Sequence record: OZ035815.1
DNA: 40,159 nt
From: Kayfunavirus MT1B1P3
Direction: 5' to 3' (one strand)
In this document: in pieces, positions 1 to 40,159 of the stretch
Position numbering within the stretch: the first letter of the stretch is position 1
How the letters are laid out: every line of letters begins with the position of its first letter
Notes under the pieces: generated by a model
What the model saw: only the letters and a program-made list of their open reading frames with translations
What the model was told of the DNA's origin: nothing
Database searches by the model: none
Made by a program: the position numbers and the translations under genes

Positions 1-29
1 AAAACGATTAAAGGAGGCAGTGGTAAAAC

Positions 30-293
30 ATGACGCAGATGGACTTAGAGAAGTTCCTCTTAATGCTAGATACTGAACGTGCTCGACTCATGCTGCAAGA
101 CCTGCGGGATGACACTAAGCGTTCACCTCAGCTCTACAACGCCATTGAGAAGCTGCTTGCTCGTCACAACTTTGTGTTAAGCAAGGTGTCTGTTGACGAG
201 AAGACGCTCGCTGATATGGAGGCCCTGAACGCAGAGTACGATAAGGTGCTCTCAGCTACAGAAGATAATGACACCGGGTATGGTGTTCAATAA
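30..293 (+). CDS. 18: DNA packaging protein A / small terminase subunit (T7 gp18-like)
   Basis: 87-aa ORF with SD (aaaggagg) upstream; recalled similarity to T7 gp18 (FLxMLDT...RSPQLYNAI.KLL.RH.F); position immediately before 18.5 and 19. Confidence 0.8.
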   Translation: MTQMDLEKFLLMLDTERARLMLQDLRDDTKRSPQLYNAIEKLLARHNFVLSKVSVDEKTLADMEALNAEYDKVLSATEDNDTGYGVQ

Positions 294-295
294 GT

Positions 296-345
296 GTTAG
301 ACTCAAGGTCATTACTATATGTAGTGGCCTTTATGGTTAACACTA
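296..345 (+). promoter_or_regulatory. putative RNase III processing site (R18.5-like)
   Basis: motif gactcaaggtcat...gtggcctttatgGtta; near-identical motif recurs at 9741 and 16941 and resembles the T7 R1.1 site from memory. Confidence 0.35.
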
Positions 346-394
346 ACTAGTGGAGGCGACTCTACGTGAAATCTGATAAACCGGGAGGGCAACT

Positions 395-844
395 ATGCTC
401 GAATTTTTAAAGAGAGCGGCTCCGTGGTTACTTGCAGCAGTGATGTTTGCTGGTGGCTACCACACCGCTAACAATAAGTGGGAGGCTAAGGTCAATGAAG
501 AATACACCTCGAATCTTAAGGCATCGGAAGATACAAGGCTTGCTGTCCAAGCTGAAGTCAACAAAGTGTCCAAACGGTTTCAGGACGAAATGTCCTCGCT
601 GGAAGGCAGCACTGATAGGATTATTGCTGACCTTCAGTCTGACAATAAGCGGCTGCGCATCCGAGTCAAGCCAACGAGTGGAACCACGCAAAGTGACGGT
701 CGATGCGTCATTGATGGTTACGCCGAACTTGACGAACGAGATGCTAAACGTCTTATCGCCATCGGAGTGAAAGGAGACAAGTGGATTAAGGCCCTTCAGG
801 ACACTGTGAGAGCCTTGCAGCAAGATAAGGAGGTGACGCATTGA
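395..844 (+). CDS. 18.5: Rz-like i-spanin (T7 gp18.5-like)
   Basis: 149-aa ORF with N-terminal hydrophobic segment ([14 protein letters not shown]), between gene 18 and terminase large subunit as in T7. Confidence 0.75.
495..770 (+). CDS. 18.7: Rz1-like o-spanin embedded in +1 frame of 18.5 (T7 gp18.7-like)
   Basis: ORF inside 18.5 in another frame; lipobox-like LTISGC followed by ASES; recalled similarity to T7 gp18.7 (PRWKxALIGL...ISGCASES...EMLNV); ATG at 495 has SD ggagg 9 nt upstream (ORF track starts earlier at 447). Confidence 0.7.
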   Translation: MKNTPRILRHRKIQGLLSKLKSTKCPNGFRTKCPRWKAALIGLLLTFSLTISGCASESSQRVEPRKVTVDASLMVTPNLTNEMLNVLSPSE

Positions 845-2604
845 GTAAAGATTTAGTGGCGCGTCAGGCGCTAATGACTGCCCGTATGAAGGCAGACTTC
901 GTGTTCTTCCTGTTCGTCCTGTGGAAAGCCCTGTCACTACCAGTCCCGACTCGCTGTCAGATTGACATGGCGAAGAAACTATCGGCTGGGGACAACAGGC
1001 GTTTCATCCTACAGGCGTTCCGTGGTATCGGGAAGTCATTCATAACGTGCGCATTCGTGGTATGGAAACTGTGGAACAACCCAGACTTGAAGTTCATGAT
1101 TGTGTCGGCCTCAAAGGAACGAGCAGATGCGAACTCCATATTCATCAAGCGAATCATCGACCTCATGCCTCAGCTTCAGGAACTTAAACCTAAGCAGGGG
1201 CAGCGAGATGCTGTTATCAGCTTCGACGTTGGACCAGCCAAGCCAGATCACTCACCTTCGGTTAAGTCCGTTGGTATCACTGGTCAGTTGACTGGTAGTC
1301 GTGCTGACATCCTGATTGCCGATGACGTGGAGGTTCCGAACAACTCAGCGACTCAGGCTGCACGAGACCGTCTGTCAGAGCTTGTGAAAGAGTTCGACGC
1401 TATCCTGAAGCCGGGAGGTACAATCATCTATCTGGGTACTCCTCAGAACGAGATGACCTTGTATCGTGAGCTGGAAGGTCGTGGATATACCACTACCATC
1501 TGGCCCGCTCGCTACCCACGCGATAAGAAGGACTGGCAGTCTTACGGAGACCGTCTGGCTCCTATGCTTCAGGCAGAGCTTGAAGAGGACCCTGAGTCCT
1601 TCTACTGGCGTCCTACCGATGAAGTACGATTCGATGATACGGACCTGAAGGAACGTGAGCTGTCCTATGGTAAAGCTGGCTTCGCTCTACAATTCATGCT
1701 TAACCCTAACCTGAGTGATGCCGAGAAGTACCCTCTGAAGCTCCGTGACCTTATCGTAGCAGACTTGGACCCAGCGTCTAGCCCAATGGTCTACCAATGG
1801 CTTCCTAACCCTCAGAACAAGCGTGAGGACGTTCCTAACGTTGGACTCATGGGTGACTCATACCACACGTATCAGACTGTAGGTTCTGCCTTCAGTTCGT
1901 ACACCCAGAAGATTCTGGTCATTGACCCTAGTGGTCGTGGTAAGGATGAAACAGGTTATGCGGTACTGTACCAGCTAAACGGCTACATCTTCGCTATGGA
2001 AGTTGGCGGTATGCGAGGTGGCTATGAAGACTCTACGCTGGAAGCCTTGGCTAAGATTGGTCGTAAGTGGAAGGTAAACGAATACGTCATTGAGGGTAAC
2101 TTCGGTGATGGTATGTACCTTGAGCTATTCAAGCCTGTAGCTTCCCGTATTCATCCTGCTGCTGTAACTGAAGTGAAGAGTAAGGGTCAGAAGGAACTAC
2201 GCATCTGTGACGTTCTGGAGCCTATCATGGGGTCTCACCGACTTATCGTCAACGCTGCTGCTATCGTCCAAGATTACCAGTCTGCCTCTGATAAGGATGG
2301 TGTTCGTAACCCTATCTATTCTCTCTTCTACCAGATGACACGTATCTCTCGTGAACGTGGAGCATTGGCACACGATGACCGACTTGATGCGCTGGCTATC
2401 GGTGTACAGTTCTTCGTTGAGTCTATGGCGAAGGATGCCAACAAAGGCGAACGTGAAGTCACTGAGGAGTGGCTGGAGGAACAGATGGAGAACCCACGGA
2501 AAGGCTTCGAGTCCATCCACACGGAGTTCTGGGACAATGGGGTCCGGGTAACTCACGATACGGACGACGAGCTGGGACTAGGGTCCTACGTTACGTTCCA
2601 CTAG
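841..2604 (+). CDS. 19: terminase large subunit (T7 gp19-like)
   Basis: 587-aa ORF; strong recalled similarity to T7 gp19 ([83 protein letters not shown]); TTG start at 841 has SD aaggagg 7 nt upstream; alternative ATG at 874. Confidence 0.95.
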
Positions 2605-2700
2605 CTGAATGAATAACTATAGGCGAAAACTGAATTAATAAGCAGTTAGTAACCTATAGTTACTACCAGTCTAACCTACTGTTTTACAAGGAGTTTGGAC

Positions 2701-2721
2701 TTAACTATCACTATAGGGAAG
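2701..2721 (+). promoter_or_regulatory. phage RNAP promoter (phiOR-like, after gene 19)
   Basis: ttaactatcactatagggaag matches the in-window promoter consensus; same position as T7 phiOR. Confidence 0.6.
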
Positions 2722-2901
2722 ACCCCCGGTTACTTATAGTATTACTGTAGTGAATATACATATGCAGACTTTATGCAAGACCTTAGGAGGCAGACTCCGA
2801 GTTCTTACCTAAGGCTTGCACCGATGGAAGGAGGGTGATATTAATCATAATCCCTCCAATACAGATAGTCACCGACCATAGATACAGGAGGTATGTAGCA
2901 T

Positions 2902-3060
2902 ATGGCAAAGACCAAAGCTGTACTTAAAGCTCTGGCGACCAATCGAGCTACATACAGGTTTCTTGCTGCTGTTCTACTTGCTGCTGGCGTTACTGCTGGA
3001 AGTCAGTGGGTCGGGTGGGTCGAGACTCTCGTATGTTCTCTGGTGTCTCAGTGTAATTAA
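2902..3060 (+). CDS. 19.5: small protein gp19.5-like
   Basis: 52-aa ORF translated by hand (MAKTKAVLKALATNRATYRFLAAVLLAAGVTAGSQWVGWVETLVCSLVSQCN); SD ggagg upstream; position and TYRFL motif resemble T7 gp19.5; below the ORF-track size cutoff. Confidence 0.55.
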   Translation: MAKTKAVLKALATNRATYRFLAAVLLAAGVTAGSQWVGWVETLVCSLVSQCN

Positions 3061-3093
3061 CGCAATCATGGTAACGATTCATGAGCGGAAGAC

Positions 3094-3136
3094 CTAAGGT
3101 CAGTACGTGGATAAAGACCCACTCTACTGACCTTAG
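3094..3136. repeat. perfect 12-bp inverted repeat (ctaaggtcagta / tactgaccttag) with 19-nt loop
   Basis: direct reading of sequence; lies between gene 19.5 and the inferred genome right end. Confidence 0.6.
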
Positions 3137-3299
3137 CTACTGTAGTCAAGGACTTTAGGTAACACCTTAAGAGAAGCTCACTTAGGGTCATCCTACTTAT
3201 TGGTCTATCCTAGTGTCGCCTGACCTACGGTCCTTGACCTACAGTGGCTGTGGCCTACAGTAGTGACGATGAGTTTTGGACCAAAAGTTTGAGACCACA

Positions 3300-3535
3300 T
3301 CTCACAGTTCAAGAACCTCAAGTCTCCCCATAGGCCCTCTTTAAGTCCAGACCAAAGGCCCTACCCGTTACTACTCCTTGCAGTCACAGCCAGTCTGTCA
3401 TAAGGTTGGACCGATGGTCAGGACTTCAGGTCAACGATAGGTCTAGGCTATGGCTTATGGAAGGACGATAGGTAGAGGCTATAGGTCTTCTTTGAGTCTC
3501 TATCTGTATAGTGTTATAGTATAACATTACGTCCT
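3300..3535. other. inferred physical genome left end and collapsed terminal repeat
   Basis: tctcacagttcaagaacctcaagtctccccatagg at 3300 resembles the recalled T7 left-end sequence (TCTCACAGTGTACGGACCTAAAGTTCCCCCATAGG); flanked by cctacag-type short repeats on both sides, as in the T7 concatemer junction; exact boundaries not determinable. Confidence 0.4.
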
Positions 3536-3538
3536 ACA

Positions 3539-3662
3539 CCTACAGTCTCACTAACCTACAGTCTCACTAACCTACAGTCTCACTAACCTACAGTCTCACT
3601 AACCTACAGTCTCACTAACCTACAGTCTCACTAACCTACAGTCTCACTAACCTACAGTCTCA
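3539..3662. repeat. tandem array of a 16-bp unit (cctacagtctcactaa), 7 full copies plus one partial
   Basis: counted directly: units at 3539, 3555, 3571, 3587, 3603, 3619, 3635 and a partial at 3651-3662; analogous in position to the T7 short-repeat array next to the terminal repeat. Confidence 0.9.
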
Positions 3663-3812
3663 ACCATAAGACACCAACACCTACAGTCATAGATCTACAG
3701 TTACTAGACACAGAGCTATAGACTTAAGGTCCAAGACATGTTAGTCAAAGACTATATCCTCTTACACCATGAGGCCGACGATAGCTTAATCAGTATTATT
3801 TCAAATTACCTA

Positions 3813-3841
3813 TTGACTATAGGTCAAGGATATGGCCTAAT
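3813..3841 (+). promoter_or_regulatory. candidate host sigma70 early promoter (A1-like)
   Basis: TTGACT -35, 17-bp spacer, cctaat -10; about 510 bp from inferred left end, like T7 A1. Confidence 0.3.
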
Positions 3842-3952
3842 AGCTTCCGTCAACACGACACGGCAACAACCGGATAGTGAAGACGCCGGTCCGGTCCGGT
3901 TAAGTAGTCAGCCTGTAAGACATACGAACAACAGGCAACCGACAGAAAGTAG

Positions 3953-3982
3953 TTGACAAGAAGTATATAATTAAAGTATTAT
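3953..3982 (+). promoter_or_regulatory. candidate host sigma70 early promoter (A2-like)
   Basis: TTGACA -35, 18-bp spacer, TATTAT -10. Confidence 0.4.
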
Positions 3983-4221
3983 GAATCTAAAGCAGTAAGA
4001 CGCCACCACGGAATTGGTAGCAGGTACACTCTAACCGCCTCACTAAGAGTAAATTGAGGGGCCGGGCTTCACCGAGTGAAGAAGGTCTGATTGTCGGATA
4101 CTAAGTTACTACCTATAGCGCGGTAACAGAGAACGTTGGGAACTACGCAATACCCCGAGTTGGACAGCCAACAATGCTCTTTAACAATCTGGATAAACTC
4201 TTAATGTACGCAGATAGCGAC

Positions 4222-4277
4222 TAACTACAGGGCCTTTGAGTCTACATCTGAAGGCCCTGACTGATAGTCACTAACTT
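4222..4277 (+). promoter_or_regulatory. putative early-mRNA processing hairpin (RNase III-like)
   Basis: inverted repeat agggcctt...aaggccct followed by ctgactgatagtcactaac, a motif repeated upstream of the next early genes. Confidence 0.3.
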
Positions 4278-4282
4278 AACGG

Positions 4283-4537
4283 ATGAACACTATGAAACAC
4301 TTAAGCACAATCACTAATCACAATGAAGTATTCGTGAACACTAAAGGTTATGCGTGGATTCAGCTTAAAGAGATGACAGGAGCGCGTCACCGTGTGGTAG
4401 TGCGCAAGGTCTCAAGCAAGCCGTTCAGCAACTACAGCATAGATACTGTGCGCATAGACAACGAGACCTACCTGATAGATTCGCAGATAACCGTGAGTCC
4501 TACAGCGGGCGTCTCAGCTCCTTATTTCGCTAACTGA
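4283..4537 (+). CDS. hypothetical early protein (basic, 84 aa)
   Basis: first ORF after the host-promoter region; no similarity recognised; T7 has no gene before 0.3. Confidence 0.45.
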   Translation: MNTMKHLSTITNHNEVFVNTKGYAWIQLKEMTGARHRVVVRKVSSKPFSNYSIDTVRIDNETYLIDSQITVSPTAGVSAPYFAN

Positions 4538-4610
4538 GAGTGATTAACTACAGGTCGTTAGACTTATAGCGGCCTGACTGATAGTCACTAACAACTGAGA
4601 GGATATAACT

Positions 4611-5141
4611 ATGGAACGTAACGCTAACGCATACTATGAGCTGCTGGCTGCAACCGTTGAGCTGTTCAATGAGCGTATTCAGTGCGACGAAATAGCTGAA
4701 GGCGATGACTACAGTGATGCGCTGCATGAGGTCGTAGACGGTAATGTTCCGCATTATTACCACGAGATTTACACGGTGATGGCTGCTGATGGTATTGACA
4801 ATGAGTTCGAAGACTCTGGGCTGATGCCTGAGACCAAGGACGTAACGCGTATACTACAAGCTCGCATCTATGAGGCACTGTATAACGATGTGTCTAATAG
4901 CTCTGAGGTGGTCTGGTTTGAGGCTGAAGAGGAAGACGAAAAGGCTGAAGAGGAGGACGAAAAGGCTGAATATTGGGTAGTTGACACTAGAACAGGCGAG
5001 ATAATTGAGGCAGCTGTATCACTTTGCGAGGCTATTGCATGTGCAAAAGAACTCTATGAGGAAGGTTTTCACATGCAGGTCGAAGACATCAACGATAACG
5101 TAGTGTTCGATCCTGAGGCTGCTGAGGAGGACTGCGAGTGA
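4611..5141 (+). CDS. 0.3: Ocr-like DNA-mimic anti-restriction protein with C-terminal extension (T7 gp0.3-like)
   Basis: strong recalled similarity to T7 Ocr (VPHYY..I..VMA..GID.EFEDSGLMP.TKDV.RILQARIYE); 176 aa versus about 117 in T7; very acidic; SD gagagga upstream. Confidence 0.85.
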   Translation: MERNANAYYELLAATVELFNERIQCDEIAEGDDYSDALHEVVDGNVPHYYHEIYTVMAADGIDNEFEDSGLMPETKDVTRILQARIYEALYNDVSNSSEVVWFEAEEEDEKAEEEDEKAEYWVVDTRTGEIIEAAVSLCEAIACAKELYEEGFHMQVEDINDNVVFDPEAAEEDCE

Positions 5142-5308
5142 TGGTAACTTATGGTCTCTGCCAGCACCACGTCACCAACGCCCGGCTTATGGTCAAGACC
5201 GGGAGATTAAACCACGAGGAGTCTATGCGCCTCTTGAAAGTGGTCTACAGGAGACGCAAGCGCATACACGACAGCCTACACGCTGAGGACAAGAAATATT
5301 TACCATAG
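5141..5308 (+). CDS. hypothetical small early protein (55 aa)
   Basis: hand-translated ORF; ATG overlaps the Ocr stop (tgATGg), suggesting translational coupling; basic C-terminus; below ORF-track cutoff. Confidence 0.3.
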   Translation: MVTYGLCQHHVTNARLMVKTGRLNHEESMRLLKVVYRRRKRIHDSLHAEDKKYLP

Positions 5309-5410
5309 CCTGACCATAACGCTGACAGGTGGGTACTGAGTGTTAAACTACAGGTCATCTACATGGTGGCCTGAGTGATTACCACTTGATAACTACAGAA
5401 GGAAAGAATA

Positions 5411-5758
5411 ATGACTGCTAAAACTCGCAATGTATTCTCGGTAGCATTTAAACTCAACGTTGTTAACTACTACACCTCTCTGCCTGAGGGAGTTATGGAT
5501 AGGGTGACTGAAACCGCCCAAAAGTTCGGGGTGGGAACGAGTTCGGTGAAGCGCTGGTTTACTCAGTATATCCGTGGTGAGCTTGCCATGGAAAACGCCA
5601 TTGCGGTGAGTCGCCGGCCTTCTAAGGTAATAACAGGTGATATTTACCACCTTGCAGGAAAGGACTTCAAGTCCAAAGAGGAGGCGATACGCTATGCGGT
5701 TGAGCTTGCTGGTGGGCTGACTGTAAGCAAGATGACCACTGTATCGGTGGAAGTGTAA
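5411..5758 (+). CDS. early protein with N-terminal transposase-like helix-turn-helix (IS3 OrfA-like HTH)
   Basis: N-terminus FSVAFKLNVVNYY...VTETAQKFGVGTSSVKRWFTQY resembles the IS3/IS911-family OrfA HTH pattern (FSxEFK...VA..xGV....L..W.KQY) from memory. Confidence 0.5.
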   Translation: MTAKTRNVFSVAFKLNVVNYYTSLPEGVMDRVTETAQKFGVGTSSVKRWFTQYIRGELAMENAIAVSRRPSKVITGDIYHLAGKDFKSKEEAIRYAVELAGGLTVSKMTTVSVEV

Positions 5759-5847
5759 CCGTGTAAGGCCTAGCTGAGTGATAGACGAGAGGTCATCGAC
5801 TGATAGGTGGCCTCAAAGATTACCACTTAAATTGATAGAGGTTAACT

Positions 5848-5937
5848 ATGAGTGTTGGACATTTGGTATGCTTATCTCCGGTCATCTTTCTGATAGCTTG
5901 GGGGATATACGACTGTATTAAACGGAAATCACTATGA
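5848..5937 (+). CDS. possible small hydrophobic peptide (29 aa)
   Basis: hand-translated MSVGHLVCLSPVIFLIAWGIYDCIKRKSL; stop overlaps next start (ATGA); speculative. Confidence 0.2.
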   Translation: MSVGHLVCLSPVIFLIAWGIYDCIKRKSL

Positions 5938-6131
5938 GTCTTGCACTATTGATAGCCATAGGCTATGGACTTATCGCCTACGTGCTGGTGAGAGACATCA
6001 ATAAAGCGCATAGAGTATACAAATTAAACTATGTACGTCTGGGCCGCTGGACTGTACGTCAACCTAACGGACGATTCATGCGCAACTTAGCGAACGTCTG
6101 GGATATAGCAACTATTGGGAGCAAACTGTAA
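5934..6131 (+). CDS. hypothetical early protein with N-terminal transmembrane-like segment
   Basis: 65-aa ORF, N-terminus LALLIAIGYGLIAYVLV hydrophobic; end overlaps next start (taATG). Confidence 0.4.
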   Translation: MSLALLIAIGYGLIAYVLVRDINKAHRVYKLNYVRLGRWTVRQPNGRFMRNLANVWDIATIGSKL

Positions 6132-6391
6132 TGAAAACAGTATACATTAACAAGCCATCTATCCGTAGCCGTATAGAGCAAATACAGCGTGACGAGTTCT
6201 TACATCGCCGCATGAAGGCTGAGGGCCATGAGTACGAACTGATGTGTCTGGCGTATGGTGGACGACCGATCACTGACGATGGTAAACTTTTAGTCTCAGG
6301 CTGGAAGGCGATGGACCAACGGTCAACCATCAAGCACACGACCAATGGTGACTTCAGCCATCTCCACGCTAACCAACTGATATGCAAGTGA
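6131..6391 (+). CDS. hypothetical early protein (86 aa)
   Basis: ORF with SD gggag 9 nt upstream; occupies the slot just upstream of gene 1 where T7 has the 0.7 kinase, but far too small to be a kinase. Confidence 0.45.
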   Translation: MKTVYINKPSIRSRIEQIQRDEFLHRRMKAEGHEYELMCLAYGGRPITDDGKLLVSGWKAMDQRSTIKHTTNGDFSHLHANQLICK

Positions 6392-6398
6392 TTATGAC

Positions 6399-6419
6399 TT
6401 AACTATCACTTTAGGACTA
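6399..6419 (+). promoter_or_regulatory. degenerate phage-promoter-like sequence upstream of gene 1
   Basis: ttaactatcactttaggac: matches the consensus except A to T at -3; function uncertain. Confidence 0.2.
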
Positions 6420-6488
6420 AAGGTCTAAGACTACAAGTGAAAGACCAAAGAGACTCTAAGTGAAAGACTAATAACAAGGACTTTAAGT

Positions 6489-9170
6489 ATGAGCGTCATC
6501 TCTATTGATAAACACGACTTCTCTGATGTGTCGAACGCCATTGAGCCGTTTAACCTGCTGGCTGACCACTACGGGAAGGACCTTGCAGTCAAGCAGCTTC
6601 AGCTTGAGCATGAGGCATACACTGAAGGCGAGCGACGTTTCATCAAAAACCTTGAGCGACAGACTGAGCGCGGGGAACTGGCAGACAATCAGGTCGCCAA
6701 GCCTTTGATGCAGACTCTGGTTCCTAAGATTGCGCAAGCCGTCAGGGAGTGGTATGAAGGTCCAGACGGGAAGCTTTCAACCTCTCGTCCTAGCGTAGCG
6801 TTCACCATGTTAAGCACCGAAGAGAAGGCCGTCAAGGACCGCTCTCTGCGTATCCCTTGCGAGTCTGCTGCGGTCATCATACTGAAGGTCATACTCTCCA
6901 AGCTGGTAAAGCCTGAAGGGATACCGATTACACCGATGGCCTCCGCGATAGGTCGCACACTTGAGGACGAAATCCGCTTCGGTCGCATCCGTGACAAAGA
7001 GAAAGAGCACTTCAAGAAGGCGATAGCTGATAACCTGAATAAGCGGGCCGGGGCGTCCTACAAGAAAGCCTACATGCAAGCGGTCGAGACATCCATGCTG
7101 GAGCAAGGCCAACTGGAAGATGCGTGGGGAACTTGGAGTCCTACAGAGGCTGTCCACGTTGGCATCAAGATGCTTGAGATTGTCATCCAGTCAACACAAC
7201 TGGTCGAGCTTAAGCGGTACGGTGCTGGCAATGCAGCGGCTGACGTAGAGATGGTCCACCTGTCAGACTTCTGGGTCAAGAAGATGGCACAACGAGGATT
7301 CAGCCTTGCGGGTATAGCTCCAGTCTACCAGCCTTGCGTCGTTCCACCTAAGCCGTGGACTGGTGTCGTAGGTGGTGGGTACTGGGCCAAAGGTCGCAGA
7401 CCGCTACCCCTGATTCGCTTAGGGTCTAAATCAGCGGTGGCACGTTATGAAGACGTATACATGCCTGAAGTCTATGACGCTGTGAATATCATCCAGAATA
7501 CACCTTGGAAAGTGAACAAGAAGGTACTGGACGTGGTGAACATGGTCGAGAAGTTGAACAACACGCCTATTGATGACATCCCTCAGATGGAGCCACTGAA
7601 GCCTGAAGACTATGCGGGTGAGACTGAGGAGGAACTCAAGGCATGGAAGAAGGCTGCTGCTGGTATCTATCGCCGCGAGAAGGCCCGACAGTCGCGAAGA
7701 TTGTCACTGAGCTTTATCGTTAACCAAGCGAACAAGTTCTCTCAGTTCAAGGCCATCTGGTTCCCGTACAACATGGACTGGCGTGGGCGCGTCTACGCTG
7801 TTCCGATGTTCAACCCTCAGGGTAACGACATGCAGAAAGGTCTCCTTACTCTGGCAGTCGGTAAGCCTATTGGTGCTGACGGTTTCAAATGGCTGAAGGT
7901 CCATGGTGCAAACTGCGCGGGTGTTGATAAAGTCACCTTCGAGGAGCGCATCAAGTGGGTGGAAGACAACCACGACAACATTATGGCTGCTGCTAAGGCA
8001 CCGATGGATAGCATTGAGTGGTGGGGCAAGTTAGACTCTCCGTTCTGCTTCCTTGCGTTCTGCTTCGAGTATGCTGGTGTAATGCACCACGGATTGTCTT
8101 ACTCCTGCTCATTACCGATAGCGTTCGATGGGTCATGCTCAGGGATTCAGCACTTTAGCGCGATGCTTCGTGATCACATAGGTGGACATGCAGTAAACCT
8201 AACGCCTTCCGGTAAGGTCCAAGACATCTACCGAATCGTGTCCGACCGCATTGAGGAAGAGCTTAAAGTCCTGCTGGTTAACGGCACAGACAACGAGATG
8301 GTAACTCACGAGGACAAGAAAACTGGTGAGATTACCGAACGCCTCAAGCTGGGGACACGAGAGCTGGCCCGGCAGTGGCTGACTTACGGCATGTCACGCA
8401 AGGTCACTAAGCGTTCAGTAATGACTCTGGCCTATGGGTCGAAAGAGTACGGCTTCGCAGACCAAGTTTATGAGGACATCGTGATGCCGGCGATTGACTC
8501 AGGGTCTGGCGCTATGTTCACCGAACCAAGCCAAGCGTCCCGCTTCATGGCTAAGATGATTTGGGAAGCTGTGAGCGTGACCGTAGTTGCTGCGGTTGAC
8601 GCGATGAAGTGGCTTCAGGGTGCTGCCAAGCTGCTGGCTGCTGAAGTGAAGGACAAGAAGACTGGAGAAATACTGAAGCCTTGCCTTCCGGTACACTGGG
8701 TAACACCTGATGGTTTCCCGGTCTGGCAGGAATACCGCAAGAAGGATACCACTCGTCTGAATCTGATGTTCTTAGGGTCATTCAACCTTCAGCCTACGGT
8801 CAACAAAGGCACGAAGAAAGAGCTGGACAAGCACAAGCAGGAGTCAGGCATTAGCCCGAACTTCGTCCACTCACAAGATGGTAGCCACCTACGCAAGACT
8901 GTAGTCCACACGCACCGCAAGTATGGCGTGATGTCCTTCGCAGTGATTCACGATAGCTTCGGGACCATCCCGGCTGACGCTGAGTATCTGTTCCGTGGCG
9001 TCCGTGAGACGATGGTCGAGACCTACCGCGATAACGATGTGCTGCTTGACTTCTACGAGCAGTTTGAATACCAGCTTCACGAGAGCCAGCGCGACAAGTT
9101 GCCTGAGCTTCCGAAGAAAGGTAAACTGAATATCGAAGACATCTTGTCTTCAGACTTTGCATTCGCGTAA
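6489..9170 (+). CDS. 1: DNA-directed RNA polymerase, single-subunit (T7 gp1-like)
   Basis: 893-aa ORF; conserved T7 RNAP blocks recognised (TLAYGSKEYGF, PNFVHSQDGSHLRKTVV, VIHDSFGT, final FAFA); size matches T7 RNAP (883 aa). Confidence 0.97.
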   Translation: MSVISIDKHDFSDVSNAIEPFNLLADHYGKDLAVKQLQLEHEAYTEGERRFIKNLERQTERGELADNQVAKPLMQTLVPKIAQAVREWYEGPDGKLSTSRPSVAFTMLSTEEKAVKDRSLRIPCESAAVIILKVILSKLVKPEGIPITPMASAIGRTLEDEIRFGRIRDKEKEHFKKAIADNLNKRAGASYKKAYMQAVETSMLEQGQLEDAWGTWSPTEAVHVGIKMLEIVIQSTQLVELKRYGAGNAAADVEMVHLSDFWVKKMAQRGFSLAGIAPVYQPCVVPPKPWTGVVGGGYWAKGRRPLPLIRLGSKSAVARYEDVYMPEVYDAVNIIQNTPWKVNKKVLDVVNMVEKLNNTPIDDIPQMEPLKPEDYAGETEEELKAWKKAAAGIYRREKARQSRRLSLSFIVNQANKFSQFKAIWFPYNMDWRGRVYAVPMFNPQGNDMQKGLLTLAVGKPIGADGFKWLKVHGANCAGVDKVTFEERIKWVEDNHDNIMAAAKAPMDSIEWWGKLDSPFCFLAFCFEYAGVMHHGLSYSCSLPIAFDGSCSGIQHFSAMLRDHIGGHAVNLTPSGKVQDIYRIVSDRIEEELKVLLVNGTDNEMVTHEDKKTGEITERLKLGTRELARQWLTYGMSRKVTKRSVMTLAYGSKEYGFADQVYEDIVMPAIDSGSGAMFTEPSQASRFMAKMIWEAVSVTVVAAVDAMKWLQGAAKLLAAEVKDKKTGEILKPCLPVHWVTPDGFPVWQEYRKKDTTRLNLMFLGSFNLQPTVNKGTKKELDKHKQESGISPNFVHSQDGSHLRKTVVHTHRKYGVMSFAVIHDSFGTIPADAEYLFRGVRETMVETYRDNDVLLDFYEQFEYQLHESQRDKLPELPKKGKLNIEDILSSDFAFA

Positions 9171-9185
9171 CAGCAGGAGAAGTAT

Positions 9186-9416
9186 ATGTCAATGAAACTT
9201 GTAGCACACAACAAGGCATTCAACGATGGGTCGGGGCGTTGCCATGTAGAGCTTACTTATAAGGATTTAGTCATTCTCCGAGACAGACTACAAGCTGGTG
9301 TGACTGGGTGGATTCAACCTAACGAGTACAACCTTATAGCTTCGATTGATGAAGTGCTTAACGCGTGGATGGAAGACGAGCGCACTCAGTATCCGTCATT
9401 CCCTAGAATTAGATAA
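9186..9416 (+). CDS. hypothetical protein (76 aa)
   Basis: ORF with SD (gcaggag) directly after gene 1; no homolog recognised; T7 has no gene here. Confidence 0.45.
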   Translation: MSMKLVAHNKAFNDGSGRCHVELTYKDLVILRDRLQAGVTGWIQPNEYNLIASIDEVLNAWMEDERTQYPSFPRIR

Positions 9417-9428
9417 GGAGAGAGAGCT

Positions 9429-9644
9429 ATGAAATTTGCACACAAGCATACTGGCGTTAATGGTGGGACTCAAATCGTGACCGTAACAGAACACAATGGC
9501 GCGGGTCTGGTGAAGACCACGGTCATCCCGACCAAGATGTCCAAGCAGCTTAACATCCCGTTCAAGACTCTTGTAGATCTGGTCGAGTCCAGCCACGAGA
9601 AGTACCTGAAGGACGCAGTGTCCAAGCTGGAGCAGGCCAAATGA
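9429..9644 (+). CDS. hypothetical protein (71 aa)
   Basis: ORF with SD (aaggagagag) upstream; no homolog recognised. Confidence 0.45.
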   Translation: MKFAHKHTGVNGGTQIVTVTEHNGAGLVKTTVIPTKMSKQLNIPFKTLVDLVESSHEKYLKDAVSKLEQAK

Positions 9645-9720
9645 CAGACCTACAGTCACTGGCCTTGTGGCTAGGAGCACTCGCAGTATTCACTTTAATC
9701 CAACGCAGAAGAGGTTAACC

Positions 9721-9740
9721 CTAAACTATCACTATAGGAT
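9721..9740 (+). promoter_or_regulatory. phage RNAP promoter (phi1.1-like)
   Basis: ctaaactatcactataggat matches consensus. Confidence 0.65.
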
Positions 9741-9785
9741 TAGACTCAAGGTCATGACTCAAAGTCGTGGCCTTCATGATTAACC
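9741..9785 (+). promoter_or_regulatory. putative RNase III site (R1.1-like)
   Basis: tagactcaaggtcat...gtggccttcatgattaacc; resembles T7 R1.1 (aaggtcaatgagtggcctttatgattgacctt) from memory. Confidence 0.4.
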
Positions 9786-9815
9786 TTAAATAAACACTAC
9801 TGGAGATTTAACCAC

Positions 9816-9995
9816 ATGTATCAGAACACTATCAACTTCGAGCGCATTCGTGAACGTCAGCAGACTGAAGACTACATCCCGAATGGACGCAAGCTGAACA
9901 AGACCAAGCGTGGTGGTGGTGTCAAAGGCGCTTTCCGTAATGCTGAAGGTAAAGACTCTCTGGTCAACCAAGAGAAATACTTCGTAGGAGCATAA
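9816..9995 (+). CDS. 1.1: small basic protein gp1.1-like
   Basis: 59-aa hand-translated ORF containing GRKLNKTKR, as recalled for T7 gp1.1; below ORF-track cutoff. Confidence 0.55.
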   Translation: MYQNTINFERIRERQQTEDYIPNGRKLNKTKRGGGVKGAFRNAEGKDSLVNQEKYFVGA

Positions 9996-9999
9996 CCAA

Positions 10000-10263
10000 A
10001 TGGGCCGACTTTATAGTGGCAACCTCAACGCTTTCAGAGCAGCGTGTAACAGGCTCTACCAGTTAGACTTCGCTGTTATATCTCAGGAGTTTCAAGACCA
10101 TGTGTCACGCCAAGAGTGCATGAGACTCAGGGTGGAGGACCGAGCTGGTAACATCTTCGCGCTTGAGACCTTCACACACTACGATGAAGACGTGCTGTAT
10201 AATACTGCAACCAACTACCTCAACGGTCTCGCTGACCATATCGACACATGGAGCAAAGCATAA
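10000..10263 (+). CDS. 1.2: inhibitor of host dGTP triphosphohydrolase (T7 gp1.2-like)
   Basis: N-terminus MGRLYSGNLNAFRAA...RLRVEDRAGN matches recalled T7 gp1.2 (MGRLYSGNLAAFKAA...RLRIEDRSGN). Confidence 0.8.
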   Translation: MGRLYSGNLNAFRAACNRLYQLDFAVISQEFQDHVSRQECMRLRVEDRAGNIFALETFTHYDEDVLYNTATNYLNGLADHIDTWSKA

Positions 10264-11339
10264 TGACAACTATTAAAACCAACCCGCACCGCGCTGTAGA
10301 TTACTCTGAGTCTGGCGTTAAGAAGGCACTGGAAGCAGCCGGGTCTCTGGAAGCTGAAGTGAAGTACGACGGTGTGCGACTGAATCTCCCGGTCCTGCGT
10401 GAAGGTGAGACCTACTGGTTGAGCCGTGAGTCTAAACCTCTTCCAGCCTTGGAGTGGATGAACTCTGAGTTAGGGAATGCGTGGACACAAGCTGACTGGC
10501 GATGGTTCCTGCGTCAAGCTGGCTACGAAGGTGTGGGCATGATGATTGATGGCGAGGTCATGGTCAAAGGTGTAGACTTCAACACCTCCTCAGGTCTCAT
10601 CCGCACGAAGTGGCTGAAGCCTAACAACGAGGAGTTCGCTGAATGCTATCCGTGGCGTGGTAAGAAGGTCCCGTTCTGGGCAGCCCGGTCAAGACTTCAG
10701 GTTGTGGTATACGGTGTCGTAGACATGACAACCATTGCTGACCCGAAAGCCGAAGGTCCTATCCATAGCGTCACACGCCTGAAGGCTGAAGCTATCGTCC
10801 CTCTCCTCCAGAAATACTTCCCGGAAATCGACTGGGTTCTGTCTGAGTCACACACGGTCTATGACCTTGAGTCGCTCAACTCCCTGTACGAAGAGAAGCG
10901 TCTGGAAGGACATGAGGGTCTGGTAGTCAAAGACCCGCTGGGTAAGTGGAAGCGTGGCAAGAAGTCAGGCATGTGGAAAATGAAGCCTGAGGATACCATC
11001 GACGGGACCGTATGCGGACTCGTGTGGGGGACTCCGGGTAAGGCTAACGAAGGTAAGGTCATCGGCTTCGAGGTTCTGCTGGAGGACGGAATGGTAGTTA
11101 ATGCTTGTGGTCTGACTGAAGAACAGAAGAACGAGTTCACAGCTAACGTCGCTGAATCTAGTGGTTATACCTTGGCTGGTGGCCATGTGGTTATTCAGGA
11201 TGGGACCGAGAAGATCAACCCATACGAAGGCTGGCAGTGCGAAGTCCTCTTCATGGAGCGGTTCCCAGATGGTTCCCTTCGTCACCCTAGCTTCAAGTGC
11301 TGGCGCGGAACGGAAGATAACCCAACTGTTAAGAGTTAA
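10248..11339 (+). CDS. 1.3: ATP-dependent DNA ligase (T7 gp1.3-like)
   Basis: 363 aa; adenylation motif KYDGVR near N-terminus; size and position match T7 ligase. Confidence 0.95.
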   Translation: MEQSIMTTIKTNPHRAVDYSESGVKKALEAAGSLEAEVKYDGVRLNLPVLREGETYWLSRESKPLPALEWMNSELGNAWTQADWRWFLRQAGYEGVGMMIDGEVMVKGVDFNTSSGLIRTKWLKPNNEEFAECYPWRGKKVPFWAARSRLQVVVYGVVDMTTIADPKAEGPIHSVTRLKAEAIVPLLQKYFPEIDWVLSESHTVYDLESLNSLYEEKRLEGHEGLVVKDPLGKWKRGKKSGMWKMKPEDTIDGTVCGLVWGTPGKANEGKVIGFEVLLEDGMVVNACGLTEEQKNEFTANVAESSGYTLAGGHVVIQDGTEKINPYEGWQCEVLFMERFPDGSLRHPSFKCWRGTEDNPTVKS

Positions 11340-11349
11340 CTAAATTTCA

Positions 11350-11388
11350 ACCCAGTGGTCTTAGCGGACTGCTGGGTTTCTTTGCTTT
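11350..11388 (+). terminator. rho-independent terminator after ligase (TE-like, for host RNAP)
   Basis: hairpin acccagtggtc / gactgctgggt (11-bp stem with 2 G-U pairs, 6-nt loop) followed by tttctttgctttg. Confidence 0.55.
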
Positions 11389-11423
11389 GTGCTAGCAAGC
11401 TATCGTCTTGGCCACCAGCTAGA

Positions 11424-11445
11424 CCCTAAGCTATCACTATAGGAC
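11424..11445 (+). promoter_or_regulatory. phage RNAP promoter
   Basis: cctaagctatcactataggaca; consensus core with upstream variation. Confidence 0.55.
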
Positions 11446-11471
11446 AACCATCAACAACCTAAGGAGACTCT

Positions 11472-11732
11472 ATGTCTAAGAACTTAATGTTCAACCGTTA
11501 TACCGATACCTTCCACCTGTCTAACAACCCGTTCGCTTGCATTAAGCGCAACGAGAAGCTGGGATACTTCGGGAAGGCCGTTAAGCTGTCACCTACAGTC
11601 TATGCTCTGATTACTCCCGGCAAAGCTGAAGAGGCTCGCCAAAAGCGTGAGACCGACGTACCTGTGGTATACACCAAGTGGCCTCGCGTTCGTCTGTTTA
11701 TTGAGTTCGTGAAGGAGGTGATCAATGGTTAA
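11472..11732 (+). CDS. hypothetical protein (gp1.6-like by position and size)
   Basis: 86-aa ORF with SD (taaggag); identity by position only. Confidence 0.45.
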   Translation: MSKNLMFNRYTDTFHLSNNPFACIKRNEKLGYFGKAVKLSPTVYALITPGKAEEARQKRETDVPVVYTKWPRVRLFIEFVKEVING

Positions 11733-12165
11733 GGTGGGGGATACAGTTAACTATGTTGGACCAGTTGAAGCCCACACGGGACGCTCCTGTGGCAAGGTGA
11801 TAGTGGTTAAGAATGAGCATGTGGCTGTTGTTAAGTGGCCCCGTTTATCTGAACCACTCACTCACTCCATTAGTTCCTTAAGTATTACCAAGCAGGCGCA
11901 GTCCGAGCCGACAACCATAGGTCAGGAAGATAGCGTCCGTAAGCCATCTCACTATCAGGTCTTTGACGGTGTGGAATCCATTGAGATTATCGCTCGGTCA
12001 ATGACTGTCAGCGAGTTACGTGGGTTCTGCATGGGTAACGTCCTGAAGTATCGACTCCGAGCTGGTAAGAAGTCAGAGCTAGCAACTATGGAGAAGGACC
12101 TAAACAAAGCGGCCTTCTATCAGGAGCTGTTCGACCTGCATAAAGGTAAGTGCTATGACGTATGA
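11725..12165 (+). CDS. gp1.7-like protein with DUF3310-type C-terminal domain (putative nucleotide kinase)
   Basis: C-terminal pattern HYQ..DG.ESIEII......GNVLKY..RAGKK.....EKDL.KA.FY resembles the DUF3310 phage family (recalled); shorter than T7 gp1.7. Confidence 0.45.
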   Translation: MVKVGDTVNYVGPVEAHTGRSCGKVIVVKNEHVAVVKWPRLSEPLTHSISSLSITKQAQSEPTTIGQEDSVRKPSHYQVFDGVESIEIIARSMTVSELRGFCMGNVLKYRLRAGKKSELATMEKDLNKAAFYQELFDLHKGKCYDV

Positions 12166-12382
12166 AGAACTTAAAGCTGTAGGGGTGAAGCGTAGATCAC
12201 TCAGGTTTTATCGAGCATATAAGGCGCTGCGTAAGGGTATGTTAGAGTTCTCATTAGGACACAGCGAATATTGTGACTATGACCTCCTACCGTTTGCTTA
12301 TACGAAGACTCCTAGTATTATTATTAAGGTAGAGGAGTATGACCATTCTGACGACTGTGTAATGGTGAACAGATATGCTTAA
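12155..12382 (+). CDS. hypothetical protein (75 aa)
   Basis: ORF overlapping end of previous gene; no homolog recognised. Confidence 0.4.
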   Translation: MTYEELKAVGVKRRSLRFYRAYKALRKGMLEFSLGHSEYCDYDLLPFAYTKTPSIIIKVEEYDHSDDCVMVNRYA

Positions 12383-12469
12383 ACCTAGTGAGTGGTGCCG
12401 GGAGATGTACGAGAAGACTCTCAACCCGGACTACATTACGTTATACAACCAATGGAAGGAGCGCGGTTT

Positions 12470-12628
12470 ATGACCGAGGTTGAGAAGAAATACATCGTGG
12501 AGCTTGAGGGTCGAGTTCAGTCCTTCGAGGTTCCGGTGTACGCAAAGTCTCTTGAAGAGGCTACCCTGAAGTCCCAAGAGTATGAGGACGCTGGTTTTGT
12601 TGTCGGACGGATTCGTCCTGAGACCTAA
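12470..12628 (+). CDS. 2: inhibitor of host RNA polymerase (T7 gp2-like)
   Basis: [14 protein letters not shown]...GFVVGRIRP matches recalled T7 gp2 (SFEVPIYAETLDEA...GFEVTRVRP); ATG at 12470 has SD aaggag 9 nt upstream; ORF track extends to 12392 but without SD. Confidence 0.7.
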
Positions 12629-12645
12629 ACTATCACTGTAGGACA
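12624..12645 (+). promoter_or_regulatory. phage RNAP promoter variant (phi2.5-like)
   Basis: cctaaactatcactGtaggaca: one substitution at -3; gp2 stop codon is embedded in it. Confidence 0.45.
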
Positions 12646-12685
12646 GACGTCCAGTTCGTAACTTTAAATTAGGAGATGTACACCA

Positions 12686-13384
12686 ATGGCTAAAGAGCAA
12701 CTGAAGACTTTCACCACTCCGGTATCTGGTATCGTTGAGCCTTACGCATGGCTGAACAAAGCAGACACCAAGTTTAACGAGCGTGGTGAGCATAAGGTTA
12801 ACCTGACTTTCGACCTGAGCAACCCTAAGGTCCGTAAGATGATTGATGTCTTACAGAAGATTCACGACGATGCGTATGCGAAAGCACTCGCAGACCACGA
12901 GAAGAACCCACCTCAGGTTCAGCGTGGCAAGAAGCCTATTGAACCACGAGAAGGCGACATGCCGTGGATTGAGAATGGTGACGGTACTGTTACCCTTAAG
13001 TTTAAATGCTTTGCGTCTTACCTTAAAGACGGCAAGTCAGAGCCTATCGTATTACGGTTCTACGACACCGATGCTAAGTTAATCCGTGACGTCCCGAATA
13101 TTGGCGCTGGCTCAAAGCTGAAGGTCAAGTTTAAAGTCCTGCCGTTCAAGTGGAACGCTGCGACTGGTGCAAGCGTTAAGCTCCAGCTTGAGTCCTGCCT
13201 TCTGGTAGAACTGAAGGAATGGAAAGGTGATGGTGCTGGTGGCGATGGTGGCTGGGGTGATGATGAAGACCTCGGTACTGGCTACAAAGCGTCAACCGAT
13301 GGTGACTTCGGTGACGATGACTTCGGTGACGATGGTTCCGAAGGTGGTGACGACTCCAACTCTGGTGGCGATTACGACTTCTAA
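12686..13384 (+). CDS. 2.5: single-stranded DNA-binding protein (T7 gp2.5-like)
   Basis: 232 aa (same as T7 gp2.5); acidic Gly/Asp-rich C-terminal tail ending DYDF, like the T7 gp2.5 tail ending in F. Confidence 0.9.
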   Translation: MAKEQLKTFTTPVSGIVEPYAWLNKADTKFNERGEHKVNLTFDLSNPKVRKMIDVLQKIHDDAYAKALADHEKNPPQVQRGKKPIEPREGDMPWIENGDGTVTLKFKCFASYLKDGKSEPIVLRFYDTDAKLIRDVPNIGAGSKLKVKFKVLPFKWNAATGASVKLQLESCLLVELKEWKGDGAGGDGGWGDDEDLGTGYKASTDGDFGDDDFGDDGSEGGDDSNSGGDYDF

Positions 13385-13836
13385 TGGCCCAATGGTCTGC
13401 AAAACGGGGGCACTCTGTGGGTGCCTACCGCTCTGGACTTGAAGCCAAGAACCAGCAGTGGCTGGAACAGAATGGCGTCAAAGCGGAGTACGAAAGCCAT
13501 TATATCAACTATGTGATTCCGGCTTCCGACCACAAGTATACACCAGACTTTATCCTTCCTAACGGTATCATCGTGGAGACCAAAGGTATCTTCGATAGTG
13601 ATGACCGTAAGAAGCACCTTCTGGTACGAGAACAGCACCCAGAGTTAGACATCCGGTTCGTGTTCTCAAGTTCCCGCTCCAAGCTATACAAAGGGTCTCC
13701 GACCACGTATGGCGCATGGTGTGAAAAGAATGGCTATAAGTATGCCGATAAGTTCATCCCGGTTGAGTGGCTGAAAGAGGCGACTGTACGTCTGCCTTCA
13801 GGTATCCTCATCCCCAAGAAGAAAGGAGTTAAGTGA
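13384..13836 (+). CDS. 3: endonuclease I, Holliday-junction resolvase (T7 gp3-like)
   Basis: strong recalled similarity to T7 gp3 (YVIPAS.H.YTPDF.LPNGI.VETKG...SDDRKKHLL.REQHPELDIR.VFSSSR.KLYKGSPT.YG). Confidence 0.9.
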   Translation: MAQWSAKRGHSVGAYRSGLEAKNQQWLEQNGVKAEYESHYINYVIPASDHKYTPDFILPNGIIVETKGIFDSDDRKKHLLVREQHPELDIRFVFSSSRSKLYKGSPTTYGAWCEKNGYKYADKFIPVEWLKEATVRLPSGILIPKKKGVK

Positions 13837-14306
13837 TGACTCAGAAATATAGACTTAAGGTTAGTGGCTACGGGTGGCCTAAAGGCACTATCGTTACGAA
13901 ATGTGCGAAAGACCCTGCACCATCAAACGGACATACTCTGGTGGAATCCACTGAGCGTGGCACATACAAACACGGAGCAGCAGGTCATAACACTCAGCCT
14001 GATGGTATGTGGGGGGCGTGGGTTGTAAACGAAAATCTTGAGGAAATCGTAGAGGATAAACCTCAGGTCCTACCAGCCTCAAGCGTCCCTCCTGTCACCG
14101 TTAAACGTGAAGTCCTGACCATCAACAAGATTGGTGTAGGCCAGACGTTCATCGTCCACGGTAAGCCTGACGAAGTGTACGTGAAGATTAGCAACTCTCA
14201 CGTATTCAACCACAAGCGGCTACAGATGCACACGACTGACGCACAGCGCTTCCAGTCACATCTGAATCTTGTGGTAGTAGAACTGGTGGTGTACAATGGT
14301 AAGTAA
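13836..14306 (+). CDS. hypothetical protein (156 aa), accessory insertion between endonuclease I and lysozyme
   Basis: ATG at 13836 overlaps gp3 stop (tgATG) with SD aaggag upstream; no homolog recognised; T7 has no gene at this position. Confidence 0.5.
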   Translation: MTQKYRLKVSGYGWPKGTIVTKCAKDPAPSNGHTLVESTERGTYKHGAAGHNTQPDGMWGAWVVNENLEEIVEDKPQVLPASSVPPVTVKREVLTINKIGVGQTFIVHGKPDEVYVKISNSHVFNHKRLQMHTTDAQRFQSHLNLVVVELVVYNGK

Positions 14307-14754
14307 GGTACAGTTCAACCCACGGTCCCGGACTGACGCTATCTTCGTGCACTGTTCGGCTACCAAGCCAGAGATGGACATCGGGGTAGAGACCATCCGT
14401 ATGTGGCACAAGCAGCAAGGCTGGCTGGATGTAGGCTACCACTTTATCATCAAGCGTGATGGTACTGTGGAAGAGGGTCGCCCGGTAAATGTCGTAGGGT
14501 CACACGTTAAGGATTGGAACTCCCGGTCAGTAGGCGTCTGCCTTGTAGGTGGAATTGACGCTAAGGGTCAGTTTGAAGCTAACTTCACTCCAGCCCAGAT
14601 GAACTCCCTGCGCAACAAGCTGGCTGACCTGAAGGTCCTGTATCCTCAGGCAGAAATCAAAGCACACCATGACGTAGCACCTAAGGCGTGTCCAAGTTTT
14701 GACTTGCAACGCTGGCTGTCTACCAATGAACTGGTCACTTCCGACCGTGGTTAA
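14296..14754 (+). CDS. 3.5: lysozyme / N-acetylmuramoyl-L-alanine amidase (T7 gp3.5-like)
   Basis: strong recalled similarity to T7 lysozyme (DAIFVHCSATKP, WLDVGYHFIIKRDGTVE.GR, VGSH, GVCLVGGID, FTPAQM.SLR, HH.VAPKACPSFDL.RW, NELVTSDRG). Confidence 0.95.
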   Translation: MVSKVQFNPRSRTDAIFVHCSATKPEMDIGVETIRMWHKQQGWLDVGYHFIIKRDGTVEEGRPVNVVGSHVKDWNSRSVGVCLVGGIDAKGQFEANFTPAQMNSLRNKLADLKVLYPQAEIKAHHDVAPKACPSFDLQRWLSTNELVTSDRG

Positions 14755-14778
14755 TAAACTCTAAGGGAGAACAACCAA

Positions 14779-14994
14779 ATGATTAAAATTATCGAATTTC
14801 TTGGTCGTCTGGTGGTGCGTGGGTATCGTCGTGCTGCGGTACTGGAACGAAAGGTAGAAAAGAAGAATGCGGACGGTGCGGCTGATGCTGCTGCTCTGGC
14901 TGACAAGCTGACCATCGCGTCACTGGAAGCTGGAATGAAGGCTCGTCAGGCTGATACCAAAGCTGACCAGTTGGCTCAGTTCTTCAAAGCCTAA
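14779..14994 (+). CDS. hypothetical protein (71 aa)
   Basis: ORF with SD (taagggag) upstream; Ala/Lys-rich; not similar to T7 gp3.8. Confidence 0.4.
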   Translation: MIKIIEFLGRLVVRGYRRAAVLERKVEKKNADGAADAAALADKLTIASLEAGMKARQADTKADQLAQFFKA

Positions 14995-15012
14995 ACTATC
15001 ACCTTAGGGATG
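14991..15012 (+). promoter_or_regulatory. phage RNAP promoter variant before gene 4
   Basis: ctaaactatcacCTtagggatg: two substitutions (-4, -3) relative to consensus; followed by hairpin gggaca...tgtccc. Confidence 0.4.
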
Positions 15013-15059
15013 GGACAATTAGTCCTGTCCCTTTGTTCGCATTTGTGATTAAGGAGTGA

Positions 15060-16939
<1,880 letters not shown>

Positions 16940-16940
16940 G

Positions 16941-16985
16941 TCTAGACTCAAGGTCATTCACAGCGAGTGGCCTTTATGATTAGAC
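16941..16985 (+). promoter_or_regulatory. putative RNase III site upstream of DNA polymerase
   Basis: tctagactcaaggtcat...agtggcctttatgattagac, third copy of the conserved motif. Confidence 0.4.
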
Positions 16986-17002
16986 TAAACGGAGGATTAA
17001 CC

Positions 17003-19174
17003 ATGTTTGACCTTAAGAGTATCTGGGGTTCTGACATCGAGACCAACGGTCTCCTTGATACAGTCTCCCAGTTTCACTGTGGGGTCCTGATTAACGCCGA
17101 GTCGAATGAGACCCTTAAGTATGGGGTAGCTCCGATGGTCGGTATCGTCGGTGGCTTCAAAGAGTATGTTCATAAAGTGGAAGAGATTGCCGCATCACCT
17201 GATGGTATGCTGGTATTCCATAACGGTATCAACTATGACGTCCCTGCTATAGACAAGCTGAAACGTCTGTACTTTGGGAAACGCTTTAACTTCCCGAAAC
17301 ACAAGATGATTGATACCTTGGTGCTGGGCCGCTTGATGTATCCAAACATTAAGTTCTCAGACATGGGCGCAGTGAAATCTGGTCGTCTGCCACCTAGTAT
17401 GATGGGACGTCAGTCTCTTGAGGCTTGGGGCTATCGTCTCGGTGAGATGAAGGGTGAGTACAAACACGATTACGTTGCCAAATGCAAGGCTGAAGGTATC
17501 GAATATAAGGCTGGGGACGAATGGTTGTTCCCGTCTCAGGAGATGCTGGACTATAACGTTCAAGACGTTGTGGTCACACTGGCGTTGTTCAAGAAGTTCC
17601 TGACTGACAAGTATTACTTCCAGTCTGAACAGTTCGCTTTCGACCAGATTTATGCGTTGCGTCTGGAACACGATGCTGCGTGGACCTGTGCGAAGATGGA
17701 GCGTAACGGCTATCCGATGAACACCGAGATGGTCGAAGGCTTATATCGTGAACTCACCGTCAAACGTGCAGAGTTGCTGGACAAGCTGCGTTCGACTTTC
17801 GGTAGCTGGTACGCACCAAAGGGCGGAAAGGAGTTCTTCAAGCACCCACGTACAGGCAAGGACCTTCCGAAGTATCCGAGAGTCGTGTATCCTAAGGTCG
17901 GTGGCATCTTTAAGAAGCCGAAGAACAAAGCTCAACGCTTAGGTCTTGAACCTTGTGAACGCGATACGCGAGACACGATGGAGGGAGCACCATTCACACC
18001 TATCACTTACGTTGAGTTCAATCCGGGAAGCGGGGACCACTTAGCGAAAGTTCTGATGGAGCGTGGCTGGGAGCCTGTGGACTTCACTGACACCGGGAAA
18101 CCTGTGGTCGATGACGAGACGTTAGAACACGTTAAGTTGCCAGACGAAGAGGCTCAGGCTTGCGTAGAGCTGGTCCGTGAGTATCTGGTAGTCCAGAAGC
18201 GCATCGGTCAGGCTGCTGAAGGTAAGAACGCATGGTTGAAACTTGTAGGTCCAGACGGACGTATGCACGGTTCAATAAACCCATGCGGGGCAGTAACCGG
18301 ACGTGCGACTCACAGTTCACCAAACATGGCTCAAGTCCCGGCTAACGGTGCTCCATACGGTGAGACTTGCCGTGGTGCTTTCGGTGCAGCTTGGAACAAG
18401 ACGGATGGTAAGCCAGACCCTTGGATTCAAGTAGGCGTGGATGCTTCAGGTCTTGAGCTTCGTTGTCTAGGGAACCGAGCGGCTCCGTTTGATGGTGGAG
18501 ACTATGCGAAGACTGTGGTCGAAGGGGACATACACTGGGCCAACGCAGTAAACGCTGGGTTAGCACCTAACGTCCCACGCGACAAGTCGAGCCACGACCA
18601 TGATGCTTTCCGTAATAACGCTAAGACGTTCATCTATGCGTTCCTGTATGGTGCAGGGGCCGCGAAGATTGGACTGATAGTTGGCGGTGGTAAGAAGGAA
18701 GGTTCAGCTCTCATGAAGAAATTCATTGAGGGCACACCAGCCATCAAGGACCTCAGGGAAGCTGTGAGTGATACGTTAATCTCAGACTCTAAGTGGGTGG
18801 ACGGAGAGAACATCGTCAAGTGGAAACGCCGTTGGTTGCGTGGACTTGATGGTCGGCGTATCCACATCCGGTCTCCACACTCAGCACTTAACGCCTTACT
18901 TCAAGGCGATGGTGCGGTAGTCTGTAAGCACTGGATTGTCGAGACTGAACGTATGCTCGAAGATGCCGGGTATGTTCACGGCTGGGAAGGTGACTTTGCG
19001 TACATGGCTTGGGTTCACGATGAGCTACAGATTGCGTGTCGTACTCAGGAGATTGCCGAAGAAGTCGTCAAGATTGCTCAACTTGCTATGCGTAAGGTGG
19101 GTGAGTTCTATAACTTTAAATGTGTCCTTGATACCGAAGGTAAGATTGGACCAACGTGGAAGGAGTGTCACTAA
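17003..19174 (+). CDS. 5: DNA polymerase (T7 gp5-like, family A with 3'-5' exonuclease)
   Basis: strong recalled similarity to T7 gp5 (SDIE.N.L, HNG..YDVPA, EAWGYRLGEMKGEYK, MDYNVQDVVVT, KYPR...PKVGGIFKKPKNKAQR, DASGLELRCL, DNAKTFIY.FLYGAG, FAYMAWVHDE); ATG at 17003 preferred (SD ggagg); ORF track starts at upstream GTG 16967. Confidence 0.95.
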   Translation: MFDLKSIWGSDIETNGLLDTVSQFHCGVLINAESNETLKYGVAPMVGIVGGFKEYVHKVEEIAASPDGMLVFHNGINYDVPAIDKLKRLYFGKRFNFPKHKMIDTLVLGRLMYPNIKFSDMGAVKSGRLPPSMMGRQSLEAWGYRLGEMKGEYKHDYVAKCKAEGIEYKAGDEWLFPSQEMLDYNVQDVVVTLALFKKFLTDKYYFQSEQFAFDQIYALRLEHDAAWTCAKMERNGYPMNTEMVEGLYRELTVKRAELLDKLRSTFGSWYAPKGGKEFFKHPRTGKDLPKYPRVVYPKVGGIFKKPKNKAQRLGLEPCERDTRDTMEGAPFTPITYVEFNPGSGDHLAKVLMERGWEPVDFTDTGKPVVDDETLEHVKLPDEEAQACVELVREYLVVQKRIGQAAEGKNAWLKLVGPDGRMHGSINPCGAVTGRATHSSPNMAQVPANGAPYGETCRGAFGAAWNKTDGKPDPWIQVGVDASGLELRCLGNRAAPFDGGDYAKTVVEGDIHWANAVNAGLAPNVPRDKSSHDHDAFRNNAKTFIYAFLYGAGAAKIGLIVGGGKKEGSALMKKFIEGTPAIKDLREAVSDTLISDSKWVDGENIVKWKRRWLRGLDGRRIHIRSPHSALNALLQGDGAVVCKHWIVETERMLEDAGYVHGWEGDFAYMAWVHDELQIACRTQEIAEEVVKIAQLAMRKVGEFYNFKCVLDTEGKIGPTWKECH

Positions 19175-19446
19175 TGGCTATGACCAAACGCCTGACCTGT
19201 AAGTTTGACATGAAGATTGTCTTTACGCCTGAGGACGTGGAGTCATACGTTCTTGAGCTGGTGAAGATTACCAAGGCTTATGTCTCCGGTGAGAAACTGG
19301 ATGGCATGGCACGGAAGCTGGTAGAGACTGCTGTAGAGCATGGGGTCGAAGCTGCTATTGAGCTGCACCTGAAGTCTATTCTGGCGTCACAACTGAAAGA
19401 CAAGTTGCAAGAGGTCTACAATATCAGCACGAGGTTCAAGCAATGA
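19174..19446 (+). CDS. 5.5: gp5.5-like protein (H-NS-binding protein in T7)
   Basis: starts MAMTK as in recalled T7 gp5.5 (MAMTKKFKVSFD); ATG overlaps DNAP stop (taATG) with SD ggaaggag; ORF track starts earlier at 19156. Confidence 0.6.
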   Translation: MAMTKRLTCKFDMKIVFTPEDVESYVLELVKITKAYVSGEKLDGMARKLVETAVEHGVEAAIELHLKSILASQLKDKLQEVYNISTRFKQ

Positions 19447-19652
19447 GTGAATACTTACGGGTCCTAGCGGCCCTTAAGTCCTGCCCGAAGACCTTCCAGT
19501 CCAACTATGTGCGCAATAACGCTGCACTTGTGGCTGAGGCTGCGAGTCGTGGACATCTAAGCTGCCTGTCTATGGATGGGCGTAACAACGGTGCGTGGGA
19601 GATTACTGCTGAAGGCACCAAGTTCCTGAACCAACACGGAGGCTGTCTATGA
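19443..19652 (+). CDS. 5.7: gp5.7-like protein
   Basis: 69 aa; MSEYLRVLAALKSCPKTFQSNYVRNNAALVAEAASRGH closely matches recalled T7 gp5.7. Confidence 0.8.
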   Translation: MSEYLRVLAALKSCPKTFQSNYVRNNAALVAEAASRGHLSCLSMDGRNNGAWEITAEGTKFLNQHGGCL

Positions 19653-19867
19653 GTCAAGACGTATCAGGCCGAGAACTTAAGGTAGGTCAAAAAGTTGCTT
19701 TCTGCCTAGCTGGTAAGTCATACGCTATGCGTATAGGGGAAGTAGCCCGGGTAATGCCAAAGTCGGTAGCCATCAAACACGAGACGTATATCCGCTGGAA
19801 GGGAATGACCGAGGAAGTCGAAACGGTACGTGCCTTCTCTTCAGTTTGCATCGTTGAGGAGGCATAA
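19649..19867 (+). CDS. hypothetical protein (72 aa) in the gp5.9 position
   Basis: ORF immediately before exonuclease; not similar to recalled T7 gp5.9 (RecBCD inhibitor). Confidence 0.45.
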   Translation: MSQDVSGRELKVGQKVAFCLAGKSYAMRIGEVARVMPKSVAIKHETYIRWKGMTEEVETVRAFSSVCIVEEA

Positions 19868-20733
19868 TGTCAGAGAAGAAAATAGCTCTGGTTCTGGATG
19901 GTGACTATCTGGTCTTCTCTTCTATGGCTGCTGCCGAGGACGAGACAGACTGGGGCGATGATATTTATACCCTTATCTGCGACCACGCCAAGGCTCGTCG
20001 TATCCTTGAGAACACCATCGCTGAAATCGTTAAGAAGCGCAAGGCGTGGAAAGACGCTAAGATTGTGATGTGCTTCACCGATGATGAGAACTGGCGCAAG
20101 TCCATCCTGCCTACCTATAAGGCCAACCGTAAAGGTTCTCGCAAGCCTGTAGGTTACAAGAAGTTCGTAGCCGAAGTGATGGCTGACCCACGGTTCAACA
20201 GCTTCCTGCGTCCTACGCTTGAGGGTGATGACTGTATGGGCATCATCGGGACCAGACCTCAGATTGTCGGATGTGACCATGCGGTTCTGGTGTCCTGTGA
20301 CAAGGACTTCAAGACCATCCCAAACTGTGAGTTCTTCTGGTTAACCACTGGTGAAATACTGAGTCATACGACTGCCGAGGCAGACTACTGGCACATGGAG
20401 CAGACCATCAAGGGTGACACTACAGATGGCTATGGCGGGATTCCGGGGATGGGTGAGGACACCACTCGTGTGTTCCTTGACGAGCCGTACTACTTCGTGC
20501 AGGAGAGCCGTGAGCTTAAGACTGGCAAGAACAAAGGCCAGATTAAGACTGAGTGGAAGAAGTATCCAAAGCGTGAAGACATGACGCTGTGGGACTGCAT
20601 GGTTACTCTGGCTGCTAAAGCTGGGATGACCGAGGAGGAACTTCTGGTCCAAGCTCAGGTCGCTCGTATTTGTCGAGCCTCCGACTATGACCCTAAGTCC
20701 AAGGAGGTCATCCTGTGGACACCACCCATGTAA
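19867..20733 (+). CDS. 6: 5'-3' exonuclease (T7 gp6-like)
   Basis: recalled similarity to T7 gp6 (DGD.LVF, CDHAKAR.ILE, NWRK...YKANRK..KKPVGY, SCDKDFKTIPNC.F, QTIKGD.TDGY.GI.G, LWDC....AKAGMTEE). Confidence 0.9.
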   Translation: MSEKKIALVLDGDYLVFSSMAAAEDETDWGDDIYTLICDHAKARRILENTIAEIVKKRKAWKDAKIVMCFTDDENWRKSILPTYKANRKGSRKPVGYKKFVAEVMADPRFNSFLRPTLEGDDCMGIIGTRPQIVGCDHAVLVSCDKDFKTIPNCEFFWLTTGEILSHTTAEADYWHMEQTIKGDTTDGYGGIPGMGEDTTRVFLDEPYYFVQESRELKTGKNKGQIKTEWKKYPKREDMTLWDCMVTLAAKAGMTEEELLVQAQVARICRASDYDPKSKEVILWTPPM

Positions 20734-20860
20734 TCTACTGGGCAGGACTTCTGGCCCTTTACTGCATGTACAAGTGGTTCGGGTCGAACAACCGCCCTAA
20801 ACACTGAGTCTAACCGATAGTCATATCCTATTAATCCCACAGTCATCCATAGGTGAAACA

Positions 20861-20883
20861 CTAAACTATCACTATAGGGACTT
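20861..20883 (+). promoter_or_regulatory. phage RNAP promoter (phi6.5-like)
   Basis: ctaaactatcactatagggactt matches consensus. Confidence 0.65.
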
Positions 20884-20943
20884 TAGGACCTAAGATATGA
20901 CTATAAGATAGACTTTAGTCTTAACTTAAAGAGGAGATTCAAG

Positions 20944-21216
20944 ATGGCGATTAATGCTATTGAAAACGTTGTTAAGCAGTTACAGGAAGAAAGACTTGAT
21001 GTCCCGAACATCTCCCAGTCTGCCATCCAGTTTCTGCACGTATTGTTCAACGCAAGCTACGCTGAGAAGATGGGAGCTATCAGTCTCCTCAAGCAGCAGG
21101 GCTACAGCGATGCGTTCATTGCCGGGTTCATCAAGGGTCTCCAGTATTGTTCTGACACTCTCGACTCTGCGATTGCTATGCGTCGTGAGCTGAAAGATAC
21201 CGTTCAGTTTGATTAA
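20944..21216 (+). CDS. hypothetical protein (gp6.5-like by position)
   Basis: 90-aa ORF with SD (aagaggag); identity by position only. Confidence 0.45.
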   Translation: MAINAIENVVKQLQEERLDVPNISQSAIQFLHVLFNASYAEKMGAISLLKQQGYSDAFIAGFIKGLQYCSDTLDSAIAMRRELKDTVQFD

Positions 21217-21230
21217 CTGTAGGAGGGACT

Positions 21231-21455
21231 ATGTGTTTCAGTCCAAAGATTAGCACTCCGAAGCCTTCGGTCCAAGCACCTGAACCAGCACCTCTGAGTG
21301 AGGAAGTTGCGTCAGTTGACATCGGGGCTGAATCGGACGTGGGCACCAACGAGACCAAAGGTATCAAAGACCTGAAGGTCAAGAAGGAGTCTGCACCTAA
21401 AGATAAATCGTCAGTAAGTCGCGCTATGCGTAACTCTGGCGTCAACATGGGGTAA
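21231..21455 (+). CDS. 6.7: virion protein gp6.7-like
   Basis: starts MCFSPKI and contains EPAPL as recalled for T7 gp6.7. Confidence 0.7.
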   Translation: MCFSPKISTPKPSVQAPEPAPLSEEVASVDIGAESDVGTNETKGIKDLKVKKESAPKDKSSVSRAMRNSGVNMG

Positions 21456-21459
21456 GACA

Positions 21460-21882
21460 ATGCTACCATATCTCAACTCACGCGAAGGCCGCCACATGTG
21501 CGCTTGTCGCCTCTGGGAAGACGGGCAGTCTAACTTCAAGTCATTCGAGGACTTCAAGGCTCATACTTACCGTATGGCTGACGAGTTCGACGGTGAGGAG
21601 TACACAATCTACGATGTCTCAGGTCAACCAGTAGCGTATCTCTACATGCTGGCTACCGCATCTTGGCACCGACCGACTCCCGGTCTTGACCTTTCAATCG
21701 TCGCTATTCGTCGTGACTCGCAGTCCTCCCGCAAGGTTCTTGAGACTGTCAGGCACATCATAGACGAAGAGTGCAAGCAGTGGGGTCTTGGCTGGTATTC
21801 TCGTGTCAAGCATGTTTCTGGGTCGGTAGACATCGTAACAACCAAGTGCGTTAGCACGAACAAGGAGATTAACCGTGGGTAA
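21460..21882 (+). CDS. hypothetical protein (gp7-like by position)
   Basis: 140-aa ORF between 6.7 and 7.3; identity by position and size only. Confidence 0.45.
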   Translation: MLPYLNSREGRHMCACRLWEDGQSNFKSFEDFKAHTYRMADEFDGEEYTIYDVSGQPVAYLYMLATASWHRPTPGLDLSIVAIRRDSQSSRKVLETVRHIIDEECKQWGLGWYSRVKHVSGSVDIVTTKCVSTNKEINRG

Positions 21883-22126
21883 ATCAATCAGTAAGGCTTT
21901 CAAGAAAGTGGTGAAAAGTACGTTAGGGACAGTGGGTCTTGGCTCTGACGATGCACCTAAGGTTGTTGAGGCTCCGACCCCAGCAGCAGCACCAGTGGAA
22001 GTACCGAACGATAAAGTGGAAGATGTGGATACCGAAGCAACCGCATCTGATGAGAAGAAAGTGAAGCGTTCAGGTAAGCGGAGCCTTCAGGTCTCTCGCA
22101 CCTCTGGTGGTGGTATTTCTATTTAA
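21875..22126 (+). CDS. 7.3: tail protein gp7.3-like
   Basis: MGK...KK.VK N-terminus and C-terminal SGKRSLQVSRTSGGGISI resemble recalled T7 gp7.3 (GGKKSLSVARSSGGGINI). Confidence 0.7.
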   Translation: MGKSISKAFKKVVKSTLGTVGLGSDDAPKVVEAPTPAAAPVEVPNDKVEDVDTEATASDEKKVKRSGKRSLQVSRTSGGGISI

Positions 22127-22137
22127 GGAGGTGACGA

Positions 22138-23706
22138 ATGGCTGAACGTGAAGGGTTCGCTGCTGAAGGGGCCAAAGCGGTCTATGACCGACTGAAGAAC
22201 GGTAGACAGCCATATGAGACACGCGCTCAGAATTGTGCTGCTGTCACTATCCCGTCACTGTTTCCTAAGGAGTCCGACAACTCGTCTACTGAGTACACCA
22301 CTCCGTGGCAAGCTGTAGGTGCTCGATGTTTGAACAACTTGGCTGCAAAGCTGATGTTGGCATTATTCCCCCAGTCACCGTGGATGCGACTTACAGTCTC
22401 CGAATATGAGGCTAAGACCTTGAGTCAGGACTCAGAGGCTGCTGCTCGTGTTGACGAGGGGCTTGCTATGGTCGAGCGTGTGTTGATGGCCTACATGGAG
22501 ACAAACAGTTTCCGTGTTCCATTGTTCGAAGCTCTGAAGCAGCTTATAGTCTCCGGTAACTGTCTGCTCTACATTCCAGAGCCTGAACAGGGAACCTACA
22601 GTCCCATGCGAATGTACCGCTTAGTGTCTTACGTTGTTCAACGTGATGCGTTCGGTAACATCTTGCAGATTGTGACTCTCGACAAGGTAGCGTTTAGTGC
22701 TCTACCGGAAGACGTGAAGTCTCAACTCAACGCAGACGACTATGAGCCTGACACCGAGCTGGAAGTGTATACGCACATTTACCGTCAGGACGACGAGTAT
22801 CTACGCTACGAGGAAGTGGAAGGCATTGAGGTAGCAGGGACCGATGGTTCTTACCCACTGACTGCCTGTCCATACATCCCGGTACGAATGGTTCGACTGG
22901 ACGGTGAAGACTATGGGCGCTCTTATTGCGAGGAGTATCTGGGAGACCTGAACTCGCTGGAGACGATTACAGAAGCTATCACCAAAATGGCTAAGGTAGC
23001 CTCCAAAGTGGTGGGCCTCGTTAACCCGAACGGTATCACGCAACCTCGTCGTCTGAATAAGGCGGCTACAGGTGAGTTCGTGGCTGGTCGCGTTGAGGAC
23101 ATCAACTTTCTGCAACTGACGAAAGGTCAGGACTTTACGATTGCTAAATCGGTGGCTGACGCTATCGAGCAACGTCTAGGCTGGGCCTTCCTTCTCAATA
23201 GTGCTGTTCAGCGTAATGCCGAGCGAGTCACTGCCGAAGAGATTCGTTATGTTGCTGGCGAACTGGAGGCGACCTTAGGTGGCGTGTATTCAGTACAGTC
23301 ACAAGAGCTTCAGTTACCTATCGTCCGTGTGCTGATGAACCAACTTCAGTCTGCTGGCATGATTCCTGACCTTCCGAAAGAAGCGGTAGAGCCTACTGTC
23401 TCAACTGGTCTGGAAGCTCTGGGCCGTGGTCAGGACTTGGAGAAGCTGACTCAGGCGGTTAACATGATGACTGGTCTTCAGCCGCTATCTCAGGACCCGG
23501 ACATCAATTTGCCGACCCTTAAGCTGCGACTCCTGAACGCTCTGGGCATCGACACCGCTGGCCTACTCCTGACGCAAGACGAGAAGATTCAGCGCATGGC
23601 AGAGCAGTCGTCTCAACAGGCAGTTGTCCAAGGTGCTAGTGCTGCTGGTGCTAACATGGGTGCTGCTGTAGGTCAGGGAGCTGGTGAGGACATGGCTCAA
23701 GCCTAA
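22138..23706 (+). CDS. 8: head-tail connector / portal protein (T7 gp8-like)
   Basis: extensive recalled identity to T7 gp8 (YETRAQNCA, IPSLFPK, TPWQAVGAR.LNNLA.KLMLALFP, YRLVSYVVQRDAFGN, VRMVRLDGEDYGRSY.EEYLGDL, RVTAEEIRYVA.ELE). Confidence 0.95.
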   Translation: MAEREGFAAEGAKAVYDRLKNGRQPYETRAQNCAAVTIPSLFPKESDNSSTEYTTPWQAVGARCLNNLAAKLMLALFPQSPWMRLTVSEYEAKTLSQDSEAAARVDEGLAMVERVLMAYMETNSFRVPLFEALKQLIVSGNCLLYIPEPEQGTYSPMRMYRLVSYVVQRDAFGNILQIVTLDKVAFSALPEDVKSQLNADDYEPDTELEVYTHIYRQDDEYLRYEEVEGIEVAGTDGSYPLTACPYIPVRMVRLDGEDYGRSYCEEYLGDLNSLETITEAITKMAKVASKVVGLVNPNGITQPRRLNKAATGEFVAGRVEDINFLQLTKGQDFTIAKSVADAIEQRLGWAFLLNSAVQRNAERVTAEEIRYVAGELEATLGGVYSVQSQELQLPIVRVLMNQLQSAGMIPDLPKEAVEPTVSTGLEALGRGQDLEKLTQAVNMMTGLQPLSQDPDINLPTLKLRLLNALGIDTAGLLLTQDEKIQRMAEQSSQQAVVQGASAAGANMGAAVGQGAGEDMAQA

Positions 23707-23723
23707 ACTATCACTATAGGAAC
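23702..23723 (+). promoter_or_regulatory. phage RNAP promoter (phi9-like)
   Basis: cctaaactatcactataggaac; portal stop codon embedded. Confidence 0.65.
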
Positions 23724-23814
23724 AACACAACTTGAGTGAGTGAACGCATAGCCAGCCGTAACGGGAGGGCAGGTTGTTGTGTTTCCTATTAACGACTTAA
23801 AGGAGAATGACTTA

Positions 23815-24699
23815 ATGTCTCAATCAGTTTATGCCGAGTTCGGCGTTAGCTCTAATGCAATCACTGGTTCCGTTGAGGACCTGAACGAACACCAGAAGTC
23901 TATGCTTGAACAGGACGTAGCTGTTCGTGATGGCGATGACGCTATTACCTTCAAGCAACTGGAAGCCGAAAACGAAGAGGCGACCGAAGAAGACGAAAAC
24001 GTCGAAGAGACTGAAGGTGAAGAAGACCACGAGTCAGATGACGAAGAGTCTGAGACAGATGGTGAGCAACCTGAGTTCGTAGAACTTGGTGATGCACCTA
24101 AAGAGCTGACCGAAAGTGTCACCGCTCTGGATGAAAACGAAGCTGCATTTGACGACATGGTGTCTTCTGCTGTAGAAGCCGGCAAGGTCACTGCTGATGA
24201 AATTACCGCTATCAAGGCTGAATACGCCAAGGACGGTAAGCTGTCTGACGCATCCTACGCTAAGTTGCAGGAAGCAGGTTACACCAAGCGTTTCGTAGAT
24301 TCGTTTGTCCGTGGTCAGGAAGCTCTGGCTGAACAGTATGCTGCTGGTGTGGTTCGCTACGCTGGCGGAGCTGAACAGTTTAATCGCATCCTGTCACACC
24401 TTGAGTCCAACGACCCATCAACTCGTGAAGCACTGGAAGCTGCTATCGTTCGTAAGGACATTGCGACTACCAAAGCTCTGCTGAATCTGGCTGGCAAGAC
24501 TCTGGGTAAAGCTGTGGGTGTTAAACCTCAGCGTACCATCACCACTCAGGCTAAACCTGTGGTCGCACCTAAGGCTCCTCAGACCGAAGCATTCAGCTCC
24601 AAGGCTGACATGATTAAGGCCATGAGTGACCCGCGATACCTGCGTGACGCTAAATACACTATGGAAGTTCGCGCTAAGGTAGCTGCCTCAAGCCTGTAG
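23815..24699 (+). CDS. 9: capsid assembly scaffolding protein (T7 gp9-like)
   Basis: highly acidic Glu/Asp-rich protein between portal and major capsid; ATG at 23815 with SD aaggag; ORF track starts at upstream GTG 23779. Confidence 0.85.
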   Translation: MSQSVYAEFGVSSNAITGSVEDLNEHQKSMLEQDVAVRDGDDAITFKQLEAENEEATEEDENVEETEGEEDHESDDEESETDGEQPEFVELGDAPKELTESVTALDENEAAFDDMVSSAVEAGKVTADEITAIKAEYAKDGKLSDASYAKLQEAGYTKRFVDSFVRGQEALAEQYAAGVVRYAGGAEQFNRILSHLESNDPSTREALEAAIVRKDIATTKALLNLAGKTLGKAVGVKPQRTITTQAKPVVAPKAPQTEAFSSKADMIKAMSDPRYLRDAKYTMEVRAKVAASSL

Positions 24700-24701
24700 G
24701 A

Positions 24702-24723
24702 CTAAACTATCACTATAGGGAGA
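24702..24723 (+). promoter_or_regulatory. phage RNAP promoter (phi10-like, full consensus)
   Basis: ctaaactatcactatagggaga, identical to T7 consensus from -7 to +6 (CACTATAGGGAGA). Confidence 0.7.
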
Positions 24724-24825
24724 CCAAGAGATAGACTCAAGGTTTCCCTATTACTTCAGTCCATACGGATTGGGCATACAGTAAGTAATAAACTTTATCT
24801 TTCAATTGAATAGGAGAATTATCAT

Positions 24826-25869
24826 ATGGCAAACGTTCCGGGTCAGAAAATTGGTACAGACCAAGGTAAAGGCAAATCCAGTTCAGACGCTCTGGCGTTG
24901 TTCCTGAAGGTATTTGCTGGTGAAGTCCTGACCGCATTCACTCGCCGCTCTGTAACTGCTGACAAGCATATTGTCCGTACCATTCAGAACGGTAAGTCTG
25001 CTCAGTTCCCGGTCATGGGTCGCACCTCTGGTGTGTATCTGGCTCCGGGTGAGCGACTGTCCGATAAGCGTAAAGGTATCAAACATACCGAGAAAGTGAT
25101 TACCATTGATGGTCTGCTGACTGCCGATGTGATGATTTTCGACATTGAAGACGCGATGAACCACTACGACGTGGCTGGCGAGTATTCCAACCAGTTGGGC
25201 GAAGCTCTGGCTATCGCTGCTGATGGTGCGGTGCTGGCTGAAATGGCGATCCTGTGTAACCTACCGGCTGCATCCAACGAGAACATCGTGGGTCTGGGCA
25301 CTGCGTCAGTACTGGAAGTTGGCAAGAAAGCTGACCTCAACACCCCGGCTAAACTGGGTGAAGCAATCATTGGTCAACTGACCATTGCTCGTGCGAAGCT
25401 GACCTCCAACTACGTTCCTGCTGGCGACCGTTACTTCTACACCACGCCGGACAACTACTCTGCAATCCTAGCGGCTCTGATGCCGAACGCTGCTAACTAT
25501 GCTGCGCTGATTGACCCAGAGACTGGTAACATCCGTAACGTGATGGGCTTCGTTGTTGTTGAAGTTCCGCATCTGGTACAGGGTGGCGCTGGTGAGACTC
25601 GTGGTGACGATGGCATCTCTATCGCTTCCGGTCAGAAACACGCATTCCCGGCAACTGCTACTGGCGACGTTAAAGTTGCTATGGACAACGTTGTTGGTCT
25701 GTTCTCTCACCGTTCTGCTGTGGGTACTGTGAAGCTGCGTGACTTGGCGCTGGAACGTGACCGTGACGTAGATGCTCAGGGCGACCTGATTGTTGGTAAA
25801 TACGCTATGGGTCACGGTGGTCTGCGTCCTGAAGCGGCTGGCGCACTGGTTTTCAGCCCAGCGGCGTAA
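24826..25869 (+). CDS. 10A: major capsid protein (T7 gp10A-like)
   Basis: 347 aa; extensive recalled identity to T7 gp10A (LALFLKVF.GEVLTAF, GKSAQFPV.GRT, HTEKVITIDGLLTADV, DIEDAMNHYDV, ALMPNAANYAALIDPE, VGTVKLRDLALER, KYAMGHGGLRPEAAGA). Confidence 0.97.
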   Translation: MANVPGQKIGTDQGKGKSSSDALALFLKVFAGEVLTAFTRRSVTADKHIVRTIQNGKSAQFPVMGRTSGVYLAPGERLSDKRKGIKHTEKVITIDGLLTADVMIFDIEDAMNHYDVAGEYSNQLGEALAIAADGAVLAEMAILCNLPAASNENIVGLGTASVLEVGKKADLNTPAKLGEAIIGQLTIARAKLTSNYVPAGDRYFYTTPDNYSAILAALMPNAANYAALIDPETGNIRNVMGFVVVEVPHLVQGGAGETRGDDGISIASGQKHAFPATATGDVKVAMDNVVGLFSHRSAVGTVKLRDLALERDRDVDAQGDLIVGKYAMGHGGLRPEAAGALVFSPAA

Positions 25870-26000
25870 GCACCTTTAGCCAACCTAACGTCGCTACAGT
25901 AGCGGCTGCACCTGAAGAGGAGACTCTAACTCCTCAACAGAAAGCTGCGCGTACTCGTGCTGCGAACAGGGCCGCTAAACTGGCTGAGTCCAACAACTAA
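25848..26000 (+). CDS. 10B: putative -1 frameshift extension producing minor capsid protein 10B
   Basis: slippery heptamer G GTT TTC at 25848-25854, seven codons before the 10A stop; the -1 frame stays open for 50 codons to TAA at 25998-26000; same sequence and extension length as recalled for T7 gene 10. Confidence 0.5.
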   Translation, partial: GFQPSGVSTFSQPNVATVAAAPEEETLTPQQKAARTRAANRAAKLAESNN

Positions 26001-26004
26001 TTGA

Positions 26005-26043
26005 AACCCCTTGGGTGCCTTCGGGTGCTTGAGGGGTTTTTTG
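26005..26043 (+). terminator. phage RNAP terminator (Tphi-like) after capsid gene
   Basis: aaccccttgggtgccttcgggtgcttgaggggttttttg: GC-rich hairpin plus T-run, very similar to recalled T7 Tphi. Confidence 0.8.
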
Positions 26044-26057
26044 CTTAAGGAGGTACT

Positions 26058-26147
26058 ATGGTCCTTATTTACACAGGGTTAGCACTATTCGTCTTATTCT
26101 GGGCGTACCTGCTGTCCAGCTCACCGTCTAGCGCCTATGACCGTTAA
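26058..26147 (+). CDS. possible small hydrophobic protein (29 aa)
   Basis: hand-translated MVLIYTGLALFVLFWAYLLSSSPSSAYDR; SD aaggagg 6 nt upstream; below ORF-track cutoff. Confidence 0.25.
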   Translation: MVLIYTGLALFVLFWAYLLSSSPSSAYDR

Positions 26148-26158
26148 GGAGTAAACCT

Positions 26159-26725
26159 ATGGCTCAATACATTCCACTGAATGCTAACGATGACTTAGAC
26201 GCCATCAACGATATGTTAGCTGCTATCGGTGAACCAGCAGTCCTACAGCTTGACGAGGGGAACGCTGACGTCTCGAACGCTCAACGTATCCTGCATCGTG
26301 TCAATCGTCAGGTCCAAGCTAAAGGCTGGAACTTTAATATCAATGAAGCTGCTGTCCTGACACCTGATGTCCAAGACAATAGGATTCGATTCTTGCCGTC
26401 ATACCTTCGCGTAATGACCGCTGGGGCCACCAGCTACTACAGCAACATGGGTGGATACCTGTACGACCTATCCACTCAGTCAACCACTTTCACCGACCCC
26501 ATCACGGTAGAGCTTGTGGAGATGAAGCCATTCTCCGAGATGCCTGTGGTCTTCAGGGACTACATCGTCACTAAAGCTAGCCGTGAGTTCAACGCTAAGT
26601 TCTTCGGTAGCCCAGAGTCAGAGCTATACCTTCGTGAGCAGGAAGCAGAACTCTATCAGCAGGTTATGGAGTACGAGATGGACACTGGTCGCTACAACAT
26701 GATGTCTGACATCGGGAGGGACTAA
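26159..26725 (+). CDS. 11: tail tubular protein A (T7 gp11-like)
   Basis: recalled similarity to T7 gp11 (AIGEP.V..L......D...A.RIL...NRQ.Q..GW.FN, YEMD.G.YNM). Confidence 0.9.
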   Translation: MAQYIPLNANDDLDAINDMLAAIGEPAVLQLDEGNADVSNAQRILHRVNRQVQAKGWNFNINEAAVLTPDVQDNRIRFLPSYLRVMTAGATSYYSNMGGYLYDLSTQSTTFTDPITVELVEMKPFSEMPVVFRDYIVTKASREFNAKFFGSPESELYLREQEAELYQQVMEYEMDTGRYNMMSDIGRD

Positions 26726-26952
26726 TGGCTAGTCACAACCTGAAGATTCACCGCCAGCACTTTGGTCCGGTACAACTAGGTCTAAAGACAGCAGAGCTGA
26801 GACTTAACGACCGGGACTTTAAGGTTGGCGATTGGCTTATCCTGAATGAGTGGGACAACGGGTATACTGGACAACAGGTAGCACGTAAGGTTGTCCACAT
26901 TGCTGACGTTGGTGACATCGCTGAGGGATACGTCCTAATGAGTATGATTTAA
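26725..26952 (+). CDS. small ASCH/DUF3850-like protein inserted between tail tubular genes
   Basis: 75 aa; HFGPVQLGLKTAELRLNDRDFKVGDWLILNEW resembles the DUF3850/ASCH pattern (recalled); T7 has no gene between 11 and 12. Confidence 0.5.
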   Translation: MASHNLKIHRQHFGPVQLGLKTAELRLNDRDFKVGDWLILNEWDNGYTGQQVARKVVHIADVGDIAEGYVLMSMI

Positions 26953-26961
26953 GGAGGGCCT

Positions 26962-29319
26962 ATGCCACTAATTACTCAATCAATCAAGAACCTTAAAGGT
27001 GGTATTAGCCAGCAGCCAGACATACTGAGGTTCTCAGACCAAGGCGAAGCACAAGTTAACTGCTGGTCATCCGAGAGTGATGGCCTCCAGAAGCGCCCAC
27101 CTACAGTCTTCAAGCGACGTCTTAACATCGACGTTGGAAGCAACCCTAAGTTCCACCTGATTAACCGTGATGAGCAGGAGCAGTATTACATCGTGTTCAA
27201 TGGGTCAAACATTCAGGTAGTTGACTTGAGTGGTAATCAATACGCAGTGTCAGGTTCGGTAGACTACGTTAAGTCCTCCAACCCACGAGATGACATCCGT
27301 GTCGTTACCGTGGCAGACTATACGTTCGTCGTTAACCGTAAGGTTGTCGTCAAAGGTGGAAGCGAGAAGTCACACTCTGGTTATAACCGCAAAGCACGAG
27401 CTTTAATTAACCTACGTGGTGGACAGTATGGTCGAACCCTTAAGGTGGGAATCAACGGTGGCGTTAAGGTCTCGCATAAGCTACCAGCAGGTAATGATGC
27501 CGAGAATGACCCGCCTAAGGTGGACGCTCAAGCCATTGGTGCAGCTCTGAGAGACCTTCTTGTTACTGCCTACCCTACCTTCACGTTTGACCTTGGGTCT
27601 GGATTCCTGCTAATCACAGCTCCTTCAGGGACCGATATTAACTCAGTGGAGACGGAGGATGGCTACGCTAACCAGCTAATAAGCCCAGTCCTAGACACTG
27701 TGCAGACAATCTCTAAACTACCTCTTGCCGCTCCTAATGGGTATATCATTAAGATTCAAGGTGAGACAAACAGTAGCGCCGATGAATACTACGTGATGTA
27801 TGACTCCAACACTAAGACGTGGAAGGAGACAGTGGAGCCGGGAGTTGTCACTGGGTTCGATAACACCACAATGCCACACGCTCTGGTACGACAATCTGAT
27901 GGCTCCTTTGAGTTCAAGGCTCTGGACTGGTCTAAGCGTGGTGCTGGTAATGATGACACAAGCCCTATGCCTAGCTTCGTGGATGCTACGATTAACGATG
28001 TGTTCTTCTACAGGAACAGGCTAGGGTTCTTGTCAGGCGAGAACGTAATCATGAGCCGTTCAGCAAGCTACTTTGCGTTCTTCCCTAAGAGTGTGGCGAC
28101 ACTGAGTGATGATGACCCTATTGATGTAGCTGTAAGTCACCCTAGAATCTCAATCCTTAAGTATGCCGTTCCGTTTAGCGAGCAGCTACTACTTTGGTCA
28201 GATGAAGTGCAGTTCGTGATGACAAGCTCAGGGGTCCTTACCTCGAAGTCTATCCAGCTTGATGTAGGCTCAGAGTTTGCCTTAGGAGATAATGCCAGAC
28301 CGTTCGCTGTAGGACGCTCAGTCTTCTTCTCAGCGCCTCGTGGGTCATTCACCAGCATTAAGCGATACTTCGCTGTAGCAGATGTGTCTGACGTGAAGGA
28401 TGCCGATGATACCACTGGTCACGTACTATCCTATATCCCTAACGGGGTGTTTGACATTCAGGGAACAGGGACTGAGAACTACATCTGCGTCAACTCTACA
28501 GGTGCATACAACCGAATCTACCTCTACAAGTTCTTGTTTAAGGACGGCGTACAGCTTCAAGCCTCTTGGTCTCACTGGGAGTTCCCTAAAGCTGATAAGA
28601 TTCTGGCGTCTGCGTCGATTGGCTCTACCATGTTCATTGTTCGTCAGCACCAAGGCGGCGTGGACCTTGAGCACCTTAAGTTCATCAAGGAGGCAACTGA
28701 CTTTCCATCAGAGCCGTATAGACTCCACGTTGACTCCAAGGTGTCTATGGTCATCCCAATTGGCTCGTTTAATGCTGACACATATAAGACTACGGTTGAC
28801 ATTGGTGCTGCTTATGGTGGTAATGCTCCGTCTCCCGGTCGGTACTATCTGATTGACAGTCAGGGTGCTTATTTGGACCTTGGGGACTTGACCAGTATCT
28901 CTACTGTGATTACCCTCAACGGCGATTGGTCAGGACGTACAGTGTTCATCGGGCGGCCCTATCTGATGTCCTACAAGTTCTCACGGTTCCTGATTAAGAT
29001 TGAAGATGATAGTGGCACTCAGTCTGAAGACACTGGTCGTCTACAGCTTCGTCGGGCTTGGGTCAACTACAAGGACACTGGCGCTCTGAGACTCATTGTC
29101 AGAAACGGTGAGCGAGAGTTCGTTAACACCTTTAATGGGTACACACTTGGTCAGCAGACCATAGGGACTACTAACATTGGTGACGGGCAGTATCGCTTCG
29201 CTATGAATGGTAACGCATTAACCACGAGTCTAACCTTAGAGTCCGACTATCCTACCCCAGTGTCAATCGTTGGATGTGGCTGGGAGGCGTCATACGCTAA
29301 GAAAGCTCGTTCCGTCTAA
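26962..29319 (+). CDS. 12: tail tubular protein B (T7 gp12-like)
   Basis: 785 aa (T7 gp12 794 aa); conserved position after gene 11; N-terminus MPLITQSIKNLKGGISQQP. Confidence 0.9.
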   Translation: MPLITQSIKNLKGGISQQPDILRFSDQGEAQVNCWSSESDGLQKRPPTVFKRRLNIDVGSNPKFHLINRDEQEQYYIVFNGSNIQVVDLSGNQYAVSGSVDYVKSSNPRDDIRVVTVADYTFVVNRKVVVKGGSEKSHSGYNRKARALINLRGGQYGRTLKVGINGGVKVSHKLPAGNDAENDPPKVDAQAIGAALRDLLVTAYPTFTFDLGSGFLLITAPSGTDINSVETEDGYANQLISPVLDTVQTISKLPLAAPNGYIIKIQGETNSSADEYYVMYDSNTKTWKETVEPGVVTGFDNTTMPHALVRQSDGSFEFKALDWSKRGAGNDDTSPMPSFVDATINDVFFYRNRLGFLSGENVIMSRSASYFAFFPKSVATLSDDDPIDVAVSHPRISILKYAVPFSEQLLLWSDEVQFVMTSSGVLTSKSIQLDVGSEFALGDNARPFAVGRSVFFSAPRGSFTSIKRYFAVADVSDVKDADDTTGHVLSYIPNGVFDIQGTGTENYICVNSTGAYNRIYLYKFLFKDGVQLQASWSHWEFPKADKILASASIGSTMFIVRQHQGGVDLEHLKFIKEATDFPSEPYRLHVDSKVSMVIPIGSFNADTYKTTVDIGAAYGGNAPSPGRYYLIDSQGAYLDLGDLTSISTVITLNGDWSGRTVFIGRPYLMSYKFSRFLIKIEDDSGTQSEDTGRLQLRRAWVNYKDTGALRLIVRNGEREFVNTFNGYTLGQQTIGTTNIGDGQYRFAMNGNALTTSLTLESDYPTPVSIVGCGWEASYAKKARSV

Positions 29320-29344
29320 CTTATTGAAGGGCCTATAGATTTAC

Positions 29345-29365
29345 CTTAACTATCACTATAGGGAC
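29345..29365 (+). promoter_or_regulatory. phage RNAP promoter (phi13-like)
   Basis: cttaactatcactatagggac; sits inside a 12-bp inverted repeat. Confidence 0.65.
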
Positions 29366-29395
29366 TATAGGCCCTTAAGGTTATAAGGAGACTTT

Positions 29396-29866
29396 ATGTA
29401 TATTCGCAAGGCTACGGAACCAGATGTCCACTACTTTCTGTGGCATCTTTCAGCAGATGATGTTAATGAGTGCAAAGCAAACTATGGGTCAACCGTTGGT
29501 CTCTCTGAAAGACTGCTTAAGCACCTATCTCCATCATCTGTGGTTTTAACGAACGGTGTAGGCGAAGTGTTTGCTTATGGTGGAAACCAAGGGGATAACG
29601 TATGGTTCTTGACTTCTGGTCTTGTCTATAAGCTGAGACCTAAAGAGAAGCGGGAGTTCATAAAGCGTATCTCTGAGTACAGGGACTTAATGTTAGACCA
29701 ATACGGGACCATCTGGAACTACGTGTGGTCAGGCAATAAGTCTCACATTAAATTCTTGAAGTTGCTTGGGGCTAAATTCCATGATGATTGGACTGTAAGC
29801 CCAGTAACTGGTGAGCGTTTTCAACTATTCACTATCTCTAAGGAGGACGTATGTGCGAGCCAGTAA
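29396..29866 (+). CDS. 13: internal virion protein A (T7 gp13-like)
   Basis: 156-aa ORF with SD (taaggag); assigned by position and size. Confidence 0.65.
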   Translation: MYIRKATEPDVHYFLWHLSADDVNECKANYGSTVGLSERLLKHLSPSSVVLTNGVGEVFAYGGNQGDNVWFLTSGLVYKLRPKEKREFIKRISEYRDLMLDQYGTIWNYVWSGNKSHIKFLKLLGAKFHDDWTVSPVTGERFQLFTISKEDVCASQ

Positions 29867-30438
29867 GTATCGGTCTAGGTATCATGTCTGTAGCTGGCGC
29901 CACTATGTCCGCATCCCAACAGGCCAAGGCTGAAGGTGCAGCAATTGACGCTCAGAACCGACAGTCTCAGGAAATGGTTAAGCAGATGAACTACTCTGAC
30001 GCCAACCTGAAGATGCAGGAGCGAGACCTGAAGGAGCAGCAGATGGCTGAACTGACAGAGACCACGCTCAACGGTATCCGCAATCAGGGTATGGTCAGAG
30101 CTGCGGTAGCTGAGTCCGGTCTGGAAGGTAACTCTATGGACAGGATTGAACGTCAGGTCGCAGGAGATACAGTCAAGGAGCGAGCAGGGATTACCGAAAG
30201 TTACAACCGCGACTATGCGGCTATCTTCGGGAACCGTATCGCCAACATTGAGAACACCAAGTCTGCTATCCGTGGTCAAGGTAAAATCATCAAGACCAGC
30301 CCACTGGCTCATGCACTTAATGTTGCTAACGCCGGGATGCAAGGTTACGCCGCTGGTAAGGCAATCTCTGGAGCGTCCAGCTCTGGTGGTGCTGCACCAA
30401 TTAGTGCTGCTAAAGGCACACCTACAGGTCATAGCTAA
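29851..30438 (+). CDS. 14: internal virion protein B (T7 gp14-like)
   Basis: 195 aa (T7 gp14 196 aa); starts MC as in T7 gp14; recalled motifs (SMDRI.R, NYRRDY.AIF, AAKGT.TG at C-terminus). Confidence 0.85.
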   Translation: MCEPVSIGLGIMSVAGATMSASQQAKAEGAAIDAQNRQSQEMVKQMNYSDANLKMQERDLKEQQMAELTETTLNGIRNQGMVRAAVAESGLEGNSMDRIERQVAGDTVKERAGITESYNRDYAAIFGNRIANIENTKSAIRGQGKIIKTSPLAHALNVANAGMQGYAAGKAISGASSSGGAAPISAAKGTPTGHS

Positions 30439-30449
30439 GAGGAGGACTA

Positions 30450-32732
30450 ATGGCTAGTAATATTGAATCAGCTCTGGCTAATCGGACTATGGGTCGTGGC
30501 AGAGCGCCTGGTAAAACTATCGCCGTCAACTATCAAGCAGCCAGCGTTCAGGCTCCAACTGGTGACTCCGGTCTGGCTCGTGCGTTGACCAACTTCGTTG
30601 AGTCTGGGACTGGATTGTACAAGCAGTTCAAGGACGAGGAGAAGACCAGAGCTGACGAGCGGTCTAACGAGATTATCCGTAAACTGACACCTCAGCAAAG
30701 ACGTGAGGCTATCCAGAACGGCACATTGCTGTATCAGGATGACCCTTACGCTATGGAAGCACTTCGAGTCAAGACTGGTCGTAATGCTGCCTTTGCTGTA
30801 GACGACGAGATTAACGTTAAGATTCAGAACGGTGAGTTCCGTACACGTCAGGACATGGAAGAGTATCGCCACCAGCGACTTCAGGACGCCGCTAAGTCCT
30901 ATGCTGAAGAGGCGGGTATTAACCCTACAGACGAGTTCTTCCAGCGTGGGTTCAACGATAACATCACAGACCGCAACATAGCTATCTATGGGTCTTTCAA
31001 TAAGTATTTCAGCAAGCAGTCTGAAGAGACAGCAATGTTGAACACCCGTATTGAGATGAACTCATTCCTGAACGATGGCGACCTGATGCGTTCACCTGAG
31101 TCTGGCAAGACATTCATGACCTACCTTCGTGACGGACTGACTACTGCTGCTATCCCCTCGGACCAGCGAGCGCGTGAGGTCATTACCCAGACTGTACGTG
31201 ACGCAATCCAGAAGTCAGGCGGCTCAAACTTCCTACAGCAAGTACGAGGCGAGCGAATCACACTTAACGGTGTGGATGCTACAGTCGAAGAGATTGTAGG
31301 ACCTGATGTCTTCAACGCTGCTATTGTTGAGGCACAAGGAACTGAGTACAAGCTGGTGGCTAAGTATCAGGAAGACTTAGCGTTAGGCGTTCAGTCTGCG
31401 ATTCTTCAGGACGACCCAACCATCGGTCTTGCCCAGATTCAGAAACTCAAGGAGCAGAACAACCTGCTTCAACCGGGTGAAGAACTCACACCTCAGCGTC
31501 AGATGCTTATTAATGCCGAAGCCAGCTTACTGGAAGCGGTAAAGCGTAAGTCTGCTGAACAGGCGAAGGAGAACACGAAGTTAATCCAGACCCAGAACAA
31601 GCAACTTGTCATTGACCAAGTTTATCAGCGACGTCTGGCTGGAGACAACGTGTCCACCAACTATGAGGACCTTCCGGTCTCTGAAGCCACAGGAGAGTTC
31701 AAGCGTTCAGACATGAACAACTATGCGTCTTCTAAGCTACAGCAGATTGACCAGATGGACATCCCTGAGGCTGCTAAGGACGCCCAGAAGGTGGCATTGT
31801 TAAGAGCTGACACTAACAACGGTCCGTTCCGTAATGCCTTCCAGACTCTTACTCAGGACGCTGCTGGTGAGTGGCAAGCTGCTGTCATCCGTGGACAGTA
31901 CGACCCAGACAAGATGCAACGCTTCGAGTCTCTTCGTCGTGCCTACACTCAGGACCCTTCAAGTTTCGCTGCTCTGTATCCTGACCAAGCTCAGTTGTTC
32001 TCTACGTTCGACCAGATGGACAAGATGGGTCTGGACCCTCAGACGATGATTGAAGCTGATAAGCAAGCTGCAAGTCAAAGCCGTGAGATGCGCATGGAGT
32101 CAGACAAGGCGTGGCAGGAGTTGAAGAACGACTCCAAGAACACCCAGTTGTCTCGCCTCCCAACGTCTCTGGACTCAAGTGCTCGTAAGGTCTGGGACTC
32201 ATGGTACTATCGTACAGGTAACGCTGACGCTGCAACGCAGCAGACTCAACGCTGGCTGAATGAGAACACCGTAACGTTCCAGTCTGAAGGTTCTGACGGT
32301 AAGTCCATCGGCATGGTGTCAAAGCACCAGCTTATGGTAGGGGATAACCCAGAGTCGTGGCAGGCTGGTCGAGACATTATCGACACCGCTCGTAAGCAGC
32401 TCATTAATGCCAACCCTTGGGTAGTGAACTCTCAGTTGTCCGTTGTTGAACAGAATGGCTCTATCTTCCTCCAAGACGCTACAGGTACTATTCGTATTCG
32501 CTACGATAAAGAACTTGTAGGTAAACTCTACCGCGAACAACAGCAGAAGGCACAAGATGCCGCATACGCTCAGGCAGAACGTGACGCTAACAAGCGAGCG
32601 CGTATCGTCGGGACCAAAGCTGCCGGTGACAAACGTCGAGCTGACCGAGAGGCCAACATCGAGAAGCGCGGAGGGATGTACAATGACGTCTCATTGGAGG
32701 GTATCGCAAACGTACTAATCGGTAAGGAGTAA
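30450..32732 (+). CDS. 15: internal virion protein C (T7 gp15-like)
   Basis: 760 aa (T7 gp15 747 aa); position between 14 and 16. Confidence 0.85.
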   Translation: MASNIESALANRTMGRGRAPGKTIAVNYQAASVQAPTGDSGLARALTNFVESGTGLYKQFKDEEKTRADERSNEIIRKLTPQQRREAIQNGTLLYQDDPYAMEALRVKTGRNAAFAVDDEINVKIQNGEFRTRQDMEEYRHQRLQDAAKSYAEEAGINPTDEFFQRGFNDNITDRNIAIYGSFNKYFSKQSEETAMLNTRIEMNSFLNDGDLMRSPESGKTFMTYLRDGLTTAAIPSDQRAREVITQTVRDAIQKSGGSNFLQQVRGERITLNGVDATVEEIVGPDVFNAAIVEAQGTEYKLVAKYQEDLALGVQSAILQDDPTIGLAQIQKLKEQNNLLQPGEELTPQRQMLINAEASLLEAVKRKSAEQAKENTKLIQTQNKQLVIDQVYQRRLAGDNVSTNYEDLPVSEATGEFKRSDMNNYASSKLQQIDQMDIPEAAKDAQKVALLRADTNNGPFRNAFQTLTQDAAGEWQAAVIRGQYDPDKMQRFESLRRAYTQDPSSFAALYPDQAQLFSTFDQMDKMGLDPQTMIEADKQAASQSREMRMESDKAWQELKNDSKNTQLSRLPTSLDSSARKVWDSWYYRTGNADAATQQTQRWLNENTVTFQSEGSDGKSIGMVSKHQLMVGDNPESWQAGRDIIDTARKQLINANPWVVNSQLSVVEQNGSIFLQDATGTIRIRYDKELVGKLYREQQQKAQDAAYAQAERDANKRARIVGTKAAGDKRRADREANIEKRGGMYNDVSLEGIANVLIGKE

Positions 32733-32736
32733 CATA

Positions 32737-35700
32737 ATGGCGACTCGTGGTATTCGCAATAACAATCCTGGTAATATACGGGTAAGTAAGGACCAATGGG
32801 AAGGAATGACTGGAGATGATGGCGCCTTCGTCACCTTCGATAGTCCAGAGTCTGGCGTCCGAGCTTTAGGTAAAAACCTGCTGTCCTACGGTCGCCAAGG
32901 TTATGACTCCATCGAGAAGATTATCAACAGATGGGCGCCTCCTAACGAGAATGACACTAAGGCTTATATTGACTCAGTGGTGGCTGCAACTGGTATTCCA
33001 GCTACCCAGAGTCTCGACCTATCGAACCCTGACACCCTGTCTGCTCTGGCGCAAGCTATTAGCTTCCATGAGACAGGCTCCCGGTACAATCCTGAAGTCT
33101 ATCAGAAGGGAGTCGAAAGAGCACTTAACGGCATTAGCCCAAAGACTCCACCAGTAAGCGCTAACGTATTTGACGCACTCACGGAAGGACTCAAGGCTAA
33201 ACCTAAAGTAGCTCTGGGTGAGAACCTTCCGACCGCTGCTGGTCTAAACATTGAGGGTCAAGCACCTGAAGCTCCCAACGAATCGTTCGGTGAGATGTTC
33301 TATAAGTCTACTGGCGAGACCATGCAGGAACGAGAGGATCGCTCTACGTGGTTCGGTTTCGGCGCGGCTACAGAAGCTGAAGTGAAGAACTCTATGGTCG
33401 GCGTGGCTATCCGCGCTGGTCAGACCGAGGACTCACTTGATGTCATTGGCGATGTGTTCAACCCTACCCGCTGGAACAACCATAAGTGGTCTCGTGAGGA
33501 GCTGGACCAGATTCGTAACGCTGGAGTTCTCCCTCAGTATTACGGTGTCATTACGGGTGGCTCTCCTCAGAACCTGACTGAGCTTATTAACTTGGCGCTT
33601 GAGAACCAGAAGTTGGACCAAGAGAAGGCCAAGGCTGGGACTGGTGCTCAGCTAGCAGCTGGTGTGATTGGTGCTGGTGTAGACCCGCTGACCTATGTTC
33701 CTATCGCTGGACAGGTTGGCAAAGGTGCGAAGCTAGTCAACAAGATGTTCACCGTGGCTGCTCAATCTGGAGCACTTGCTGGTGTATCAGAGATGGCCCG
33801 TACCTCAGTGGCTGGTGGGGATGCTCATGTGGCTGAAGCTATCCTTGGTGGTGCTCTCTTTGGTGGTGGTATGACTGCCATCGCTGATGGGTTAGGCAGA
33901 GCCTTAGGTCGCAACACTAATGAGTTTGCTGGCCCAGCTACACGTCTGGAAGCTCGTGAGACCGCTCGTAACGTTGATGGTCAGGACCTGTCTCGTCTTC
34001 CTATTCAGGAAGGTGAGCAGACCTTTAGTCATCAAGGCGTTAAGTTCGCTGACGTTCCTAATGAGCCGGGAAGTGTACGATTAGAAGATGGTTCAATCCT
34101 GATTGGTGAGAACCCTCTGAACCCTAAGACACGTCAAGTCTTCGACGAAGTGATTGAGCCAGAACGTGCCGCTGCTGGTGTGAACCTTGGTGGACTTACC
34201 GAGATTGGCCTGAAGCTGCTTCGGTCTGATAACCCTGAGATTCGTGGAGTAGCTGCTGACTTAGTACGTTCACCGACTGGTATGCAGTCTGGGGCCTCAG
34301 GTAAAATAGGGACAACTGCGTCAGACGTGTTCGAGAGGCTTCGTGCTGTGGACCATCGGTTCTACAACGACATCGACGATGCGGTTACTGAGGCACTAAA
34401 GGACCCGTACTTCCAGACAGCATTCTGGCGAGACTCTGGAGCATTCCGTCAGGACATCTACCAGCGCGTGTCTATGGCTATCGAAGATGGCAGCGGAAAC
34501 CTGAAGGCTGAACTGACTCCGGGAGAACTTAAAGTCTATGACCTACTGAAGAACCAGTTTGACGCCAAGCGTGAGATGATGGAGAACCCAGCTATGTTTG
34601 GTCGGTCAGATGCTCAGTCTATCTTTCCGGGTAGCCGCTTCAAGGGAACCTACGTCCCTCATGTGTATAGCAAACAGATGAAGGAGCTGTACACCAAGGA
34701 GCTTGGGAGTCCAGAGGCGTTGCAGGAGGCCATCAAGAAGTCATGGTTGACCAGCTATGCGTCTCGACCTGAAGTCAAGAAACGCGTGGACGAGGCACTC
34801 TTAGAGTCTGACCCTACGTTGACTCCAGAAGGGCTTGCGGCTGCGGTCGATAAGTACGCCAACGATAAGGCTTACGGTATCTCCCACACCGAGCAGTTCG
34901 AACGTTCATCCGTAATGGAAGAGAACATCAACGGTCTGGTTGGTCTGGAGAACAACAGCTTCCTTGAGGCTCGTAACCTGTTCGATAGCGATATGTCAAT
35001 CGTCCTGCCTAACGGTCAGACCTTCAGTGTCAACAACCTGCGTGAGTGGGACATGGACAAGATTGTCCCGGCATACAACCGTCGAGTTAATGGTGACATT
35101 GCTATTATGGCTGGTACAGGCAAGACAACGAAAGAAATGAAGGACTTGGTTGAGACCATGATGAACAAGGCTGGTGATGACGGAAAGTTGAAAGGTGAAG
35201 TATCTACCTTGCGTGACACACTGAAGATTCTAACTGGTCGTTCTCGACGTGATGGGGCTGACGATGCAGCCTTCGCTGCCGTGATGCGCACAATGACAGA
35301 CCTATCGTTCTTCGCTAAGAATGCCTATATGGGTGTTCAGAACTTAACGGAGATTGGTGGTATGCTGGCCCGTGGTAACGTTCGCGCAATGCTGCATGGA
35401 GTCCCAATTTTCCGTGACCTAGCCTTCCGTAACAAGAAAGTTGGGGCCTCAGAGATTAAGGACCTGCACAATGTTATCTTTGGTAAGGAGCTGGATGACT
35501 CAATCCGTCCGTCTAAACAGGATGTCATTGACCGTCTGCGATCTTACAGTGACCTCGGTCGTGGTGCAGCTACAGCTCTGGGGACTGCCAAGTATTACAC
35601 TGGCGAACTTGCAGTACGCTCTCCGTTCACTAAAGTCCTCAACGGTACGACCAACTACCTGTTAGATGCTGGACGTCAAGGCTTCCTGTCTGACATCGTG

Positions 35701-36624
35701 GAGCATAGCCTGACTGGTAGTAAGCGTAAGTTCGATGACCGCTGGCTGAAGACCGCTGGTATCTCTGACGAGCAGTGGAAGGGCATTAAGTCCCTAATCC
35801 GTGAGTCAGTGACTCGTGGTCCAGACGGGAAGTATACCATCAAGGATAAGAAGGCGTTCAGTCAGGACCCAAGGGCTATGGACCTATGGCGTATGGGTGA
35901 CACCATCGCTGACGAAACGTTACTCCGGCCCCACAAGCTGTCCAACATGGACGCCAAGGCTTATGGTCCTCTCGCTAAGACTGTCCTTCAGTTTAAGAAC
36001 TTCGTCATCAAGTCCATCAATGGACGTACCATGCGAACCTTCTATAACGCCACGAAGAACAACCGAGCGATGGACGCTGCCTTGTCCACTGTGATGTCTA
36101 TGGGTCTGGCTGGTATCTACTACATGGCTCAGGCGCACGTCAAGGCTTACGCTATGCAGGATGGTCGAGACCGTGACTACCTCAAGCAAGCTCTAGACCC
36201 GACGATGATTGGATATGCAGCTCTATCACGTAGTTCACATCTTGGTGGACCACTTGGGGTAGCTAACATTCTGGGTGGCATCGCTGGGTATGAGGACACT
36301 AAGATGCTCCGTTCGTCTATCCTACCTCGTTCGCCTACAGAGAAGCCTGAACGTGCCATCGCGTATGGTGCAGCTACAAGTGGCCCTGTGATGAATGTTG
36401 TTGGTAACTTCTTGGAGCAGGTTCCAGCTTTCGGATATGCTGCTAACGTTGGCGCTTCGGCTTACAACTTGGCTGGCTACCTCAAGGCGGATACTCGTGT
36501 CAACGAGCGTGACTACATGACCGGGATGTATAATACGTTCCGTGAACTGGTTCCGAACGACCCAATTACCCAGAAGCTGTTGCTTGGAACGTTTGAGGAG
36601 CAAGGTATCCACATCAAGGACTAA
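32737..36624 (+). CDS. 16: internal virion protein D with N-terminal peptidoglycan-hydrolase domain (T7 gp16-like)
   Basis: 1295 aa (T7 gp16 1318 aa); position; largest core protein. Confidence 0.9.
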   Translation: MATRGIRNNNPGNIRVSKDQWEGMTGDDGAFVTFDSPESGVRALGKNLLSYGRQGYDSIEKIINRWAPPNENDTKAYIDSVVAATGIPATQSLDLSNPDTLSALAQAISFHETGSRYNPEVYQKGVERALNGISPKTPPVSANVFDALTEGLKAKPKVALGENLPTAAGLNIEGQAPEAPNESFGEMFYKSTGETMQEREDRSTWFGFGAATEAEVKNSMVGVAIRAGQTEDSLDVIGDVFNPTRWNNHKWSREELDQIRNAGVLPQYYGVITGGSPQNLTELINLALENQKLDQEKAKAGTGAQLAAGVIGAGVDPLTYVPIAGQVGKGAKLVNKMFTVAAQSGALAGVSEMARTSVAGGDAHVAEAILGGALFGGGMTAIADGLGRALGRNTNEFAGPATRLEARETARNVDGQDLSRLPIQEGEQTFSHQGVKFADVPNEPGSVRLEDGSILIGENPLNPKTRQVFDEVIEPERAAAGVNLGGLTEIGLKLLRSDNPEIRGVAADLVRSPTGMQSGASGKIGTTASDVFERLRAVDHRFYNDIDDAVTEALKDPYFQTAFWRDSGAFRQDIYQRVSMAIEDGSGNLKAELTPGELKVYDLLKNQFDAKREMMENPAMFGRSDAQSIFPGSRFKGTYVPHVYSKQMKELYTKELGSPEALQEAIKKSWLTSYASRPEVKKRVDEALLESDPTLTPEGLAAAVDKYANDKAYGISHTEQFERSSVMEENINGLVGLENNSFLEARNLFDSDMSIVLPNGQTFSVNNLREWDMDKIVPAYNRRVNGDIAIMAGTGKTTKEMKDLVETMMNKAGDDGKLKGEVSTLRDTLKILTGRSRRDGADDAAFAAVMRTMTDLSFFAKNAYMGVQNLTEIGGMLARGNVRAMLHGVPIFRDLAFRNKKVGASEIKDLHNVIFGKELDDSIRPSKQDVIDRLRSYSDLGRGAATALGTAKYYTGELAVRSPFTKVLNGTTNYLLDAGRQGFLSDIVEHSLTGSKRKFDDRWLKTAGISDEQWKGIKSLIRESVTRGPDGKYTIKDKKAFSQDPRAMDLWRMGDTIADETLLRPHKLSNMDAKAYGPLAKTVLQFKNFVIKSINGRTMRTFYNATKNNRAMDAALSTVMSMGLAGIYYMAQAHVKAYAMQDGRDRDYLKQALDPTMIGYAALSRSSHLGGPLGVANILGGIAGYEDTKMLRSSILPRSPTEKPERAIAYGAATSGPVMNVVGNFLEQVPAFGYAANVGASAYNLAGYLKADTRVNERDYMTGMYNTFRELVPNDPITQKLLLGTFEEQGIHIKD

Positions 36625-36642
36625 ACTATCACTATAGGAAAC
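36621..36642 (+). promoter_or_regulatory. phage RNAP promoter (phi17-like)
   Basis: ctaaactatcactataggaaac; gp16 stop codon embedded. Confidence 0.65.
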
Positions 36643-36688
36643 GGGAGGCGCTACCATAGGTCTCCTTTAATTCATAACAGGAGGCATA

Positions 36689-39600
36689 ATGTCCACGATT
36701 ACACAATTCCCTTCAGGAAACACTCAGTACAGGATTGAGTTCGACTACCTAGCCAGAACGTTTATTGTTGTTACGCTGGTGAATAGCTCTAACCCTACCC
36801 TAAACCGTGTACTGGAAGTTGGTCGAGATTACCGATTCCTTAATCCAACGATGATTGAGATGTTGGTTGACCAATCAGGTTTCGACATCGTTCGTATTCA
36901 CCGTCAGACTGGAACTGACTTAGTGGTAGACTTCAGGAATGGCTCAGTGTTGACAGCTAGTGACCTGACTAATTCAGAGCTTCAGGCTATCCATATTGCA
37001 GAAGAAGGTCGAGACCAAACGGTTGACTTAGCGAAGGAATATGCCGATGCTGCTAGTAGCTCTGCTGGCAACGCTAAGGATAGCGAGGACGAAGCACGAC
37101 GAATCGCTGAGAGTATCAGGGAAGCTGGTAGACTTGGCTATATTACCCGTCGCTCCTTCGAGAAAGGCTACAACGTTACAACATGGAGCGAGGTCCTGCT
37201 ATGGGAAGAGGATGGTGATTATTACCGCTGGGATGGTACGCTTCCAAAGAACGTTCCTGCTGGTTCAACTCCTGAAACTTCCGGTGGGATTGGATTAGGT
37301 GCGTGGGTTAGTGTTGGTGATGCTGCTTTAAGAAGTCAGATTTCAAATCCTGAAGGGGCAATACTCTACCCTGAATTACATAGAGCACGCTGGCTTGATG
37401 AAAAAGATGTTCGTGGTTGGGGTGCTAAAGGTGATGGCGTCACTGATGATACAGCAGCGTTAACGAGCGCATTAAACGACATACCGGTTGGACAAAAGAT
37501 TAATGGCAATGGGAAGACATATAAGGTCACATCCCTACCTGACATTAGTCGCTTCATCAACACTCGTTTCGTTTATGAGCGCATTCCCGGACAACCTCTT
37601 TATTATGCCTCTGAGGAATTTGTTCAGGGTGAGTTGTTCAAAATAACGGACACCCCTTATTACAATGCGTGGCCTCAGGATAAAGCGTTCGTATATGATA
37701 ATGTGATATATGCACCTTACATGGGTAGCGATCGTCATGGTGTTAGTCGTCTGCATGTATCATGGGTTAAGTCTGGTGATGATGGTCAAACATGGTCTAC
37801 TCCAGAGTGGCTAACTGATCTGCATCCAGATTACCCTACAGTGAACTATCACTGTATGAGTATGGGTGTATGTCGCAACCGTCTGTTTGCCATGATTGAA
37901 ACACGTACTTTAGCCAAGAACGCATTAACCAATTGTGCATTATGGGATCGCCCCATGTCTCGTAGCCTGCATCTTACTGGTGGTATCACTAAAGCTGCAA
38001 ATCAGCAATATGCAACAATACATGTACCAGACCACGGACTATTCGTGGGTGATTTTGTTAACTTCTCTAATTCTGCGGTAACAGGTGTATCCGGTGATAT
38101 GACTGTTGCAACCGTAATAGATAAGGACAACTTCACGGTTCTTACACCCAACCAGCAGACTTCAGATTTGAATAACGCTGGAAAGAATTGGCACATGGGT
38201 ACGTCTTTCCATAAGTCTCCATGGCGTAAGACAGACCTTGGTCTAATCCCTCGTGTCACAGAGGTGCATAGCTTTGCTACTATTGATAACAATGGCTTTG
38301 TTATGGGTTATCATCAAGGCGATGTAGCTCCACGCGAAGTTGGGCTTTTCTACTTCCCTGACGCTTTCAATAGCCCATCTAGTTATGTTCGCCGTCAGAT
38401 ACCATCTGAGTATGAACCAGATGCGTCAGAGCCGTGCATAAAGTACTATGACGGTGTATTATACCTTATCACTCGTGGCACTCGTGGGGATAGGCTAGGT
38501 AGCTCTTTGCATCGTAGTAGAGACATAGGTCAGACTTGGGAGTCACTGAGATTTCCACATAATGTTCATCATACTACATTACCTTTTGCTAAAGTAGGGG
38601 ATGACCTTATTATGTTTGGTTCAGAACGTGCAGAAAATGAATGGGAAGCAGGTGCACCAGATGATCGTTACAAGGCATCTTATCCTCGCACCTTCTATGC
38701 ACGATTGAATGTAAACAATTGGAATGCAGATGATATTGAATGGGTTAACATCACTGACCAGATTTATCAGGGCGGAATAGTTAACTCAGGTGTAGGTGTT
38801 GGTTCGGTAGTTGTGAAGGATAATTACATCTACTACATGTTTGGTGGAGAGGACCATTTTAACCCATGGACCTATGGAGATAACTCAGCGAAGGACCCAT
38901 TCAAAGCGGATGGTCATCCCTCAGATTTGTATTGCTACAAAATGAAGATTGGCCCAAGCAATCATGTTTCCCGTGATTTCAGGTATGGTGCTGTACCTAA
39001 CAGAGCTGTTCCCGTGTTTTTTGATACGAATGGGATTCGCACTGTTCCTGCACCAATGGAATTTACAGGGGATTTGGGTTTAGGTCATGTGACCCTTAGA
39101 GCCAGCACCAGTAGTAACATTCGCTCTGAAGTTTTAATGGAAGGTGAATATGGGTTTATCGGGAAGTCTATACCGACTGATAACCCGGCAGGGCAGCGCA
39201 CCATATTTTGCGGAGGTGAAGGCACCAGTTCAACGACTGGCGCACAGATTACGCTTTATGGTGCAAATAACACAGACTCAAGGCGAATAGTTTACAATGG
39301 TGATGAGCATCTGTTCCAGACTGCTGACGTTAAGCCTTATAACGATAACGTCATTGCGCTTGGTGGACCAAGTAACCGTTTCACAACTGCATATCTCGGA
39401 AGCAACCCTATTGTTACTTCTAATGGGGAGAAGAAAACAGAGCCGGTAGTTTTTGATGATGCTTTCCTAGATGCCTGGGGTGACGTTCACTACATCATGT
39501 ATCAATGGTTAGATGCTGTTCAACTGAAAGGCAATGATGCTCGTATTCACTTCGGGGTTATTGCTCAGCAAATTCGTGATGTATTCATTGCACACGGTCT

Positions 39601-39883
39601 GATGGATGAAAACAGTACGAATTGTCGTTATGCCGTTCTGTGCTATGACAAGTATCCACGGATGACCGATACGGTATTTTCGCACAATGAAATCATTGAA
39701 CACACTGACGAGGAGGGTAATGTCACTACTACGGAAGAGCCTGTATTCACTGAGGTGGTTATCCATGAAGAGGGTGAGGAGTGGGGTGTTCGGCCTGACG
39801 GAATTTTCTTTGCTGAAGCCGCTTATCAGAGAAGAAAACTGGAAAGAATCGAAGCCAGACTTTCTGCTCTTGAACAGAAGTAA
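36689..39883 (+). CDS. 17: tail fibre/tailspike: T7 gp17-like N-terminal adaptor fused to endosialidase-like catalytic region and C-terminal intramolecular chaperone (peptidase S74-like) domain
   Basis: 1064 aa versus 553 in T7; N-terminus (FDYLARTFIVVTL...DYRF) resembles T7 gp17 N-terminal domain; remainder and C-terminal block (DAWGDVHYIMYQWLDAV...IHFGVIAQQI) recalled as K1F endosialidase and its C-terminal chaperone domain; marked drop in GC and change in codon use from about 37300. Confidence 0.85.
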   Translation: MSTITQFPSGNTQYRIEFDYLARTFIVVTLVNSSNPTLNRVLEVGRDYRFLNPTMIEMLVDQSGFDIVRIHRQTGTDLVVDFRNGSVLTASDLTNSELQAIHIAEEGRDQTVDLAKEYADAASSSAGNAKDSEDEARRIAESIREAGRLGYITRRSFEKGYNVTTWSEVLLWEEDGDYYRWDGTLPKNVPAGSTPETSGGIGLGAWVSVGDAALRSQISNPEGAILYPELHRARWLDEKDVRGWGAKGDGVTDDTAALTSALNDIPVGQKINGNGKTYKVTSLPDISRFINTRFVYERIPGQPLYYASEEFVQGELFKITDTPYYNAWPQDKAFVYDNVIYAPYMGSDRHGVSRLHVSWVKSGDDGQTWSTPEWLTDLHPDYPTVNYHCMSMGVCRNRLFAMIETRTLAKNALTNCALWDRPMSRSLHLTGGITKAANQQYATIHVPDHGLFVGDFVNFSNSAVTGVSGDMTVATVIDKDNFTVLTPNQQTSDLNNAGKNWHMGTSFHKSPWRKTDLGLIPRVTEVHSFATIDNNGFVMGYHQGDVAPREVGLFYFPDAFNSPSSYVRRQIPSEYEPDASEPCIKYYDGVLYLITRGTRGDRLGSSLHRSRDIGQTWESLRFPHNVHHTTLPFAKVGDDLIMFGSERAENEWEAGAPDDRYKASYPRTFYARLNVNNWNADDIEWVNITDQIYQGGIVNSGVGVGSVVVKDNYIYYMFGGEDHFNPWTYGDNSAKDPFKADGHPSDLYCYKMKIGPSNHVSRDFRYGAVPNRAVPVFFDTNGIRTVPAPMEFTGDLGLGHVTLRASTSSNIRSEVLMEGEYGFIGKSIPTDNPAGQRTIFCGGEGTSSTTGAQITLYGANNTDSRRIVYNGDEHLFQTADVKPYNDNVIALGGPSNRFTTAYLGSNPIVTSNGEKKTEPVVFDDAFLDAWGDVHYIMYQWLDAVQLKGNDARIHFGVIAQQIRDVFIAHGLMDENSTNCRYAVLCYDKYPRMTDTVFSHNEIIEHTDEEGNVTTTEEPVFTEVVIHEEGEEWGVRPDGIFFAEAAYQRRKLERIEARLSALEQK

Positions 39884-39994
39884 TAAACAAAACCCTTTTG
39901 CCATTAAGTTGTGGAGGTAGAGGCTAACTACACGCTAAACAACATAAGGTAACAACTTTGGGTCACGGACGACCCGCTTTAAACTGGAGGTTTT

Positions 39995-40159
39995 ATGATT
40001 GAGTTAGACTTCAAGAATGAGGTCCTTAAAGCCTCTCCTATCGTCGGGACCGCTGCGGCTGATGGTGCCAGTCGGTTCTTCTTCGGACTTACACTGAACG
40101 AATGGTTCTACGTTGCAGCTATCGCGTACACCGTTGTCCAGATTGGTGTGCTAGTCTAC
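39995..40159 (+). CDS. 17.5: holin, class II (T7 gp17.5-like), 3'-truncated by window end
   Basis: MIELDFKNEVLKASPIVGTAAADGASRFFFGLTLNEWFYVAAIAYTVVQIG matches recalled T7 gp17.5 (MLSLDFNNELIKAAPIVGTGVADVSARLFFGLSLNEWFYVAAIAYTVVQIG); SD ggagg upstream. Confidence 0.85.
   Translation, partial: MIELDFKNEVLKASPIVGTAAADGASRFFFGLTLNEWFYVAAIAYTVVQIGVLVY

Follow-up and report, generated by a model that had tools for sequence, protein, structure and literature searches.

The major capsid gene of Kayfunavirus MT1B1P3 (sequence record OZ035815.1) is preceded by a short motif, flagged at positions 24,702 to 24,723, that resembles a T7 promoter around the predicted start of transcription and departs from it further upstream. 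This locus raises the question of whether the motif belongs to a promoter family read by a phage RNA polymerase with a specificity of its own. We followed it through the whole sequenced stretch of 40,159 nucleotides (hereafter the window), where it occurs eleven times. The eleven motifs are almost certainly the promoters at which a K1F-group phage (Kayfunavirus) is transcribed by its own single-subunit RNA polymerase. As such the system is already known: it is the published K1F promoter/polymerase system, found here in a close relative of K1F. What is said below of promoter use, start sites and relative strengths in Mt1B1_P3 is argued from its relatives and from T7, and is phrased as prediction.

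Eleven copies of one promoter motif

The 10-kb stretch around the flagged copy matches Escherichia phage Mt1B1_P3 (MT496969.1; Kayfunavirus, K1F group) at 100% identity and phage ASO2B (vB_EcoA_ASO2B) at 99.5%, and 175 phage records match it with at least 80% coverage. In orientation the window corresponds to MT496969 reverse-complemented, circularised and rotated, with a 202-bp terminal repeat at 3300-3501. Just inside this repeat, at 3538-3662, a 16-bp unit (ACCTACAGTCTCACTA) stands in 7.8 perfect tandem copies. The window is longer than MT496969 by 48 bp, equal to three 16-bp units of the array beginning at 3538, and this excess next to the genome left end is either a copy-number difference or an assembly difference. 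Gene order follows that of T7, with early genes, RNA polymerase (6489-9170), DNA-metabolism genes and structural genes, then genes for lysis and packaging. No regulatory features, neither promoters nor terminators, are listed in GenBank MT496969.

A search of the whole window on both strands with the motif TAAACTATCACTATAGG, allowing up to three mismatches, returned 12 matches, all on the plus strand, against 0.04 expected by chance from shuffled sequences. Eleven of them, with zero to two mismatches, start at 2701, 6399, 9722, 11427, 12626, 14992, 20862, 23704, 24703, 29346 and 36622. These are the eleven sites listed in the preliminary description of this DNA, all of them on the coding strand and with coordinates that agree to within 0-3 bp. 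A weight matrix built from the eleven copies gave each of them a score of 31.8-37.5 bits, with 14.7 and 13.3 bits for the two highest-scoring sites after them. Given this gap, the family has exactly eleven members. Further copies, such as a phiOL-like promoter near the left end or any on the minus strand, were sought by scanning both strands with the matrix, and no site besides the eleven exceeded 15 bits.

Two weaker candidates were rejected. The twelfth match (AGTGAACTATCACTGTATGAGTA, 37842-37858; 23-mer 37840-37862) has three mismatches including T at +1, scores 13.3 bits and falls within the tail-spike gene, and is unlikely to be a promoter. The same weak match is also present in ASO2B. 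The 14.7-bit site is a degenerate copy (CCTAAGATATGACTATAAGATAG, 20889-20911) located 29 nt downstream of the phi6.5 start, and was not counted as a member. It is kept in K1F, PE3-1 and ASO2B, and the leader around it does not fold unusually (z = -0.07). It could be what is left of a duplicated promoter, or belong to a processing site.

With +1 set at the first G of the GG start (24718 in the flagged copy), the consensus from -17 reads (A/C)CT(A/T)AACTATCACTATAGG(G/A). Positions -16, -15, -13, -11 to -5, -2, -1, +1 and +2 are invariant in all eleven copies. Variation falls at -12 (A in 10 of 11, with G in the copy at 11427), at -14 (A in 8, T in 3) and at -17 (A or C); the first two of these were absent from the preliminary description. 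The initiation core TCACTATAGG (-8 to +2) is exact in 8 of 11 copies and differs in the other three at -4, -3 or both. The binding region of the K1F type, A-C-T-A-T at -12 to -8 of the published K1F consensus, is likewise near constant, with CTAT at -11 to -8 in every copy and A at -12 in ten. The description had set C, T and A at -11, -10 and -9 against G, A and C in T7 (TAATACGACTCACTATAGGGAGA), and this is true of all eleven copies. Its broader statement that -12 to -8 differs from T7 stands for -12 to -9 (CGAC in T7, ACTA here) but not for -8, which is T in both; beyond what its title covered, -17 to -14 also differ (TAAT in T7, (A/C)CT(A/T) here). Its claim that the best copy equals T7 from -7 to +6 was slightly conservative, as the 23-mer at 24701-24723 matches T7 from -8 to +6.

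All eleven copies point downstream and are either intergenic or overlap the end of a gene, with 30-186 nt to the next start codon. The first in the window is phiOR-like (2699-2721, predicted +1 at 2716; ACTTAACTATCACTATAGGGAAG) and follows the terminase gene gp19, before a gp19.5-like ORF and the genome right end. The same site is found in K1F (+1 at 38869), PE3-1 and ASO2B, and a K1F-consensus promoter is annotated there in ASO2B. The copy that we call phi1 (6397-6419, predicted +1 at 6414; ACTTAACTATCACTTTAGGACTA), with T at -3, lies 75 nt upstream of the RNA polymerase start codon (6489). A phi1.1-like promoter (9720-9742, predicted +1 at 9737; CCTAAACTATCACTATAGGATTA), identical in sequence in K1F, PE3-1 and ASO2B, precedes the gp1.1/1.2/ligase block, and is followed by the phi1.6-like copy (11425-11447, predicted +1 at 11442; CCTAAGCTATCACTATAGGACAA), which is the -12G variant. 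Next come phi2.5 (12624-12646, predicted +1 at 12641; CCTAAACTATCACTGTAGGACAG), with G at -3, and phi4 (14990-15012, predicted +1 at 15007; CCTAAACTATCACCTTAGGGATG), with C at -4 and T at -3, upstream of the primase/helicase gene.

The putative late promoters begin with phi6.5 (20860-20882, predicted +1 at 20877; ACTAAACTATCACTATAGGGACT), the first of class III type, and continue with phi9 (23702-23724, predicted +1 at 23719; CCTAAACTATCACTATAGGAACA). The flagged copy is phi10 (24701-24723, predicted +1 at 24718; ACTAAACTATCACTATAGGGAGA) and is annotated as a promoter in both PE3-1 and ASO2B. Its 108-nt leader before the major capsid gene has a 5'-terminal stem-loop (GGGAGACC...GGUUUCCC) and a fold of -27.5 kcal/mol (z = -3.4), better than 200 of 200 shuffles. 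Upstream of the internal virion protein genes lies phi13 (29344-29366, predicted +1 at 29361; CCTTAACTATCACTATAGGGACT), which is kept in every relative examined. The last copy, phi17 (36620-36642, predicted +1 at 36637; ACTAAACTATCACTATAGGAAAC), precedes a tail-spike gene of endosialidase type. This gene (36689-39883, 1064 aa) has the same length as K1F gp17 and is labelled 'hypothetical protein' in MT496969; its ASO2B homologue is annotated as similar to K1F endo-N-acetylneuraminidase, which suggests a K1-capsule-specific endosialidase.

Scanning with the window weight matrix recovered all eleven sites, with their order unchanged, in K1F (NC_007456), PE3-1 (KJ748011) and ASO2B (MZ726794). A pattern scan of IMG/VR found the motif in many contigs of about 40 kb among the matches listed, and flank-anchored alignment of each site showed every one of the eleven to be conserved in 15-21 loci among those matches. 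Within the same listed matches, all 21 related loci share an identical phi6.5, and 19 of 20 an identical phi17. Public annotation covers part of the set. In the ASO2B record nine sites carry the label 'similar to (A/C)CTAAACTATCACTATAGGRAAA ... K1F consensus (Scholl and Merril 2005)', and we use the K1F promoter consensus of Scholl and Merril (2005), (A/C)CTAAACTATCACTATAGGRAAA, in the form quoted in that record (MZ726794). The PE3-1 record annotates phi6.5, phi9 and phi10, and in Kayfunavirus Sparklingdew the consensus CTWAACTATCACTATAGG has been described at the 3' ends of coding sequences (PMC13298934). The use of the present set lies mainly in annotation: the record MT496969 could gain eleven promoter and two terminator features.

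The RNA polymerase and its specificity loop

Gene 1 (6489..9170, plus strand) encodes a single-subunit T7-like RNA polymerase of 893 aa (Pfam RNA_pol, E 1.5e-106, and RPOL_N) that matches T7 RNAP structures over its full length. It is 99.1% identical to the K1F RNAP, 64.0% to that of T7 and 63.8% to that of T3. Eight amino acids differ from the K1F enzyme, all in the N-terminal half and none in the specificity loop. The loop, encoded at 8721..8843 on the plus strand (VWQEYRKKDTTRLNLMFLGSFNLQPTVNKGTKKELDKHKQE; window residues 745-785, corresponding to T7 735-775), is 100% identical to that of K1F. When the loop was compared with those of T7 and T3, as the preliminary description had proposed, the hairpin corresponding to T7 Q744-I761 showed the changes Q744T, Q754S, R756N and I761V relative to T7, with R746, N748 and Q758 retained. 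The specificity of the T3 enzyme arises mainly through N748D, in contrast to the K1F type, which retains N748 and alters R756. From the T7 RNA polymerase structure of Cheetham, Jeruzalmi and Steitz of 1999, R756 is said to contact the -9 base pair and N748 the -11/-10 positions. Because R756 contacts the -9 base pair, R756N fits the change from C to A at -9.

Experiments on relatives of this enzyme bear on the same point. Temme et al. (2012) grafted the K1F hairpin (T7 Q744-I761) into T7 polymerase and swapped promoter positions -12 to -7, which produced an active pair (PMC3458549). The hairpin used in that graft is encoded at 8748-8801 of the window, and its sequence is the one encoded there. 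With its own promoter the T7(K1F) graft reached 17-fold induction, and it was reported to be orthogonal to the T7, T3 and N4 pairs; its promoter was a hybrid of T7 flanks and the K1F -12 to -7 segment rather than the native 23-mer (PMC3458549). A 2025 study found that non-cognate pairs of the grafted set kept appreciable activity, and placed T7-like RNAPs in nine specificity clusters, of which K1F is one (PMC11880802). The native polymerase of Ro45lw, another Kayfunavirus, transcribes in vitro from ACTTAACTATCACTATAGGGACT, with +1 mapped to G and a minimal promoter of ACTTAACTATCACTATAGGGA (PMC12272871, 2025). This minimal promoter equals the phiOR copy of the window from -17 to +4. The graft is a chimera and the Ro45lw enzyme that of a relative.

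The preliminary description had predicted an RNA polymerase with a distinct specificity, and this is supported. The loop is that of K1F and differs from T7 at residues that read -12 to -8, and the published graft of the same loop (PMC3458549) and the native Ro45lw enzyme (PMC12272871) agree. Weight matrices point the same way for the promoters: the T7 matrix found no match in the window, and the window matrix found none in T7. The T3 matrix gave one marginal match in the window, so that the link to T3 amounts to marginal scores only. Synthetic biology already uses the K1F promoter and its polymerase as a standard orthogonal part, and the determinants of their specificity have been studied.

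Promoter variants and predicted strength

Three copies carry substitutions at -4/-3, as the preliminary description had stated when it suggested that they may be attenuated: the copies starting at 6399 (phi1, -3T), 12626 (phi2.5, -3G) and 14992 (phi4, -4C/-3T). A barcoded library of T7 promoters scored by RNA/DNA read ratio gives a measure of what such changes do (PMC5937735, supplement). Wild type scored 142-188 in that library (mean about 169), -4C/-3T scored 3.6 (about 2% of wild type), -3T combined with -13T scored 29 against 192 for -13T alone (about 15%), and -3C scored 53-83 (PMC5937735). Since the window consensus and T7 agree from -8 to +2, these values can be applied here by analogy; on that basis strong attenuation would be expected of phi4, and moderate attenuation of phi2.5 and phi1.

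Both phi2.5 and phi4 also have features of the class II type, in that they deviate from the consensus, precede DNA-metabolism genes and retain their deviation in relatives. In the relatives examined (for IMG/VR, among the matches listed), the base at -3 of phi2.5 is G or T and never A. For phi4, C at -4 is found in 15 of 15 loci among the IMG/VR matches listed, within CACCTTA in 14 and CACCTAA in one, and CACCTTA is kept in K1F, PE3-1 and ASO2B. The -12G of phi1.6 is shared by K1F, PE3-1, ASO2B and most of the IMG/VR relatives among the matches listed. Conserved as they are in relatives, the deviations of phi2.5, phi4 and phi1.6 are therefore old and maintained, like those of T7 class II promoters. 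By analogy with the latter, phi2.5 and phi4 (at -4/-3) and phi1.6 (at -12) are probably weaker than the consensus promoters.

An alternative hypothesis is that the -4/-3 variants are products of neutral drift, equal in strength to the consensus, with no gradation of the class II/class III type. Such drift would be in keeping with the T7 library value for -2A (138-161, near wild type; PMC5937735), which indicates that not every change in the TATA segment matters, and with the restriction of phi1 -3T to the window and its closest relative ASO2B, as expected of a recent mutation; moreover, the argument for attenuation uses strength values of the T7 enzyme, not of a K1F-type polymerase. Against it stand the losses measured in that library for -4C/-3T and for -3T, where the accompanying -13T is neutral, and the pattern across relatives just described, with its constant C at phi4 -4 and the exclusion of A from phi2.5 -3. 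The late promoters, by comparison, keep the consensus and are almost invariant across the relatives examined (K1F, PE3-1, ASO2B and the IMG/VR matches listed), and in the class II promoters of T7 itself the deviations lie in this segment too. We therefore regard neutral drift as quite unlikely, and favor attenuation of the variant promoters.

The copy upstream of the polymerase gene differs from the other variants in its distribution. At this site the consensus CACTATAGG is found in K1F (+1 at 2491), PE3-1 and most of the IMG/VR relatives among the matches listed. The -3T form was found only in the window and ASO2B, and an exact search of IMG/VR for this variant returned 0 matches. The ASO2B record leaves the site unannotated. 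The PE3-1 record labels it 'host RNAP promoter' though its sequence, ACTTAACTATCACTATAGGACTC, is of the phage type, and judged by that sequence the label is a mislabel. The site is conserved across the genus and has no cognate counterpart in T7 or T3, where the nearest promoter upstream is phiOL at the left end. A literature search on Kayfunavirus promoters ahead of the polymerase gene found nothing relevant. It is conceivable, though on balance doubtful, that phi1 makes the polymerase gene a natural 'autogene' with positive feedback on polymerase synthesis, in an arrangement that has never been analysed functionally. In the T7 context -3T lowers activity about six-fold, and its presence at phi1 in the window and ASO2B could represent a tuning of the feedback gain. 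If measured, the natural -4/-3 variants, along with the promoter before the polymerase gene, could serve as a small existing set of graded strengths for K1F-type polymerases.

Proposed transcription scheme and comparison with K1F, T7 and T3

A rival reading takes the motif for a dispersed repeat that only resembles a T7 promoter and serves some other purpose, such as packaging, recombination or transcription by the host polymerase. The label on the PE3-1 copy before the polymerase gene would favor it, as would a weak 9/12 sigma-70 match that spans the flagged copy on the minus strand. This reading is highly improbable: the PE3-1 site carries the phage-type sequence, every copy is oriented with transcription and placed at T7-equivalent junctions, the -8 to +2 core equals that of T7, a native Kayfunavirus polymerase (Ro45lw) transcribes from the exact sequence (PMC12272871), and sigma-70-like matches are no more numerous than in shuffled sequence.

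If the motifs are cognate promoters, as we conclude, transcription of Mt1B1_P3 would proceed much as in T7. Host RNA polymerase would transcribe the early region, including gene 1, up to a TE-like terminator, as T7 and a strong sigma-70 match at 3953-3982 suggest. The phage polymerase would then bind each 23-bp promoter, with the hairpin of its specificity loop reading ACTAT (-12 to -8) in the major groove. Recognition of this kind has been demonstrated for a congeneric native enzyme and, in a T7 scaffold, for this very loop. TATA at -4 to -1 would be melted and RNA would start with G at +1, a start that has been shown for Ro45lw. Taking temporal classes from T7, the middle genes would be driven by phi1.1, phi1.6, phi2.5 and phi4, and the late genes by phi6.5, phi9, phi10, phi13, phi17 and phiOR. 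Consensus late promoters would thus serve the structural genes, and deviant promoters the middle genes at lower levels.

Two putative terminators fit this layout. The TE-like early terminator (11349..11378, plus strand) is a hairpin with a 13-bp stem and a T-run directly after the ligase gene. Its homologous position is annotated as a terminator in ASO2B, and TE of T7 likewise follows gene 1.3; by analogy with T7, the site is taken to mark the boundary between early and middle regions. The Tphi-like terminator (26003..26042, plus strand), which would stop the phage polymerase, has a 17-bp stem followed by six T and lies after the capsid gene, as does Tphi in T7, at a position annotated as a terminator in both ASO2B and PE3-1.

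Several promoters had been described as containing the stop codon of the upstream gene, and this is borne out in 4 of 11 copies, where TAA occupies -15 to -13. The stop of gp2 (12470-12628) lies at 12626-12628 in phi2.5, that of a 71-aa ORF (14779-14994) at 14992-14994 in phi4, that of the portal gene gp8 (22138-23706) at 23704-23706 in phi9, and that of gp16 (32737-36624) at 36622-36624 in phi17. In T7, 7 of 17 promoters hold the stop of the upstream gene at -17 to -15 (genes 1.2, 1.4, 1.5, 2, 4.2, 8 and 16), and in T3 genes 1.05, 1.2, 2 and 8 end inside a promoter in the same way. Stop codons inside promoters are thus not peculiar to Mt1B1_P3 and are common to T7 and T3. As the same junctions are involved, the overlaps gp2/phi2.5, gp8/phi9 and gp16/phi17 are therefore orthologous across three promoter types, with only the register of TAA moved from -17 to -15 in T7 to -15 to -13 in the window. 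The four TAA-bearing promoters reflect genome compaction inherited from a common ancestor with T7 and T3.

Beyond these stops, the likeness to T7 extends through most of the system. T7 likewise has a 23-bp promoter with the same -8 to +2 core, laid out as an upstream binding region, a TATA melting region and a GG start, and has TE and Tphi where the window has their putative counterparts. It shares the stops inside phi2.5, phi9 and phi17, the same polymerase domains, and promoter variants before DNA-metabolism genes, which are weaker in T7 and probably so here. The window junctions at or next to which T7 or T3 has a promoter are those of 1.1, 1.6, 2.5, 6.5, 9, 10, 13, 17 and OR. Promoter number differs, with seventeen in T7 against eleven in the window, which is without a phiOL-like copy near the left end.

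The T3 promoter (AATTAACCCTCACTAAAGGGAGA) has A at -12 and C at -11, as in the K1F type, and the same layout, with stops inside phi2.5 and phi9. It differs at -10/-9 (CC in T3, TA here) and at -2 (A in T3, T here). The position of phi4 before the primase/helicase gene is comparable to that of T3 phi3.8. T3 also carries a perfect T7-type promoter after gene 16 (32757-32779) that is annotated as unused by the T3 polymerase. Such a case illustrates that recombination can leave a promoter of one type alongside a polymerase of another. A foreign-type promoter like it was not found in the window.

K1F is a close relative of Mt1B1_P3. With the same gene order, 6 of its 11 promoters are identical 23-mers to those of the window, including phi2.5 with its -3G, and phi4 shares -4C/-3T and differs only at -17. 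At phi1, K1F has the consensus where the window has -3T, with a further difference at +6, and at phiOR the two phages differ from +3 to +6.

Follow-up and report, generated by a model that had tools for sequence, protein, structure and literature searches.

Gene 10 of the phage analysed here very probably contains the 10A/10B recoding site of K1F-like phages, at which a -1 slip on the heptamer G GUU UUC would yield a 391-aa minor capsid protein, 10B, besides the 347-aa major capsid protein 10A. The feature is already known, since it is textbook knowledge for T7 and has been both published and exploited experimentally in K1F. The window, which is the whole stretch of 40,159 nucleotides that was analysed (record OZ035815.1), can be assigned on sequence grounds to Kayfunavirus and, within the T7 group, to the K1F-like members; all positions given below are positions of the window, and the features described lie on the + strand. 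From 24700 to 26100 it is 100% identical to Escherichia phage Mt1B1_P3, the nearest record, and 99.8% identical to vB_EcoA_ASO2B. The genes around the site are arranged as in T7, in the order portal, scaffold, capsid (gene 10), terminator, gene 11 and gene 12.

The gene that harbours the slip site is a homologue of T7 gp10A, as judged from matches in Pfam and PDB. Gene 10A occupies 24826..25869 in the zero frame, starts with the ATG at 24826 and ends with the TAA at 25867-25869, and its 347-aa product matched the Gp10A-like family PF21703 with an E-value of 1.5e-104 and, among solved structures, 9vvq as well as the T7 10A structures 2xvr and 3j7w (E = 2.9e-146). In the records of Mt1B1_P3 and K1F, 10A is labelled as major capsid protein. 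Ahead of the gene, at 24703..24725, lies a promoter for the phage RNA polymerase equivalent to phi10, with the sequence CTAAACTATCACTATAGGGAGAC, and the same position in ASO2B has been annotated as matching the K1F promoter consensus. The ASO2B record also places a rho-independent 'terminator' hairpin over the 5' untranslated region, in the equivalent of 24703-24760 (+) of the window; this hairpin is more likely a stem of the 5' leader than a terminator.

The slippery heptamer GGTTTTC is found at 25848-25854 and is in frame: it starts with the G that closes the CTG codon 341, followed by GTT (Val342) and TTC (Phe343), which is the same sequence at the same codon position as the site of T7 gene 10. 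Past the heptamer, the zero frame reads AGC CCA GCG GCG TAA, with the stop as codon 348, so that the distance of seven codons between heptamer and 10A stop claimed in an earlier note on this DNA is right if the count starts at the CTG codon 341. The -1 frame contains 28 stops across gene 10A, the last of them being the TGA at 25830-25832, and is open only from 25833 to 25997. It ends with the TAA at 25998-26000, two bases 5' of a terminator homologous to Tphi whose hairpin starts at 26003, in agreement with what had been noted before about the end of this frame. Zero and -1 frames are thus both open over just 12 codons (25833..25866), between the TGA of the -1 frame and the 10A stop at 25867, and no second slippery motif besides the heptamer was seen in this overlap.

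Translation of the -1 frame indicates that a shift at the heptamer would replace the 10A residues SPAA by 48 new residues, QPSGVSTFSQPNVATVAAAPEEETLTPQQKAARTRAANRAAKLAESNN (beginning with QPSGVSTF and ending with KLAESNN), encoded together with the TAA stop by 25854..26000. The product, 10B, would have 391 aa and a computed mass of 40.9 kDa, compared to 347 aa and 36.3 kDa for 10A. The earlier note had counted 50 further codons in the -1 frame, a number that has to be corrected to 48, and had predicted a minor capsid protein with an extension of about 50 aa; the reading as a frameshift product stands, while the size is slightly off, as the net gain amounts to 44 aa (4.6 kDa). In all other points the note describes the site accurately. 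Tryptic digestion of 10B is predicted to release the junction peptide YAMGHGGLRPEAAGALVFQPSGVSTFSQPNVATVAAAPEEETLTPQQK, with a computed mass of 4.9 kDa.

Some figures obtained from the window would suit a reading in which the spacer between gene 10 and the terminator happens to be open in the -1 frame, its conservation being due to an RNA processing site, the terminator context or some other element of the RNA or DNA, and in which 10B does not exist. The heptamer occurs twice on the + strand of the window against approximately 2.5 expected copies, i.e. at chance level, and, with 3 of 64 codons being stops, random sequence is estimated to stay open for 44 codons past the 10A stop with a p of about 0.1. 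In Mt1B1_P3, ASO2B and K1F, the closest records, moreover, only 10A is annotated. We regard this reading as highly improbable in view of what the relatives show. Already within the window, the copy at 25848-25854 is the sole in-frame GGTTTTY among the + strand ORFs of at least 100 aa, and in these ORFs a -1 frame that stays open for at least 48 codons follows just 2.7% of codons. In K1F, gfp was fused to the end of g10b, that is, at the end of the -1 frame, and stable fluorescent phage were obtained (PMC6277420), which speaks against a frame that is not translated.

For the comparison with relatives we used a set of 86 loci, consisting of the window and 85 relatives taken from annotated phage records and from IMG/VR contigs that were found via the 10A protein. 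Of the 37 loci in which GGTTTTY is present in frame at the homologous Val-Phe codons, 36 have a -1 ORF that extends for 40 codons or more past the 10A stop, although this association overstates the number of independent events because the loci are phylogenetically related. The pattern holds in T7, in Berlinvirus, in Kayfunavirus and in environmental lineages, and this co-occurrence of heptamer and -1 ORF across clades is not what a chance frame would lead one to expect. The one exception is locus L016 (IMGVR_UViG_2974615076_000001), which has a one-base deletion (TAAG to TAG) at the 10A stop. In this locus the otherwise intact tail is shifted to the +1 frame and the -1 ORF is cut to 10 codons, so that the locus is either naturally 10B-null or affected by a sequencing error. 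Among the loci with neither GGTTTTY nor an A AAG motif, a long -1 ORF was found in eight of 35; two of these eight have the variant C GTT TTC together with an Ig-like tail, and in three the frame just runs into gene 11. Relatives in which the Val-Phe pair is encoded by GTC TTC or GTA TTC lack the kinds of extension that follow slip sites; the -1 frame ends early or is one of the incidental cases among those eight. Judged from the comparison with relatives, slip site and tail lie well beyond chance.

The tail itself carries the mark of a translated sequence. When the phage collection was searched by tblastn with the 48 aa of the tail, zero matches were obtained, probably due to low-complexity masking, and relatives of the tail were sought by a DNA search in distant mode instead. 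The tails of the window, K1F, Berlinvirus phages, T7 and the Teetrevirus phage VSG32, hence of four genera, align via the core LTP(Q/A)Q(K/E)AARTRAAN(K/R)A(R/A)K. In the 18-codon core, pS was 0.6-0.9 and pN 0.08-0.18, with values of 0.61-0.89 and 0.08-0.15, respectively, when the window was compared with T7 and with Berlinvirus; over all pairs compared, pN of the core reached up to 0.23, and dN/dS was about 0.05-0.2 where it could be computed. The core has thus been kept from T7 to the window although synonymous sites have become almost saturated. Taken together for six clade representatives, the differences in the core fall on the first, second and third codon positions of the -1 frame in numbers of 36, 37 and 133. 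This excess at third positions, together with a pN far below pS, is a coding signature and argues against conservation as an RNA element; in addition, length differences among the relatives preserve the reading frame of the tail. These patterns point to purifying selection at the protein level on the core of the -1 tail. In a search against PHROG, the tail matched families 12582 (E = 7e-10) and 20538, both of which are described as 'head protein'.

Tandem tRNA slippage on G GUU UUC is the best-supported mechanism for reaching this tail. Most ribosomes would read gene 10 up to the TAA and produce the 347-aa 10A, while a minority would slip back by one base with GUU in the P site and UUC in the A site. 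In these ribosomes, tRNA-Phe would re-pair from UUC to UUU and tRNA-Val, imperfectly, from GUU to GGU, after which 48 codons of the -1 frame would be decoded up to the TAA at 25998-26000, ahead of the Tphi terminator. The resulting 391-aa 10B would co-assemble into the shell, bearing a short, partly basic C-terminal tail. That 10B is synthesised and enters virions is taken over by analogy from the close relatives K1F, Kvp1 and T7, and the ribosomal nature of the shift has likewise been taken from published work on such relatives. G GUU UUC deviates from the canonical X XXY YYZ motif, as re-pairing in the P site from GUU to GGU leaves a mismatch at the middle base, and it differs from sites of the retroviral, IS or dnaX type in that full re-pairing of both tRNAs is not achieved. 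In the review of Atkins and colleagues, the G_GU of T7 gene 10 is described as an intermediate form of X XXY YYZ (PMC5009743).

Alternatively, the phage RNA polymerase might slip on the T run during transcription, and the longer protein would then be translated from mRNA with one base less or two bases more. A homopolymeric run of four T is indeed present at the site, and the sequence alone does not separate the two routes. However, for transcriptional slippage to be productive, a run of roughly seven or more A or T is normally required, and one of only four falls short of this. Furthermore, the heptamer is conserved as a whole, with the G in front and GTT as the Val codon, which fits tandem tRNA re-pairing and not a slip of the polymerase on four T, and T7 gene 10 is listed in a review among the ribosomal frameshift sites that are decoded by bacterial ribosomes (PMC5009743). 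The probability that we assign to transcriptional slippage is accordingly very small, and the ribosomal shift remains the preferred reading.

We also looked for elements that might stimulate the ribosomal shift. Downstream lies the Tphi-homologous transcription terminator at 26003..26047, recognised by fold and alignment, with a 17-bp stem, a UUCG loop and a U run. Its hairpin (26003-26040) has a folding energy of -25.2 kcal/mol (z = -4.5), none of 200 shuffled sequences folded as well, and a simple terminator scan likewise reported a site at this place. The terminator can be aligned with Tphi as annotated in T7 and T3, and AACCCCTTGGG...TGAGGGGTTTTT is nearly invariant in the five phages that were aligned. 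In T7, whose terminator has its CCCC over 200 nt 3' of the shift site, an unexplained long-range effect of this CCCC has been described (PMC5009743). The homologous terminator of the window retains CCCC at 26007-26010, 153 nt 3' of the shift site, although terminator function alone explains its conservation equally well. Nearer to the heptamer, folding of the 45 nt downstream predicted a weak candidate hairpin at 25860..25895, which starts 5 nt past the heptamer and has an 8-bp stem formed by 25860-25867 with 25888-25895 (-10.8 kcal/mol). The stem is kept in six of seven distinct close relatives via one-sided changes only, and K1F breaks one pair by a C-to-A change; as compensatory changes are lacking, the stem is not claimed as functional and is considered a weak candidate for a stimulator, based on its predicted fold. 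None of the downstream folds was significantly more stable than those of shuffled sequences, with z-values of -1.1, -0.07 and -1.7 for 45, 70 and 106 nt, respectively, and inspection by eye of about 25 nt upstream of the heptamer revealed no Shine-Dalgarno-like element. Either the CCCC of the terminator, acting at long range as in T7, or the weak local hairpin may be the stimulator, and both may contribute.

Between the terminator and gene 11, at 26058-26147 (+), we observed an ORF for a hydrophobic peptide of 29 aa, MVLIYTGLALFVLFWAYLLSSSPSSAYDR, preceded by GGAGG 5 nt upstream. Its equivalent in phage Pipis is annotated as a hypothetical protein with a single transmembrane segment, it is unannotated in Mt1B1_P3 and K1F, and a search against PHROG gave no match for it.

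Of the systems described so far, K1F is the closest. Its 10A is 98% identical to that of the window, and the two phages agree in the heptamer and its position, in the terminator and in the length of 10B (391 aa), the differences being point differences only, with a single one in the 48-aa tail (RAAK against RADK). The -1 shift in K1F gene 10 has been reported to add 44 triplets, and the K1F substitution T377I (PMC6277420) matches a Thr at residue 377 in our 391-aa 10B. The 10B locus of K1F has since been used for capsid display, an adhesin included, in a study of 2026 (PMC13370021). In T7, GGTTTTC is the shift sequence and 10B arises in about 10% of translations (PMC1635266). The window shares with T7 the G GUU UUC at homologous Val-Phe codons, a few triplets upstream of the 10A stop, a tail that ends before Tphi and contains the core (E)TLTPxQxAARTRAANKA, and the homologous terminator, and the conserved T7-type 10A/10B arrangement that the earlier note had recognised is thereby borne out. 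On the other hand, the two 10A proteins are only about 71% identical, the tail comprises 48 codons versus 56 in T7, with a first half that cannot be aligned confidently, and the CCCC of the terminator lies closer to the shift site than in T7.

In the Kluyvera phage Kvp1, mass spectrometry has shown 10B arising from -1 slippage at TTTTCA (PMC2579914). Kvp1 belongs to a different genus and the first half of its tail differs from that of the window, but it likewise slips on a poly-U stretch with a Phe codon, and Berlinvirus-type tails have the same conserved core. In T3 and phiYeO3-12, too, a minor capsid protein results from a -1 shift that takes place a few codons ahead of the 10A stop. In contrast to the window, with its GGUUUUC and short basic tail, these two phages shift at lysine codons (PMC2579914), namely on C CCA AAG, and their tail is an 85-aa Ig-like domain of the Big_2 type.

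Several records would suggest that the tail is a separate small protein made by independent initiation inside the -1 ORF, as ETEP21B, VSG32 and BSP161 annotate it as a stand-alone CDS named 'minor capsid protein' or '10B', the one of VSG32 being a separate small 'minor capsid protein' CDS. The sequence speaks against this. Between 25833 and 25997, the -1 ORF contains no ATG, GTG or TTG, the sole near-cognate codon being the CTG at 25980, and no ORF of 30 aa or more is listed there; without a start codon of its own, the tail can be reached from gene 10A only. In Kvp1, peptides of the tail were found by mass spectrometry in a capsid-sized band of 43.6 kDa (PMC2579914), and the numbering of residue T377 in K1F treats the product as a fusion of 391 aa. 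Of the alternatives that we weighed, a protein initiated within the tail is the one to which we give the smallest probability of all, below that of a chance frame or of polymerase slippage. Readthrough of the 10A TAA, finally, was rejected, as it would add just 10 zero-frame codons (APLANLTSLQ) and miss the conserved -1 tail.

The annotation of 10A itself is not uniform among relatives. Structure 9vvq in PDB (about 97% identical), the phages PRF-SP2 (L004) and Pipis (L003) and other GenBank records label the 347-aa 10A as 'minor capsid protein', a label that has apparently spread from best hits to the 10B of T3 or T7; none of the entries 9vvq, PRF-SP2 and Pipis includes a frameshift tail. Joined -1 frameshift CDSs are found in the records of Peacock, which is a Kayfunavirus, and of T3.

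What follows the slip site varies considerably among the loci compared, and the modules found behind it comprise the basic tail, two domains of roughly 87 aa, Big_2 Ig-like domains and a 470-aa extension. From this, the slip site looks like a junction for the exchange of capsid-display modules. Unrelated -1 tails stand behind the same G GTT TTC in loci L008, L015, L019-L029, L076, L080 and L081, compared with 25855-26000 of the window. The 10A proteins of these phages are 94-99% identical to that of the window (82% in L076), their tails are domains of roughly 87 aa of at least two sequence types, and homology resumes at the terminator; a Pfam scan with the approximately 87-aa tail of the L008 type gave no match. 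Two IMG/VR loci, L049 and L064 (3300034349_000001 and 3300034127_000003), show G GTT TTT followed by a -1 extension of 470 codons, which contains a Big_2 Ig-like domain (E = 1.5e-10) and, behind it, about 390 aa of unassigned function. A reading of this extension as an SGNH hydrolase, for which FEGDSLT, HCGTNNY and DGTHSN are similar by eye, was discarded, as sequence searches of Pfam and PDB did not support it. Klebsiella phage VSG32 (L009, Teetrevirus) combines a lysine slip site of the T3 type (C CAA AG) with a basic tail of the T7 type (…LTPQQKAAITRARNKALKSQ), which indicates that the type of slip site and the type of tail assort independently.

The 10B protein of T7 is dispensable in the laboratory. 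Despite this, the core of the tail is under strong purifying selection across four genera, from which a specific function of the tail seems possible. We would tentatively propose, as a speculation that we hold to be rather less probable than its contrary, that the basic tail LTPxQKAARTRAANxAxK may have an unrecognised function at the capsid surface and that the slip site may be a fixed socket for display modules that are exchanged among phages with 10A proteins of at least 94% identity. The site raises no new biological question, the role of the conserved tail being an old one, and the main value of the result lies in annotation: the correct form for this phage is a joined -1 frameshift CDS giving the 391-aa 10B. 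At the same time, the site marks the spot at which foreign domains can be displayed in low copy number on the capsid, as has been done in T7 and K1F.

Follow-up and report, generated by a model that had tools for sequence, protein, structure and literature searches.

Why does a T7-like phage carry a 75-codon gene between two genes of its tail, and what might that gene do? The question is raised by the window analysed here, a stretch of 40,159 nucleotides from Kayfunavirus MT1B1P3 (OZ035815.1), in which an earlier note had placed a small ORF at 26725-26952, between genes 11 and 12. All of these coordinates are right, as is the premise that the two genes are neighbours in T7: in T7 and the other sampled Studiervirinae the corresponding span measures ~620-630 nt and just two tail genes are annotated in it. 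Our analysis firmly establishes the ORF as a real, selected, dispensable and genus-specific accessory gene, which encodes a minimal DUF3850/ASCH barrel within the late tail operon.

The locus is well represented in public records. A 1-kb query (26100-27100) finds full identity (100%) in Escherichia phage Mt1B1_P3 (MT496969) and vB_EcoA_ASO2B, and identities of 93-99% in many Kayfunavirus genomes (K1F-like; Autographiviridae, Studiervirinae). Proteins 100% identical to the product of the ORF are deposited, for example from PE3-1 and Pkp-1, so the gene itself is already on public record, as is its DUF3850 assignment; the labels in use are 'hypothetical protein', 'RNA-binding protein' and 'DUF3850 domain-containing protein'. 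For the window, our result is mostly a tidy-up of a gene that is real, rightly assigned to DUF3850 and already in GenBank. What is new here is the pattern of presence and absence, the exact bounds of a 237-bp cassette, an estimate of selection, and the mapping of the motif onto newly characterised ASCH enzymes.

Layout and transcription of the 11/12 region

Relative to the usual T7-type map, the window is circularly permuted: gp18.5 lies at 395-844, the terminase gene at 841-2604 and the RNA polymerase gene at 6489-9170. Gene 11, tail tubular protein A (gatekeeper), occupies 26159-26725 on the plus strand (Pfam Tube, E=3.6e-46), and gene 12, tail tubular protein B (nozzle), occupies 26962-29319 on the same strand (Pfam Phage_nozzle, E=0), with gp13 next in line. 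Between them, the DUF3850/ASCH-fold gene (26725-26952, plus strand) runs from an ATG start to a TAA stop and encodes a protein of 75 aa and 8.5 kDa with a pI of 6.4. The TAA stop of gene 11 (26723-26725) and the ATG of the ORF (26725-26727) have one A in common, in the context …GGGAGGGACTAATGGCT…. A Shine-Dalgarno motif for the ORF, GGGAGGG (26714-26720, plus strand), lies within the 3' end of gene 11, 4 nt before the ATG; in K1F and ZG49 the same motif is the direct Shine-Dalgarno of gene 12. After the TAA of the ORF comes AAGGAGGGCCT and then the ATG of gene 12, whose own Shine-Dalgarno in the window, AAGGAGG (26951-26957, plus strand), is found at the 3' end of the cassette. This cassette, the 237 bp missing in K1F and ZG49 (26728-26964, plus strand), is flanked by the near-repeat GGGAGGGACTAATG / AGGAGGGCCTATG, each copy of which holds one Shine-Dalgarno and one start codon.

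The nearest upstream promoter of the phage RNA polymerase is the one before gene 10 (phi10; 24699-24721, plus strand; consensus …CTAAACTATCACTATAGGGA), and the next one downstream is at the phi13 position before gene 13 (29342-29364, plus strand). No phage promoter was found between 24721 and 29342; sigma-70-like matches stayed at the level of shuffled sequence, with none within 26386-27691, and no terminator was found after the ORF. A Tphi-like GC-rich hairpin followed by a T-run (26004-26044, plus strand) comes after gene 10. Genes 11, the ORF and 12 all lie downstream of this hairpin, so they are predicted to be transcribed by read-through. In T7, transcription of genes 11 and 12 by terminator read-through is established. 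Given the TAATG overlap, translation of the ORF would be coupled to that of gene 11 in a late operon.

These features bear on the proposal that the arrangement is moron-like, which stands in part. The gene is present in some phages and missing from close relatives, a patchy presence between two conserved genes as expected of a moron, but it is coupled to gene 11 and, unlike a classical moron, has neither promoter nor terminator to itself. A fusion with gene 12 by read-through or frameshift was also considered and rejected. The two frames agree here (237 nt apart), but this relation is not kept in the relative L014, where the spacing is 239 nt; a TGA precedes the ATG by 5 codons in the frame of the ORF, and no slippery site is evident.

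Several other features of the window were recorded in passing. An unannotated, hydrophobic mini-ORF of 29 aa (MVLIYTGLALFVLFWAYLLSSSPSSAYDR) with a strong Shine-Dalgarno (TAAGGAGG) lies at 26058-26147 on the plus strand, between the Tphi-like hairpin and gene 11, and variants of it are conserved in ZG49 and in three further relatives (L008, L010 and L012). Other Kayfunaviruses have a different ORF of 64-87 aa in the 10-11 spacer ('gp10.1' of Dev2; also L004, L007, L014 and Kc166A), and that of L006 holds a 74-aa Cys/His-rich ORF that by eye is like an HNH or EndoVII-type nuclease. With such varied small ORFs, the spacer between genes 10 and 11 forms a second mosaic site that takes up small accessory genes. 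A 16-nt unit (ACCTACAGTCTCACTA) is repeated perfectly in tandem, 7.8 times over, at 3538-3662, in the interval that separates the terminase end of the map from the early region. We take this interval to be the expected place of the physical genome end and terminal repeat of a T7-like phage. An element of ~50 nt (TTAGACTCAAGGTCAT…GTGGCCTT.ATG.TTAAC) occurs three times (297-349, 9740-9792 and 16937-16982), one copy directly after the phage promoter at 9718-9740; by analogy with the R sites of T7, these elements are possibly RNase III-type processing hairpins.

A minimal DUF3850 barrel

The resemblance to the DUF3850/ASCH family proposed in the earlier note is backed by profile, structure and motif alike. 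The protein matches Pfam DUF3850 (PF12961) over its full length, residues 4-73 aligning to positions 2-76 of a 77-position profile (70.1 bits against a cutoff of 22.9, E=1.9e-19), and Pfam ASCH (PF04266) at 26.2 bits against a cutoff of 21.2, over profile positions 2-61 of 103 only. PHROG 986, named 'RNA-binding protein', is matched at E=2.8e-35; a search of NCBIfam with the 75-aa protein gave no match. By sequence the sole solved relative found is 3IUW (E=1.2e-10 from the single sequence, 4.6e-19 from a profile). The AF2 model (pLDDT 85.4) is a beta-barrel of six strands, with a single helix (residues 10-17) following strand 1, and its fold superposes on 3IUW.

A word-indexed protein search returned just 31 close homologues, and the size of the family was revealed by an exhaustive profile search, with the Kayfunavirus and related copies, of 1.84 billion representatives of clusters at 50% identity: 16,078 clusters were matched at E<=1e-3 and 5,282 at E<=1e-10. 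Among the best 149 of the 16,078 clusters, K21, E24, R26, D29 and R30 are invariant, and H4, L6, K7, V16, G19, N28, G35, D36, L38, L40, E42, Y69, V70 and S73 are at least 90% conserved. The window protein has all five invariant residues, and with them the DUF3850 motif K-x-x-E-x-R-x-(N)-D-R. In the protein these form part of the ASCH octapeptide G19-L-K21-T-A-E24-L-R26, followed by N28-D29-R30.

The correspondence with characterised ASCH enzymes is partial. In hhalign, G19, K21, E24 and R26 fall on G19, K21, T24 and R26 of YqfB, in a weak match (probability 21%, E=0.001). From the catalytic set of that enzyme (Lys21/Thr24/Arg26/Glu74) the phage protein has K21 and R26, position 24 is a Glu, and a counterpart of Glu74 is missing because the protein is too short; it stops at residue 75, before the C-terminal helical part of a complete ASCH domain. 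The Lys-Glu dyad of the GKER-type ASCH deacetylases is there as K21 and E24, by sequence only.

The RNA-binding role that the earlier note attached to the family fared less well. With a pI of 6.4 and a net charge of -1.1 the protein is weakly acidic, like many of its kin (pI below 7 in 17 of 27 standalone DUF3850 representatives), and the neighbours and fusion partners of the domain in other phages act on DNA. The name 'RNA-binding protein' is a transferred label and is therefore without backing here; a literature search combining Kayfunavirus with that name found nothing.

Presence and absence at the junction

The distribution of the gene was followed with a chimeric query (C-terminus of gp11, the ORF, N-terminus of gp12), and 60 records were sampled across the ranking. 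Genes 11 and 12 are adjacent in the sampled T7, T3-like, K11-like, Pseudomonas, Yersinia, Vibrio and other Studiervirinae. All 6 sampled records with a high-identity ORF between the two genes are Kayfunavirus-like, and the two whose taxonomy was checked belong to Kayfunavirus. In this sample of T7-like records the DUF3850 gene is genus-specific.

Within the genus, roughly 160-180 records bear the ORF and about 50 lack it, with three types of junction. In the K1F type (16 records) TAATG leads straight into gene 12; the ZG49 type (8-9 records) is arranged in the same way on another 5' haplotype of gene 12; and the Dev2 type (25 records) has an 11-nt spacer, TAGGAGGTGAT, that resembles the spacer between the ORF and gene 12 in the ORF-bearing L014. 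The gp11 proteins of the ORF-less phages (K1F, ZG49, the Dev2 group and others) show 97-100% identity, and those of K1F and ZG49 are 100% identical to gp11 of the window, with gp12 N-termini at 98-99%. The gene is dispensable, since close relatives do without it, and these ~50 records therefore mark it as an accessory gene and not part of the virion. A virion component conserved in all relatives, one of the findings that the earlier note had set as its own refutation, is thus not what we observe.

Phages with and without the ORF are intermixed on the trees of gp11 and gp12: the ORF-less LNA3 is the nearest relative of the window on the gp12 tree, the ORF-bearing AN24P4 is the sister of the ORF-less K1F on the gp11 tree, and the Dev2 clade also has ORF-bearing members, namely L014 and phage B1 (ORF40). 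The pattern amounts to at least two or three independent events. The position of the ORF and its TAATG junction are identical in L014 (85% identity) and in Kosakonia phage Kc166A (67%), and its divergence tracks that of gp12 (75% and 67%, respectively). Given the same site and junction in such diverged copies, the ORF is probably ancestral to the genus, and its presence in the ancestor followed by several losses or recombinational replacements is the most economical reading. As for mechanism, recombination between the near-repeats GGGAGGGACTAATG and AGGAGGGCCTATG would yield the exact K1F junction. The description of the gene as an insertion therefore needs a qualification: it is extra relative to T7, but the shared site in the 85% and 67% copies means that it is not a recent arrival.

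The reading frame is real well beyond chance and is under purifying selection, as dN/dS values of 0.10-0.13 across relatives indicate, though this selection is weaker than that on the two tail genes around it. Compared with 13 close copies, the ORF has a mean dN/dS of 0.127, gp11 one of 0.023 and the 5' part of gp12 one of 0.050; against the more distant L014 (dS 0.9) and Kc166A (dS 2.4), the values for the ORF are 0.12 and 0.10. Nucleotide diversity, in a small sample, is 0.030 in the ORF against 0.057 and 0.064 in its flanks. A comparison of 12 close relatives gave a like picture (0.02-0.03 in the ORF, scored over 26684-26909, against 0.04-0.10 in gp11 and gp12, with flanks spanning 26159-27860), and among close relatives the dS of the ORF, 0.10, is one third of the 0.27-0.30 of its neighbours. 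Such low diversity may mean that recombination spread the cassette more recently, or it may be no more than sampling noise.

Other genes have been placed at the same site. In Hafnia phage yong1 (L085, 2042-2482) a gene of the Endonuclease VII type directly follows the DUF3850 gene at the 11/12 junction; in Klebsiella phage KN4-1 (Przondovirus; L086, 1769-2302) such a gene is at the junction with no DUF3850; and in phage B1 a 158-aa ORF41 follows the DUF3850 homologue (PMC12785254). The 11/12 junction is an insertion hotspot.

What the pocket may act on

The earlier note had also stated that the function of this gene in phages is not established, and this holds, as no functional assay of the domain was found in the literature on DUF3850. 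Outside Kayfunavirus, we inspected 66 viral contigs with the domain. Most copies are standalone (75-118 aa), and ~20 are longer, some of these being fusions. Their commonest neighbours are P2 gpA-type (GPA) nickases, helicases, primases, NinB/NinG, several families of DNA methyltransferases and HNH/EndoVII endonucleases, and the 25 neighbour families listed as commonest for these loci include no virion or structural family. As the family keeps the company of replication, recombination and methylation genes, a site between tail genes is thus atypical for DUF3850. One contig (L028, 3530-4228; IMG/VR UViG_3300010261_000168) encodes a 232-aa fusion of a Dam-type N6-adenine DNA methyltransferase (E=1.8e-35) with a C-terminal DUF3850 domain (E=5.4e-28), and this fusion ties the domain directly and physically to DNA base modification; upstream of it is a gene for a NUMOD4/HNH endonuclease. 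Among the representatives, DUF551 is fused to DUF3850 in 12 of 149, and other fusions involve a dATP/dGTP pyrophosphohydrolase and LexA/HTH DNA-binding domains. Fusions of ParB-CTPase with DUF3850 are reported to be enriched in phages (10.1101/2025.10.10.680097).

Within Kayfunavirus, we searched for a partner gene in a pan-genome built from 16 complete genomes, 8 with the ORF and 8 without (120 clusters, 43 of them core). None of the 120 clusters has the distribution of DUF3850; the nearest is a doubtful 47-aa ORF present in 8/8 ORF-bearing and 2/8 ORF-less genomes. These 16 genomes gave no sign of a multi-gene system. PADLOC defence HMMs gave no significant match, the best being PDC-M07B (E=0.0073 over 34 residues). 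GATC and CCWGG are depleted 10-40-fold in all 16 Kayfunavirus genomes irrespective of ORF status: the window has 17 GATC against ~156 expected and 3 CCWGG against ~76, and Dev2 and EcpYZU01 have zero GATC.

The explanation that we prefer, at a probability of roughly 0.4, is that the gene encodes an 8.5-kDa, single-domain, non-structural accessory DUF3850 protein with a Lys/Glu/Arg pocket for a modified base, likely either a minimal amidohydrolase or a tight binder. As a best guess by analogy with ASCH enzymes, the pocket would bind or hydrolyse such a base. The protein would be made late, roughly in step with gp11, as the layout of the genes suggests, and would act alone, since no co-distributed partner gene was found. 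Its Lys/Glu/Arg (plus Asn-Asp-Arg) pocket would take a flipped-out or free modified base, most likely as a minimal Lys-Glu amidohydrolase and otherwise as a tight binder, with an N-acylated or N-alkylated cytosine or adenine as the target, either in polynucleotide form (host tRNA or DNA) or as a nucleoside. The protein would thereby tune the modification state of nucleic acid, which may matter in some hosts only, and would have no part in tail assembly.

Published enzymology both encourages and tempers this explanation. YqfB hydrolyses N4-acetylcytidine by means of K21, T24, R26 and E74 (PMC9599836). All 19 ASCH proteins tested in a recent preprint, 12 of them GKER-type, lowered ac4C in tRNA, and the Lys and Glu were essential in TthASCH, EOLA1 and TRIP4; the 19 included no DUF3850 or phage member (10.64898/2026.02.27.708502). 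Against the amidohydrolase, ZmASCH and the ASCH domain of TRIP4, both GKER-type, did not hydrolyse free ac4C nucleoside (10.64898/2026.02.27.708502), and the ASCH fold is put to other uses too: single-stranded RNA is cut by ZmASCH, and ASCH-like barrels occur in BapA, a 5hmC DNA glycosylase. The phage protein also lacks the C-terminal ASCH part that supplies the acid E74 of YqfB, its match to the ASCH profile is partial and its alignment to YqfB weak, and the genomic associations of the family point to DNA rather than tRNA. A bolder version of the proposal is improbable in our estimate. It would make these proteins the smallest ASCH-type amidohydrolases (75 aa, Lys-Glu dyad), serving as a phage counter-measure that strips N-acyl marks from the nucleic acid of host or phage, with the Kayfunavirus copy, made late beside virion genes, perhaps even packaged and delivered together with the DNA; if true, it would explain selection in most lineages together with loss in phages of some hosts.

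The DNA-centred neighbourhoods of the family keep a serious rival in play, one that we hold to be possible though rather unlikely: the protein may be a non-catalytic reader of modified DNA (e.g. N6-methyladenine), a small ASCH module that binds methylated DNA of host or phage and modulates replication, recombination, packaging or restriction. The Dam methyltransferase fusion, the phage-enriched ParB-CTPase fusions (10.1101/2025.10.10.680097), the LexA/HTH fusions and the replication, recombination and methyltransferase neighbours all fit such a reader, which is also in line with the modified-nucleic-acid binding that Iyer et al. predicted for ASCH domains fused to Dam or ParB (PMC4738411) and with the PUA-like relatives YTH, EVE and SRA, which are readers. 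The acidity of the protein and of 17/27 standalone representatives speaks against it, however, and at its invariant positions it has charged residues (K/E/R/D/R), the kind found in ASCH active sites, and no aromatic cage. The depletion of GATC and CCWGG is the same with or without the ORF, which says little about an m6A reader, and the annotation of Mt1B1_P3 (43 genes) lists no methyltransferase.

A structural role and a purely selfish one are both unlikely. The protein might be an assembly chaperone of gp11/gp12, a minor decoration, or a packaged protein ejected into the host, but we consider any such association with tail or virion very improbable. K1F and ZG49 build tails without the gene from an identical gp11 and a gp12 with a near-identical N-terminus, elsewhere DUF3850 belongs to replication modules, and ASCH matches far outscore hub matches. 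A virion protein of the T7 group would be expected in all builders of the same tail, and this gene is missing from T7, T3-like, K11-like and other sampled genera as well as from ~50 Kayfunavirus records. In phage B1, mass spectrometry of gel bands identified six large structural proteins and the 75-aa ORF40 was not reported, which is weak evidence because eight selected bands alone, from a 10-180 kDa gel, were analysed (PMC12785254); SH3, which has shotgun virion mass spectrometry, is without the DUF3850 gene. Published virion proteomics speak neither for nor against packaging. Least probable of all is a selfish or near-neutral passenger of no benefit to the phage, kept by recombination or by co-conversion with neighbouring homing endonucleases. 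The polymorphism among near-identical phages, the Endonuclease VII-type genes of yong1 and KN4-1 at the same junction, the 158-aa ORF after the B1 homologue and the halved nucleotide diversity of the ORF would suit a passenger, but not a dN/dS that stays at 0.10-0.13 even against a 67%-identical copy (dS above 2), nor the retention of every family-invariant residue, the identical position and junction in the 85% and 67% copies, and an ORF with no nuclease or recombinase motif.

Recent reports of ac4C deacetylation by ASCH proteins offer a concrete assay for DUF3850, and the Kayfunaviruses are easy-to-engineer T7-like genomes on E. coli hosts, with near-isogenic natural pairs with and without the gene (the window phage against K1F, LNA3 or ZG49). 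With such natural pairs the function is testable, and the interest for the family is higher than that of the locus. More widely, the gene opens a way into a DUF3850 family that is very large and enriched in phages, and in which an invariant, catalytic-looking K/E/R/D/R pocket is contained in 75 residues.

Comparison with known systems places the gene more precisely. T7 has the same flanking genes and the same late read-through unit, but in T7 and the other sampled Studiervirinae genera nothing lies between genes 11 and 12. The homing-endonuclease insertions of yong1 and KN4-1 occupy the same junction, whereas the DUF3850 gene is not a nuclease. The sole solved DUF3850 structure, 3IUW from Enterococcus faecalis V583 (83 aa, deposited as 'activating signal cointegrator'), differs in being a bacterial or prophage protein, solved in a structural-genomics project and encoded outside any tail operon. 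YqfB, the E. coli ASCH N4-acetylcytidine amidohydrolase (PDB 9KYF), is longer at 103 aa, has Thr24 where the phage protein has Glu24, and possesses a C-terminal part with the catalytic Glu74, both of which the 75-aa protein is without. The GKER-type proteins (TthASCH, EOLA1, the TRIP4 ASCH domain and ZmASCH) have G-x-K-x-x-E-x-R in common with the phage protein but are about 110-160 aa long with extra helices, and ZmASCH is a ribonuclease on single-stranded RNA. Finally, the ParB-CTPase- and Dam-DUF3850 fusions of phages and prophages contain the same domain with the same invariant residues; they are multi-domain proteins in partition, replication or methylation loci, whereas the Kayfunavirus protein is the bare domain in a structural operon.

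Follow-up and report, generated by a model that had tools for sequence, protein, structure and literature searches.

The spacer between genes 12 and 13 of Kayfunavirus MT1B1P3 holds a promoter for the phage RNA polymerase, and on its two sides lie the arms of an inverted repeat without a single mismatch. Why should a promoter be enclosed in this way, and does the repeat act in DNA, in RNA or not at all? We have addressed this question in the whole stretch of 40,159 nucleotides (record OZ035815.1, one strand, hereafter called the window) and in the corresponding spacers of related phages.

The inverted repeat and its surroundings

The 1 kb around the repeat is about 97.5% identical to coliphage K1F (Kayfunavirus, Studiervirinae), and the DNA of phage ASO2B is 98.8% identical to the window in the repeat region. 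The structural genes of the window follow the T7 gene order, as confirmed by Pfam. The relevant features are:

6489-9170: single-subunit RNA polymerase gene (Pfam)
24826-25869: major capsid protein gene (Pfam)
26018-26035, plus strand: Tphi-like terminator hairpin, then GTTTTTTGCT, located 3' of the capsid gene (terminator scan)
26159-26725: tail tubular protein A gene (Pfam)
26962-29319, plus strand: gene 12, tail tubular protein B / nozzle (ORF; Pfam Phage_nozzle, 1094 bits; ASO2B annotation)
29317-29319, plus strand: gene 12 stop codon TAA, 8 nt ahead of the 5' arm
29327-29338, plus strand: 5' arm AAGGGCCTATAG, promoter positions -34 to -23
29339-29364, plus strand: loop of 26 nt between the arms, including promoter positions -17 to +4
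29344-29366, plus strand: phage-RNA-polymerase promoter phi13, CCTTAACTATCACTATAGGGACT, positions -17 to +6 (repeated core; ASO2B promoter feature)
29355-29372, plus strand: tandem 9-nt near-duplicate ACTATAGGG / ACTATAGGC (read from the sequence; palindrome listing)
29365-29376, plus strand: 3' arm CTATAGGCCCTT, promoter positions +5 to +16
29384-29390, plus strand: Shine-Dalgarno sequence TAAGGAG of gene 13, 8 nt past the hairpin
29396-29866, plus strand: gene 13, internal virion / assembly protein (Pfam Phage_T7_Gp13)
after gp13: gp14 (Pfam)

An earlier note on this DNA had claimed a perfect 12-bp inverted repeat flanking the gene-13 promoter, and both points hold. The arms AAGGGCCTATAG and CTATAGGCCCTT lie exactly where it had placed them, are 12 bp long and 100% complementary, and stand 26 nt apart. 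The word 'enclosed' is nearly exact for the promoter at 29344-29366, since its positions -17 to +4 are in the loop and +5 and +6 are the first two bases of the 3' arm. The promoter is recognized by its core ACTATCACTATAGG at 29349-29362, of which about ten near-identical copies occur across the window; a core search allowing up to 3 mismatches gave 14 matches in the window against 2.95 expected. In the ASO2B record, the 23 nt that map to 29344-29366 of the window are annotated as a promoter. The predicted phi13 start (+1) is the G at 29361, and no match to a minus-strand promoter was found in the 5' arm at up to 3 mismatches.

Genes 11 and 12 sit between the Tphi-like terminator and the gene-13 promoter, without a promoter of their own. 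The scan for the repeated core of the window found no promoter core between 24706 and 29349, and all gene 11-12 transcripts therefore run into the repeat.

Could such a repeat be fortuitous? The self-complementary CTATAG makes up 6 of the 12 bases in each arm, and the 3' arm, most of it supplied by the second copy of the tandem near-duplicate, nearly repeats the promoter core. The repeat might then be a functionless by-product of the 9-nt core duplication and the palindromic CTATAG, preserved by low divergence. (With the promoter core itself, the 5' arm can form 7 bp at most, CCUAUAG/CUAUAGG.) Across the window, there are 2 perfect 12-bp inverted repeats with loops of at most 60 nt against 0.185 expected, and at least one such repeat appeared in 23 of 200 dinucleotide shuffles; this chance of about 11% leaves the by-product explanation some room, and the genome-wide count on its own is weak evidence against chance. 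The enclosure of a promoter speaks differently, as a perfect repeat of at least 12 bp spanning any of 12 promoter-like sites was obtained in only 2 of 3000 genomes with shuffled promoter flanks. Among the 12 promoter-like sites of the window, the gene-13 promoter is also alone in having an enclosing repeat at k = 9 to 12. We regard the repeat as genuine and not random.

The sole other perfect 12-bp inverted repeat of the window (3094-3105 / 3125-3136) folds as a 12-bp stem inside a longer structure of -29.1 kcal/mol. It lies downstream of a promoter at 2704, in a stretch of about 1.1 kb without long ORFs (a 587-aa ORF ends at 2604, and the next ORF is at 3738). Probably this is where the genome ends, or where the early leader lies, in an assembly that is circularly permuted; the repeat may be a palindrome for end processing or an RNase III site of the R0.3 type.

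Predicted RNA structure and the comparison with T7 and its relatives

RNA folding gives a 12-bp stem, with z = -2.69 in an 81-nt and z = -4.68 in a 90-nt context. In 250- and 450-nt RNA contexts the 10 inner pairs form with a probability of about 1.0, as against 0.64 and 0.89 for the two outer A-U pairs. In the loop, a 5-bp upper helix between CCUUA (29344-29348) and UAGGG (29359-29363) has a pair probability of about 0.47. Lower helices formed by UAACU/GGUUA or CUUAU/AUAAG would mimic the classic T7 order of upper stem, internal loop and lower stem, or hide the Shine-Dalgarno sequence; with probabilities of 0.17 or less in long contexts, they were dropped. An intrinsic terminator was rejected as well, the stem being followed by TTAAGGTTATAAGG and no U-run, and the terminator scan found no terminator-like site at 29327-29390. 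An Rfam scan of 29100-29600 returned two chance-level matches away from the hairpin (E = 0.43 and 5.5), both far under their gathering scores.

RNA initiated at phi13 has the 3' arm alone, and therefore cannot form this hairpin and would be no substrate. Its leader is less structured than shuffles (z = +1.17), and on this value a stabilising 5' hairpin in the phi13-initiated RNA was rejected. The gene-13 Shine-Dalgarno sequence is mostly open in this RNA, more so than in read-through RNA.

In T7, R13 is one of ten RNase cleavage sites (PMC6938266); it overlaps the promoter phi13 (Dunn & Studier 1983, as cited in later papers) and is described as a weak site. The T7 record places the phi13 +1 at 27274, and the T7 spacer RNA folds into a 15-bp stem, UUCUCCCUGUGGUGG / CACUAUAGGGAGAA (z = -4.37), the 3' arm of which is the phi13 core itself, with G·U pairs. 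The predicted T7 hairpin starts at 27234 and the gene-12 stop is at 27226; the 5' arm thus begins 8 nt past the gene-12 stop in both T7 and the window. The cut in T7 R13 is said to have been placed at coordinate 27281 by Dunn & Studier; the T7 records examined carry no annotation of this position, which serves here as a lead only.

The likeness to T7 R13 drawn in the earlier note stands for position and for the promoter-containing hairpin: the same gene 12-13 spacer is used, the promoter specificity region is in the loop, and the hairpin is formed in read-through RNA only. It fails for the geometry of the 3' arm, which in T7 and T3 consists of the promoter core and start (about -7 to +8), whereas in the window it is a separate segment (+5 to +16). 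The 5' arms are unrelated in sequence (UUCUCCCUGUGGUGG in T7 versus AAGGGCCUAUAG in the window). Moreover, T7 R13 is experimentally known, if weak, whereas the element in the window is a predicted site. Relative to T7 and T3, the sequence with which the 5' arm pairs has shifted from the promoter core to its downstream copy.

The GenBank annotations of T3 and phiYeO3-12 (NC_003298, NC_001271) contain the same kind of element. In the T3 record the stem_loop named 'RNase III recognition site R13' spans 25443-25480 and includes the promoter phi13 (25457-25479); phiYeO3-12 is annotated in the same way, with a stem-loop R13 containing phi13, except that the site is labelled 'putative'. As in the window, these annotated stem-loops hold the 23-nt promoter and occupy the same genomic place, but unlike the window they have the T7-type geometry, GUCUCCCUG(C/U)GGUGA / UCACUAAAGGGAGAC. 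Between phi13 and gene 13, a homopolymer of about 14 to 15 G was seen in T3 (L043, 997-1011) and in Dickeya phage W2B (L032); phiYeO3-12, a close T3 relative, has only GAGGGG there. The G run in T3 and W2B may be genuine, as a slippery tract, or may be an artefact of sequencing.

Pairs of a promoter and an RNase III hairpin are common in T7, R1.1, R3.8 and R6.5 being among them. At these three sites the transcription start lies upstream of the whole hairpin, and the promoter-initiated RNA is therefore also a substrate, whereas the phi13 start lies inside the hairpin and therefore only read-through RNA is a substrate.

Several other promoters of the window are followed by hairpins. Directly past the promoter at 9725 (+1 = 9737), the hairpin GACUCAAGGUCAUGACUCAAAGUCGUGGCCUUCAUGAUU at 9737-9790 (R1.1-like site at about 9745-9790) closely resembles the T7 segment ACUCAAGGUCAUUCGCAAGAGUGGCCUUUAUGAUUGACCUU after phi1.1A, which we take to be the R1.1 RNase III site; with such an R1.1-like hairpin, the phage seems to keep T7-type processing sites. 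After the phi10-like promoter at 24706, which lies upstream of the capsid gene, comes a 5' stem-loop at 24718-24760, GGGAGACCAAGAG...GGUUUCCC, similar to that of the T7 phi10 leader; an 11-bp hairpin, GGGAUGGGACAAUUAGUCCUGUCCC, lies at 15007-15035, after the promoter-like site at 14995.

A homologue of gp13 is present in about 1170 records; the wider sample consisted of the gene 12-13 spacers of ten further phages together with the refolded IMG/VR locus L023. Eight of the ten phages belong to Helsettvirus, Teetrevirus, Przondovirus, Elunavirus, Minipunavirus, Ningirsuvirus, Ghunavirus and Kayfunavirus; no genus is recorded for the other two, which infect Pectobacterium and Yersinia. Altogether 13 other Studiervirinae spacers fold into a hairpin around the gene-13 promoter, with other arm sequences and with G·U pairs. 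As judged from per-sequence folds, the hairpin encloses the upstream half of the promoter in each non-K1F spacer, and its 5' arm is complementary to the promoter core of its own lineage; the 3' arm is the promoter core and start (about -7 to +8) in T7, T3 and 11 other spacers, but not in the window. Examples are the arms GGUCUCUCUCGGGUG / CACUAACGGGAGAGACC of Pantoea phage SK1, UCCUUAUGGUGUGCUC / GGGCACACUAUAGGGA of Klebsiella phage Henu1 and GUCCCCUAU / AUAGGGGAC of L023, the last with T7-type geometry. RNAalifold on a MAFFT alignment of 12 T7-type hairpins recovered only 7 pairs (-4.1 kcal/mol), because the arm positions are not alignable across genera, and was replaced by the per-sequence folds. 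Two distant relatives, Aeromonas phage T7-Ah (L039) and Vibrio phage JSF11 (L040), have no gene 12-13 spacer, and no promoter or hairpin at that place; their gene 13 overlaps another upstream gene, deoxyribonucleoside kinase-like or annotated as 'symport protein'.

The relatives with a hairpin also bear on whether DNA or RNA is the relevant molecule. At least one G·U pair is present in 14 of 14 representative hairpins, and for all 14 the sense strand gives the stronger fold (means -21.7 for sense versus -17.3 kcal/mol for antisense). The G·U pairs and the sense-strand stability therefore argue for selection on the RNA transcript rather than on a two-stranded DNA structure.

The earlier note had also proposed a DNA cruciform that would affect promoter access, and the stem in the window, being perfect Watson-Crick, is indeed equally possible on both DNA strands. 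However, cruciforms need short spacers and strong negative supercoiling, whereas the spacer here is 26 bp and extrusion would melt the whole promoter; the DNA hairpin of either strand reaches only -11.4 kcal/mol, the phage genome is linear in its mature form (GenBank records), and the stems of the relatives depend on G·U pairs and lose stability on the antisense strand. The cruciform was thus not borne out, and control of polymerase access to phi13 by such a structure is extremely improbable. A hairpin in single-stranded DNA during replication might belong to a secondary origin associated with the promoter, or might be a weakness sensed by hairpin-recognising defences. This idea has some background behind it: a role as secondary replication origin has been reported for T7 phi13, and T7 RNase III-site palindromes trigger Lamassu DdmABC as DNA. 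We nevertheless give it very little credence, since the strand asymmetry and the G·U dependence do not fit it, 12 bp of stem around a loop of 26 nt make a weak hairpin in DNA, and no link to replication was found within the window.

Variation of the arms among K1F-type phages

The K1F-type sample comprised 34 gene 12-13 spacers, namely the window, 24 IMG/VR loci and 9 GenBank records. When conservation of the repeat was checked in this sample, the 3' arm CTATAGGCCCTT proved invariant in 33 of the 34 spacers and the 9-bp core GGCCTATAG/CTATAGGCC was kept in 31, while the perfect 12 bp are present in just 15. GGCCTATAG is the inner 9 nt of the 5' arm, the outer AAG of which is variable among the relatives; the 5'-arm core is thus an invariant block both flanks of which vary.

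The sample contains 19 distinct haplotypes, in which 8 of the 12 stem pairs show no variation at all. The outer 3 bp of the stem decay in most of them, the pair 29329-29374 being broken by a U·C mismatch in 13 of 19. No pair was found changed on both sides among these haplotypes. With compensatory changes absent from the K1F type, the case for its stem is made by conservation and by the family-wide recurrence of the hairpin. What keeps the 3' arm invariant might, moreover, be a constraint on the initially transcribed sequence or on the leader, and not pairing. In one relative (L005), G in place of A turns one pair into G·U, a change consistent with pairing. In Ro103C3lw (L045) the 5' arm is rebuilt into a 15-bp stem, GCCUAUAGUCUCUAU/AUAGGGACUAUAGGC, which reaches promoter position -3 and has a geometry intermediate between the K1F and T7 types.

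These data also bear on the by-product explanation. The lack of compensatory covariation and the decayed outer 3 bp fit it. On the other hand, a by-product would hardly account for a 5'-arm core that stays invariant between variable flanks, a same-place hairpin with differing sequences in at least 9 genera, the rebuilt 15-bp stem of L045, the greater strength of the structure on the sense strand, or the rarity of enclosing repeats in the simulations. We consider a functionless repeat improbable, and a selected RNA hairpin at this place highly probable.

The arms persist around at least 4 different promoter specificity sequences in the loop. Close relatives (L020, L025, L027, L042 and L045-L048) carry the specificity regions ATTACACCCTCACTATA, TTTAACACTCACTATA and TTTTACCCTCACTATA, as against TTAACTATCACTATA in the window, between the same arms. 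Such differing loops between unchanged arms suggest an exchange of polymerase/promoter specificity in genomes that otherwise resemble K1F.

In L015, L016, L019, L022, L025, L026, L045 and L046, the gene-13 leader has an insertion of 10 nt (ATACTTTAAG or a similar sequence) that separates the hairpin from the Shine-Dalgarno sequence. L047 has a 7-nt form of this insertion, and its fold shows a second small hairpin, CUUUAAGU...ACUUAAGG, beside the first. Two close matches come from phages assigned to unexpected hosts: EFA-1 (Enterococcus phage, MT350292), with a gp13 94.8% identical to the protein of the window, and vB_Aba_01KA (Acinetobacter phage, PV615262), with DNA 97.5% identical over this region. 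For these Gram-positive or non-enteric hosts, host misassignment or contamination is likely.

Proposed processing of read-through transcripts and its meaning

We favour, as a rather likely reading of the whole, that the repeat specifies a sense-strand RNA hairpin that is the Kayfunavirus counterpart of the T7/T3 R13/phi13 composite and is cut by RNase III. The cutting of the hairpin by the host RNase III, taken as a step by itself and judged by analogy, has about an even chance of being correct. The hairpin, a 12-bp stem with a 26-nt loop perhaps partly closed by the 5-bp upper helix, would arise only in late transcripts that pass the Tphi-like terminator, run through genes 11 and 12 and cross phi13. 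The cut by host RNase III would probably fall on the 3' side of the stem, at its base or just 3' of it (about 29375-29380), and would most likely be inefficient. The stem-loop would then be left as a protective 3' end on the gene 11-12 mRNA, and the mRNA from gene 13 onward would be released with a short, open leader resembling that of the phi13-initiated RNA (+1 = 29361). We infer the cut position from the T7/T3 analogy and from the rules of RNase III cleavage, and likewise infer the stabilising effect on the upstream message.

How well would the stem serve as a substrate? E. coli RNase III needs a helix of at least 11 bp between the cut and the loop (PMC1540722, PMC3867540), a minimum that the 12 perfect bp of the stem just reach. 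The uR1.1 minimal substrate (Pertzev & Nicholson 2006, PMC1540722) has a tetraloop, whereas the loop in the window is 26 nt. Antideterminants of RNase III are G-C or C-G pairs at proximal-box positions 2 (for binding) and 4 (for catalysis); if the cut is at the stem base, pb4 and pb3 are both A-U and pb2 is G29329-C29374, a binding antideterminant. Because 12 bp barely satisfies the minimum and pb2 would then be G-C, weak cleavage at best is to be expected, which matches the weakness of T7 R13. Single-strand cuts by RNase III are known to leave stabilising 3' hairpins (PMC3867540). In the literature on RNase III sites or transcript mapping of K1F and Kayfunavirus, no processing or transcript-end data were found.

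The same features might also mean that the hairpin forms in read-through RNA and is not cut by RNase III, and that by itself it hinders 3'-to-5' exonucleases or sets a decay boundary where the gene 11-12 message ends. The stem is robust but short, it would have a G-C pair at the binding-antideterminant position if cut at its base, the classic lower stem is not predicted, and even T7 R13 is a weak site. Without an endonucleolytic cut or a terminator, however, nothing would make a 3' end at the hairpin, and no terminator-like site is present at 29327-29390; furthermore, the homologous elements of T3 and phiYeO3-12 are annotated as RNase III sites. An uncut hairpin is in our judgement unlikely, if deserving of attention.

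Another conceivable layer is pairing in trans. The phi13-initiated RNA carries, near its start, a free copy of the 3' arm (+5 to +16) that is perfectly complementary to the 5' arm, and this RNA, or abortive or short products from phi13, might pair with the 5' arm of gene 11-12 transcripts and tune their processing or stability. Such pairing would compete with hairpin formation and would make the embedding of the promoter a conserved regulatory coupling, in analogy to the antitermination of Tphi that has been reported for abortive transcripts (PMC2952870). The intramolecular hairpin should, however, beat trans pairing kinetically, and we attach only a very slight probability to this idea.

Returning to the reading we favour, the proposal in the earlier note of a read-through hairpin as a candidate R13-like site is, by analogy, upheld by the position of the hairpin, by the T3 and phiYeO3-12 annotations and by the recurrence in 13 spacers; the comparison also shows a difference that the note does not mention, as the 3' arm is not of the T7 type.

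Taken together, the element is the K1F-type form of the long-known R13/phi13 composite with a shifted 3' arm. The arrangement is ordinary and would not surprise a T7 specialist; it opens no new question, and RNase III sites of the T7 group are dispensable for laboratory growth (PMC6938266). Its main value lies in annotation: a stem-loop or RNase III site is annotated in none of 60 records sampled from the 220 that carry the spacer, and about 220 public K1F-type genomes could gain an R13-like stem-loop label around phi13. In addition, a promoter-enclosing hairpin at gene 13 is now documented through much of the Studiervirinae. The 5' arm tracks the promoter core of its lineage, with the K1F type as a version rebuilt on a duplicated core segment, and the locus thereby offers an example of how a composite promoter and RNA-processing signal evolves.
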